Positions 1 through 64,000 of a stretch of DNA of 64,000 nucleotides are shown one piece after another. Origin of the DNA: Fistulifera solaris (Eukaryota); assembly GCA_030295235.1 (NCBI GenBank), contig AP026126.1, positions 1,922,001 to 1,986,000 on the forward strand. Reading direction: 5' to 3'. The first letter of the stretch is position 1. Each line of letters opens with the position of its first letter. The notes beneath the pieces are model-generated. The model saw only the letters and a program-made list of their open reading frames with translations, had not been told where the DNA came from and searched no databases. A program made the position numbers and the translations under genes.

Positions 1-408
1 TGTGATAAAAGGCTATTTCATTATAATCGAGACAAATACGCTACCGGTACCGGTACAATAGGCTAGAAAAGTAAATGAAGCTAAAGTGGTTCGGAAGAAA
101 ACCTACTCATGACTGCAATGCAGTCGTAGCGAAAAAACGAACAACACTCCGGGCTATAGTAAAAATTGAAGAAGAAGATGATGATTACGGAGTATGATGT
201 TATTGACGCGCGATGACGAATGACGAAGATGCAACATTGAAAAAGTGCATTGAGCAAATGTACAAGTACAAGTACCTTTCAAAACCTTTCTGCTTGCCAA
301 GTATCCAGGTTTGCTTCTCATTAACCCATCGAGTGAGTACACGGACCTATTAGCCATACTTGAGGCAGATCGAATATTTTTGTTCCGATTTTTGAGAGTA
401 ATTATCAA

Positions 409-976
409 ATGGCCATCACAACCACTGCACGAACTGTTCTTGCCAGTCTAGGGCTCGTTCTATCGCTCTATGCAGTCTATGTTGAATACAAAATGGAACA
501 TCTCGACGACGGCGAGGATTTCACCGCTCTTTGTGATATTGATGCGATAGGTGCTAGTTGTAGGTGAGTTTTCGGCATGCTTTGCACTTTTGAACGTTGG
601 ATAGTTCTTGCGTTAGCATATCTGACGAATCGAATTTCTTTGGGGAATTTTTTGTAGCAAAACTTTCTCTCTCCCGGAAGGAAAGCTACTTTCTTACTTT
701 GGGATTGTTCCGAGCGGCCATGCTCTCGATTTACCCAACGCTGCGTTGGGGTCTGTCTTCTATGCACAGTTGTTACTTCTTCGTCAACCGATCCGGCACT
801 TTGTCTGCGCCGCGATGATGACTTCGATCTTCCTGGCATATCAGTTAACGTTCGTTTTGGGGGATTTATGTGTTCTTTGCTGGTCGACGCATGTCATCAA
901 TACGATTTTGTTTTATAAGATTGTGCTGTCATCACTTCGGGGACCGGATGGTGCTGGGAAGAAAAAGACAACTTAA
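409..976 (+). CDS. VKOR: Vitamin K epoxide reductase (VKORC1-like), 2 exons (intron 564-657)
   Basis: Manual splice gives MAITTTARTVLASLGLVLSLYAVYVEY...ALCDIDAIGASCS|KTFSLPEGKLLSYFG...LPNAALG...DLCVLCWSTHVIN...KKKTT, with the loop cysteines, the CxxC active site and a C-terminal dilysine ER signal. Intron is GTGAGT...TTGTAG. Confidence 0.9.
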
Positions 977-1078
977 ATTCAGAATAACAGTTTTTTTGTC
1001 TTGACTCGTTTAAGACCTACGTTTGAATGAATAAGTTAGAAATTAGAAAGTGTTGTGGTTGCGAAAGAATTGAGGTAT

Positions 1079-1906
1079 TTAGGCTGAAGCTCGGTCGCTT
1101 TCATTTTCTTTCGACTCATCGGAAGAAGTTGTTTTTGGGTCTTTCTTTTTCGACGCTTGTTCATTTGCTAATACAGCCTTTTCTGTAGAGACGTTCTCTT
1201 GTAATTCTGCAGTGACTTCTTGTTGCTGCACTTGTTCTAGCTTGTCTTTTTCTTTTGTTGTTACTGTGTCAGCAATTGCGGTAGCGGCAGCGACTTGTCC
1301 CACCTTCTCTGATTCGTCGCTTTCCTTTGAAGATTCCTCGAACCAGGGAGGAACACCAGCTTCGTCTTTATCGACCCCAAGTCGCCTGGCTTGCCACTGA
1401 CCCATAACATTGGCCGCGGATACAAAACTCCAACCTCTCACGGTACCTTGCATGTAATAATAATCGTCGGCTGTGGTAGCCCAAATTTTCTTTCCCATGA
1501 TCAAAGACTCTTTACTAGCAGAAAAGAAGCCCGAAGCAATATCGATCGACCACTTTCCTTTCGAGTCATCTCCCCAAATAGCAACGTTGTTTCCGTCTTG
1601 ATCGACGGCACACCGTAACCATGTTTCTTCGATCTTATCGCGATTGTTATCCCAGTTTGTACCAACTAGCCATTCGGACCCAGCAAAATCACTTTCTGTC
1701 AATCGTTCAATTTCAATGTACTCGTAGTCATCGTCATCGTCGCCGCTGCTGTTTTCTGAGACTGCTGTTTCTATGTTCGATGAGGTTGTTGCGGTGCCGA
1801 GGCGATTTACGAAAGGTCTCTTTCGAATAGTTCTTGTGTCAGTGATTGACCATGACCACGAAATGTTGACGAGTAAGAACGGTAACAACGACAATATTGA
1901 TAACAT
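1079..1906 (-). CDS. Hypothetical protein with signal peptide (possibly plastid-targeted), Trp-rich beta domain and charged tail
   Basis: 275-aa ORF with a hydrophobic N-terminus (MLSILSLLPFLLVNISWS-W), a globular Trp/Gly-rich middle and a low-complexity E/K tail. Confidence 0.7.
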   Translation of the reverse strand: MLSILSLLPFLLVNISWSWSITDTRTIRKRPFVNRLGTATTSSNIETAVSENSSGDDDDDYEYIEIERLTESDFAGSEWLVGTNWDNNRDKIEETWLRCAVDQDGNNVAIWGDDSKGKWSIDIASGFFSASKESLIMGKKIWATTADDYYYMQGTVRGWSFVSAANVMGQWQARRLGVDKDEAGVPPWFEESSKESDESEKVGQVAAATAIADTVTTKEKDKLEQVQQQEVTAELQENVSTEKAVLANEQASKKKDPKTTSSDESKENESDRASA

Positions 1907-2173
1907 GATAATCGTTTGATATTAAAAATAATCGTAGAGGAGAAATAAATTGTTTTTCAAGGAAAAGTGCTGCTTGAATACAAAATCTAGCTTTTCAAAT
2001 AATGGAACTTCTACTTTTTGGCCGACGCATGCCGCATTCACTTCCACGTGTTTTTTTTGCCGAAGTATCGTGCGTGATCAGCCCTAATGCTAATCAGGAA
2101 ATAATAGTGCGAGACGATCCACTAACAAAGCCATTACACTTTCCAAGGTACTTGCAGTTTTATAATTTCTGAG

Positions 2174-4894
2174 CTACTCGCATAAGGAAATGCCCGCTTT
2201 GTCTCCCTTTCTACTGCTTATATTGGCCGGGCTGGCCGTATCCCAAAACCATTGATGAAAGCTAGGGTCGACGGTTGGGTCGTGGAAACGAAACTTCGAC
2301 CGCAAGCTTGACACTTCTTCTGGTGTCAATGTAGCTAACGCAGGAAAAAGTGCTAGTTGATGGTCAAGTGGGTCATTGTGAGATGGTGCCAGCATCGACG
2401 TGAACCTGCGACTCATCGAGTCACTTTCTGAGAGCAAATGAAGTACGGGGCGAGGGAACCGATGTTGAGTTCTATCTTCCAACAGTTTTTGGAATTTCGA
2501 GCGTATGTGATCGAAATCTTCTCTTAACGTTGATTTACCGGACCACACAAAAGGTTGTTGAAATGATCTGCTGCGATAATGCTCTGTTTCAACGCGATTG
2601 GAAGGAGTAAAGATTGATTAGCACAGCAAGTGTCGGCTTAACAGGTACATTACTACTTACATTGTCCCAGAGAACCAATGTTTCAGGTGGTGCGGTTCCT
2701 CGAAGACTAACGTCGGCCACCAACTTGGGATCGTGGAGTGAGCCTGTTGTCCATACAGTCGGTGCCATCATGTTGAGGCAGTCGTCCAGCGGTAACCGAA
2801 GGAACAGAGACCGCTTTTCAGCTCGGTCATCACTGGACTGTACCGGGCCTGGACTTATAAGAGGTCCCCGGCGTAAATAATACAACAAACGCAATGATTC
2901 TGATAGCTCTGGTGGAAAAGTAAAGTCCATCGAAGACCCCACGGCTTTGGTTTGCCCTTCTTCAGTTAAATCCAACCTGTAAAGTAAAATTGTCAGGTTA
3001 TTGAATACAAATAAAAGGGCTTATCGCAGGCTACTCACGCTCTTGCGCCTTCTTGAAGTCCCAACAATCTAAACTCGCCGGAGATGTTTTGAATAGTTGC
3101 ATCGATATCCTTTTGCACTTGGTAAGCTAACTTTTCCATTTCTGCTGGATCAACAGGTTCATCATTTAATACTCCATCCGATTCGCGCCCATACAAAGCG
3201 CGATATACAGCTTCTTTGGCCAACACGACAGGAACAACATCTTCGTCGACTGAATCTAAGTAAGTGCTTACATCCTTTGCCAAACTCAAACGATACGTCG
3301 AGATACGTGTGATCATCATTGAGCCGGAAGCGTCCATGTACCTCGCAACAAATTGGAAGTGTGCAAAGTCGGTGTCTTCACCAATCTCAGGAAGAACCCG
3401 CAACATCATCGACAGCGTCGTCAATGGGTCGTGACGACAGATACGGACACGCATTACCATATCTTCAAACGTAACACGATCTGGGAGTTTATTTGTCTCA
3501 GTGCCATGTTTAGCCGCAAGTGCGGACCCTGCAGCGAATGTTGCACGCTCATTTGGGAGAAGTATCTTTTCGTCGTCCAGAAACTCGCCCATTCCTATTA
3601 GATGCGTTGCTTCCACAAAACTGTAGATACATTTGGAGTTAAGAGAAAAAGTCGAAAGGGTTTACTCCTTGAACGAAAAAAATTCAATTTACCTTGGCAG
3701 CCTAACATCAATGACACATCCGTCAATCCATTTTTTATCCTTGTCGTCGTCAACATACAGCCCTGAAAGATACGTTTCATTCAGCACGTACTTGATATTG
3801 TCTACCAGGTTGGCTGCATTATCTTGACACAAGGCATATCCCCCAGTTGGTTCCACGATACTGTTCCACGCAGGAACAGCAAGTTCTTGCACTCCTGTCA
3901 AGAACGCATCGATTCCTATCCCTGCATTCGCTGCCTGCAAACCAATCGGCGACCAAAAGTCTATAATGCTAGCGGCTAGTTGAACTGGATCGACACGAGT
4001 CGATTTTTTCCGCGCAAGTTGTACCTACACCAAGGTTGGGAGCACCGTTCGTAAAGACAAGGATACGAGCCGTTCGTGCCGCCGCAACGCTGGCCAGTTC
4101 GATCGCACAACTGATTGCTTCCCCCGTACAACGAGATTGCATATCTCGCTGATGAGACCGAGACTGTAACCACGGGGATGTCGGTGGCTCTGGTAGCTGC
4201 TGCTCGTTCTGTCGGGCTTGTTTGCGTTCCTTCAACATTTCCAGGCGAGATTTGGGTTTGTTCGATTCTTCCCTTCCCCCTGTGGTCCCCGTAAAAAGCA
4301 TCCAGACAGTTAGAAACAGCCTCCCAATCTCTTGACGACTTCATGGGATGTAAATATTGCGTTTTCTTATCGGGAGAATCACAAAAGCCGATACAAGTGG
4401 CGTAGACATGTAAAGCGCAAATTTCACATGATGTCGAGAAAATATGGACAGAATTATCAAAGATCAGTAACCCAAGTTGCACATCTGGATCGTTCTCTAA
4501 TGTACTTCGAATTGCTTTTCTGATGGCTCTCACTTCCGAGCCGATCAAATGGGCGTCCAGCACAAGTAGTACATTTCTTCGCTGGTTATCATTTTCCACT
4601 GGCTGTGAAAACTCCAATTGCGGTTGTGCCATCACAATTGGGTCAATATCGGCCGTCGCAATATTTTGAAACCCACAAAAGGACAAAGCCATTCATTTTT
4701 GTTGTTCATTTCGCAGTAAAGGTTGTGATAAGAGAGACATTTCAGACATTGCGGCACGGCTCTGTCCGTTGTCGATCCGCTCGACCCGCCCAAAGGAGAC
4801 CAAACGAAGCCAAGGGGAGGTTACAGCTCCGATCCGGACCTGCGGGGCATTTACTAGAAGTAAAAGCTACTTCATTGCTTCTCATCATTGTCAT
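2174..4894 (-). CDS. Sec23/Sec24-family COPII coat protein (multi-exon, frameshifted in assembly)
   Basis: Zn finger (PQCLKC...WLCPFCGFQN across a 1-nt shift), vWA/trunk (VLLVLDAHL, RCTGEAISCA, RILVFTNGAPNLGVG), beta-sandwich (FQFVARY..RIST), helical region (LYYLRRGPL) and gelsolin-like end (RFPRP, SMSRRF). Start is approximate. Confidence 0.8.
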
Positions 4895-5444
4895 CGCATC
4901 TATATAAAGAAGTAATATCGAATCATTGCAGAAAATGAAAGTTTGTTTCTTTTAGCAGTTTAGTCGTCAATGCTCGATGTTAACGGCGTCGTCTGACCGT
5001 ACTCCGTACTTGAGAGCTTCACCTTAGCTTGATTTTACCCCGGAATATTCCGTATTTCCTAAGCAAGGAAGTTGTAAACAGCCACATGCAAAACAAAAAT
5101 AGACACGCACACTATTCCCGTCGCGCCCGAGCGAATCTTTCTTGATGTTAGGGCGAAAGAGTCTTATGCGGACAGACAAGATTTGTTGGAAGTAAACAAG
5201 AACAGGCGACACACTTTTAATTGCCGCAGTAGCTTCGTCCGCATTTATAATTAGACTATACTGCATTTGATGCGGAAATATTGTAAAGTACTCTAATAGT
5301 AAGTTATGTGGAATAATATAGACAAGGTCAAGGGTGTTTGTCTCTCGTGTTGGCCCTCTCTGACGATGATTCCAGTGTTAGTAATGTACAAATGTACCAT
5401 CCCATTGCTTTGACAATGTAGTGGTATAGCTTCAATCGTGTCGC

Positions 5445-6200
5445 TCAAGCAGCTGGTGAATGTTTGTGAGGAAGAACTGATTCAAAGAGGAAAATGTTGA
5501 GCTTAAAGTGCATGATTTCGCATTCAATTTGCATCAGTTCCGACATGTATGCAGAGAATATTAACAGCTCCCGGATTCTGTCGAGACAAGAGATCACGTG
5601 TCTTTTGTGACCAATGTAGGAGTAGATGTTGCCCATGTTGTTGTTAATCGATAATTCAAGAATTCTCTCTCGAGGCCCGAGTTCATGTCGTCTTTCGGAC
5701 ATGACCTCTAGTGTCTTTGTGTAGATGCTAAGCGCCTTCTGAAGATTAGAGAAGCGCTGTTCGGCTGTGGAGACTCCTTTCAGGTGAAAAGATAGTGCCA
5801 TATTGTAAAGAAGCGTTACGGACGTAAGTCGCAGCGATGCCTCGGAGATTTCCCCAGAGCTCCCCACATGGAATGCCTTCATACATACAGGGAAATCAGC
5901 ACAAGATACATCTTCATCATCCCAAGCTGGAGTTTGAAGATCTTGCCATGTAAGAAAGGAATCAACCATCTCGCTTTCCCAGGCTCGTACGTTCGAGGTA
6001 TACAAATGAGGTATTAAACGCCCGAGCGTCGATTTCGCGTTTAGTATAGCATCGTCGTAAAGCCCTTGTGCAACTTTGTCCACAACGATCGCATTTTCTA
6101 AGAAAATTGTTGTCGTCTCCATCGTTTTGTCGTTGGTAACAACAACAAGTTTCTCAGCGAGGAAATGGCGACGAACGCTGTGAAGCACCTTTGTTGGCAC
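5445..6200 (-). CDS. Hypothetical alpha-helical/TPR-like protein
   Basis: 251-aa ORF with motifs TLLYNMALSFHL, LQKALSIY and SINNNMGNIY and a C-terminal SPAA, resembling an expanded diatom family from memory. True start may be METTT near 6123. Confidence 0.65.
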   Translation of the reverse strand: MPTKVLHSVRRHFLAEKLVVVTNDKTMETTTIFLENAIVVDKVAQGLYDDAILNAKSTLGRLIPHLYTSNVRAWESEMVDSFLTWQDLQTPAWDDEDVSCADFPVCMKAFHVGSSGEISEASLRLTSVTLLYNMALSFHLKGVSTAEQRFSNLQKALSIYTKTLEVMSERRHELGPRERILELSINNNMGNIYSYIGHKRHVISCLDRIRELLIFSAYMSELMQIECEIMHFKLNIFLFESVLPHKHSPAA

Positions 6201-7194
6201 GTTGATGGGTCGGAAGGGCGAAAAGGGCGAAAAAGGAGCGGAGGTGCGGAGGAGGCAACGATGACGCAGGTGAAAGTTGAATTACGCAAACAAATTCTAC
6301 AGCCCTTCCCGTACTGCTTCTACGAATTACATGCAATACGTGCCCCCGGCTCCAGAGAAGTCGTAGACTCTTTCTTGTACGACTGTACGACGGATCCTTT
6401 ATTCCTTGTCCGGAGTACACTTTTGTATCTTGTCTTTTTCTGTGCTTGTCCTTGTCCTTTGTGGATTATCGGAGGTACATCTTACTTTATAGTCAGTGAC
6501 TCAGGTTCGCATTTTCGAAAAATAGGTATCTTCAGGCTGACTTTTCTGTATCTATAACAAAATGTTTAACGCTGTACTTTTCCTTCCATACCCTTTTCGA
6601 AAGTCGATGACGCAAATTTTGGTTTCACGACTGTTCACTTTCAACTCTCTCTCAATCGATAGCTAGCTTGGATGGATGGCTGGATGCATAATTGCTGGTT
6701 GTTAAAGTTGTGCGTTTTAACTCGTCCCAACTAAGTCCCAACTCCCAAGGTGAGCTCTCCCTTGGAACCTGGAGCACTTACTCCTTTTCTCTCGTCTCTT
6801 GCTCGCTAGAGAGAGCTAGCAAAGGCGCAATTCATATTTGAGGTGCAACTGTGCAACGTGCAACATGATACCTCGGGCTCTTCAAAGAATCTGGACGCTG
6901 ACTTCTTGTTTGTTAACACTGGAAACTTCTACAGTGACCCAGTGATAAAAGAAAAGTCCAGTAGTTACGAAACTTCCCCATCCTATCACTAAAGTGCAAA
7001 GAGATGTAGGTTTATTTCTTTGCTACAGGGATCTTCCATTCTAAATCTAACAACTCTCTAGTTTCATCTTTCTCCTCACTTGAAGAATACTAGGAAGTGA
7101 AGCGATATTGATTAGTAGCTTATCGAGAATGTCTTTGCAGCACTTGAGGTTACGAAGATGTTAGACTTGATGATAATCGAAAAAAGCACACAAT

Positions 7195-8763
7195 TTAGTC
7201 CTCCATCACTGCCTTTTCGCGCTTCAACTTTTCTTTTCGCGCTTCATTCCATAAAGTATTTAAGCTCTGAGAAAGCGTCGCACTTCTAACGTTCAAGTCT
7301 TTCGTTCGTTCCATGACTTGCTCGTAGATACTTTGTCTTGAACTATTCATGACGACACAATCGTCTTGCAAACACGCATCCATATCAGTGGCGTTTCGAA
7401 TCAAGTCTACCATCCAACGTTCTGCTTCGGCGGGCGCCATGGCCAACTTGTCTCCTAGAGCTTGAAGATCAATCTTGTGATGAATTCGACAGTAGTTTTC
7501 GAACACAAAAATACGGGCTTCTTCCATAAAGACAGCGGTTTGCTGGCAAAGAAAGAAATCGGCGCGGAGTACTTTCTCGCATTCTTGCAGTTTGACCTGG
7601 GCCGCATCAAAGTCGTACTTGACGCACAAGCAATTGACAAACTCGACAATAGGGTCGGTGTATTCACAATCTTGCAAGACATACACCAACTGCTTCATGA
7701 GTCGTCGGGCTTCTACAGTTTTGGAGGTTACACGACGCTTGCACAAGAGTACGGCGGCAGTCAAGTAACGAAGCAAGTGAGGAGCATTGGTGGTGATGGC
7801 TTGTTTGTATTTTTCCGTCATGCACAAATCGACCAACTGTTCGAGACCTCCCGGACCGTTCCAGTAAACAAAGAGAGACCAATGCAAGAGCCATGTTCGC
7901 TGTTGCAAAGCTTCGAGAGCGCTAATTTGGTTCATTTGCGTCAGTGTTTCCATGGCTGTCTTGACCGCATCCAGAGCTGTGCGCGCTGCGGTCCAATCTT
8001 CGACGAGAATTTCACACGCCAATTTGCCCCACAAAACCTGTAGCATATCCTTATCTACTTTTTTGAGATAATACATACTCGGGTTTCCTAGATCAGGATT
8101 GTTTTGCGCTTGCTGTTGGTGTTTGGATTGTTGCACTCCGGCGAGAACCAAATCTTCTTCTTCATCCTCCGCAGAGGTCGCCGGTGGCGACGCATGCCAC
8201 GAGATGTAATGCGTCAACATGTCTCTCGAACTTTTGTAGTCTCCACAATCGAAATGAAAGCGTGCTAACGCAAGATAGGTTTGAATCATTTCGCTGGTAG
8301 TCTCTGGCAGCTGCGTGAGACCAGCGACATTCCATTTTCCGCTTTCGACAAGTTTCTTCTGTAAAAGGAACGAACAAAGCGTTGAGTTACAAGAAATATA
8401 TGATTTGTCCTTCTGCATAAACTAAAGAATAAATACCTTTCCGTTTTCATCTTGACAAAGTTTCAAAAGAGGTTCGCAGCCGTTCTTGAGCGTTTCCAGT
8501 TGCTGATAGACCTGTTCTTTCTGTTGCTTCATTTCCGCAGGCGCATCTCCGTGCAATGCCTTGTGACATTCGGCTGCATAATCCACCATATGCGTCGGAC
8601 GCAACAATTCGAGTCGAGCCGCAGCGACATCGTCTTTCGAATAATCCAAATTTTCAATAATGTATTCGAGTAAGGGGAAGATGAGATGACGATCTAAATA
8701 GGGTGATACTTGCGCCGTCAAATCCCATTGTTCTGCCGTCGATTCAGTACTATGGGCCGTCAT
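7195..8763 (-). CDS. EIF3E: Translation initiation factor 3 subunit E (INT6), 2 exons
   Basis: WDLTAQVSPYLDRHLIFPLLEY, LWGKLACEIL, LQQRTWLLHWSLFVYW and PCI domain EEARIFVFENYCRIH; intron approx. 8360-8437. Confidence 0.95.
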
Positions 8764-9158
8764 TCTTCCTGTTGTTTGTTTCCAATAAACAATGAATTGA
8801 GGAACTACGAGGATAGATAGGTTCAGAGCTTTATACAGCACGATTTTATTCTCATGGTGAAGGGGATAGAAAAGCGGAGCGCGACTGTACACTGTACGGT
8901 GCAATCTCGTCCGTTCATTCATTTCACCGTCTGGTCATGGACCGTTTCTCGTTTCTCAGCATGAAACGTCTTCAGTACCGGTTCTAGTTGTCTTTGGAAA
9001 CACAGGGAGGAGCGACGGTACGACACACAACCCGAACACCAAACATCCGCTTTCGCGACAAAACGTTTTCTTTCGTTGACACTCTTTGTTGTCCGCAGTC
9101 CGCAGTCGCATAAAAACCAAAACTAACAAGGTACCATGTTTCTTTGATCCTTTCTATA

Positions 9159-10353
9159 ATGAAACAAGCCGTATTGCTTTCGCTCTTACTTTACGCCGGA
9201 TGGAGTACCGGCGTTAGAGCCTTTATTGCTCCGATTCATCATCTGCAACGACAGAAAAGATTTGTCACTCCACAGTATGCGTCACGACGTGATTTTCTCG
9301 TGACATCAGCTCTAGCTGCGACGGCTCCGGATGGTACTGGCGCTACCACAAATCAAACACCGCAACCACTTGTCACTCTGCCAATGATTCGACTACAATT
9401 GCCCAAAAATGGATTCGGCCGCGAATACATCGCCATGCCTCTTTACATCAATGGCAAGGACCGTATGAATTCATGCTCGATACGGGTCTCACTGCTGAAT
9501 TCATTACGCCTCATTTGGAAAAGAAGTCTTCAGGGCCAGGCCCGATTCGTCGCCACGATCCTTTTCGGTGCAAGGAATTGCGGCGGCAGGGACGAGTACA
9601 CAACGGTTGGTCGATTTGCCAGGCGTTTCGTTGTGCTGCAAGCGCGATGGAGAATCTCTCAATGTGCCCGAGTTGCATGCCATCGTCACCGACTTTCCTC
9701 AAGAGCATATAGATCCAAAGCATGATCCGATTGAAGGTATGCTGGGGATGGAATTTCTCAGTATGTACGATGTTGACTTGGACTTTCCCAACAATCAGAT
9801 TCGTCTGTACGAGCAAGGCACCTTGTCGTGTCCCAAGAATATGGTAGAAATCCCTGCGACTGTGATCAATGAGACGGGATTGTTGGCAATTCGCGTGAAG
9901 AAACCCGGTCTAAATCAGCCAGTCGTGGCTTTGATCGATTGTGGAAGTGCCTTTTCGGTCGTCAATTGGGCGGCAACGCCATTCTTGGGAATGTCTTCGG
10001 ATAAGAAAGATTATCAGAATCTACCGGCCATTCAAGGGATTGGAGTAGATGGAAAGACGATGCAGTTGCCGATATCACCCCAACAGACACTCACTTTCGT
10101 AGGCGAACCTCGCATGGATCAGGGGCGAATTGTTGGATTTCAAGAGCCTCCTAATGACTGGAGAAATTGGAAGCCAATTAGTCTGGCAGTGGGTGATCTA
10201 CCCGCGTTCTCCAATGTACTCGGAGATGGCGTGACACCGTATCGGGGTCCGGCTATCTTGATCGGGTTGGATATTTTGTCACAGCGGCGAGTCATTTTCA
10301 AGGGGTCCGAAACACGACGCCGCCAAATATTCATTACCAAAGACCAGGCCTAG
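9159..10353 (+). CDS. Two-domain retropepsin-like aspartyl protease with bipartite presequence (frameshifted in assembly)
   Basis: Signal peptide ending VRA-FIAP; two catalytic-type motifs F-MLDTG and LIDCGS, each followed by G-x-LG-hydrophobic motifs (GMLGMEFL, ILIGLDIL). Confidence 0.8.
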
Positions 10354-11180
10354 AGACTAAACGCTTAATATGTAACGGCCAACATTCCCATCGCGCAAAC
10401 CATCGGTAATTAAACGTCGACCTCGCCAAGTCACTCGAGTTCACATTTTGGTCTCGACGAAATTTGAAAGAAACACTTTTATGATTGAAGCATGAATATG
10501 ATATATGATACGACGTCTACGTATAACGGATTAGAATCTAGACACGAGTGACCAGCAAGGTAAACAGAACAGTTCCGCGAGCAATCAACCATTGGGATTT
10601 TGCTATATTTAGACTTTCCCAGTAGAGTTAAGGCTTAACACGTGGAAAACATGGATACTATGACGAATTTCAATACCGTATAGATATTTCACAACTCACA
10701 TCATATTGCTATAGCAGCCTCACTCTTCGTAACAAAAGTTTGACTTGCGTTGAGTTACTTAGGGATTTTCTTCCAATCTCCAAACCATTCCAATTCATCA
10801 AAATTTAGTCACGTACAAAGTATTCACTGCTGGCTCGTTTCTGATTCAGCTGCTCCACGTCAATGGGATTAACTCAATCCGATACATTCCACTCAGAACT
10901 CAACATTCGACTATACCTTGTTCTGTACTATGCCAGCTGATGTGGGCAGAAATTGAAACAACTCATCAACGAGGCGGCTTTGCTTTGCTCACGAAAAAGG
11001 ATTCCGCCATGCACCAAAACTGAGTCCGCATTGACATCAGCATGATATGATTAGAGTCATCAAAGTTTCTATAAACTGAAGCAAAGCATTACACTTGTAG
11101 TTTCTCTTTGTGCAAAGCGATTGAGCGTGAATTTAAGCCAATACATCACCGTCGCAATCCACACGAGTTTCGAAATTACA

Positions 11181-12545
11181 ATGCCAACAACAAATACGCG
11201 CGACAATCGATGTGAAGATGGGACTGAAAAACCTGCAGCGGTCTCCTCAACTTCTTTGGATAGTATGCATCTTTCGAACAGCGAAAGCAATAATCCCGGC
11301 AGAGCATCCGCAGCAGAGTCAACAATATCCAATATCCATGTCCCAGGACCACAAAAAGTGTCCCCTGTTTTAACCCATCAAACCAATCAATACGACTTGC
11401 ACCGTCCATCATTTCTTTCGAACAGCATGATTGGGCTAGCTCAGCCCACCGGAGGCGCAGTACCCGAATTTCTTTTTCAGTTGACGAAAATGCTGACCGA
11501 CAACAATAGAGAGGTCATTGAATGGTCGAACGGTACGGCTAATGTGATGATGAATCTTTGAAAGATCGCATGCCTGAATAAATTTTTAATGAGGGGGGCT
11601 GACATTTCGTTGTTGAATTTCGCACAGGTATGATCAAAGTACACAATCCTCCGAAGCTGGAATCTCAAGTGATGCATAAGTAAGTAGAACTTGCCTTTCT
11701 ATTGAATCTTGGATCCATACCTCGAAACTAAGGCTCGTATGTTTTCCGCTTAAAGATATTTCAGGCATTCAAAGTTCTCAAGCTTTCAACGTCAACTCAA
11801 TTATTTTGGCTTTCGAAAGCTTGCTGGTAAAGGCAAAATGGCGCCGTGTTCGTATGTCAATGAATCAACCGGTAAGGAGATCAACAGTTTGTTGAGAATC
11901 AAGGTAAGACAAGAATGAACTACTGCTATTGCATCAAATCTTGTCTTCGCCTCTCAGTTTTTAATTAATCTGTACGTTCAGCGCAAAACTGGAGCCACCA
12001 TATCTACCAAAGAGGAGGAAAAATCTAGATCTATAAAGCATAAACCACCTGAGCCTTCCATTGTAAAGCCCGCTAAAGTGTTACCACCGCCGACACGAAT
12101 GGAGCCAATTTCACATGGATCCTTGAAGCAATCTACCCAGCCCGCTTCCTCATCTCAGCTCGCTTTGGCTCGATCTGCGGTGGGGCGAGGAATACGACAT
12201 GGAATTACGCTTTCATCGAAATCGACTCCCTTGACGGAGGCGGCGCAAGTTCCAGATCCCTTGGTACAGCACCGATCCGATAGTTTGTCTCAGCTGGCGT
12301 CCAACTATCAGCATTCGTTAGATGAACACCGATCTTACGGCGACGTCAGATCAGAGAACGAACATTATGAAGGACGGCTCAGTCGCGATTCGTCTTTAGT
12401 GGATCTTGCCATGATACCATCATTGGAGGATGTCGGCGCCTATCAACACGAATCAACAACATCAACAAAAGACGAGTTTGGGTGGGGGTTTGTAGACTTT
12501 CCATATCCAGAATTGGATCCTAGCTCCAACGTCGAACAAAGATAG
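11181..12545 (+). CDS. Heat shock transcription factor (HSF DNA-binding domain), 4 exons
   Basis: [12 protein letters not shown]...[46 protein letters not shown] introns starting near 11533, 11680 and 11904. Confidence 0.9.
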
Positions 12546-13355
12546 AGCTAGCCCATTGACGCATGTGAGCCGACTCTCTCTAATTTGTGAATGTACATAA
12601 TATTAGTTTTTTAAAAAGCTGCAATGTTCTGAAAACAACACTATTAGCAATGGATATCATGTTGATAAGGCGTTGATAGGGGACGATATCTGGACATCGT
12701 GACTAGGTTTCGCGGGAGTGATTAATGAAAGTGTTAGAGAAAGTAGATCAATTGATAGCTGTGGTGCGTGGTATCTAGAGAGAATCGAATATTTTCAAAG
12801 AAGCAAAAAAAGAAAAGGGATCATCATCACCGCCCGAAACCCGAATGTAAATCGGCCATGGGAAATGCGGGGGGTTGCGGGATGCGGGAGAATAGAAATA
12901 AGGGCTATGTCAAGTATTTGTTCTTTACGCCCGAACAAAGAACTAAGCCTTCGCAATTGACAACGTCAGTTCTTGGAGACTTTTTTAGCTTGGAATTAAG
13001 ATCACGAGATTAGCTAATTTTCTCGACTTGCTTACAGACATCTGTGTTATTCTTACTGTACGTTTTCCAGAGTGAGATGTTTGGTGTTCGCTTTGGGTAC
13101 GTTTTCTGCATTTTGCGTCCTTCTCGGTGGTATCTACTACTTGAATTTATAGCAAATGCAGTGCACCATCATTTTACTTCAACATACGTCAAACCCAAAC
13201 CGACGCCGACGCGACGCTTTTTCCGATCGTAGCCGTACCAGGTACCAGGAATAATCGTTTGCTTTTCCTCCCATAAAAATCGATTGGCTTTTCACATACC
13301 AGTTAACTTACCAGGTATCATTTGCTTGCGTTACATTCCAAATATACACGAAAAA

Positions 13356-13784
13356 ATGTCACTCCCTTTACCGGCTAAGAGTCTCTATGATCGCCTCGGC
13401 GGTGTCGAAGCTGTTCGAGCAGTTGTAGACGAATTCTACAAGCGACTAGTTGTCGACCAGAAGCTTGCGATATTCTTTGCAGATGCAAACGTCGGCAAAC
13501 TCAAGATACATCAGCTGCAGTTTCTCAAAGTTGCGTTCACTGAGATTCCGAAGGATATGGATATTGTTGGAATCATGATTGCAAAGCATGAGGCTTTGTT
13601 CCGAGACAAGGGTTTGAATGCCGATCATTTCGACATTGTTGCCAGTCATTTGGTCGGAGCATGCAAGCATTTAGGCGTCTCTGATGAGATGGTGCAAGAA
13701 GCGGCAGCTATCGTAGTCCCCCTACGTGTCGCATTCGAACAAGGTGCCGCGTTGCACGGAGGAAATAGCAAGGAGGGAGCTTAA
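13356..13784 (+). CDS. Group I truncated (2/2) hemoglobin, single domain
   Basis: SLYDRLGGVEAVRAVVDEFYKRL (Gly-Gly motif, TyrB10), FF at CD1, KIHQ, proximal His in AKHEAL, HFDIVASHL. Confidence 0.9.
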   Translation: MSLPLPAKSLYDRLGGVEAVRAVVDEFYKRLVVDQKLAIFFADANVGKLKIHQLQFLKVAFTEIPKDMDIVGIMIAKHEALFRDKGLNADHFDIVASHLVGACKHLGVSDEMVQEAAAIVVPLRVAFEQGAALHGGNSKEGA

Positions 13785-14366
13785 GGTTTATTTCAGCACT
13801 ACAAAGTATTCATTGTGTGTAGCTTGCTTGTAGCTACGACTACCATACCTTTACTTCTCGTTATTTCTCGTTGCATGCAATTTCTATCGTCCCACATACA
13901 GTCTAATCGATCGGTAGTCCTTTTGCAAAAAGGTGCTGTGGCTATTCGTTTGTTGGTGGTCGGCCATCGATGGAAAGGTAACCTTCTAACGTAGCTGGTA
14001 GGTGCGGTACGGGTACCTATAGTAGATACAAGGGGTATCTTAGTATCTGCACGCAGTAGTTGATTAATGGTAAACGCTCCATATATCCGTATCTGGGACT
14101 CAACCAATACTTTGTAAGAACAACAGACACAAGACACCAAAGGAGCACAAGGGTGAACCAAGATGAAAGTACTACGTACATTTCAAACTCAAGAGTCAAG
14201 AGAGTCGACCGTCGACCCTGACTTAGATGCCAGAGGTGCAGTTTGCTGATGCTATCAAAAATTCATCAAACTTCCGGCAGCAACACGATGTCCACTTCCA
14301 CTATTTTTCATCCTTTCACGAAATGAAGCAATAAAATCATCGTTGCGCCACTTCAGCCAAGCGATC

Positions 14367-15201
14367 ATGTGCCCGCCTCCTTCCGCAAGTCTTTATGATC
14401 GTCTCGGTGGCGTCGAATCCGTTCGAGCAGTCGTTAACGAATTCTATGAACGCCTTGTCGCCGACGACACACTCTCCAAATTCTTCGATGGCGTCAAAGT
14501 CCCTGCGCTCAAGATACACCAGCTTGAGTTTCTTAAAATAGCATTCACTGACATTCCGAAGGATCTAGATGTTATTGCACTGATGATCGAGAAGCATGAG
14601 GCTTTGTTTCGCGATAAAGGATTGAATGCCGAGCACTTTGACCTTGTTGCCGGCCATTTGGTTAACACGTGCAAAGACTTGGGGGTAGCCGACGAGCTGA
14701 TTGATGAAGCTGTAGCAATTGTAGTTCCACTTCGTATTGCGTTCGAGCAGGGTGCGGAAATGTACGGTGGAACTCGCACTGAGGAAGAAACGAAGGACGA
14801 AGGGCCAGATTCACTTCACCAAGGAACTCTCCTTTCAAAGCTAGGAGGGACTAATGCAATCAAAGCGGCAGTAGAAGAAATGTACAAGCGCTTGGTGGAT
14901 GATCCTGAAACAGCTATCTTTTTGAAGAGATCAATATGGCTTTTCTTAAGCAACACCAGCTCGACTTTATGAAAATAGCTTTCACTGTAGTTCCGGAAGA
15001 TCTTGATGTGCCTGGTCTGTTGAAAGAAAAACATGCTTCGCTTTTCAAAAAGGACTCAATGAGAAACACTTTGACATTGTTGCTAAGCATTTTGTGGGTG
15101 CGATGAATCAATTGAATGTTCCACAAGAACTTATCGATGAAGCCGTTTCTATCATTGGTCCTCTCCGTGTGGTTTTTGAAGAAGGAACTGAGACTGCATA
15201 G
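14367..15201 (+). CDS. Group I truncated hemoglobin, two tandem globin domains (second domain frameshifted in assembly)
   Basis: Domain 1: SLYDRLGG...EFYERL...KIHQ...EKHEAL. Domain 2: TLLSKLGG...EEMYKRL...KQHQLDFMKIAF...EKHASLF...HFDIVAKH, ending TAG at 15199-15201. Confidence 0.85.
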
Positions 15202-15347
15202 GTTAGGCAATTCTGCTAGTGAACATGTAACAATTAAGGAGTTTTATCTTAATCTCTCGGGTCAATTCTTTTCTATAACCAGCTCTAGATAGAGCACGAA
15301 GATCGATTGCGTTTAAGAAAGAGATCCGCCGTGGATCTCTTGGGGCT

Positions 15348-16783
15348 TTATTTTACTCCAACCATCTGACGTTGAATGTCCGTTTCTCTGTCTGCGGTGT
15401 CCCTTTCCTCCTCTTCTCCTAATGTTGAAGGGGCGTCTGATTCTGTCCCGATCTGCGGCGGAGAAATTGTTTCATTGCTACTTGAACCTTCACAAAGACC
15501 ACCTCCATTGGGCCAAAAACAAGCATAGCCCAACATGCTCAACCCCCAGGACGCGATGATCGACCACCGCTTCCCACCTGCCATATTTCTTTCAAATCGC
15601 GCGCTAGCTGCGGTCGACAATGAGTGACAGCCGTGTTAATTTTGTGAAATAGCTTAAATGGTTCAATCGGTGCAAGCGCATTTACAGCCGTTTTACATGC
15701 CCATCCCGGAACATCATTTCCTGGATTAGCATGCGCAATCAATGCTATTCGCGTGCGCTCGGGATCGCCGGGGTCTTTGCTAATGTAGGTGGCTCCCCGG
15801 AAGGCATAGGCGGTGGCTGGTATGTCTTCAAATTTGTCACACGCTTGGTTCACCACAACCTCCGTACCGTCTCGTAACCATCGATGATGGCAGAAGGAAA
15901 TAAGCTGACGTGGTTTGATGAACAGTATTTGCGGCGTTTCTCCCAAACAGACCTTGGAGGAGGGCGTTATTTCCTGCAAGTCTTTGTATTTGTCAATCAA
16001 ATCATTGTAGTCGCCCATGTGTTGCTCTTGCGACAAATAAAGACAAACTTCTTCGAGTGGGGCGTCAATGGTACTGTATATCTTAATGCACGGATACTCT
16101 CGATCGTCTTTTGGGTTAGCGAAACGCGGACCTCGGGAATCTCTCATCCAACGAATAAAAGCCCGTGTTCGGCCATCTTTGTTGATGGCTCCACGCAACA
16201 CACGACTGCATTGTACTTCCGTCCAGTTGTCATCGTCGGGTCCAAACAACATTTCCTCGGCCCACTGCTCCACTTGTTCTCCAACTCCTTCGAATTGGCG
16301 CTGTAATTCTTTCCGGCGTGCTAATACCGACAGTTGCTGGTCTCCTTGCGGAGGTGCTGTGCCGGCTTCTCCTTGTTTCAAATTGTGAATTTCCTGGCGT
16401 AATAACTCTAATTCTTTTCGCATCGACTTGATTTCTTGCAGTGTTTCTATCATAGTGTCTCTGAGTGCTATTGTTCTTTTGGTGGAAGGAGCGTGTCGAG
16501 TATTTTGTGGCGTGAGTCCATAATAGACACCCAACGACGATGCTTGTAACTTCTGTCGTAATTGTTTCTTAGATGGCAACGTCAAGCGAACGTCTTGCAC
16601 TTCGGCTACTTTTCGACGGAGTTGTTTGTGAACGGCTAATGTCGATCGTAGCAAGCCACTGGTGATACCGTTATTAAAAAATGTATGCACGGCGTGATGC
16701 ACCGTCGGCCCTCTGTGTGAAGCGTCGGCACACGAAAGGAGTAGAGGCACAGCGTATAGAAGAAAATTACATCGTCGCTTCAT
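15348..16783 (-). CDS. START (lipid-binding) domain protein with signal peptide and coiled coil
   Basis: Signal peptide, a coiled coil, then START-like motifs (IDAPLEEV, FIKPRQLISF, IAHANPGNDVPGW). The C-terminus continues in the 15348-15620 frame. Confidence 0.8.
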
Positions 16784-17250
16784 TCTTATAACTGCTACTT
16801 TCTATTTTATTATTGCGTTTGTGAGAAGCAAGTCGATCGATGTAATAGAGCGAAGGCTTCTCTCTTTTTATCGTCCTTTTGACAATCGAAAGAAGATGGC
16901 AATAAAACTTCAAGCGTGTCGAACCTCGAAGGCCTTCTATCGTTCTTTCTCTCCTTAAATCTTGAGTGACGCGGACGACACGCAAGAACTGTCGTAGCGA
17001 GTTCTGTATTTACAGATCCTTGCTTGGCTTGCTTGCTTGCTTGCTTGATCCGGTATTTGGCGTCTGGCCACGAGCCGCCTCGCTCGTATTTTCGTCCGCC
17101 ACGGCGTATATTTTCGCGTCGCTTGTTTTGTATCGACCATGCGATGATAATCAACAACTTCTTGTCCAGCTTTGTATCAAAACACTCGACTTCTCAACAA
17201 ATACTTGTTCATATTCATAACAATTTCACTCACACTCTCACAAGTCTGTC

Positions 17251-18295
17251 ATGGATCTGTATCAACAATCACAAGACAAAATTAACCGCGAACTCTTCGT
17301 CGGAAACACACCACCAGGAACCTCAGAACTACTGTTGATGCACTTTTTCAATGCTGCGTTGCGTCGTGTGCGGCTGTGTGCACCGAACGATACGCCGGTT
17401 TTAAACAGTCGTGTCAACAGTAAATTCGCTTTTGTGGAATTGGCTTCGGCAGAAATGGCGAACCGAGCTTTGCAATTGAACGGAATCCCCTTTCTCGGAG
17501 GGACTTTACTCAAAGTTAGTCGTCCTTCGAAATATATGGGTCCTCCGGATCCTCCCTCACAAGTCATGGCAAGAATTGACGGGACAGAATCTTCCGGATG
17601 GTGCTTTCCTGGATGCGGAACAAGAAAAGATCCGGCGAGAACTATTCATTGGCAATACGACTCCGGAAATGACAGAAAGTATGTTGCGCGAATTCTTAGG
17701 AAATGCTTTGCAGCAAGTAGGATTGGCCATGGGACCTGGAAATCCCATTAATACGTGTCGCGTTTCGGGGAAATTCGCATTCATTGAGCTACGAACCGCG
17801 GCGGAAGCGGCACAAGCGCTCAATCTCAACAATATTCCGTTTTTGGGAACGGCGCTTCGTGTCGGGAGACCGAGTAAATATACGGGACCGCCGGATGTGC
17901 ACGGCAACTGGGAAGATATTCTCGCCAAATACATGTCGGGAGAGTTACTTTTGCCGAATGCCCCACAACCACCACCGCCACCACCGGCGGCGGCATATAC
18001 GTCTCGCGTAGTGCAACTCAAGAATATGCTATCGCCGCAAGATTTAGAAGATCCTGAAGAGTATGAAGATATTATGCAGGATACAAGAGAAGAATGCTCT
18101 AAATTTGGAAATTTGTTGCAAGTCATGATTCCGCGGAAAGGGGAAGTGGGTGCTACTCAAATATTTTTGGAGTATGGGTCGGCGGATGAAGCAAACGCTG
18201 CTATACTCGGTTTGAGAGGGCGCACCTTTGACGGAAGATTGGTCGAAGCTACTTTTTTCGATGAAGCGAAATTCGCGGCAAGAGACTTTTCTTAA
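17251..18295 (+). CDS. U2AF large subunit (U2AF65)-like protein: RRM-RRM-UHM
   Basis: RELFVGN...KFAFVEL twice, then UHM SRVVQLKNML...EYEDIMQDTREECSKFG...GRTFDGRLV. One frameshift near 17555. Confidence 0.85.
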
Positions 18296-18493
18296 TTGTT
18301 GAAGCAATGCGTCCCTTCTTGCGGACCGGCATCTTGGTGCTTTCTCGTGCTCCGGTCCCTCAACAATGGAAAGAATCTTGGATACGCACCAGGTAACAAG
18401 CATTTAAAAAGTAGCGACACAACTTACATACATAATAAAAATGCGACCTGTCAGCTGATCTATGGCGTTTACAAGCTAAATTACCGTTTTGTA

Positions 18494-21400
18494 TCACTGT
18501 GCCAACCGACCCAACATTTCATCGGCCAGAAGCTGAATCTCATTTGAGTTACACAACGTCTTTACATTTAGCACGCGTCGGGTGTCTTTCAACTTTCCAG
18601 CTTCTTCCAATGCACGCTTCCACAAAGACGCCTCGCAGAACAGATCATATCTTTCTTCATTGGCCGAGACGCGATCAATGTATTTCAGAATCTCGGCAGA
18701 ACTTTGTTTGCCTCGTATAGCGGCACGTGCAAAGGTTTGTAGCCAATCGGAGACTTTGTCTTCGACTCGGATAGTATTCGCAGATTGCTCCATTGCTGAC
18801 TTTCGGCGAGAGCGATTACTTGAATATGCCAAAATCGTTTCTCAGGGACTCGGTACTTTTTGGCAAGCTTCTCTGCATCCGAAAACAATCGGTGTTGATC
18901 ACGCATTTGAATAGCAGCAAATTTAATGACAGAAGCAATTGTGCTGGTAACAGATGAAGAAGGCGGAGCTACTTCGGGAGCGTTGTGTTTTGTACGTAGC
19001 GTTTCTTGATCGCGAATGAGTTCCGCATAGTCATCCGTCGAGGCCTTATGCAGAGCAGTATCCTTACCCAAACCAAAGATACGAGATGCCTCCTGTAGTT
19101 GCGATAATTAAACAGAGATAAAAACAAAGCAGCATTAGGCAGCTGGGCTTCAATCCACATTGAACCTTATGTTACTCACCGCTAGCAAGCCCTGTTTTTC
19201 ACGGGCATCGTGCTCTTGTAGTGCTCGTTGTGCCATCGCCGTTCCAGCTGCAGCAAACTGTTGTGCTCTGATCAGAAGATTCGTGACACTTTTTACATCA
19301 GCCGTAGTCTGAAGGTAGCGGCGTAAAGTATGGAAGCCTTCAGGTGTGAATTTGGAAACAACCATTCCGAGAAAAGCGGCTTGCGCTTTTGAAACATCAC
19401 TGGAATTTGCTAAACACGATCGTTCATACTCCATGAGAGAGCTGAATATAAAATCCAAATCGCTGCGGAAAAGAGAGGCAAGCGTCAGAAAAAAAAACGT
19501 ACACAGTAATAATATTGTTGTGCACTTACCGAGCTTGTGTCGCTACCGCCATGGCATCGGCGTAAGCACCTGTTGAAAGCAACGCGGGCACTTTATCTAC
19601 CACACTTGTTTCTAAGAGCAACAACAGATTAGCAACACCCGGCCGACCAGCTTGGTTCGCCGCCATGGCGACCGTAGCATAAGCTCCTCTATGCAGCGAA
19701 TGGTCGCCTGCGCCTCCAAGAATGATTTCTGTGGCGACCTCGGCAACTTGTGCGTCTGTACCTTCCGCCGCCATCACGTAAGCCGCGGCTTTGGAAGCAC
19801 GAGCAAAGATTTGCACGGATTTTGGTAGACCTAAGTATTGCGATATGCTACACGCCAGTGCCGGTCTTTGTAAAGCGATGAGTCTGGCAACGACGCCTAT
19901 TGGTGTCATGGTGTCGTATTGAGCGCTCGTCGCTATCCAGCCAACATTGGGGTGACGAAGCCGATTTAATACGCGAAGCTTTCTTGCTGCCACAACAAAC
20001 TCTTGGGCAGTTGGCGATGGTTGAACTACACCTTTTGCCTCGATGCTTTTATAGGAAAAGTGCATCCCATAAGATGCAGCTCGCAGTAGACGTTTCTGTT
20101 GTACAATGTCGAACTCCCTTGTCGCTGCCTCTAGGCAAGTTTCAACAGCTGGTATCAATTGATCGGAAGCAGCTATATCTCTGACTGTGTTATCATCCGC
20201 GCTCGTTCCTGAATAAAAGGCATCTGCAGCATCCACGAGCATCGCGGAGGTTTCGATTGAACCAATACTTAACATTTGGGCCGTTACAGGTGGTACACGT
20301 TGCAAAATCTCAATAGCAGAGTCTGTGATAACGCGGCAGCAATCGATTTCGGGAACTAAGTACACTGTGTCGTCTTCATACGGAAATCTTAACCAGTCTC
20401 CATAGGGACCAACCATAAGGACACCCAAGCCTTTCCAGTGCAAGACCACACTGACACGAGCAAAAATAAAAGTGTCAGCAATTTAGTCGGCTCTTTCCAC
20501 CACAGCACGCAAAGGTTAAGACTTACCTGTCTTCTCCGCACCACTCCATCTGCGATGGGACTTGTTGTGACCCTTCAGATGTATCAAAATCAAGCACTTT
20601 CGTTTCAAAAGACGTTGAAATGACAGTCAAAATACACGATTCGGTAAAACATGCCAGAAAGCGTCCGTTCGGAGCAAAGACCATATCCACAATGGGGCTG
20701 TTGACGCGCACTCGGCAATCGACGTCTGTCATTTTGATTGTGGAGACCTCAACTACAATGACCGAGTTATCCGATGTCGATAAGAAGAGTTCTGGATGCT
20801 GCGAAGTCGTTCTTAAGCGTGAGAAAACCGCCAACGTCGAAAACGTACAAAAGTGGCGCTTCGCGTATTCCGAAGTTGGCAAAATGGTAACTAATGCATA
20901 GTGCGACAAATCATCTGATTCAATTCGTCGCGCAGACAAATGAGATGTTTGTGAATACTCCTCTTCGTCGTGATGGTCAAGTAATTCGGCAATCGCGGCA
21001 TCTTGATTCTTTGTCAAAACGGCAACACCACCTTCGTAGACCTTAGCTTGAAGAAGAGGAATCGATTCTTGACAGACATAGAATGGCTGCAACAGAGCTT
21101 GCCCTTTCAGATTGTACGTGAAGCAGAGTGAATCATTGAGAACCACAACGAGTGTCGTGCGGCTCGTGAAGCCCAGACATAGAATATCTACCGCATTATA
21201 TCGTTCTCGATAGTCCGCGGGAGGAAACTCTTGTTGCGACAAAATCTGCCCCGAATTCGTCAAAATACGGAGTTGTGTCGTACGAAAGGAATCTGTCAAA
21301 GGTACTGTGCATGTGGCAATTGGTCCACCGTGAGGACACGCTTTGACGTGAGTTTGTGTTGTTGTCTGGTACCAATTGCGAATCTCCTTGGGATCTACCA

Positions 21401-21650
21401 AATGCTGCGGCTTCGAAAGTCCTTGAGGATACCATGCCAGACAATTCTGCTGCATAGATGACGGACAAGATGAACGCCATTGTACATGAGAATAAATAGG
21501 GATGCGACGGTAAGGCAAATCACCCAGATATTGCCATGATGCTTCGGCCGGTGAAGCAGAGAACTCTTTGTCTTCCACGGAGGATTGTTCCGTATATGCC
21601 GTTTCGGTCTCCAAAATTGGGTCGTCGAAAGGATTAGATGAAGCTACCAT
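18494..21650 (-). CDS. VPS16: Vacuolar protein sorting 16 (HOPS/CORVET), multi-exon
   Basis: ACPHGGPIA, PSQMEWCGED|SVVLHW, PEIDCCRVIT, QKRLLRAASYG, KYRVPEKRFWHI and KSPIGYKP(F). Confidence 0.92.
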
Positions 21651-22179
21651 GATTTTTAAATGTTACTTCTTTTTGAGCATTGATTGGGGAAGATCATTCT
21701 TTGTTATCTCGCGTAAGAAACGGCGCATTTGTTTTTGTGTTGTCGTTCTGCTTGTTGCCATACTGGTGCGCGATGCAGATGCAGCAGATTTTATTGTATA
21801 GACCCCAGTGTAAGCGACCTTTTTTTACGAATGGATTTCAGTCATGAGTCACGAGACATGAGATATGAATAATTCTAACTACTTATACGCACATCAGAAA
21901 CCGCAACACCAATAAAGACAATACATGCTCGTGAATAATCTTTTGTGTGATCGTTGTAAAATTATTTAATACGAAGAGCTGCGGTTCTTGGTAAAAGTCA
22001 TCGTATAAAAAAGAAGCAACGTGACTTTCAGTCCAGTCGGAAGTGTGTAAGGTTGCTAACTGACAAAAACAAGTAGAAGGTCGCCGTCGGCAACTCTGAA
22101 CACTTTGAGGACCTCAATACAAGGGGAATTACGAAGACTTAACACAGATGCTGTTTCAAATAAGGATAAAATTTATATG

Positions 22180-23702
22180 TTACGATTGACGTTGAAGATG
22201 AGCAGGAGCCGAGAATTGACCCATAGACGATGCCGCAGCCAAGTCGGCCAAAGACGCCTCTCGAGAACCCCCCTCCGAAGCTATTGAGACTCAGCAATGA
22301 CGATAAGCGGTTCGAACTGCCCAACAAGCCACCGAACGAAAGAGTACTGTTCTCCGGAAAAATGGCTGTAGACGACGGAAGACGGTTCAACAAGTGACTT
22401 GACATACCTCCGCGGCCACTGTTGTTGTTATTGTCATTGCTTCCCTGAAAGCCCGGGTGCGAGTTCAGCAAGGACTGCAAGTTTGCCGCCGAGTCGAACA
22501 TATTGGTACTGGTTTGGTTCGACGATGCCGCCGCATCCATGGCAGCCGTGGCGGGGTTGCTCGAGTTGCTCTGAGCCTGCAACGCAGCCGTAGCAGAACT
22601 AAACCCCGAGTCGCCCGTGGTTTGATTGCTTTGCTTCAATTGCATAAAGTTCTGAAAGCTGTTGTTGCCATTGTTATTGCCTCCGTTTTGTCCCGCGAGA
22701 GCGGCTAATTGAGCTTGCAGCTGCTCAATACTGGCTGCTGTCTTACCGAAACTACTATTGCTACCCGATGCATTGGTGAATTGGCTTTGCTGATTCTGAC
22801 TATTTTCTGGAACCGGTGCGGGAGCGGGCATCGAATTAGAAGCACTTTGATTGACTGCAGCACGGAGCTGCTGATTCTGGAGTTCCTGCAATTGCTGTTG
22901 TTGCTGCTGAAGAGCCAGCAGACTGAGCTGTGCGTGAGGATTATTTTGCCCAAATTGAAGCTGTCCTAATCCAGCACGAAACGCATTCTCTTGTAAAAGA
23001 GCCATTGCGTTGGTGAGCGCTTGGCCATTGAGACCTCCCAAGTTTTGACCTGTAGCCGCAGCAAGGGCTTGCAAGTTCATACCGGCTAAAGCCGGGTTAA
23101 AAGCACCGATCATATCCGAAGCTCGCTGTTGCATAGCTGCTTTCCGTGCGGCAGAGCCGTTCGTCTTGCGCTTAATGAGCAACAAGCTACGAATGTCGGA
23201 CGTAGCAGCATCATTGACATACGAGCACGGACTCATCTTCCCCTTGCCAGCTATTTTACGAAAGCCAAAATAATTGAGTTGGCGCTGAAAGCTGGCAAAT
23301 TTACTATGACGGAAGCTAGCGTAAATATATGAGAGATGAATGGATAAACAAACAAACAACGGAAAGAGAGAGGTTAGAGAAACGGAAATAGAATGACTTC
23401 GCCATTGCGACCCACACGACTGCCGCTACTTACTACTTGTGCAAAACCTCTGCTTCAAGACGCTCCGGATAATGCACACGAATCCTTCCATCCGACCATT
23501 CAATCACCTCATTATTGTCGTCCGTCAACATTTTTGTGAGCTGGTATAAAAACTCGGCAATTGGGTGGTGCTGCCCATTGCGATCTTGGTATTCGTGCGC
23601 AGCATGTCGAAACTCTAGAGAATCGTCGCCGATGTTGAGATTTCCATTCTTGACAACATCCGAACCATCGATGTTTTGAATCTGAGGGGTATCGGCTTCC
23701 AT
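22180..23702 (-). CDS. Heat shock transcription factor with Q/N-rich C-terminal region, 2 exons
   Basis: [52 protein letters not shown]. The true C-terminus is inferred across a 2-nt slip ([18 protein letters not shown]...QS*). Confidence 0.9.
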
Positions 23703-24379
23703 GATGATGCTTTCCTTGACTTGGTTTGTCCATAAAAAGAGAAAGAAAATGAAGAACGAGGAACAGTGATTCTCTTCCGCGGCGAATGAATAGCGAAGGT
23801 CGTCGCTGCTCCCCAGCGATATCCAAAATTTCTCATTTCACGTAAAGTCTCCTAGGTTTTCTACGTGAATGTGTTGATTGTGCTTTGCGATGGCGATTTT
23901 ATCCGCTTCGATATCACTATAGCGATTTCCCACTATTTGAATGACGTGGCCTTCTACATTCTCTGCTTACGTGGGTCATTCTGAAAATGTCACAATTCAA
24001 AACAAAAGCCACTTCAAGTCATCAAGTCATACCCTTAACATTTCAATTTTATAGACAATGAGTACTGTGGTATTTTTTGTAGGCCTCCTATTTCCTTAAT
24101 GACGTAGGAACCGACGCACGGTCTACTATTTACTATGGAAGTGGCACAATGCTTGTCACTTGTCAGCTGTCAGTGAAGAACACTGTCGAATGGCGACATA
24201 CTTGGCTGTCGGTCAGACACTTTAAAGAATATTTTAATGCCTCTAAGACTACTACGTATTTATATCAGCAAAGGGCAAAGGGGAAAGAAAGATTTTTTCT
24301 TTTCCGTCGTACGCAAGGAAGAAACAAGCAAAAATATACGGAGTACCATTTGTTTAAAAGTAAGAAGTGAAGCGCAGCG

Positions 24380-25434
24380 ATGAACTATTTGCCTTCCTTC
24401 AAGAGATATCGTTCTATTTCCCTCGCATTGCTACTGCTAACATCACCCTCCTTGACGACTCAAGCTGCGGAAGACAATTGCTTTGCCATGAACAAGCCAA
24501 AAGTCAAAGATCTTACTTCAGACAACATCGTGGATCTTTTGGGAGGAATCTATGAACATTCTCAATGGGTTGCGCAAGAACTTGTAACAGCACATGATCC
24601 ATCATCTTTTAATAGCATTTCAGAACTTGCTGCTACCATGAAATCGATTGTGGATGGAGCATCGCGCGAACAAAAATGGATTTGCTGCTGAAGCACCCCG
24701 ACCTTTGTCAAAAAATAGAGCAAAGAAAGAAACTTACTGCAGACAGTCAAGCAGAGCAATCCAAGGCTGGCTTATCTGATCTCACTGCCGAGGAACTAGA
24801 GCTCTTTAATAAGTTGAACGACGAATACAAGGCAAAGTTCGGTTTTCCTTTTATTTTGGCCGTTCGGAATGCTTCGAAATACACCGTGTTGTCGGCTCTC
24901 GCTGGGCGCGTCAAGCATACAGTTGAAAAAGAGTTTGTCGACGCGCTAGCTCAAGTTCATAAGATTGCGTGGATGCGACTGCTGGACAAAATAGACTACT
25001 CGGATGCGAAAGGATTTTTGACTTGTCACGTGCTAGACACAGCGAACGGAATACCAGGTAAGAACCGGAATTTGGCTGAATGGGGCGACAATGTATATGC
25101 CGACTGCGCTCACTTCTATGTGTTCAGCGGAAAAATGAGAATCACGCTTCATCGATTGTCTGAACCAGCAGGGCTAGTAGGTGAATTTCTGACAAACGAT
25201 GATGGTCGCTTAGAAGGTGGACCTGCTCTAAAAGGTGGAGATCAGTTTATGGTTGGGGAATATGAATGGACTTTCTACGTTGCGGATTACTTTGCTTCTA
25301 AAGGAAACTTTGTTTCGGGAACACCCTTCTTGAATACCATTCCGCTAAGATTTGGAATTGACAATCCAGACGATCACTATCATGTCCCTTTGTTGGTTAG
25401 TCCGTGGGGATTTTCGACCTACAGAGGGTCGTGA
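24380..25434 (+). CDS. Bifunctional OHCU decarboxylase / 5-hydroxyisourate hydrolase (allantoin synthase, Urad-Urah fusion)
   Basis: GIYEHSQWVA, LLKHPDL, SQAEQSKAGL, YKAKFGFPFILAVR, then transthyretin-like LTCHVLDTANG...HYHVPLLVSPWGFSTYRGS. Intron 25058-25127 and two homopolymer slips. Confidence 0.93.
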
Positions 25435-26199
25435 GTTATTTGGACAGTAACATTTTGATTTTTTTCGCAGCGATTTAATTTGAAATCTTATTTTGCTTGG
25501 TCATTTTAGTAAATGCACAGCTCTTCCTTGGCCTTTGTGATTACGATGCGTTTATCTTCAGTAATTTGCTATGCACGCAACGATTATTTGTTTTGCGTCG
25601 ATTACCTGGTATCCTCGGGAACGTCGAAATTCGTATTAATTATGGACCCAACGCCTAGTACCACTGCATTTCAGTCATGAGTCATGAACGATGATTTTCT
25701 CCGAGTTGTGAGTCTGATTGCTACACTGGTGCCTGCCGTAAGCTCCGTCTACTTTCCTAGCTTGGTGAGCTGCATTTGACTCTTTCAAATTTTAAATTGC
25801 TTTTCGCAGCCAAGTATGATCATTATTTTTTACCATTCCGCTTATCAAGGGTGCACCACAATTTACTCTTTCTGAAAGACTAGATCTAAACACAAAAGAC
25901 TACTTATTTATCGATAGTATTCATGGTAGCTATAGGTTGTTCAGAGCTAAATATGTAAATAGACGGGAATGAATTGACAAGACCGATTGGAAAGTTCTCG
26001 AACACCTAAGAACCTCTTGGTCATTCATTCCCTCGTCGGCATTCCACTTTCATGGCTTCTTCATTATTTTGATAATGAACAATTCTCAAATACTTTTCTC
26101 ACATCAACCAAAGAATTGCTCTCATCAGCTATTTGCGTAGCAGGTAGCAAGGGCCACATCGCTTTTCCAGCGCGATAATCTTAAACAAATACATAGATA

Positions 26200-27083
26200 A
26201 TGACAATCAATATACTGACCGACAAACAAACGAAGGCGATTGCGGGCCTTCGGTGGGGTTCTACTCATGGACTATTCGGCATTACCGCTGTTGTGTTGGG
26301 GGTTTGCTGCTTGCTGAAACTATCTTTTGGTCGAAACTTGATTTGTATCATACAATTCTTCCCTATTTATATGCTACTGCCGCCTTTGGCAATGCGTTCG
26401 TGGGCTATTCCATGCCGGCACCCAAGCACGGCCAGTTCGCATTCCGGGCGAGTGCCGTGTTTCAAATGTGTCTTCTATACTACGTGGTCCGATTCCTGCC
26501 TTCGTTCCGCAATTACAGCAGTCGATATCTTGATATTGCGGTATGCTTTCCTCTCTTGACCGCATGTTTGCAGTTTCTGCAAATCGCTTTCCAGCAGACA
26601 GATACTGCGTTACAAATAGCGCTTTCGATGGGGACTCTGGCACTTTCCTTGACTCTATTCTACCCGATACAATTAGCATGGGATCCTCTATGGCTAAATT
26701 GCTTGTTGGAGCATCGATATCCCGCACAAGACCTCGCCATGTCTGTCTACATTTACATGCCAGCAACGTACACATTCGCCTTGATTCTATTCGGAGCTAC
26801 GCTTTATTTGCGTAAGATCATTACCGCAACGCAGCTTGGACTCATTTCTCTTTGTTTGGTGACATTCACCTTGTTTGGAACGGTTTTGCTGCAAGAAATA
26901 CAATTGCCCGAAATCAGCGCTCAAGAATTGATCATGGCATGTCCCTCCCCGAATGCTTGGGAAACAGCAACGAGCCCTCGGCTGATACTCGATGTCATGA
27001 TGCAAACTAAATTCGTACAATGGTATTTTGGACTAATTGGGGCTCATCGTATGGAAGAGTATTACACATCAAATTCAGATTAG
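26200..27083 (+). CDS. Hypothetical multi-pass membrane protein (frameshifted in assembly)
   Basis: Two overlapping frames join into a protein of about 290 aa with 6-7 hydrophobic segments. Confidence 0.65.
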
Positions 27084-27208
27084 AGGAGTATGTACCATTT
27101 TAATTTGATGTACAAAGTCGAGTGTAAATAAGCCGGCTTCAATTTTTTTAACATAATAAACCATGAATACAACATAGAGACACAATGGACATGTAGCAAC
27201 ACTCAAAG

Positions 27209-28369
27209 TTACAGTTTTCCGATTGCTTGTTTTATCGATTCTTTCCACTGAGTCGCCAAATCTGCCGTCTCGGCTTGGAAGTCGAAATTGCGTCCTTCAG
27301 CATGAACGCGGAATGTGTTTCCACTGTCATTCATTAGTTCGACGGAACTCGTGTCGTCCAAAGCAATCATTCGTGTTGCTTTGTTCTTTTCATCTACTTG
27401 AGTCGAATCGAAGTAATAAAGTGATTTGGGGACGGCGACAAGAAGCTTGGTTTTCCATTTTCGGCTGCTCAAGAATCCAATTCCCGAACCTTGCTTTTGC
27501 ACAATGCCTTGAAAGATCACTTCAGTGTGTTCGAGAAGCGTACTGGCGGTAATGATGTTGTCGGTGGAATGATACGGCCGTCCTAGACCGCGAGGGCAAA
27601 GCATTTCGAGAGGGACATTTTCCTCGCGAGCTCTCCATTCCACATATTTGTCCAAATCAAACTCTAGCGTTCCTCCCCATTCTTTCAACATATTCTCTTT
27701 GTTAATGTATTTGGACAAGTGATTAAAATTGGGTTTCAGCTGCAATCGGTCGAAGTCTAGGAATGACGCGCACATCGAGAAACCAGCTGCAACGTATCTC
27801 GGGAGACCACAAAAGTGGATTGCGCCAGTCTGAGAGCCTGGAAAAAAGCGTTTGGCTACGTCAAAAGCCGATCGACTCGCGGCGTCTGGAAAACGAAAGC
27901 AGGAGGTATCTTGTTTCGTTCGAGGTTGCACCTCAATTACACTTAAGGCCTTGCCTGATTTCGAATATGCCGCTACTCGTTGTAGCGCGTAAAGCATTTG
28001 CTGGTTAATCTCGTGTTTATTGCCATGAAAGAAGCCACCAATGACCACGACAATCGGATTTCCCATCAAATCTCTCGCACAGTCTCCCGTTTCAGGATTT
28101 TCTAGAACGACACAACAACCCGAAGGATGTTTCGCACCAGGTGGAGCACGATAGAAAGCACTCACATCTAGAATACTAACAGGATTATCTCGTTTCCACG
28201 CAGCCGCAGTCTCGACAGCTTTCACCGCCGCGGAAACATCCTTACGGTGCATTGATAGAAATGACTCTAATTCTTCGTCACAGATTTCCTGAAGCGACGT
28301 GTCCAGTAATTTGCGCATTTCCGCAATGGCATCTTCAGTATCGGCTTTCGCGGTCTCTGGTTGGCACAT
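27209..28369 (-). CDS. CRAL-TRIO (Sec14-like) plus C-terminal PH domain protein
   Basis: LESFLSMHRKDVSAAVKAV..AAAWKR (CRAL-N), RDLMGNPIVV and LKEWGGTLEFD; PH domain GIVQKQGSG..RKWKTK..LYYFD..GRNFDFQAET..QWKESI. Confidence 0.85.
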   Translation of the reverse strand: MCQPETAKADTEDAIAEMRKLLDTSLQEICDEELESFLSMHRKDVSAAVKAVETAAAWKRDNPVSILDVSAFYRAPPGAKHPSGCCVVLENPETGDCARDLMGNPIVVVIGGFFHGNKHEINQQMLYALQRVAAYSKSGKALSVIEVQPRTKQDTSCFRFPDAASRSAFDVAKRFFPGSQTGAIHFCGLPRYVAAGFSMCASFLDFDRLQLKPNFNHLSKYINKENMLKEWGGTLEFDLDKYVEWRAREENVPLEMLCPRGLGRPYHSTDNIITASTLLEHTEVIFQGIVQKQGSGIGFLSSRKWKTKLLVAVPKSLYYFDSTQVDEKNKATRMIALDDTSSVELMNDSGNTFRVHAEGRNFDFQAETADLATQWKESIKQAIGKL

Positions 28370-28725
28370 GTCTATTGATGGATTGGATATTATCTATGAG
28401 TACTAGACTTGAAAGGTCATGGTCTTCTTGTACCTCTTGCATTTCTCATTCATCGCTTGTTGCGTGCTTACCGGGTATGGTGTTTGTGGTTGGGTTTGTT
28501 TGGCGATCAACTACGTCATCAAACACAAGAACGTCACATAAACATCTATAGTTAATTTCAACGAATATTTTACTATAGCTATACATGTACTAAATATTTC
28601 AAAGGTTGGTACGAAAACATTTTGTGCGAAGAAATTGTGACAGACTTTTCAGAATTACTTGGTAAGGTCAGCTAAAGCTATTAGAGAGGAGTTCTTCTCG
28701 CGTCGTCGAAGACTTTATAACCTAT

Positions 28726-30330
28726 TCATTCAAAGTGTTTGACTGCTTCACGCAAGATTTGAACCACACCAAATATATCGATTCGTTCATCAGGGTTGTA
28801 AATCCAACATCGTTCAATAATGTCGACCATGGTTTGTTCTGCGAAACTTCTCTCCCGAAATCGTGGATCAATTGGTGGCTTTTCTCCCTTCATAATTCTT
28901 TCTTGATATTCCTCTGTGGTCTTAGCTTCGGGTAACACGGTCGAACCGGTCAACACATAATACATGTTAATGCCTAAACTCCAGACGTCAATCTTTTCGT
29001 TCAAAGGGCGATCCAAGTACTCTTCTGGGGCGCGAAACTGTCGGATACAGAAAATGAGTCAGCTTGTCCATTATTTGATAGACGAAGACAGCAGTAATCT
29101 TCGAAGACGTACCTCGCCGTCTCCAGGATTGTTTCTGTAACGACAATACTCGCCGTCCTCTTCATTCCAGAGCATAATCTCGGCTCGATTGAAATCTTGT
29201 AACTTTAGATGCCCCAAGTCATCTATTAAAAATTGCCCGAGATGGATGTCATCATGAACAATGACACCACCAGGATACGCGTGGAGTTTTGACAACGCTT
29301 CGGCCATTTCCAGAGAGTAAAGGATTTTTTCTGTCGCAGTCAAGTTGTTGAGAGGCTGGAGACCCTGTCCACTCTTATCATTTTCGATGAATTTTCCGCG
29401 CTCGATCTCTATCGGGGTCGCTATTTCTTCCAGATCCCCGCCCAATATCCCCTCATTGACAATCGCCAAAGCGCAGAAACCGTATATATCAACAATGTCT
29501 GGCTCAGTTGACATGACCTCTGCTACCACGGCATCCATACGCATGAATTCCAAGTCACGAAAGTCATAAGCGGCGTCCCATCGGTATTTCTTGAAGGCTA
29601 TCAAAGGATCCTGATCCAGTTGCAATAAATGAACTTGTCGATATGCCCCTCTCCGGCATATTCCGCATGACCGTCTTGGATCGAGTTGAGAAAGTCGAGT
29701 TCATGAATCAGGTTACAGTTGATGGGTAGTTTTCGATGCCACGCGACGCGACGGCAATGTTTGGAGGTTCGTATCGAATCATCGTCATATTCCGAATAAG
29801 GATTCCGCACAATGTCGTCGTCAAAGGCGTAGTATGTGTCAATATCGTTTTCGTCAGTGTCTCTATCGTGCGGTGGCCAGTTCTGTTGCTGAAGGACGTC
29901 GATTGCTCGAGGTGCATTTTCCTCCGCAAGAAACTGAATCTTTAATCCTCCATAGTCAGGTGTGGCGACATGCCTTGGTTTTGCGTCATGTAGATGAGGA
30001 AGAAAAGAGTTACGAAAATGTACCATTTTTTTCGGTGAACTAGACTTTCCGGATTGATTCGCACTCGATCTGGAGGAGTGCGTCCGAAGAGGATTCGTAA
30101 AAAAATAATCATCGCTATGAAAGCGAAAAGTTTACATCCCAGAAGAATATAAGAGACAGATAACAGGTTTCTGTCACGATATCTTGCTCGCAGCGGCCGA
30201 TTGGTGATTGGCAACATGTTTTTTTTGTTGATCTCGTTTGCTTGACGCCGTGCTCAGAAGGGGGAGGTGATTTTTGCGTGCATTGGGTCGCCGCATCATT
30301 TGTTTTCACAGTGCTCTTCCCGTAATCCAT
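28726..30330 (-). CDS. Atypical protein kinase with N-terminal signal anchor (type II membrane), intron-containing and frameshifted
   Basis: TM segment ILLGCKLFAFIAMIIFLRILF; VAEVMS..PDIVDIYGFC, VHDDIHLGQFL, KLQDFNRAE, FRAPEEY, KIDVWSLG and RCWIYNPDER. Confidence 0.85.
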
Positions 30331-30683
30331 TCATAGTGGATGCGCAGTAGTGATACCATGATCATCTCTGTCACGGATTAATGCTAAAAGTATGAGAAGG
30401 TATTAAATAGGAAAGCGTATTGGAGACACCTGATCTGGAAATGGTACAAGTATACGAAGCAGCGTGTCGCAAAATGAAGCAAAAAAAAAGATTACTCCGT
30501 ATTACCAGGTACGTAGTATTATTTGATCAATCCATTTCTCACTGATGGTGCGAGCCTACGACGGGGTCAACTATTATTTACAAAACGTGAGCAAACTCAA
30601 TCATAAGGAGCTTTCAATTCGTTGCGACAAGTAGTAGACATTCGCTCATTTTGTCGATCGTTCGCTCTTTTCGATTTTGTCTT

Positions 30684-30764
30684 GGAGACACGGGAACGCA
30701 CCTCTGCTTGGTACATTTCTCTACAGGGGGTCTACGTGAGTGTACACTTTTTCCCGCACCTTGC
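30684..30764 (-). repeat. Dispersed ~80-bp hairpin element, copy 1 (inverted relative to the other two)
   Basis: The reverse complement aligns with 58904-58983 and 36348-36414. Confidence 0.85.
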
Positions 30765-31077
30765 TCAAAACAGCACCTTGACCCTTGACCTCATACGCTG
30801 GTACATTCGAATGCAACAATAAGAAGCACGCATATCCATCATCGTCTTACATGGCATCTCGATTATCGTATTCTTACGACCCACTCAATTGGGAAATTAC
30901 CGTCGTCAAGAACTCTACCGGGTCTCGTACGCCTCATCATCCGAAACAAGCTCGGAACGGATCCTTCTTGAGCATCAGTTCTCCTTTTCGTGGCCCAAAG
31001 AGAGAAAAACTCCAATCGCTTTCATTGGTCCAACGTAAAAGAATCGGAACAATTATTTGATTTTCCGCAATCCCCGA

Positions 31078-31580
31078 TGAAAAATGCGATTTTGGTTTCC
31101 GCGCACTCCTCGCGAAAAGGACCTTTTCCTCAGAAAACCAAGCAGAACAACCTAAAGAACAAAAGCCAGAGGAGTCATGCGTCGACGAAAGTTACCGTCT
31201 CCTTGAAACCGCCTAAAACCAAACCGGGGAAACGAAAGAAGAAAAAGGGAAAGAACGCGACGACCGCCCCTGCTCAATCACCGTCTCTCAAAGCAACCTC
31301 ATCCACAATTCACTCGCTGGCCTCGGCTCGACCAAAGACTCCCTACAAATTCAATGTCATGCGAAAAATGGTATGGATACGTCCCAAACCCGACGATAAA
31401 TTCTGGATTCGAGGTAGAATCGAGAAATGCGAGCAATCGCGTGTCGATGAGGTTGGGGAAAACGGAAAAGTGTCGAGTACAGAAACCGTCTATCACGTAG
31501 TCAAATGCGCCGACGATGGAACTCTGTATCGCGTTCAGTTGCAACATATGGAACAATCAGAAAACCTTATTTGGTTGTAG
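31078..31580 (+). CDS. Small Lys-rich protein with C-terminal Tudor-like domain
   Basis: Basic low-complexity region (KPGKRKKKKGK), then PYKFNVMRKMVWIR..FWIRGRIEK...YHVVKCADDGTLYRV..ENLIWL, homologous to 35190-35405 and 37050-37210. Start is uncertain. Confidence 0.6.
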
Positions 31581-32323
31581 CTAACAGTTAAAGAGAGAGC
31601 CAAACTAAACTGTTTGAATGGTTTTGATGTCGGTGCGTTACGAGCCGGAACAGAAATTCTTTCAGAACTCATTAGCTTTTGGCTCGTGGAGAAAGATTGA
31701 AGGTTTTGGATAAGCAGATCAACGTGATGCTGTCATTTAATATACGATTAACTCTTTTATTGATTCCATTTTCTAGTCATGTGAATTGTTTGAGTGTGGT
31801 GCGTCGTTGTCATGACTGCCATGTGACGATTGCACAACGCTACTGGTACGTCTCTTCATGAAGGATTGGGAACCCCAAGAAAAGAAGAATGATTGTCTGA
31901 AGTCTGAAGTGAATCAACCCATGCGACCTCAAAGCATACACTTGTCGCCAATCAAGGCATTTTTACAGATCAAAGAGCATACATTACTAGCCTTTCAGAA
32001 TTGCTGTGCGCAAAGTCTTCTCACGTTTTCTCTGACGCGTCATAGCATGAAACGATTGAAAAAGATCCTAATTTGGACTTGAATCTGTTCGTTTCGCCAC
32101 TAACTATTGCAGCAAGGCGTACTAGATCGGGTACGATTCGCAAAGCGAAAGGTGACAAGATCGGAGGGAGATAGTTAGTTCGATGCGGATGCGACATGAA
32201 GAAGTCGTTTTTGCGACATGACAACCAGCCACATGGCGGGAAAACGATGACAATGGGTGTCGATCTTTTTCTTCCGTTCTTTGCTATCATGAACACAGTT
32301 CCGCAATGAATTATTCGAGTACA

Positions 32324-35300
32324 ATGAGTGAAAGTCAATCAAAATTTCCGCCTGAAATACTTCGCGCTTATAAAGAGGCCAAGGAGAGAGGACTACCGGA
32401 TGGCTGGGTTTGTTCGATAGATGTGAGTGAAAGACCGTCCTGTTCGACCATGGCTGTAAAGAAACGCTCACTCTCTGTTGTTTTTTTCGTCGCAGGACCA
32501 CCATCGCCGCACGTGGACGTCTCCCGATGGCAGATCCTGTAACTCGCTTCGAAAAGCACTCGAGATTTTGGATGAAAGCGTGCGTTCGAGCGGTGTGGAG
32601 TTAGGGAAAAGAAGTTCGAACTTTGAGGACTCCTCGTCTAGTCAAAAGAAGGCGAGGGAAGACGAAGAACCAGGCGCATCGTCAAGAGCATCAATATCGG
32701 CAGTACTACCTTCTTCAGAGAAGGACGAAGAAAAAAAGCGACGAAGAAGGAAAAGCCGAAGATAAAGAGAAAGTAAAACAAGGCAGACAGCCGATGCCGA
32801 CTAGAGGGCGACATCGACCACAGAAGACATCCAAAATGTTAGAGACACCCAACATTCAAGAAACAAAGGGAAATGGGCCTCTGACGTTGCCCCTTCCGCC
32901 CCTGGACCCCGAACATTCGTTGGATGGCAAAAATCATCCGACCGCACCAACTACAGTGCATTGGGATCCCAAAAGCGTCGATGGGAAAAAGATCGGATGG
33001 AAAATCCGAGTCGCTCTCAATAGTACAACATGGACGGAAGGCCGCATCGTTCGCTACGATCCCTACTCACACAAACACAAAATTCGATTGCAGCATAAAG
33101 GAGAAGAACGCAATGTTTGGATTTGGATACGAAACAATCAGCATAACGTGAACCTCGCAACGCGTATAGTGTGGGCGCACGTAAAGGGCTATGCGTGGTG
33201 GCCGGCCATGGTCATGGAAACGAATACTTATAATCCGTTGTCAAGGCATGTGCAGGTAGAGTATTTCGGAACTACAAGAAGAGCCAAAATACGAGACGTG
33301 GATCAATACATCCGACCTTTTGTCCCCAATGAGTGTGACCCAATCGTAGCGGAAACCGATTTAATTCGTAACGCTTACGATTTAGCTTGCGTTGAATTTG
33401 AAATCATTCAAAAGAATCGAAATGAAGCAGCGCTTTTCTACGCGGAAAAATCATTACATCTTTGCGACCAGAAAGCGCCGATGCAGATCGTCGGTAGGCG
33501 CGTCCAGGTTTTTCGAGATGATGTCAACTACCCTTATGGTGATACTGTGGTAGGGAAAGTCCGCAAGTACAGTGGCTTTCAGAAAAAGTTCCTCGTCTCT
33601 TTTGAAGTATCCGAAAAGACCAATAGTAAATATGATGCAACGTGGATGACGCTCTCTACTCGCAATGCAAAGTTACAGGGAAAGCGTACTGCCCACGCTG
33701 AGGTTACACCGGAGGCCTTGCTCCCTTTCTTGGTCGGCTACCAAGCCGACGAATCGGATGAGTACTTCAAACTGCTAAATGATCACTGTCGTGGCTGCGT
33801 CGAGACATGGAAGAAAACAGATACGCTACGGGTAGTGTGTGATCAGTGCGATTCGTCATATCATTTGGGATGCTTCGATCCGCCACTGCAACAAGAGCAA
33901 TATCAGAAGCTAATCAAGGACGGCGTTCCCTTGTTGTGTCCGCAGTGCACAATGTGTCGTGGCTGTTACCAGAAAGACTCGACCTTTGGAAGTCATCAGC
34001 TTTCACCATTGCCTAAGAACCTAAGCTTTCCCGCGAATGAGACGCTGAATGTATGCTTGCCATGTCGTGAAGCGTACGAAGTAGAACGATATTGTCCAAA
34101 TTGCGCGCACACATTTGATGATGACCGACACAATGAGGTTCGGTATCAACATAATTGGTACAGCAGCCGAGAAGGGTGCAAGCACAAAACGGAACTGGTG
34201 GAAGACACAGAATTTCCTCTTGTCAGTGGAAGGTTCTCCGATGATTGCGCAATACCAAGAGGGCTAGAGGTACATCCGTCTCGGTATTATCCGGAAGACA
34301 CTGAGTTTGGTATGGCAGAATCCGAGATGTTAGGGTGCGATTCTTGTGGAGGATGGGTACATGCTGGTTGCGCAAACTTGACCAAAGAAGAGTACGAACA
34401 GATACTGAACGGAACTCACAAGCCTTTGGCAATGGGGCAAGAGTTTCTTTGTCGTGTTTGCTGTCGCAAGCGTTGTTTGAAGATTATCAATGAGCTGGAA
34501 TTACAAGATCGGACAAAGCTTTTTTCTCAACCAATATCCCAAGCAAATGCGCCTATTTATCACGATTTGATCGAAGGCCCGGTAAATTTCAAAGTTTTTA
34601 CTGATCGGGCACAGAACGATGACTATGTTTCTTATGTGTGGACACGGGAATTCTTCGAGCTGATGGTGTTCAATGCATTGTCTTCTTATAGCAATGTAAG
34701 TGTTTTTGCCTCTTGCATGATTGTAACGCATAGTTAAACGTCCTTACATGTGCACGAAGGACAAAGCTACTTGGAACGAAGCGAAGCATTTTTACCAATC
34801 CGGCCTAAAGAATGTATTTCAAAAGATTGGCAAAGCTGCCCCGCCTAGCATTTATGACAAAGATATCATAAATCTGCTCAAAGCTGGCAAGCAGGTACAG
34901 TGTCGCTCAGAATTAGATCACGCTCGAGTTGCCACAAGAGCCGAGAACAAGTATTGTGCTGTTGGAAAGATGACACCTGCGGCTGGTGTTTCTCTTCTCA
35001 AGAACGGTGACCATGGTGGTTCCATTCCATTTAATGCATCGCAGCTGTCTGCTTCAGTCAACAGGAATATGAGGAGAGGGAACAGCAACAACGGAAGGCC
35101 TGTAACAACAGCAACAGGTCTGTCACTGGCTGGGCCGCTTCCGCCAGCGCAAGAAAAAAGCTCCTTGCAACCAACTTGCCCTGGGACGAATGGTGTTGTA
35201 TCGTAAAAAAGCCGACGGAATCTTTTGGATTCGATGCAAGGTCGAGAAGCGTGAACAATTGCGTGTGGATGAGATTGGAGAAAACGGGAATATTTCGACT

Positions 35301-35405
35301 CGTGAAACGGTATTACACGTGATCAAATGCTGCGAGGACTGTACGGTTTCTTACAGAGTGGACCTGAAGCAATCAGAACAGTTGAAAAACTTGATTTGGA
35401 TATAG
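32324..35405 (+). CDS. Truncated trithorax paralog: MBD-like, Tudor, PWWP, Tudor, PHD fingers, degenerate bromodomain and a new Tudor-like C-terminus; no SET domain
   Basis: Collinear with 38460-41100 including both intron positions; AWWPA motif and PHD Cys/His retained. Diverges after about 35030 and ends in the Tudor-like domain across a 1-nt slip near 35189. Confidence 0.8.
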
Positions 35406-35647
35406 CTACCAGAGTACTTGTGTCCATACTCTCTATTTGAATAAACTGTTGAGTGTTATTTTTTGTTTTCTGCCTTGGTTCTTGGTTTTTTGCATTAGGT
35501 TTCGTACGAGCATTTCGCCATCCTAACTGAGTACCGTTGTGTCACAAGGGCGGTACTTCTTGTTTCAACCATTAACCTTAACAAAGGGAGCCTTTTTTTC
35601 GTACTCCGTATTATTTTGCAGGTAAACCTTGTACCGGTACAGTTAAT

Positions 35648-36331
35648 ATGGTAATTGTTCTTGCAGCAATACGTCAATTGGTTCTATTTGCTGGTGGAAA
35701 AAATCGAGGAATGGTGACCATTTCGGTGGAAGCTTTGCAGAGTGTCGAATATTCAGTACGTCCTCCAAAGGATACGGCAAGATTTTGCGCGAAGATCTCT
35801 CCGTTTTTCCGTTTTTCCCACAAAAATAGAACAAACCGCCTTTAATTCACGTTCCTTGAAGTTCCCTTTACACGTGGGTATGCATGGTAATTGTTCTTGC
35901 AGCAATACGTCAATTGGTTCTATTTGCTGGTGGAAAAAATCGAGGAATGGTGACCATTTCGGTGGAAGCTTTGCAGAGTGTCGAATATTCAGTACGTCCT
36001 CCAAAGGATACGGCAAGATTTTGCGCGAAGATCTCTCCGTTTTTCCGTTTTTCCGTTTTTCCCACAAAAATAGAACAAACCGCCTTTAATTCACGTTCTA
36101 TGAAGTTCCCTTTACACGTGGGTATGCATGGTAATTATTATTGCAGCAATACGTCAATTGGTTCTATTTGCTGGTTGAAAAAATCGAGGAATGGTGCCCA
36201 TTTCGGTGGGGGCTTTGCATAGTCTCGAATATTCAGTACGTCCTCCAAAGGATACGGCAAGATTTTGCGCGAAGATCTCTCCGTTTTTCCGTTTTTCCGT
36301 TTTTCCCACAAAAATAGAACAAACCGCCTTT
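35648..36331. repeat. Tandem repeat, ~236-244-bp unit, about 2.9 copies
   Basis: Units start ATGGTAATT at 35648, 35884 and 36128 and are near-identical; the length difference is due to 2 vs 3 copies of CCGTTTTT. Confidence 0.95.
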
Positions 36332-36347
36332 ACCGGTAAGTAAGGAC

Positions 36348-36414
36348 GGTGCGGGAAATTGTGTACTTTCGCGTAGGCCCCCGTAGAGAAATGTACTGCA
36401 TTCCCGTGTCTCCC
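36348..36414 (+). repeat. Dispersed hairpin element, copy 2 (10-nt internal deletion)
   Basis: GGTGCGGGAAATTGTGTACTTTCGCGTAGGCCCCCGTAGAGAAATGTAC is identical to the copy at 58908 and ends TTCCCGTGTCTCCC. Confidence 0.9.
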
Positions 36415-36569
36415 AGGAGAGCCTACCTGAAGAAGAGCTCATTCGCCTTCATCTCGTCATGCTTCCTTTTTTATTTTCTCTTTTTTTCAAGGTCGACATC
36501 AGAAAGATTGTTTCATTGAATAAAACTGTTTAGCAATAAATATCATGACCGTCGCCGCACCGGCCGCAC

Positions 36570-37065
36570 CGAATGGATCCCATTGTAGAAAGATACGACA
36601 AAAAGTGTAACGCAAAGGCTAAGCATGCGAAGAGCATAATAACATCCAAAAAACGAAACGCTGCTTTTCTACCCAAAACCGCGTCTCCGTTGGTGTAAAG
36701 TAAAAGCACCCATGCAGATCGTTGGTAAGCGTGTTCAAGTCCATCGTGGTGGTGGTGAAATGGTTGTCGGGAACTTGCGCAAGTACAGCGGCTTTCAAAT
36801 AAGTATCTGGACTCTTTCACTATGTTTGAAGAACCCAACATTCAACGCGATGCGGCTTTATGGGCACTTAATCCAAGCAATACAAAAGTAATAAAACGTA
36901 ACGTTCCGCATGCTGAAGATAAACCGGAGGCTTTAATTCCCTGCTCGGTCGGTTATGAAGCTAAGGAATCAGATGAATTTGACCAGCTCAATGATGGGTG
37001 TCGAGTCTTCATCGGTGCTTGGAAGACAGATGCTTTTCGGCTGATGTGTAGTCAATGTAACAACC
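36570..37065 (+). pseudogene. Degenerate fragment of the trithorax gene (post-PWWP / second Tudor / start of PHD)
   Basis: Remnants MDPIV..KKCNAK, QIVGKRVQV, RKYSGFQ and PEALIPCSVGYEAKESDEF..GCRVFIGAWKTD..MCSQC, with many indels. Confidence 0.75.
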
Positions 37066-38090
37066 TCTTTGTCGACATGCTTCCGTCTTCTTCGGCCTCA
37101 TGCAATTTCTTTTCTTTGCATTTGTCGATTTTTCCACGAATCCAGTAAGCTTGTCTCGTCTGCGACGAAACAATATCATACGTCCAACCACATTTTGCTT
37201 GTATGGTGGTGTCGGTTGCTCTAGCAAAACTGAGGCAGTTACCGCTCGGGTGGTTTTTTTTATCAACTGTGACTGAGGTGGAATAGGATTCACATGTTTC
37301 CAATCGTTGTTCTTTTTTTCCCGTGGAACTCATCTTCCGTGCGTTGGATGACACTATCGCTTTCGGAGACTGACATGGAGTACTATCGGCTTTCTCCTCG
37401 CTATCACCCAGACGCGTCTTCCTGGGCCGACCTCCCGGTCTTCCTCTTTTGAAGCAACCGAAGGAAAATGATACAAGACGTCGCAATGATCACATATTAT
37501 CCGGAGCATAACTATTTTCTTCCATGTCTCGACGCAGCCGCGACAATCAATGTGAAGCCGTTTGTAATAACTATCCGATTCGACCATTTGGTAGCCGACT
37601 AAAAGGGAACCAAAGCCTCCGATGCAACTTCGGCGTAGGAAGAGTGCCTTCCGAGAACTTTTGCATTACGAATAGTCAGTGTCAACCAAGACGCTTCACA
37701 TAGATTGTTGGGGTCCCCTGACATTTCAAAAGCAACCAAGAACTTTTTCTGGAAGCCGCTATATTTGCGCACTTGCCCGACTGCAATGTCACCATTCTCG
37801 AGAAATATTGGGATATGTTTCCCGGTGATCTGCATCGGAGCTTTTGGACACATAAATGCAACGACTTTTTCACGTAAAAGAGCGAGGCTTCATTTCTCGT
37901 CTTCCAAACGTTATCATATTCTTCGCACGCTAATTCGTATGCCCTGTTGTCCCCCTTTTTGTCGTTTTTCGCGACAAGGGGATCCAATTGATGCGACGAA
38001 AAGGGCCGAATCAATTCGGGAGAGTTTTTAAGTGCACTAGTCTCCCGTCCCGAAAACTTCCACCTGCAATGGCAGTGGGGCCATTTCCTG
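37050..38090 (-). pseudogene. Inverted trithorax-derived fragment fused to an AT-hook-like segment and a Tudor-like domain (pseudogene or error-ridden gene)
   Basis: SPELIRPFSSHQLDPLVAK..AYELACEEY, KAPMQITG..RKYSGFQKKFLV and CRGCVETWKK..ICDHCD, then KRGRPGGRPRK and VVGRMILFR../YWIRGKIDK. About five frame changes. Confidence 0.7.
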
Positions 38091-38459
38091 GGTATCGGCA
38101 TGACTCCCGATGTGATCAGGTACGGTACCAGGTAGTCCCTACTTTGCAGCTACTGCTGCGTAGGATTTACAATTGGGTAAACTAGACTAGATAGTGCTGT
38201 CGTGGCGTCGAAAAATATTGATCGCTTGGTCTAAAATAAAGACGTAGAAGTAGAACGCCCATCACTGAGTTGAGAGTTGAGTCACTAATCAAGAGTCATC
38301 ATGGGAGTCACGAATTATCGACCATAACTACTATTCGACGATAAAAAGGGGCAGCAATCGCGAGAAAAAAGAGCGGCCCATTTGATCGCATCTACAAGTA
38401 CCCTTGTATCTCTCAATCATCCTATTTTTTTATGTTTTGCATTGATTTGAAAGTAAACA

Positions 38460-41400
38460 ATGAGTGAAAATCAATCGGAGCTTCCTCCCGAAATTATTAA
38501 CGCTTATCGCGAAGCAAAGGCTAGAGGTCTCCCCGATGGCTGGACCTGTTCTATTGATGTAAGTGAGATTCTTGATGCCTCTCTTTTTGTTAACGATGCG
38601 CACGCCTCTTCTTCGCCTTATATCATTTACTCAATCGATTGCTTTATTTACAGAAACGACATCGCCGCAAATGGACTGCTCCGAACAACGGTCGATCGTG
38701 CGACTCGATTCCGAAAGCACTGCAAATTTCTGTCGACTTGGGTTTGCTTCCACCAGACACCATAATTGAATCAGGAAAGCGAAAGCGGACGTCGGGGGAT
38801 CCAGTCAGCCGAAAGAAAGCAAAGGACGGAAGACGACGTGGCCGACCGCCCAAAGCATCTTCTACAGCGGAGACACCTGATGCTGAGGAGCCAGAGGAGG
38901 AATACAACGAGGAGGAAGAGGAAGACGACGAACCTCTCAAGCCTCCGCCCCCTCCGTTAGACCCGGAGCATTCTTTGGATGGTAAAAATCATCCTACCGC
39001 ACCCACTGCAGTGCATTGGGATCCCAAAAGCGTCGATGGAAAAAAGATTGGTTGGAAAATCCGAGTCGCTCTCAATAATACAACATGGGCGGAAGGCCGC
39101 ATCGTTCGCTACGATCCCTACTCACACAAACACAAAATCCGATTGCAACACAACGGACGAGAACACAATGTCTGGATTTGGATCCGCAACGATCAGCACA
39201 ATGTGCACGTGGCGACGCGTATGGTGTGGGCGCACGTGAAGGGTTACGCATGGTGGCCGGCCATGGTCATGGAAACGAACACCTATGACCCTGCGCAGCA
39301 ACTGAGAATTGAATTTTTCGGAACAGGGGAAGTCAGTACGCTCAGAGATTCGCCCGAGTCGATTCGTCCCTTCTCGCCGCACCAGTTGGATCCCATTGTT
39401 GCTAAACACAAGAAGAAGCGCAATGCCAGGGCCTACGAGCTGGCCTGCGAGGAATACGAGAACATTCAAAAGACTCGAAATGAAGCAGCGCTTTTCTACG
39501 CAGAAAAATCATTACATCTTTGTGACCAGAAAGCGCCGATGCAGATCGTCGGTAGGCGCGTCCAGGTTTTTCGAGATGATGTCAACTACCCTTATGGTGA
39601 TACTGTGGTAGGGAAAATCCGCAAGTACAGTGGCTTTCAGAAAAAGTTCCTCGTCTCTTTTGGAAGTATCCGAAAAGACCAATAGTAAATATGATGCAAC
39701 GTGGATGACGCTCTCTACTCGCAACGCAAAGTTACAGGGAAAGCGTACTGCCCACGCTGAGGTTACACCGGAGGCCTTGCTCCCTTTCTTGGTCGGCTAC
39801 CAAGCCGACGAATCGGATGAGTACTACAAACTGCTAAATGATCACTGTCGTGGCTGCGTCGAGACATGGAAGAAAACAGATACGCTTCGGGTAGTGTGTG
39901 ATCAGTGCGATTCGTCATATCATTTGGGATGCTTCGATCCGCCACTGCAACAAGAGCAATATCAGAAGCTAATCAAGGACGGCGTTCCCTTGTTGTGTCC
40001 GCAGTGCACAATGTGTCGTGGCTGTTACCAGAAAGACTCGACCTTTGGAAGTCATCAGCTTTCACCATTGCCTAAGAACCTAAGCTTTCCCGCGAATGAG
40101 ACGCTGAATGTATGCTTGCCATGTCGTGAAGCGTACGAAGTAGAACGATATTGTCCAAATTGCGCGCACACGTGGGATGATGTCCGATTTAACGAGGTGC
40201 GACATCAACATAATTGGTATGGGAGCAGAGAAGGCCGTAAGCGAAAGACGGAACTAGTGGAGGATACGGAATTTCCTCTCATTATGGGGGCGTTTTCGGG
40301 TGACGACAAAATACCCCACGGACTTAAAGTCCATCCATCTTTGTACTACCCGGAAACAACTGAGTTTGGCATGACTGAAGTTGAAATGTTGGTGTGTGAT
40401 TCTTGTGGTTCTTGGGTCCATGCGGGTTGTGCAGATGTTACCGAAGAAGAATACGAACAAATCTCGGACGGGAAACACCCTTTGTTTGGGAAAGAGTTTC
40501 TTTGTCGCGTTTGCTGTCGAAAGCGCTGTCATGATATAATTCAGGCTTTGAAAGAAGAGGATCGGATGATGCTGTTTGCCCAACCAGTATCCGAAAGGGA
40601 TGCTCCAAACTATCACGATCTCATCAAACGACCAATGGACCTGAAAACTTTGACAGAACGGGCGCAGGGCGACGAATATCTATCTTATGCTTGGACACGA
40701 GAGCTTTTTGAACTAATGGTGATGAATGCACTGACTTTCAATCGTTTTGTAAGTAGTTTAATATCATACCGCTTCTCAATTGCACGCTGTGGCTAACCCA
40801 ATCCGCACCTTCCATAGTATACTGCTGTTTGGAATGAAGCAAAGAGATTTTATCACTCCAGCTTAAAAAATGTCTTTCAAAAAATTGGAAAGGCTGCACC
40901 ACCTGGTCAGTACGAGAAGGCTGTTCAAAAGTTACTCAAAGAGGGTGAAGAAGCACGACGTCAAGAAGCAGATCGCGTTCAGGTTGACGAAACAGTAGAG
41001 AAAAAGGATTTAGTCGCTGGGAGTATGGCAGTTGCGATTGATTTGCCTCCTATCCGTTCTTCGGTTCCAGACCAATCTTCTTGTGTTCCTTTTCTGGAAG
41101 TCGACGTCACAACTGTGGATGCATTTTATAATTGCTGGATGGATGCTTGCTTTACCTGCGGAAGCTCCGGTGCCTCGGACACGATGCTTTTCTGTGTAGA
41201 CTGCGGCGAGGCTTTTCATGCATTCTGTGCCAACGTCCCCATTCACAGTATGAGCGAGGCGGCGGTTGCTGGTTGGAGATGCCCTAACTGTAAATTATGT
41301 GAGATTTCCGGTGAGGTTCCAGCGGACGATACTCATATGATTTTCTGCGAGATGTGTGATCGGGGCTTCAATTTGGGGATGCTTGATCCCCCCTTGACAA

Positions 41401-44339
41401 AAAGCTCCACCCGGTTTGTGGGTGTGTGGGCAGTGTGTGGATTGTCAGTATTGTCGTAGCACATCCGAACCAGCATCACTGAAGTTCTGGTCTCGACACA
41501 CAGACATTTGCTTTCGTTGTGGTGGTTGTGATGGTTTCTCGGAAACAATGGAAAAGTGTAAAGTTTGCAGTGGGCTGCTTCGAGAAGCGGATACCGATTT
41601 TGTTGTATGCGACACATGTTCTGCCAAAGTTCACACGGCTTGTGACCAAGAAGCGTATGACTTCTTCCAGACATCGGCATCGCGGACGCAACGAGTTACT
41701 CGAATTAAGGTAAATTCGTATGTGTTCTTCGATTTCACGCGGAGTTCTACATATTTCTGACTCGTTGTCTCCGATTTTAGTATTCTTGTCCCTCTTGCCC
41801 TCGTCCTATGGCTCCCGATGCATTAGATGCTGATGCTGATCGAAGTTTACTGCTAAAAATGGCTCGTTCGAGCACAGATTGTTCAGAGAAGCTAATAGAT
41901 AGCATCATATGGAAAACACACGACATGTGGAGAGATGAGTATATCGGCATTATCAACACAGGTATACGTTTGATCGAAGAAACCCGCCACGATTTAGGTG
42001 ATCCGCGATTCGTGGCTCAACAAATTCTTGCAGATGGAGCCGACGTCTGTATGTCAACAATTCAAAGAGCGCTTCGCTTTTGTCATGTAGTGAAACGCCG
42101 CAGAGTAGTTGAGCGTGGGTGTAAATCATCGAGCATCGAACATACTTTACTGTATGCTAAGATGGCAGCTTCATTTATCGAATTATCTTGCCAGGTTCTT
42201 CGTCGGAGCGTGAGCAAAGAGGTTGTGCACTACGATCGACTTTTAGAGTTGTTGAAGCCGCCAAATCAACAAGGCGTCTTTTTGGCACCATTAGACCCTC
42301 TCCGCTATCAGCCAGTCTCGCTTTCTGACGAAAACATTTCTGATGTGAATCTTTCCCTGCATGTAAGAGTGGTAGATGTTGCAGATCCCGGTATTACGAA
42401 GAATGCTCATTTGCAACTAGCAAAACCTCTCTGTGGTTGGACTGAGCAGTTGGGTCAAGGGCGGAATCAAAGTGAATGGAAAGACCCTCGTGAATGCTGT
42501 CTCTGTCATATATGTGGAGACGTCGATGCCGGCTTTCAAGACGAGGGAGACCGGCGACGCCCCTGAGGGTGAAATCGTTTTCTCACCTATGGGTCGGTTA
42601 TTGCCTTTAAAAGACGGTTATTGGGTCCACACTTCTTGTGCGCTGTGGAGCTCTGAAGTTTTTGAAGCTCCATCCGATGGGGTTTTACATGCTGTCGAGA
42701 AAGCCAGAAGCCGGGGAGCTCAGTTAAAGTGTTTTGGCTGCGGAAGACCAGGTGCCACAGTCGGATGCTGCAAGAGCAATTGTCCATATAATTACCACTT
42801 TACCTGCGCGAAAGTCTGCGGGGCTGTCTTTACTTCGAATCAAAAAGTTTTTTGTGCAAACCACAGAATGCACGCAACAGAAATCGTCGCTAAGGAAAGC
42901 TTTGAACCAATGAAGAGCTTAGTTGTTGCCGGAGAGAAAAGAATCGCTGTAAACGACACTGAGACAGGAGAGTGGGAGACATGCCTCCGTGTCGGAGCCC
43001 TGACAGTCCATTCTTTAGGAAAGATTGACCCGGATTCGGATAATTTTCACTCGGAAAATTACATAACGCCGCCTGGTTATGTTGCGACGCGTATTTTTTG
43101 GTCGATGAAAGATCCTCGAGCAAGGACACTCTACGTTTTAAAGGTTTTCAAGTTACCCAATGGTCGGGCTGAGTTTGCTATAATTCCAGGAGACGACCCA
43201 GCGTCAACGATCCGTGCAAACTCTATTTCGTCAGCGTACGCAACGTTCATGGATCGACTGCGTAAAGTTAACTTTGATTGTTTTTCTCAAGGTGACTTTC
43301 TGTCCCGCCTTCCGATGACAAGACGATCTCGGAAGAAAACTTTTGGCCTTAATGGCCCACAGGTATGTCGTTAAACGAGATCCTTTCACCTCAAACGAAA
43401 TGCGCTGACTTTTTTTGCTTTTAGTTTTTCGGTTTTGGGCTCGACTGTATACGCAGAAAGCTGGAGATCCTACCAAACGTTGAAGCAGTGGTTACACCGC
43501 TAACTCCTAATTTCACGCATTACCGCTTTTGCTTTAATCAGCCAGATATTGAAACAGTCATGGCATTGCACCGAAAACGAGCAGCTGCCCATGCTGAGCT
43601 TGCTCTAGAAAATTCAAGTGGCTGTGCTCGTACTGAAGGCATAAAAGCTGTTGCTCGTAGTGGTGGCAGCGGAAGAATCACTCGAGCGCTGGTCCGAAGC
43701 GCAGAAGAAGTTGAAGCCACTTCTACATCTCAATCGAAGCGGACAGAAGATCGCGCTAAAGCTGATCGAAATATGTACCAAGTCAAGTACAAGCGAATGA
43801 AAGGCGTCCCGATTGAAGAGCGTCTCGCCGCCCGGCGATCACATATTCACGGATGGGGTCTTTTTACGAAGATCGATGTTCGTAAGAATGATCCCATCAC
43901 CGAGTACATGGGCGAAGTGATTCGACAAGCAATTAGTGACAAGCGCGAACGTGCTTATGAGATCTCCGGCGAGGGTAGCTGTTACATGTTTCGGCTGGAC
44001 TTGCAGCGCATTGTGGATGCAACAAAAATCGGTTCCATGGCAAGGTTCATGAACCATTCTTGCCAGTCGAATGCGTACGCTAAGATCATCAATGTGGATA
44101 CCGATCAGGGGATGGACCAGAAAATAGTGGTATTTGCCTCTCGAGACATTGCTGCGGGCGAGGAAATTACATATGGTACGTTTAATTTCGGTTCATGAGT
44201 GTCTGTTACTGTACTTGTTTCTGAATGAATGCCTCTTTCTGTTGCTCTGAACCTCTGAATAGACTACAAATTTCCCGTGGAAGACGGTAGTCTCAAATGT
44301 ACTTGCGGTGCACCCAATTGTATCGGCCGATTGAACTAG
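38460..44339 (+). CDS. Trithorax/ATX/MLL-like histone H3K4 methyltransferase (MBD-like, Tudor, PWWP, PHDs, bromodomain, ePHD, FYRN/FYRC, SET, post-SET)
   Basis: GYAWWPAMV, several C4HC3 PHD fingers, bromodomain YHDLIKRPMDL..NALTFN, WVHTSCALWSSEV, FYR (PPGYVATRIFWS, LNGPQ|FFGFG), Win-like GCARTEG, SET SHIHGWGLF..EYMGEVI..ARFMNHSC..GEEITY|DYKF and post-SET CTCGAPNCIGRLN*. Confidence 0.95.
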
Positions 44340-44390
44340 ACTTGTCTATTGAACCATTCCTTACTTATTAAATATTATATCTCTGTAGTG

Positions 44391-44992
44391 TTACACACGA
44401 AAGCTTTTTATTATTCGGCTCGTTTCTCGTTTCGCCTCTCGCTCTTTAATTGCAGCTCTCTTGTCTCTCACATTCTTCCCTCGACATAGAGCCACCTGTA
44501 TTTTGACTCGGTTGTCGTCATTGAAATACGCTTTGATCGGCACCACAGTCATACCTTGCTGTTCCGTTTGTTGCATAAATTTGCGCGCCTGTTGTCGGTG
44601 AACTAATAAATCGCGTGGTCGTCGTTCCTCGTGTTGGAAATACGCCCCAGCCATGTTGTGTTTACCAATGTGCACATTATACATAACGAGGGATCTTCCA
44701 TTCTTACTCACTCGACAGAACGAATCACGCAAATTCATTTTCCCATCCCGGATAGCTTTGACTTCCGTCCCTTTGAGTGAAACTCCGGCTTCAATCGTTT
44801 CTAGTATTTCATAATTCCGATACGCGATTCGATTCACAGCAATAGTATTGTCTTTCGGTTTCTTCTTTTTGTGCCTGATTTGGCGAGTGCGAGTGCGAAT
44901 GAAGGTCTCTGGGGCGCTGAGGATGGAAGAAAGGCTTCGGAGCATTTGATTGACACTACGAGTAGCACCACGAGCGCACGAGGCCATCGCAT
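44391..44992 (-). CDS. smpB: SsrA (tmRNA)-binding protein SmpB, nucleus-encoded with bipartite plastid presequence
   Basis: IAVNRIAYRNYEILETIEAGVSLKGTEVKAIR, RPRDLLVHR and GKNVRDKRAAIKERE. The presequence MRWPRALVVLLVVSIKCSEA-FLP is joined by a 1-nt poly-A slip near 44868. Confidence 0.92.
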
Positions 44993-45850
44993 GATATCTT
45001 TTTTCTTTGTAGCGACCGTTCTCTTATTCTTGGTACCTTTGCTTTCTCTGTGAACGCCTTTAAAGTTCAAGTTAGGGAACGAGTGGTTAACTTGAAGAGA
45101 AAAAGATGCACATCAACGCACCAAACGAGATGAATGATGGTTGCAAGGAATGCCATCGCGCATGCGGGGGAAAGTTTTTGTTTGTTTGGATACTTACCTG
45201 GTACCTGTTATACGACTACATCATACACAACACAATTATTAGGCTTGTGAAGTTTTGAGATTAATGCTTCAATACCTGGTCGACAAGGAAAATTTACTTC
45301 ACGACTGAAATTCAGTCCTGAAGAAAGGTCGCCTACACGTTGAACGAGACTAATTTCAAATGTGGACCATACCGATCAGTTTTGGACGTCGACCATCAAG
45401 CTGTGTTTCATTATGACATGTAGTAGCGTTGATAGCTAATTAAAGAATGACAATTCGACTGCTTGCTTACTTTGTACTAGGGAAATCTACCATCGCGGAT
45501 ATGTGCGACACATAAAAACGAGCAATAAACTGTTTGCCCTGAAAGTGGACTTCGGCCCACGTCTCAGTCTGTCCTTCTTCGGGGCGCACATTGCTTTTCT
45601 CGCATCCCTCGAATTTATTGATGATGACGTCAATACTCAATACCCGTAGCTGGTACGCCAGTCAATTCGTACAGCAAGTACATGTAAAATAGGAAGAAAA
45701 TTCTTTTGGACGAATTGACGAGTTGGCAGTGCTATCATTGTTGTTGCAGTTCTTCTCTCAACCTGGAAAACAGTGCATTTGATCATTATCTCGAGAGACT
45801 TGATAAGAACGTCAAACAGGACATAGTATTGGGTACCAGTCCTTTGTACA

Positions 45851-48422
45851 ATGTTGCCCTTCAAAGCTCGCTGTTCTTATCCTCTGCTTTTCACTGCATT
45901 CATCGTGATACTGGCATCCCATCAAACGAATGGCTTTTTGACGCCTGCAACGACGAAAACATGTCGTAAACAAGAAACTCTAGTGATGCCCTCTTCTAGG
46001 ACAGCATTACTGGGAATTCCCAAAATGTTTCGCTGGCTTACGGATCAATACCCGGATGTTTTGAACCGACAATTGGAGCAAGGTCTCAGTGATGATTTAA
46101 TCGTTGATAACTTCTATTTGGATATGAATGGGATCATCCACCCTTGTACACATGGAAATAATGAAGGAGAAATTGTCATTTTGGATGAAACGGCAATGTT
46201 CAAAAAGATTTTTCTTTATGTTGACCGGTACGTCAAAGACTTTCAAACCGTTGCGCATTTTTTTGAGCCAGTAACTAATTTCTTTTCGTGTTATCTCGCT
46301 TTAGACTTTATAAATTGGTTCAACCGAGTAAGCTTCTGTACTTAGCTGTAGATGGTGTCGCCCCTCGGGCCAAGATGAATCAACAGCGTTCGTAAGTCAA
46401 AATCTGCTACGATAAGCCTAACATGGTACTCCATCTCAGTTCTCACACTATTTATTGACATCAATCGCAATGCAACAGTCGTCGATTCCGAAGTGCCAAA
46501 GAGGCAGAAGCAGCCGCATCCGAGATTCTAGCGCGAGCGCAACAGACGGGAAAGATTCCAGAAGACTGGGAGAATCAAAAACGATTTGATAGTAATTGCA
46601 TCACGCCGGGTACGGATTTTATGTTAAAGTTGTCACTAGCGATGCAAAAATGGGTTGAATTCAAAATGCAGACGGATGAGTTTTGGATCAATGGTGCAGA
46701 TGTAATCATTAGTGGTCCTGATGTGCCCGGCGAAGGTGAACATAAAGTGATGGACTTTTTGAGGGGAAGCGAAAGAGGGGAAGGTGTATTCGAAAGATCT
46801 GTATCAGCCAGATCATACACATGTCTTGTATGGGGTAAGTCGAAAGAAAGGATTCCGGTTGAGTTTCGATCGACGGTGCATTCCCTGTTCTGTCAATGCT
46901 ACAAAGCGCTTAATCAATACTCATTCACACTTCTCTGTTTTCCGAATAGCTCGATGCTGACTTGATCATGGTAAGCATCAAAACGACGCCAATTCGCGAC
47001 TATTTCACATTCGACCAAACGACTCACTGTCTGTCATTATCTGTCGTTGCCTTTGCTTTGTCTTAGCTGGGACTTGCATCGCATGAAAAGAATTTCCTTT
47101 TACTACGCGAAAAGATGAGTGTCGTCATGGCTGGAAGAGGTCGCAACAAGTATCGGAAGCGGAAAGATATGCTGGAATACAATGAAAACGATTTTGAAGT
47201 ACTCGACTTGTCTGGTCTCCGACAAATGTTGGGCTTGCAATTTCGAAAGTATTTGGAAACGGAAAATCTGAAAGTGAAAACGTTCGAGCTCGACCGTATC
47301 ATTGATGACTTCATCTTCATGTGTATGCTTGTCGGTAACGATTTCTTGCCGCACTGTCCTCATTTGGAGATTGATGGAGGTGCTTTATCGCTGATGATGA
47401 ACAATTACATGGATCTTCTTCCTGATTGGGGCGGTTATCTTACAAAGAAAGAGAAACTACACCCGGAACGGTTTGAACAATTTATGTACCATCTCGCTCT
47501 TTATGAGGAAGAACACTTTAGTCGTCGTGGTTACGAGGAAAACGAGGCAGGATGGAAGTTGTCTTCTGAAAACGAAGACGATAAAGATGATTTTTACGGC
47601 AAATTCTATACAGGGAACCCAACCCCTGCTTGTGCACAGGCTGCAAATAGACGCGGTAGCAGCGAGCCGGCACCGGAAGAAATTCCTATGGCCCCCTCGG
47701 GCAATCGAGCATTTCGCCGTAGCCATCCGGACAGCACAAGCCGATCGTACCGTGACTTTTACTACGAGACTAAAATGGGGTGGAAGCCTGAAGACCGCAG
47801 TAGAACACTTTTTCGTCGTCGAGCTCATGTCAGGGATTACATGGAGGGTCTGCACTGGGTTATGAACTATTATCACAATGGGTGCCAATCCTGGGATTAT
47901 TTCTTTCCCCATTTGTACAGTCCCCTGGCGACGGACTTGGTTAACCTAGCTGAATTGTACTCGGAACGCGATGAAGACGGATTCTGTGCGTGGGAGTTCG
48001 AAAAGGGCACTCCATTTCCCTCATTAGCCCAGCTGCTTTCTGTGCTGCCACCGCAATCGGCCGATCTTCTTCCCAAACCTTTGGCGGAACTCATGTTGCA
48101 CCCATCGTCGCCACTGCTCGAGTACTACCCGAGCGATTTCAAGGCAGATGCGAACGGAAAGCGACAATCGTGGGAAGCTGTTGTTCAGATTCCTTTCATC
48201 GATGGCGCTCGTTTGCTCGAAACAGTTCAGCAAATATTAGACGCAGACCAAAACGGACAGAATATCTTGACACCTGGCGAGCGTCGGCGCAATATGCCAG
48301 GTAAAGTACATTACGTTCCTGCTCCTGGCGAGCGCGATCCAAACCGAGGAAGGAAGTTGATAGCAACCAAAAGCAGTCCCAAGCGTCCAAGCTCGAACCG
48401 AAAGTCCAGACAGGTCCGGTAA
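45851..48422 (+). CDS. XRN: XRN-family 5'-3' exoribonuclease with N-terminal signal and transit-like peptide, multi-exon
   Basis: [96 protein letters not shown] and [17 protein letters not shown]. Confidence 0.93.
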
Positions 48423-48648
48423 ATTGTCGCGCACGAGAATTGTCTTGTTTACAAGCGGGTCGACTTTTGCTTTTTTGATTGGCGATATAAATCGTGGGTC
48501 GCTACTAATATCGCATACGCTCAATCCATAAATCACTGACGTCGATGCATGAATGCTGATCTTTTACATTAAAAATTAACTGAGAAGCCCATACTTTACT
48601 AATGAATCTGATTTCAGTGTGTTACAACTCGAACTAGATTCTGCTATA

Positions 48649-50372
48649 TTATAGTTCAACGAGTTCCGTCCCGACATTGTACTCCAAACTTGAAGAAGGA
48701 AAGCCGCTCGAATCGGAACGAATCGATGCCGATTCCGGATCGGTTATTACGACAGGAGCAACAAGCTTTTGCTTTGCCCTCGCTCTGACAAACTTGTCGA
48801 CTCCTGCCAAGGAAGGCGGTTTGCTCGAAGAAATTTTATGCGGAAGCTGTCCTTTTCTAGCGGGATCGTTCGAAATACTCTTGATTTTAGAAGCCAAATC
48901 TCGGCGATTCTTCTGGAAGAGTGGATGATAAAAACAGTCTGTCCCTGTGCCAGAAGTTAGACGAACAAATCCCCAGCTGCCATTGTACACCAGTGAGTTG
49001 AGTGAGCAGTATACAAGCAAGCAACAAATTCTATCACCACGACTACTGACCGATGCAATTTGCGAACAAATGATGAATACTTCGTCGTATGCTTTGCCTC
49101 TTTCCCAAGTACTTGATTCATGAACTTTTCAGGCGACACAATGACGAACGATTTTCCATCGGGAAGCCAACCCACCACATCTTCGTCTCTATTTTCCTGC
49201 ATGGCGCTCATAAGTTTCTCAGGAAAGGATTTGGTTTTGGACGCCTGCGAAGTGTTGTTCGCTGGACGCCTGCTAGGTCTGTTGGGGGCTTTGTCGGACT
49301 CATCGTCTCCGCATTGCAACTCATTCGTGTCACTTAATTTTCCGATATCGGGTAAGGGACGCGAAAGTGGAGAATTGGCGTTTGACAAGAAAGGAGACTG
49401 TATCTGGGGTTGGGGTTCTGGAAAGTTCATGGCCTGTCTTTGAAACTGCTGAAGTTGTAGTTGATTCTGTTGAAGTTGCTGTTGCAATTGCTGCTGTTGC
49501 AATAGCAAGTGTTGCTGCTGTTCGAATTGAAGCTGCTGCTGTTGTTGCTGCTGTTGCAAGAAGAAGGATGGATTGTTGTTGCCGGACAAAAAAGTAGTAT
49601 TTAATTGAGCCCCGTTCAGAAGATTGGCCTCGCCTGCCAATGGCATCGTGGAGAAATTGGAATTGGTTCCGGTATTCAATGCAGAAAACATGCCGCCCAT
49701 ATTCAGACCACCTCCTCCTAGTCCTAGCGACGACGAGTTCGCAAACTGGTGCAAGGCGCTTCCACCCATCATTCCTTGAATTGCCTGCGGCAACAATTGA
49801 TGCTGATTTTGCAGCGTAGCAAAAAGATTTGTGTTGTCATCCATGATGGACTGATGAGCGAAAGGTTGCTGTTGAGGGAAGGACCCTAACATGTTCGTGT
49901 TCATTTGAGAACCGGAGTAAGTAGACTGGGGCCCTCCTAGAATAAACGCAGAATTGCTTCCTGGACCGAAAGATGATACTCCTGCGGCATTCGGGTCTTG
50001 CAATAACGATTCTAAAAGAGAGAAAGAAGAAAAAAGTGTTTGAGACTTATTTGTTGCAAACGTTCACCTCATTGCATTCAATCCATTTGGACTGAAAGCA
50101 CTACGCGTCGAAAAACGTGTTTCTACACAAACGCCTTCTTTTACAGCACAAGAACATGTAGCAATAATGAAAGCACTACGCGTCGAAAAACGTGTTTCTA
50201 CACAAACGCCTTCTTTTACAGCACAAGAACATGTAGCAATAACGAAGTGCAATGACAAGAAAGTCAACAGCAACTTACGATCGTAACGTATCCCATTATG
50301 CTGATGCAGAAGATCATTATTGTTGACGTTATTCACGCCATCATCTTGCAACGAGAAGCTAGGAAATGCCAT
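48649..50372 (-). CDS. HSF-type transcription factor with long Q-rich N-terminus and C-terminal DNA-binding domain
   Basis: SFPEKLM..VVGWLPDGKSFVIV..KYSSFVRKLHR|WGFVRL..FYHPLFQK. Exon 1 is inferred as MAFPSFSLQ..RYD, with an intron at 50012-50278. Confidence 0.85.
50093..50242. repeat. Perfect 75-bp tandem duplication inside an intron
   Basis: TGAAAGCACTACGCGTCG...CATGTAGCAATAA occurs at 50093-50167 and again at 50168-50242. Confidence 0.95.
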
Positions 50373-51055
50373 AGTGTTTGGTGTGAATTTGTGAAGACGG
50401 AGATGATGATGCGAAACACAGCACCCGCAAATAAAGTTACACAATACTTTGTATTGTTAAATCGATAACACAACAACACAAGCAAGAAGCGCAACGGGCA
50501 AACGGCTGTCGCTGAATTTTGTCTTATACCATGTCTTTCATGTTGTCAACCGTTAGCCGGACAACCGTGTCAGTCTATTGCACGTCTTTCCTCACGTAGA
50601 ATTTCTACGATGAAACGATTCACTCGCTCAGCCAGTATTGACTGGACCTTTGGCGCCAACAATAGAACAAGAAGTACAAAAGATCTATGTCACAAGGTTC
50701 TTTTGGAGAATGGCGCAGTTGGCGTGACCACTATCCGATAGTAGAGTCAAGTTATTGTTAGTTACCAGTTACCACTGAATATACCGCCAACCCTAAGCAA
50801 GTAAGCCGCCTTCCATTGATAATTCTCGTTCTCTGAACCATTCCGACGTAAGGACAGATCCATTCTTCTCCTCCTTTTCTGCGGCCGCAAGTTGAAGGTC
50901 AAAAGATCGGGAAGGATTTGCTATGAAAAAAGAAGTAGAAAAGCAAAGATCTCTTTCTCCTATGCCAGACCAGCCGCTTCATTGCCTCGACACGTCCTTC
51001 ACATTCAACTCAGAATTTGATAGCATAAAACAACACAACCGTATCCAATTTCACC

Positions 51056-51547
51056 ATGAAGACCGCTGTGATTGCCTCCCTTGTTGCCTCGGCTGCTGCC
51101 TTTGCTCCTGCCCAGCAAAGTGCTCGCAGTTCATCTCTCAGTGCTGCGTTCGAGAACGAGCTCGGTGCTCAAGCTCCTCTTGGCTTCTTCGATCCCCTTG
51201 GCCTTGTTGCCGATGGTGATCAAGACAAATTCGACCGTCTTCGATACGTCGAATTGAAGCACGGCCGTATCTGCATGTTGGGTGTCGCCGGATACCTTGC
51301 CACGGAAGCCGGATGGCGTCTACCGGGTGCCATCTCCCTGGATGGCAAGCAGTTCTCCGACATTCCTTCCGGATGGGCGGGAACCTTCGAGGTCCCTGTT
51401 GCTGGTGCCCTCCAGATCCTTGCCTTTGTTGGTTTCTTGGAAGTTGCCGTCATGAAGGATATCACTGGCGGAGAATTCGTGGGTGATTTCCGAAACAACT
51501 TCATCGATTTCGGCTGGGATACGTTCTCCCCCGAGACCAAGATGGAG

Positions 51548-51579
<32 letters not shown>

Positions 51580-51649
51580 TGCCATGATGGGATTGTTGGC
51601 TCTTTGGGTGCACGAGGAGCTCGGTGTCTCGCTCATCCCCAGTGTTTAA
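51056..51649 (+). CDS. Lhcf: Fucoxanthin-chlorophyll a/c binding protein (Lhcf clade)
   Basis: MKTAVIASLVASAAA-FAP presequence, GAQAPLGFFDPLGL, RYVELKHGRICML and RAIELNNGRAAMMG; strong codon bias. Confidence 0.97.
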
Positions 51650-52260
51650 GTGCATTCGGAAAGGTATAGAGCGCAGCCATTTGTAATTATTAATTTTTAA
51701 TAGAACGCTAGTTGTGCTCCCTAGGCTTCATTGATTGCAAACGATTTAATATCGACTACTCTTGTAAAGTGAATGGTTTTAATATGGAGCCTCATCGCAA
51801 AAGACGAAAACTGTACATATGCATAGCATGAGACACCATATCGGAGGAACTTTTTTCTCCACTTTGTTTCGACACATTCGAATAAGACATCAGAGGTCAC
51901 ACATTAGTTTTTGATGTTGATATCGCTACGGTAGCGCTCTTGATTCTTGATGTCGATGCTGTTGACAAGGAAAGGACAGCCGAGATATCTCCGACTCAAA
52001 TAATTTCAGTCCCGGAAGTAGTGTTGCTAGGCGACATTTATGTTGATAGTTACTCAATCATCATCGACGCTGTTTATTGTTCATCATGTTTGTTCGTTTG
52101 ATTATAAGATATAATAAATAGCCAACAGAACACAAATACCCTCAACATAGTCACGCCTTCCGCCGATCGAGTTAGGCGAGATCACAACTCACAATCAGAG
52201 CGACGAAGGACGATAAAAGGCTGCATTAATTTATTCTTTGTGAATGTATCCTGATTCATC

Positions 52261-53473
52261 ATGTCGATAATTCGACGACGTCCATATGTTATTTTGACAT
52301 TTTTTCTGTATTTTTATACTTCATATTCCAATGGATTGGTTCCGTCTTCAAAACGATGGCAAATGTCTGCAAATCGCAGCATTCATTTTCATCGTTGCAA
52401 TCCCAATTCTCGGCCGATCAAGAAAAGGCAAATGAACGACGCAACGCCGTGCTAGTCCTCTTCACCGTTCCCGTCGCATGGGGCTCGTTTGAGCCAGCCA
52501 CACGTTTTTTGTACGCTACGGATCCGGAATTACCGAGTCTGCTCTTTTCCGTGGCCTATTATTTCGTGGCAGCTGTCACGTTATTTTCCTTTACAGTATT
52601 GCCACAGACGTCGTATGATACAGACGACAAGACAATGCCATGGCCCGTGTGGGGAGGTCTGGAATTGGGATTGTATCTATTTATTGGAAATTTATTGCAG
52701 GTACTAGGTCTCCGGACAGTGCCCTCGGATCGTGCCGCTTTCTTATTGCAATTAACGACTGTGATTGTACCTTTGCTGGAAGCTTTTCGATCAAAACAAG
52801 TGTCGTCGCGTACATGGTGCGCTTGTCTCATAGCACTTTTGGGTGTGGGTGTCATGGGACTCGACAACAATGACAGCGCATCTCTAGCTTCTCCTGTGTT
52901 GCTGCTTTCCAATGGAGATCTCATGATCGGAGCGGCCGCAGTGGCGTATAGCTTTCATTGCATACGCTTGGAGAAATATGCGCAAACGACTTCTGCAATT
53001 CAGCTGGCGGCCAGCAAAGCTGTGACAGAAACCATCTGTTCCATCCTGGCGATTCTCGCCGTGTTATGGTATGCTTCTTCAAAAGCACATCTTTCGGAGA
53101 AAGTGATGCTGGTTTAGGGCTATTATCGTCTTTTGCTTTGGATTCAGGAAACGAAATAACAAACTATTTGTCAAGTCATTCATCGATGATGACCAACCAC
53201 ATGGACCTTGGGGTGATTGCCGCAATCTGTTGGACGGGATGGGTGACCGTCGCTTACACCATTTATGCACAAAGCTATGGTCAGAGTCGTGTACAACCCA
53301 CGACAGCCAATCTCATTTACACCATTCAACCAATCTGTACAGCTCTGATTGCGTGGTTCCTTTTGGGAGAAAGTTTGGGTCCTTTGGGTTGGTTGGGCGG
53401 TTCTTTGATTGGGTTAGCGGTCCTTCTAGTGGCGTTCCCATCCGACGCGGCGAGTACGAATGCTGACAAATAG
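52261..53473 (+). CDS. EamA/DMT-family transporter with probable bipartite presequence (frameshifted in assembly)
   Basis: GGLELGLYLFIGNLLQVLGL..RAAFLLQLTTVIVP, GDLMIGAAA and YGQSRV..TANLIYTIQP..AWFLLGE; hydrophobic signal ending SNG-LVP. Confidence 0.88.
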
Positions 53474-53966
53474 CAATCATTTGAATCGTCAAGTTCGACC
53501 TCTCAGCATCAAGATCTTATCAAACTGATCCGCTTTGTAAAATGCAATCCTTAGCACAGGTATGTATTCGGCGGAGCCCTCATGGTTTTTGGTAGCCTGA
53601 TTACTAGTCTCTCGCTGTCTACGCTGTTATGCTTTAAGTAAAAAGAATGCCCGTATATTGGTGTAACACCCTTTACGATGCAATATTCGACTCTTCATCG
53701 TCGAAAATTCTGGCGGGGTTGTGCAGTTTGAAAAGCTTAGCTAGTCTAATGAAGCATCAAGAAATACTACCATTAGAGAACCAAATTACGGATACTGATC
53801 CGTGGTAAATATCGTACCTGACTGGATTTTAGTCACGCGTGAGACCACTTTTTTCTCGCATTTTTCTCCTCCACTGATTTTCGATAATTCGAAACAAATA
53901 AGAAAATAGTCACAAGAACAACAGCACCTTTTTACGAAATCGGTAAATCAACTTACACAATCAACC

Positions 53967-55209
53967 ATGACAGAGGAAAAGACTAATAAAACAATTAACT
54001 TTCGGATGTTCTCAGCAGCGGCGTTAGCCAAGGACGACGCAGCAGAGTTGAGGTGTATTGTCGTTCCACCTTCTTACGGAAGTCAGCAGTACTGGGAAGA
54101 GCGTTATTCTCGGGATACGGCTGATTCCGAAGACGATCCTGCGCCGTTTCACTCATGGTATTTCAGTTATGAAGAGATGCGTCCTCTGTTACTACCTCTG
54201 ATTCTGGGGACGGAAGAAGCCGATGCGTTGTTGTTGGAATCGTCTGACCCTGACAAATCGGGCAATACATTCACTACACAAGAGCAACAAGGAGAAGCAA
54301 AGCCTACGACCTTATTAAATGAACAAAGAGAAAATAAAACTTATTCAGAAACAGAAGTTAATGATGAAGAGGAAGGAAAAACTCTGACATCGAGCGTAAG
54401 CGAAGACATCAAAGAGGAAGGCGTCGAGGACGAGGAAATTCAGTCAGATGACGAGGGAGTGCAACAAGATGATGACGAAGAATCAGAAACATATTCTGAA
54501 GAGGAGGATGAATTCGAAGAAGCATCCAGTGAGGAGGAAGATGGCACAGATGATGAAGTCGAAGTCACGCGTGCTCCGTTGTCGAATGACCCAATTTCGA
54601 TTCTGGAGGTTGGTTGCGGGGATGTTCCAATGGGTGCTGGCTTAGTGACGGATCTGCCATCCGAACGCTTCGCTCGTGTGGTTTGCATCGACTACAGTGC
54701 CAGTGTCATTCAAAAAATGGAAGAGAAATATACTAAAGATTTAGAACCCGAAACCAAGAAAATAAAGACTACAGACAACGTGCATGAGCCGTCAAAGAAA
54801 GAAACTACACCTTTAGAGTTCAAGAAAGTGGATGCTCGAAACACGCCCTTTTCCGATGAATCTTTTCACCTAGTTTTAGAAAAGGGGACTTTTGGATGCC
54901 ATGTTATCGGATCGTGAAGCGGGCTCTGCCAACTGCCAGAAGATCATACGAGAAAGCGCCCGAGTACTCAAGACGGGTGGTATCATTGTCTTGGTATCCC
55001 ATTTGAATGCTTTTGATACATCGGGTATTGATTGGATGGAAGATGTGGTATTTGGAGGCCTGCGGTCTTTCGAGACAAGCAGTTGGGCCATTGAAGTGCA
55101 CGGCAATGACGGCGGTGACGCACAACCCGGTCCAGCTGTTTATGTGATTCACAAGAAACCGAAGGATGCAAAGTCTTCCAAAATACCAGTTCAATTCTTC
55201 TCCTATTAA
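53967..55209 (+). CDS. Class I SAM-dependent methyltransferase (METTL13/EEF1AKMT4-like) with long acidic insert
   Basis: YGSQQYWEERY..FHSWY, motif I ILEVGCG, CIDYSASVI, LVLEKGT(L)DAML and RVLKTGG; 1-nt slip near 54891. Confidence 0.88.
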
Positions 55210-55806
55210 GTACTGTAACTGGGATGTTCAGGCTATGTTATTTGCTTGAAGTGACGACAGTGGATTAGACACACCTGGTTTCAGTGATGTTGAAGCCAAA
55301 ATGATACAGCGAGGATGTGCGATTTGTCATATAAGCTCGACTCGATAAAGGCTTTGACAAAGAAAGGCAGAACATATTTGTAACAGTTCAACTAGCACTG
55401 ATTAAATTTTTCATAAATTCAAGTGACTAGTCGCTGGCAAGTAGATTTGCATTTTTCAAGTCTTTGTTGAGACAATCATCATTAGAATCCAGGTGGATTC
55501 GCCCAGTAAACAATCGATAATGTTTGGAAAATCCATATAGCGACTTGCTATTCAAAATTTAAGAGCAATATCGCTAAATCATCGCACGCACAATGCGTTC
55601 GCATGAATCTTAAGCGTATCGTAAATACAGCCGAAGTAGATTGCAATTAAATGCGCTTGCTCACTCGCTCTTGATTGTTTGCCAGCATCTCTCCACCTCA
55701 ACTGAAATATTGAATAAATCCTCATCTAGTGGCTATTCAATACATGTTTTACAACTGGTGTGACATCAAGATACTGCTTACGACAATGCATCATGAGTTT
55801 CCTTCA

Positions 55807-56986
55807 TCATGGCCAGTCATCGATGGCCAACAACCGCCGTTGCAATTCCGTCAATTTATCTTCCAATAGTATGGACGAATTCGTCTTCTTGACTTCGCCC
55901 GCATTTGTCTTTGACTGATTCATCCAGAGTCCACCCGAAGACGGCGGATTTCGGCCTTGTCGCATGTGTTCCAACTGCTGTCGCGCATATTGTCGATTGA
56001 TCGCAACGTTGGGCAAAAAGAGGTATACACAACAACGCGCGGTTTCGTTCCGTTATGACGATACGCATTCGCGTGCGGGATGCGATTGTCCCAAAAGACG
56101 GCACTTCCCGCCGTCACGGGGATATGCTGGACGCGCTGGAGAACGGCGGTATCTTCACGGGGTCGTATGTGCGTGTATTCTCCGACACAGGGTGCCGGAA
56201 GTGCTACCGTCTCACCTCCTTTTTTGGTCACGAGCGTCGGTGGTCGATTGGCAGCCCAAGTCGCGAATTCGCGATGAAAACCGGGGGCTGCTTCAAATCC
56301 ACCTGTGTTTGGTTCCATATTGTCCGTCAATGAAACAAAACACTGAATAGGTCTCCATTTGGAGTTCATTGGAAACGGGTTTTCGGGGCAACAATCCAAA
56401 TGCGGGGTGAGACTCCGTTGAATGGGATTGTTTTTGTTCTTTTTTGAGATTGTCCCAAGTCGCTCAGCCAGTTGTGTCGGTATCCGATATCCCACACGGT
56501 CTATGTAGGCGTATCCTTGCGTCGGATTGAATGCACCGTAGGGATGCCATTTAAATTGTTCTGTATGAAGTTGTTCGTTCGCCTCCCCTTGATAACAATA
56601 AGCTGCTTTCCATAGCTGTGCTGTCAAGTGAAAGAGTTTCGGGTTTGTGCTTATTTTGAATTTCCATTCAGCGTAAAATAGGTCAAGTACACCGCCACTT
56701 CCGCCGGTTGAACTGAGTTGTTGCAAGTGCCCTCCCGTCTCTTCCAACCGTTGTACATCCACTCCATGAGACGCCAGTGTCTCGTGAAGACCGCTCAGCG
56801 CCTCGGTAACTTCCTCTTGTGACAACACGTTAGGGACGACCAGGACTCCTGAGAAAGAAATAGAATAAGAATGTGCTTTTAACCCTTTACTTACTCTCTT
56901 CAGCACTCGTTCAACGTACCTTGATTCAGAAAGGTTGCAATCTGTTCTTCCGAGAGCTCTTCGAACGAATCATCATCATCGGTCAT
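55807..56986 (-). CDS. Fe(II)/2-oxoglutarate dioxygenase (PhyH/DUF1479-like), 2 exons
   Basis: LSEEQIATFLNQG|VLVVPNVL, HxD in TPHLDC, IQCFVSL..GGFEAAPGFH, AVFWDNRIPHAN and PRVVVY; frameshift near 56015. Confidence 0.85.
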
Positions 56987-57168
56987 ATCTCATGTCGTTC
57001 GCACTATATATGTTTAATTCATTTCAAGGGAGAACTTTTTCTGCGACAAATTATTTTCATTGATATAAGAAGGCAATAATGGTTGTTGCTCTCTTTTATT
57101 CATTTTTCGAGAGGTCGCCATTTTTCGAAGCTGCGTAATAGGTAATAATTGGCGCTTGTGTTTTAACG

Positions 57169-57218
57169 TTTCCAGAAAATCTGGAGCTTAACTCTCTTCG
57201 CAATACCAGAAAATCTGG
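57169..57218. promoter_or_regulatory. Duplicated CCAGAAAATCTGG palindrome (imperfect heat-shock-element-like) in a divergent promoter
   Basis: TTCCAGAAAATCTGGA near 57170 and CCAGAAAATCTGG near 57206, between head-to-head genes. Confidence 0.4.
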
Positions 57219-57357
57219 CAGTGTGGTGTCTTCACGTTGAGGGAAATTCTCTGGATGGAAAAATTGCGAAAGATCGTCGCGATCTGTCGATCTCGCGTCG
57301 TCGTCATCGGCGAATAATGCGACGAAAAAAGCATTCAGGGGCTTTCACTTCTTATAA

Positions 57358-57929
57358 ATGACTTACCCAATGATGAAGACTTCTGGTCATCTTCTGCTCT
57401 TCGTATGCTTGATCCTTTCGGCGCACTCTTTCTTGACGCCAGTGCCAGTTAATGCCCCGATAACGTCATTTTCGCTCGACCACCGCCTTCACACGACGAC
57501 AATGCCATCGCCTATCGCACACAAGCAAACACCATCAACTTCTACTAGTCTCTTCAATGCGCGCTATGACGGAACAGCCGGACGAGGTCTCGTCTTGTTC
57601 GGTTTCGTCCTGTTTCTCTGTGTATGGCTGTTTAGTATTCCTCCCGAGTTTCGTCGTGCCTATTTCTGTTCACCGGCGTGTGAAGAGAATCCCATTTACT
57701 GCAATGATTGTGTGACTCCTAAAGAGTGGGTATCGGGTATTGTGGAGTATTACCAAAATGGAGGTACGCGAATGACCGAATGGGTGATAACGTGCTGCCT
57801 TTGTCGTCCGAACAAACACCTCAATCTCATTCTTTTGCTGTCACTCATCTTTATGATCGACTAGGTGGTATTCAATTCGATTTTTCGATCGACCCGAAAA
57901 CGAAACGATTCTGGGAAGATACGCTCTAG
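57358..57929 (+). CDS. Small, probably plastid-targeted single-TM protein with a 4-Cys cluster, 2 exons (intron 57764-57864)
   Basis: Signal ending AHS-FLTP, S/T-rich transit peptide, TM helix, then FSIPPEFRRAYFCSPAC..CNDCVT..YYQNG|GGIQFDFSIDP. Confidence 0.75.
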
Positions 57930-58903
57930 TCACATTGCAGGGAGCCATTCCCTTTTTTAAGTAACGACTTTTGTTATTGGACATGAAGAACGAATTCACA
58001 TTTTCAGACTCGCCCTTCGGGAAACTAGATTAACAAATTTAACAATGATAGTTTTTTTAGAAATGCAAAAGCTTTTCTATAATCAAGTCGGTTCATGTCA
58101 TGTCTTCTACCGAAGAGGATGCCAATGCTGAAAAACAACTTTCATGATCATGATGGGCGCTTTGTGTGACTCAATACAATAGACCTACAAAATAGAAAGC
58201 CTTCTTCAATGTTGCCCACCTTGGTGGGACATAGAGCACGAACTAGAATATATCCGGAGTAAGGTGGACTAGGAAGATCGTTTGATTCTAGCCAAGACTG
58301 TTATCCGAAACGGTATACTACTCGGTCTATATTGTTTCTCGCTACCCCACGGTTATACCCTGAATGCTGCTTTTAATGATCTAGCGGTATATTTACAATT
58401 AGTATTCATAAAGCTTAGTCTATTTGACGTCGAAATCGTTCGGCATGGCTCGCATCTCACGTGTAGGCGACCGTTCTGCAAGACTGAATTTTAGTCATGA
58501 GCCAAAACAGTTCGTTGCTCGTTCTTGTTTTCTCACATCTCCTGGATGATTTGTTTCCCCCGCAAACAAATGTTCTTCATTCAAGGCTGCTTGATCACAC
58601 GTAAAATTTAGTTTTGCATGGAACAGATCGATCTTTAAAATCGAATAGTGTTTTGGGACTAGTCACTTCGAAAGAGTGTCGATCAAACTGTAGGCACAAC
58701 TTTACCAAGACTGAGTTTCAGTCATGAGCCGAAACTGGTTCTTGTGTTTGTCTCTTTCCCGCCACGGTAAATTTCGCTTCTCTAGTAAGCAATTACCAGG
58801 TACTTGATAGTTAGCTATCAGCCACTTTCAAATTCATACCAGGTAGATCGACCTATTGCCGTTGAGAATCGAATTATCATTGTTTGGAAACAATGTTCCC
58901 TGT

Positions 58904-58984
58904 GCAAGGTGCGGGAAATTGTGTACTTTCGCGTAGGCCCCCGTAGAGAAATGTACCAAGCAGAGGTGCGTTCCCGTGTCTCCC
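58904..58984 (+). repeat. Dispersed hairpin element, copy 3
   Basis: GCAAGGTGCGGGAAATTGTGTAC...GTACCAAGCAGAGGTGCGTTCCCGTGTCTCCC matches 30684-30764 (reverse complement) and 36348-36414. Confidence 0.9.
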
Positions 58985-59192
58985 TGTAGACCATTCTCGG
59001 AACGATAAACTTCACTGTGACTCAAACACGGTTTGCTGCGGACATGCTCACGTTCTTCGCGGTCATGGGGAACATGACACTCTCTATGTTACAAGTTTAG
59101 TCATCATTCATCATACATCCAATCCCAACATATTGCTTAGGACTAAACCATTATCCAATTATATGTTCCCGTGGGAAAGATAGAGGCAACTA

Positions 59193-60833
59193 ATGTCCTC
59201 TTGTGGAATTACGAGATTTGCAATCGTAGTGCTTTTGATCATCTATCATGCCTTGCAATGGCAGACATTCGCACGCGATGACAATCTATCTCGACATCGA
59301 ACAACCTTTTCAAAAGAATCGCATCCATCTCGAAATGATATCTGTACTTTACTCCCGGCGAATGTGTCTGCTAGTTTCGTATGGAATCAACAACGTGCTT
59401 ATAGAAGAAACCAAGATGGAACAGTTCTAAATGCTCTGAATGCATATCGGCTTCTTCGCGGTGTTCGACAGGTGCCCTCACAAAATAGTTGGAGACATCT
59501 CTGGGAAGACCGCACAAGCGACAAAGATAGTTCTCTGCAAGTATGGGTCTTTGTTAACCCGTTGGATGTACAACAATCGGACGAGTGTTCTGTGGGGCAG
59601 TCTTGTCCATGGACTTGGTTGCAATTCATCAACGAGACGGCCACACAATACTGTCATTTGCTCCACATTGAGTGGACTATTTTCGATTGGTCGTTTGCGA
59701 CAACTGAACTTTATACTCAACTTCTCACGGCGCAGCGCGGAAAGGCGCACGGGCCGGACATGATCATTCACGCTCTTTCCAGACATGACTTAAAATACGC
59801 AAATATGGAAAGCAGAGATCCTCACACAGTACTATGGGAAGAAGAACGTCGTCGTGTTCTTCAGGACTTTGTGCGAGCCGGTCGTCGATCCAACCCGTGT
59901 CGGGATACTGTGATCATCTTTGTCGATGATTATGTCCCTTCGATGCAGCCATCGCTGTCTTTGTGGGTAGAACAAGTCAATAGCAGGATGCTACAACAAA
60001 TCTCGGAATATTACAAGACAGGGCTGATTTCGTATAGTCAAGTTGTCACAGAGTTGATATTTTCACAAAACGAATATCGTTTTATGCTAGTTCCGAATGA
60101 TTTTGAGCGATTCGGAGGAATTGCGCACCAGGTTCTTGCACATTGTGTCTTATACGGGTTGCTGCATTTTGCAGTAACCTATTGCAATACGAAAGATCCA
60201 ATGACGAAAAACCCTGATTGGGAACCTATGGTACCAGCTGATATTATGAAACGAGTGAAGACTGTGTTGCCTCCTTTGCTCGACGCCGAACAAACATTGC
60301 TTACCGTTTCAGGAGAATGGAGTTTACAAGAGGAATTGGAGCGACAGTTTCATGAACGACATTGTACGGTAGGAAGCAGCCATCCGCCATCTAACTGCTT
60401 GGCAGCTTTTTACGCGGGTCAGTCTCTGTCAACGTTAGGCAAGGGAGATAGCCCAGATGGTTGGATGCTGTCACCGGAAGGAGTTCTCCGTTTTCGGGGA
60501 TCGGCAAATTTAAGGTGGCCATTGGACAGTAAAGAAGAAGGAAGAACAGGACTCGAAGGAGGAACAATGACAATATTCGTACATTTCCAAGACAAAGACG
60601 ACATGCAATTCACTTGGACTGTCAGTTCACAAGATTCGTCCACAACGGGTAGTTTTTCGACGCATAATCATACATTCAATAGAGCTATAGCTGTGCCGAT
60701 GGTCGCACGACTTCCAAATCGCATTGAGAATGACTTGTCATTTCGTTTGGAATGTTCGGATCCCGAGTATATGGTCGATATTGTCGGTCTCTTTCTTTGC
60801 AAAGAGGAATATATTCATCGAATAACCAGCTAG
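59193..60833 (+). CDS. Hypothetical secretory-pathway/type II membrane protein with a degenerate SGNH-hydrolase-like region
   Basis: Uninterrupted 546-aa ORF with an N-terminal hydrophobic anchor; PDMIIHALSRHD, VIIFVDD and FGGIAHQVLA resemble SGNH blocks, but no GDS nucleophile motif is visible. Confidence 0.65.
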   Translation: MSSCGITRFAIVVLLIIYHALQWQTFARDDNLSRHRTTFSKESHPSRNDICTLLPANVSASFVWNQQRAYRRNQDGTVLNALNAYRLLRGVRQVPSQNSWRHLWEDRTSDKDSSLQVWVFVNPLDVQQSDECSVGQSCPWTWLQFINETATQYCHLLHIEWTIFDWSFATTELYTQLLTAQRGKAHGPDMIIHALSRHDLKYANMESRDPHTVLWEEERRRVLQDFVRAGRRSNPCRDTVIIFVDDYVPSMQPSLSLWVEQVNSRMLQQISEYYKTGLISYSQVVTELIFSQNEYRFMLVPNDFERFGGIAHQVLAHCVLYGLLHFAVTYCNTKDPMTKNPDWEPMVPADIMKRVKTVLPPLLDAEQTLLTVSGEWSLQEELERQFHERHCTVGSSHPPSNCLAAFYAGQSLSTLGKGDSPDGWMLSPEGVLRFRGSANLRWPLDSKEEGRTGLEGGTMTIFVHFQDKDDMQFTWTVSSQDSSTTGSFSTHNHTFNRAIAVPMVARLPNRIENDLSFRLECSDPEYMVDIVGLFLCKEEYIHRITS

Positions 60834-61166
60834 AGCAGGTGTACTATACGAATGGCAATCATCTAGATTGTAGAAAAATCAAGATTTCGGCATTATTATA
60901 AGGTTTGTTGCTATTCATCTAATACGATCATGCAAGCACAGAGTTCCATGCTTTCCGTGTTCGTGAATCAAGAATACCTCTACTACTACTACCACCATTA
61001 CAGTAATCCTGTCCCGCCAAATGCCGAACCAGTACTGACGGAAATCTTTCCGCACCGTGCTTTTTACGTTGTGATGATGTGCCGAAAGCCAAACGAAACG
61101 ACAGTCCATTATATTGTTGTGACCGAAACAAATTTAAGGAATACTCTATATTCAACAGTTTTCGCA

Positions 61167-63676
61167 ATGAAATCTAGCGGAAGACGCCGAAAGCCTCACC
61201 GTGTACTAGTGATTGGCAGCGGAATGAGTGGCTTGGCTTGTGCGCGTGAATTGCAACAGAGAGGTTACGACGTTCTCGTCGTCGAAGCACGCCGTCGTGT
61301 CGGCGGTCGTTTGAAAGGGGGCAAGCTGCGCGTTCCTGCTACTGATGGAGGCAAAACGAACGTTGAAATGGAAGAACACGCAGTTGATCTAGGAGGAGCG
61401 CTAATTCATGGGATTGACGAAAATCCGCTGTACATGCTCGCTCAAGAATTGGGGATTGCGACACGAAGCGTTCAAGAATGTTTGTTGATGGATAGTTCCG
61501 GTTGGCCTGTGGATCCCAAACAGGATGAAAAAGCACAACATATCTTTGATGAATGTTTGGAAGAATCATTTCGTCGGATACAAGAAGCTAAAATGGGGAA
61601 AGGTGTCCTTGAAAGTACGACACCAGTCGAGTCTTCTCCGTCGAGGAAAAAGCAAAATAGTAAATCGGTTAGCGCATCCACCCGCAGCAGAAAGTTACAT
61701 GCCGAGACGTCATCGTTTGGCGATGTTTTTGAAACCGTTTGTGCAGAGAAACGAGTCGATGCTCTTCCTGCTTTATTGCAGTGGCATCAGGCGAATCTGG
61801 AAGTATCCTGTGGGGCTAGTTTTGATCGATTGGGTTGGGATTGGAATGAAGACGAGCCTTATGGATTTGATGGAGAGCACCATGCTCTAAAAGACTCGTG
61901 GAATTCAGTCACCGAACGCCTGGCGGAAACTCTTGATATACTGTTCGAATCGACTGTTACGCATATACGGCTGATCCACCCCGATCCGGTTGAGCTTGCT
62001 AAGCATCGAAAGAAATTAGCGAAAGAGGAACAGCAGCGACAACAGCTGCTACGTGCATCCATTAGTCCTTCTAAATCGGTCACTACCAAAAGCCTGGATG
62101 TGGTGCCCATGCGTGCTTCTCGTCGGATTCGTGGAGAAGATGTCGACGTACGACGATCGGGACGACAAGTGCGAAAGGCGGTGGATCGGTTTGTCGTTGA
62201 TCATACCATTCCACAGTTTCTGACCAGCCCACTCAGCAAAAGTCGAAAGCGAACACACTCATCGTCGGGACAGCATTCTTTCCGCAGCGAAAGCTATGTG
62301 CAGGTGACAGTCAAGCAGCCATCCGGTCACACGTTAGAATTAGAGGCCGATGCTGTTGTTTGTACGTTGCCTCTGGGTGTACTGAAACAAGAATCGTACG
62401 AAGGAGGAGTAGTGTTTGATCCTCCTCTTCCACAGGAAAAACAGACTGCCATTCAAAGGTTGGGAACCGGCTTACTCAACAAATGTGCTTTATCGTTTGA
62501 TAGGATCTATTGGCAAAATGTCGATTTCATTGGCTGGGCAGAGTCAGAGCAATCATCTTATCTTGTCCTAAATGGAGCAGCATATACAGGTGGGAAACCA
62601 ATCTTGATCTTCATGTATGGTGGAAACTTTGCGAAAGATATCCAGGAATGGACAGACCAACAAATAGTTGAAGATTGTATGAAGGTTTTGCAGAAACTCT
62701 GTGGCCGGCGCACAATCCCTCGTCCGCTAGATTATTGTGTGACAAGATGGGGTAAGGACCCGAGATCTCGTATGGCCTTTAGTTACATTCCACCTGGAGT
62801 GGATGGTTTTGCTGAGCTAAGAAACATGAGCAAACCAGTCTACGGACAGAGTGAAAGTTTTGGTGAGGTACCCTTGTTGATGTTTGCTGGAGAGCACACA
62901 ACTCCGTTCCATCCAAGCACCATACACGGGGCTTTCTTGTCAGGTATAAGGGAGGCGTATAGACTAGATAGTGTTGTTTGCGCCGACGCTTTCGAAAACT
63001 TTCAATTTTCCGAAGACGATCTTTATCAACATACCTTTACTATTGGAGAACATGAAAACGAGAATGGTGTCAATGACGTGGATGGCAATCAGGACGCCAG
63101 TGATAATTTTGCAACACATCAAGCTCGACCAGTATCATCGATGACAAACCGTGAACACATCACGACAGGTGGCTTCCATCGTCGAAGGGGAGCGTCGGGA
63201 GTTATGCGACTTAGCCGTCATGATGATATATCTTCCACCCCGATACTAACGGGAAACACGGTGAACACAGAGAGAACATTAAAAGCGAGGAGAAAGAACG
63301 GCCACAACGTCGATTACGAGCAGCTTTTGGTCTTGGTTCGCCGGTGTCTACGACTTCCGAAGCTAATCACGAAGAGAACCAAGCTCATGCCGCGGGTATC
63401 CGAGACTTGGAGGATAGGACATTGCTGAGAAGTTTAGAAAGCTATGGTGCAAATTTCGAATACATTCAAGAAGTTAGCCTTCCAGTTTACGGAGTTGAGA
63501 ACGACCGCAAGACGAATTTAACGCAAATTCAAGCCCGCTGTCATAAACTTGTAAAGTCTTCTCAGCTCCGAGCACCATCTCGTCCCCGACCTGCTATTAT
63601 GAAAAACTGGCTTGCAAAACCCGCTTTTACTTCCAAGGGGAAGCTTTGCGGCTCTACTACGAAAAAGACTCGATGA
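61167..63676 (+). CDS. Flavin amine oxidase, LSD1/KDM1-like (3' end uncertain; may continue past the window)
   Basis: VLVIGSGMSGLACA..EARRRVGGR, DLGGALIHG..NPL, ADAVVCTLPLGVLK, GLLNK (catalytic Lys), TRWGKDP..FSY and FAGEHT..TIHGAFLSGIREA; basic insert in the Tower position. Confidence 0.88.
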
Positions 63677-64000
63677 ATAAAACATGTTTGGAATGAAGTG
63701 CCACGCATTGTATTTAAAACATGCAGAATGCTGGGCTGCACACGATGTTGTTTTAACTTTTATTACTTTAAATGAACGAAATGCTCCTATGTATGTATAA
63801 TGATGTATCCACCGATTTAAATGTCTTTATGACCTGCGGTTGAACCCCAGCGCGACAGGAGGGATGACTCAAGCGTTATGATTCCTGTTGTTCTCCGAAG
63901 GCTTCGCGACCACTTTCCTCGACGACACTCCAGCGGCTTAACACAGCCATTATGACGCGTTCCCTGTCGTTTTTGGGTGCTTTTCGGTGGTGCACAAACT

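Follow-up and report, generated by a model that had tools for sequence, protein, structure and literature searches.

A short XRN-type exoribonuclease gene with a predicted plastid presequence in the diatom Fistulifera solaris

Plastid RNA decay is viewed as a process of the bacterial type, based on RNase E/J and PNPase, and what is known of it comes almost wholly from plants and green algae. The locus described here raises the question of whether a eukaryotic 5'-3' exoribonuclease of the XRN family may also act inside a plastid. The following stretch of DNA has been used for the analysis and is called the window: 64,000 nucleotides of Fistulifera solaris, corresponding to positions 1,922,001 to 1,986,000 of contig AP026126.1 (assembly GCA_030295235.1), read on the forward strand. 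All coordinates given below are positions in the window, and features of the gene are listed in Table 1.

Structure, start and reading frame of the gene

A gene of five exons on the forward strand (45851-48422) encodes a short XRN of 731 amino acids. An earlier note on this DNA, made from the sequence alone, had ended the gene at 48422, in agreement with the stop codon identified here; the four introns and the exon-3 frameshift were not mentioned in it. The ATG at 45851 is the first one following a stop in the ORF listing of the window. Since an in-frame TAG can be read from the sequence 8 codons 5' of this ATG, no further upstream extension of the frame is possible within exon 1.

Four GT..AG introns were predicted first, and all four were then found as joints in contigs of the runs X2-X4, where a variant joint of intron 4 (46970/47068) with one other letter was also present. 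The runs X1-X4 are public sequencing runs labelled as RNA only by guess, and we infer their RNA nature from the spliced joints in X2-X4. Contigs extend in the 5' direction to 45894, which lies within the signal-peptide codons and upstream of Met46. No contig spanning the ATG at 45851 was seen in any run that also shows splicing, and the region upstream of 45870, which is without cover in X2-X4, was left out as evidence. In the public model of the gene, translation starts from an internal Met, so that the presequence is concealed and targeting surveys based on such models would overlook it.

In the window, exon 3 contains a +1 frameshift in the run of G at 46763-46766, and the joined exons amount to 2197 nt (1 modulo 3). 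This frame-breaking extra G is what would be expected of a decaying copy with a real frameshift, only the other homeolog being functional; this explanation, even when taken together with the one that the upstream part of the frame is a chance extension, is hardly probable at all. The extra G is absent at full depth in all four runs (X1-X4), every covering contig omitting one base at 46763, and one of the contigs lacking it differs at just one other position in 224 nt. In the public Fistulifera solaris protein P0412 the frame is intact, with 671/671 comparable residues identical and Arg-Glu at the frameshift site. Because the four runs and P0412 lack the extra G, the frame break is attributed to an assembly or variant indel and not to a dead gene. 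In this raphid pennate diatom, the locus is a nuclear gene that is both intact and expressed.

An intron of about 17 nt, considered as the cause of the frame change in exon 3 or as a junction before GIPK, was rejected because it would be too short and the joints show neither. The divergently oriented neighbour encodes SmpB, the tmRNA-binding protein. As context outside the XRN gene, an ORF with a signal peptide followed by Phe (MRWPRALVVLLVVSIKCSEA, then FLPSS) was observed in another frame over the 5' end of SmpB.

Table 1. Coordinates of the XRN gene features and of the neighbouring gene in the window
Feature	Position	Strand	Evidence
SmpB (tmRNA-binding protein), divergently oriented neighbour	44391..44992	-	Pfam SmpB, E 4.1e-48
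In-frame TAG stop	45824..45826	+	bounds the N-terminus within exon 1
Predicted signal peptide, residues 1-28	45851..45934	+	translation, heuristic test, AF2 helix
Phe29, +1 after predicted cleavage	45935..45937	+	alignment and signal-peptide test of relatives
Transit-peptide-like region, residues 29-54	45935..46012	+	composition, low AF2 pLDDT
Remainder of exon 1, start of XRN catalytic core with first catalytic Asp	46013..46227	+	Pfam, PDB alignments
Intron 1, GT..AG, 77 nt	46228..46304	+	joint 46226/46304 (cut +1), X2 and X3 contigs
Exon 2, second catalytic Asp and part of 5'-phosphate pocket	46305..46391	+	prediction, alignment
Intron 2, GT..AG, 87 nt	46392..46478	+	joint 46391/46479, X2 and X3
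Exon 3 (RRFRSAKE ... HTHVLYG), with extra G in run 46763-46766	46479..46834	+	Pfam, contigs
Intron 3, GT..AG, 115 nt	46835..46949	+	joint 46833/46949 (cut +1), X2, X3 and X4
Exon 4, 21 nt (LDADLIM), two catalytic Asp	46950..46970	+	prediction, contigs, alignment
Intron 4, GT..AG, 96 nt	46971..47066	+	joint 46969/47066 (cut +1), X2 and X4
Exon 5, main part, rest of catalytic core including VGNDFLPH, and XRN_M helical domain	47067..48323	+	Pfam, AF2, Foldseek
C-terminal tail beginning at about residue 700, basic and disordered; TAA 48420-48422	48324..48422	+	sequence, AF2

XRN domains and catalytic residues

XRN_N (PF03159) was detected by Pfam in exon 1 (E 3.2e-16) and exon 3 (E 5.1e-26), and XRN_M/helical (PF17846) in exon 5 (E 3e-80), all above the curated cut-offs. 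Positions 1-76 of the XRN_N profile align to residues 54-125, and positions 107-198 to exon 3. Position 1 of the profile thus corresponds to residue 54, where Leu is found instead of the Met of XRNs, and residue 1 of the PDB XRN chains was aligned to the same query residue in 10 of the 14 matched; the best PDB sequence match was human XRN1 9e70 (E 2.1e-125). These results agree with the earlier description of an XRN motif near residue 55 that is not preceded by Met. The start typical of XRNs, Met-Gly-(Ile/Val)-Pro, was found in 131 XRNs of the comparison set and is absent from the precursor, in which 53 residues precede the domain. The canonical free N-terminus could be regained through removal of the presequence. 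Removing the first four residues reduces XRN activity (PMC9512700).

Seven acidic residues (D91, D142, E240, E242, D275, D277 and D372) as well as K149, Q153, R156 and R157, all in P0411 numbering, are invariant in an alignment of 58 sequences and align with the same motifs of human XRN1. We take the former to be the catalytic residues and the latter to be those of the 5'-phosphate pocket. The AF2 model has a pLDDT of 87.3 and a pTM of 0.86 and is confident to about residue 700, while pLDDT drops to 48-64 over the final 40 residues. In the Foldseek search, all the matches listed at ranks 1-24 were XRN1, XRN2 or Rat1 chains, with 5fir at the top (E 6e-42); the four best reached target-normalised TM-scores of 0.77-0.84, and distant matches to FEN1/Exo1 were also given. 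No Xrn1 D1-D4 C-terminal domains were found after the core, since the protein stops at residue 731 with a disordered tail. In these respects, the statements of the earlier note that all acidic catalytic motifs are present and that the long Xrn1 C-terminal domains are missing were correct. Judged from the sequence and the model, the enzyme looks catalytically complete.

Presequence and predicted destination of the enzyme

Residues 1-28 have the properties of a signal peptide, with a best 8-residue Kyte-Doolittle mean of 2.96, Thr at -3 and Gly at -1 of a predicted cleavage site at residue 29; the cut would fall after TNG and leave Phe29 at +1. In the AF2 model of the homeolog, residues 10-26 are helical and residues 25-53 have pLDDT below 50. 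Residues 29-54 contain 31% Ser+Thr and one acidic residue and have a net charge of +3. In all of the 32 aligned full-length diatom orthologs, the aligned +1 Phe is invariant, and an ASAFAP-like motif is kept lineage-wide.

Of the 105 relatives having at least 30 upstream residues, 95 showed a signal peptide with Phe behind it in a home-made heuristic; of 105 shuffled presequences, 13.2 passed on average and at most 22, and of the XRNs of canonical start 0/131. The region after the Phe has median contents of 24% (Ser+Thr) and 4% (Asp+Glu) in these 95 proteins and is net positive in 87 of them. The presequence label was found in Tribonema, Ectocarpus, Chrysoparadoxa, a pelagophyte, Heterosigma and a clade including the chrysophytes Epipyxis and Dinobryon; a part of the labelled sequences are MMETSP transcripts marked "type:complete". 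An open stretch of 54 codons alone would have a probability of about 0.07 ((61/64)^54), which is the point in favour of a chance extension, but the conservation of the presequence is far above that of the shuffles.

Among haptophytes, 4 of 13 extended relatives passed the strict Phe test and 11 of 13 passed when F/W/Y/L was allowed, while 8 of 21 models start near MGVPK; for this group, plastid targeting is suggested only. The homeologs differ at 9 of 54 presequence residues and at 12 of 675 mature residues. The presequence changes faster between them yet retains its features.

The N-terminal extension therefore has, at the level of sequence, all features of a diatom bipartite plastid presequence, a conclusion that we regard as supported. 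The signal peptide, the Phe and the Thr/Ser-rich basic stretch had all been described in the earlier note, and the extension is kept in the orthologs and across ochrophyte classes.

As to the compartment, the parts of PMC12136025 consulted give Phe (or Trp/Tyr/Leu) at +1 as the rule for plastid transit peptides and describe periplastid presequences as lacking Phe or a similar residue there, although the two kinds are otherwise closely alike. This close likeness is one reason to consider that the XRN stays in the periplastid compartment, the relic red-algal cytoplasm, with its ancestral cytosolic role on some RNA there. We regard this as unlikely, because the +1 Phe is present and conserved (32/32 diatom orthologs and 95/105 relatives), whereas the periplastid reference set is without it in the same parts of PMC12136025. 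For this reason the stroma is preferred.

The signal peptide might also work alone and yield an ER-lumenal, vacuolar or secreted nuclease, as its clear hydrophobic stretch and plausible cleavage site would allow. Against this stand the conserved +1 Phe, the acid-poor positive Ser/Thr stretch (87/95) and the ASAFAP-like motif, which are specific to plastid import. In addition, XRNs are Mg-dependent enzymes of reducing compartments, and we consider this destination very unlikely.

Dual localisation is a further alternative: translation from a downstream site (Met46 of MPSSR, or a Met before GIPK elsewhere) would give a shorter form that acts in the cytosol or nucleus. In its favour, Met46 occurs in both homeologs, and a Met stands directly before GIPK in 21 of 126 motif-bearing family proteins, e.g. 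of Ectocarpus, Tribonema and Heterosigma. Most diatom orthologs, however, have F, Y, H, N or L instead of Met at or near the site, and the stretch from 45851 to Met46 contains two short ORFs, ATGGCTTTTTGA and ATGTCGTAA, that begin with an ATG in another frame. If translation began at the next Met (MFRW), GIPK would be lost, and XRN activity falls when the first four residues are deleted (PMC9512700). The probability of such a second form is accordingly rated as low.

Origin, proposed role and comparison with known systems

In the tree, ochrophyte proteins bearing the presequence form one clade (25 rows, support 100/99), whose sister is a clade of red-algal short XRNs (11 rows, 99/91); both together have a support of 99/96 and are split from the Xrn1-like and Xrn2-like rows with 100/100, the Xrn2-like rows forming a separate clade (100/100). 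The XRN is thus placed outside both the Xrn1-like and the Xrn2/Rat1-like groups. The tree was constructed from sampled representatives, with Xrn1 and Xrn2 rows assigned by length and N-terminal motif and with no named stramenopile host XRN, and the sister relation is based on bootstrap and SH-aLRT support. From this tree position, the gene looks like an endosymbiont-type (red-algal) XRN that acquired a presequence, and not like a retargeted host Xrn1 or Xrn2. The earlier note had proposed that a host-type XRN was retargeted to the complex plastid: its targeting part fits the presequence features, and its "host-type" part does not fit a labelled clade that is sister to the red-algal short XRNs.

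A Cannabis match (P0122), which matched in 5 stretches and has a changed first motif, was set aside as an unrelated multi-copy gene model. A metagenome scan gave 13 loci with a best identity of 68%, and the relative of 96% identity was not among them; these loci were left out of the further analysis.

The same ancestry supplies further points for the periplastid compartment. Red-algal members begin with MGIPK without a presequence and are presumably cytosolic or nuclear, and a presequence is also missing from a Cryptomonas "dhm exonuclease" and four similar proteins. The share of FYMINK, the residues that A+T-rich genomes favour, is 0.35-0.40 in these five, compared with 0.16-0.30 in the other groups, as would be the case for nucleomorph genes, and the label "dhm" is, we assume, one used in nucleomorph annotation. 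On the other side, we know of no nucleomorph and no RNA in the periplastid compartment of diatoms. It may be added as a counterpoint that, by ancestry, a family whose red-algal members have no presequence would be expected to have gone initially to the periplastid compartment and not to the stroma.

Routing into the plastid stroma of a red-algal-type short XRN, made as a precursor with a bipartite presequence, is the explanation that we consider probable; we infer its compartment, processing sites, activity and substrates from the sequence features. The endosymbiont-type XRN, from the short-XRN family of red algae and algae with red-type plastids, would have gained the presequence. The signal peptide (1-28) would bring the precursor to the ER, where signal peptidase would cleave after TNG, and the exposed Phe29 together with the Ser/Thr-rich basic stretch (29-54) would direct the crossing of the inner membranes to the stroma. 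A processing peptidase may then cut near the conserved junction at which S-T-A-L-(F/L) precedes GIPK, freeing the N-terminal helix needed by XRNs. The mature enzyme would work in the 5'-3' direction on plastid RNA that carries a 5'-monophosphate, degrading or trimming it once an endonuclease has cut or the 5' end has been dephosphorylated. XRNs require 5'-monophosphate ends and primary plastid transcripts bear triphosphates, so that such an upstream step would be required before XRN action.

A longer history can be proposed only tentatively, and we hold it to be somewhat doubtful. The endosymbiont's cytosolic XRN may have survived the secondary endosymbiosis and may still serve the nucleomorph/periplastid compartment of cryptophytes, while in the ancestors of ochrophytes, and perhaps of haptophytes, its gene may have moved to the host nucleus, the product being rerouted across one more pair of membranes to the stroma, by gain of the +1 Phe, after loss of the nucleomorph. 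There, a nuclease of eukaryotic mRNA decay would degrade bacterial-type plastid transcripts from 5' to 3' and mature their 5' ends, either alongside RNase J or in its place.

The literature searched contained no account of an XRN in plastids or chloroplasts, which accords with the earlier remark that such a route was not known to have been described. The XRN phylogeny in the parts of PMC5862402 covered does not include plastid forms. The words exonuclease, exoribonuclease, ribonuclease and RNase have 0 occurrences in the main text of PMC5462543, whose list of 770 conserved plastid proteins might hold the family, and exoribonuclease, XRN and exonuclease have 0 occurrences in 8 supplement files of PMC4329603. 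The same searches turned up nothing on RNase J in diatoms or red algae and no characterised short XRN of red algae or Cryptomonas, and a nucleomorph origin of the "dhm exonuclease" found no confirmation in either PMC6461891 or PMC6559170. The presence of the label on relatives across brown-lineage algae suggests that their chloroplasts use a previously undescribed RNA-decay enzyme.

If this is true, red-type complex plastids (those of diatoms, brown algae, chrysophytes, pelagophytes and probably haptophytes) adopted a eukaryotic 5'-3' exoribonuclease, and plastid RNA turnover in much of the marine phytoplankton would depend partly on eukaryotic machinery. The reading of transcript 5' ends, half-lives and the "caps" formed by RNA-binding proteins in these plastids would change, and plastid RNA decay could be open to regulators of XRNs, e.g. 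the inhibitor 3'-phosphoadenosine 5'-phosphate. The enzyme would also be a clean example of a cytosolic endosymbiont protein that was re-addressed to the interior of an organelle.

Comparison with known enzymes places the diatom XRN near several of them. With Xrn1/Pacman/Kem1 (human XRN1 9e70 and Drosophila 2y35) it shares XRN_N and XRN_M, the acidic residues, the phosphate pocket, Lys at position 5 (GIPK) and a short spacing to the DNFYLDMNG motif, and the Foldseek target-normalised TM-score against 9e70 is 0.84. Unlike Xrn1, it has a 53-residue presequence and no Met1, and its 731 aa are without D1-D4, whereas Xrn1-like rows have 1400-1900 aa. Xrn2/Rat1 (C. elegans 5fir, C. thermophilum 7opk and S. 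pombe 3fqd) is similar in catalytic fold and core size, but the long insert seen in 8jch_M ("5'-3' exoribonuclease 2") between helix 1 and the first catalytic motif is absent from the diatom XRN. Xrn2/Rat1 works in the nucleus, with Rai1 or PAXT-1 as its partner.

The closest non-ochrophyte relatives are the short XRNs of red algae (Cyanidium, Galdieria, Porphyridium, Pyropia, Gracilariopsis and Compsopogon) and the Cryptomonas "dhm exonuclease", which have 540-800 aa and 46-50% identity to the ochrophyte query P0125. Unlike the diatom XRN, they begin with MGIPK or MGVPK and, since a presequence is missing, are presumably proteins of the cytosol or nucleus, or else of the nucleomorph compartment. 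RNase J, which occurs in bacteria and, as RNJ, in plant chloroplasts, belongs to the metallo-beta-lactamase/beta-CASP enzymes, and XRN has a PIN/FEN-like fold. In the parts of PMC3799425 and PMC7154860 consulted, RNase J is the enzyme known to degrade chloroplast RNA exonucleolytically from 5' to 3' and to mature its 5' ends. The task of the diatom XRN would be analogous and its fold unrelated, RNase J being of bacterial and XRN of eukaryotic origin.

Gene model, transcripts and neighbours of the XRN locus

The XRN open reading frame begins on the forward strand at ATG 45851, eight codons downstream of an in-frame TAG (45824-45826), and the exon borders of its split coding region were set by motif continuity. 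The joined exons comprise 2197 nt, one nt in excess, and the frame changes at a G run (46763-46766); the product length of 731 aa is counted with two X at the frameshift site. Position 1 of the Pfam XRN_N profile falls on residue 54, which is Leu instead of the usual Met, and the XRN core does lie behind an N-terminal extension with no Met directly in front, as the earlier note had described.

Exons of the XRN gene in the window
Feature	Positions	Strand	Basis	Remark
Exon 1	45851-46227	+	motif continuity	
Exon 2	46305-46391	+	motif continuity	
Exon 3	46479-46834	+	motif continuity	holds the frame change
Exon 4	46950-46970	+	motif continuity	
Exon 5	47067-48422	+	motif continuity	carries XRN_M

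The locus is present in four public sequencing runs of one study (X1-X4), whose type is only a guess. When 45300-48700 was compared, contigs of X2, X3 and X4 had GT..AG joints at exactly the four predicted introns, and therefore these contigs derive from spliced RNA. Contigs that match the window at every position span 45894-46120 (X4) and 45931-46126 (X3), and the 5' ends of both lie within the signal-peptide codons, upstream of Met46, the internal Met of MPSSR. Every contig across 46763, in all four runs, omits one base there, which restores the reading frame; the extra G of the window's GGGG run is absent from the four read sets and from the public protein. The assembly behind the window may contain small indel errors, at this G run and perhaps also at the 5' end of the neighbouring SmpB gene (44834-44992), so that reads should be consulted for other apparent frameshifts before the gene concerned is taken to be disrupted.

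The runs contain the window form of the locus and a second form diverged by about 6% (19 differences in 298 nt, 47114-47411), which correspond to two homeologous Fistulifera solaris proteins, P0412 (window copy) and P0411, linked to the exon-5 cluster by exact look-up. P0412 (673 aa) agrees with the window protein wherever the two can be compared (671/671 residues) and has R-E at the frame break; its public model takes the internal Met of K-MFRW as its start and so is missing the presequence as well as the four residues that open the XRN core. P0411 (731 aa), annotated with the presequence, shares 708 of 731 residues with the window protein. The copies differ at 9 of 54 presequence residues versus 12 of 675 in the mature part, and both have retained the hydrophobic core, the TNG/ANG↓F site (arrow, predicted cleavage) and the presequence reading frame. 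Many database relatives likewise begin at MFRW, shortened at the internal Met; because the presequence is absent from such models, targeting surveys based on them would miss the family.

Some 860 bp away from the XRN start lies a divergently oriented gene for the tmRNA-binding protein SmpB (44391-44992, minus strand; Pfam E 4.1e-48). From ATG 44992, in another frame, runs a 52-aa ORF, MRWPRALVVLLVVSIKCSEA↓FLPSS..., in which Phe once more comes directly after a signal peptide; this ORF is not in register with that of SmpB. Judged from sequence, the probable explanation is a plastid-targeted SmpB with a 5' part that an assembly indel has disrupted or that contains a small intron; in that case, the head-to-head pair would consist of two genes for plastid RNA handling. 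A downstream ORF (48957-49904, minus strand) encodes a Gln-rich low-complexity protein unrelated to the XRN finding.

Conservation of the presequence

At E <= 0.001, a search with exon 5 gave 682 relatives out of 6426 candidates. The top 120 of these are diatom-type with 58-96% identity, the named genera being Mayamaea, Cylindrotheca, Seminavis, Nitzschia, Pseudo-nitzschia and Amphora. Diatom-type relatives with a complete N-terminus have a signal peptide, xxA↓F(A/V/T)P, a Ser/Thr-rich stretch and the XRN core, and none of them starts with MGIPK. All aligned full-length orthologs (32/32) have Phe in the column that follows the signal peptide.

A home-made signal-peptide test (Phe at 11-50, small residues at -1/-3, an upstream 8-residue hydrophobic window of at least 1.6) was applied to a pool of 126 proteins with GIPK[LM]FRW[LI] in the first 200 residues, 105 of which, including the window protein and one unrelated long protein, begin with Met and at least 30 upstream residues. 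The test was passed by 95 of the 105, or by 99 when F/W/Y/L was accepted; shuffled presequences (200 shuffles) passed in 13.2 cases on average and 22 of 105 at most, and XRNs with the canonical MG[IV]P start in 0 of 131. Among the ten misses, P0104, P0277, P0324 and P0347 have a visibly shortened or partial N-terminus, two Ectocarpus models have PACA↓F past position 50, P0052 has SSA↓FAP after a weak hydrophobic core, P0289 and P0366 show no such Phe site, and P0163 is an unrelated protein. The stretch after Phe, 40 residues long at the median, contains 24% Ser+Thr and 4% Asp+Glu (medians) and is net positive in 87/95. By these counts, the extension that the earlier note saw in the window protein is shared by its full-length diatom orthologs. 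Met directly before GIPK is kept in 21/126, including brown algae, Tribonema and Heterosigma.

Enzyme core, family and tree position

XRN_M was detected with Pfam E 3e-80. When compared with PDB sequences, P0411 matched human XRN1 (9e70) at E 2.1e-125, and residue 1 of the PDB XRN chains aligned with query residue 54 in 10/14 chains. Seven acidic active-site residues and the phosphate-pocket residues K149, Q153, R156 and R157 do not vary among 58 aligned family sequences; the acidic motifs listed in the earlier note are indeed all present. The AlphaFold2 model of P0411 (mean pLDDT 87.3, pTM 0.86) consists of a helix at 10-26, a low-confidence part at 25-53, a confident core from ~55 to ~700 and a basic disordered tail. 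Among the Foldseek matches listed, ranks 1-24 are XRN2, XRN1 and Rat1 only (target-normalised TM-score up to 0.84), followed by distant FEN1/Exo1. As the earlier note had said, the 731-aa window protein has no Xrn1-type C-terminal region, and from sequence and model it looks like a catalytically complete short XRN.

When 1.84 billion representatives were searched with a profile built from the 32 orthologs, a small high-scoring set (574-1438 bits) stood apart from long Xrn1-like/Xrn2-like proteins starting MG[VI]P, which scored next at ~530 bits. Together with two further searches, the high scorers delimit a family of short XRNs of ~540-840 aa.

Members of the short-XRN family
Group	Members	N-terminus
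Ochrophytes	Tribonema, Ectocarpus, Chrysoparadoxa, Pelagophyceae sp. CCMP2097, Heterosigma, chrysophyte clade (with Epipyxis and Dinobryon), centric and pennate diatoms	signal peptide and Phe in most full-length models
Ochrophyte exceptions	Epipyxis, Dinobryon (chrysophytes), Undaria, Phaeomonas, Tetraparma	models beginning at or close to GIPK/MFRW, or without the motif
Red algae	Cyanidium, Galdieria, Porphyridium, Pyropia, Agarophyton, Gracilariopsis, Purpureofilum, Compsopogon	MGIPK start, no extension
Chromerid	Vitrella	model begins MGIPK
Haptophyte-type	Prymnesium, Diacronema, Isochrysis	mixed; 13/21 with an extension of at least 30 residues
Cryptomonad-like	Cryptomonas "dhm exonuclease" and four similar proteins	no extension; A+T-type amino-acid bias

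Four of the 13 extended haptophyte-type members pass the Phe test, and 11 do so when F/W/Y/L is accepted. A SAP domain (PF02037) is found in the haptophyte-type P0416, P0420 and P0425, and ...ELVERLRA... in the C-terminal tail of P0416 and P0420 is consistent with a SAP motif there; no SAP fusion was seen in diatom or red-algal members.

Trees were built on the core only, with presequences and far C-termini removed and columns at least 50% filled, and the quick 85-row tree agreed with the careful 54-row tree (IQ-TREE, LG+C20 PMSF, ultrafast bootstrap/SH-aLRT). The root was assumed among Xrn1/Xrn2, whose rows are representatives classed by length and N-terminal motif, none of them a named host-type stramenopile XRN. 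The short family is split from these rows at 100/100, with a haptophyte-type pair as its earliest branch. The presequence-bearing ochrophytes and Vitrella form a clade (25 rows, 100/99) whose sister clade is of red-algal type (11 rows, 99/91); the joint node has 99/96. In a quick LG+G4 tree with added haptophyte and cryptomonad-like rows, the ochrophyte clade was kept (99), and the cryptomonad-like rows fell within an unresolved group with red algae. The window XRN is part of an uncharacterised red-lineage short-XRN family, by core sequence in neither the Xrn1 nor the Xrn2 subfamily. A presequence-bearing clade, of the sort that the earlier note had proposed to look for, was recovered, with Vitrella inside it. 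Plastid targeting of the window XRN is well supported in silico; the "host-type" origin proposed for it is contradicted by this tree.

Proposed route and comparison with known systems

By established targeting rules, the protein would enter the ER co-translationally and the signal peptide would be cleaved after TNG. The exposed Phe29 would then take the protein on into the stroma instead of leaving it in the periplastid compartment; PMC12136025 describes the +1 Phe as the feature that most clearly tells plastid from periplastid presequences and states that one exchange retargets a protein. The transit peptide would be removed near the conserved S-T-A-L-(F/L)↓G-I-P-K junction (32-ortholog consensus). 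Translation from the internal MFRW Met, the start of the public model, would give a product without GIPK, and removal of the first four residues lowers XRN activity (PMC9512700). Since there is no Met before GIPK in the diatom copies, these appear committed to the processed organellar form; the kept Met of brown algae, Tribonema and Heterosigma could in principle give a second protein form. The substrate would be 5'-monophosphorylated plastid RNA, because the phosphate pocket is intact. We consider it fairly probable that the window protein is a stromal XRN.

No description of a plastid XRN was found in the literature searched, and the earlier note knew of none for such a route; the supplements of PMC4329603 contain no exoribonuclease, XRN or exonuclease terms; large predicted-proteome tables may list the family. 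Neither the enzyme family nor the targeting system is new; their combination, its breadth and the red-algal affinity appear undescribed. The catalytic core would work as in Xrn1 and Xrn2, but the window XRN falls outside both subfamilies. In plant chloroplasts, 5'-3' RNA decay and 5'-end maturation are ascribed to RNase J (PMC3799425, PMC7154860), and the window XRN would presumably do the same job.
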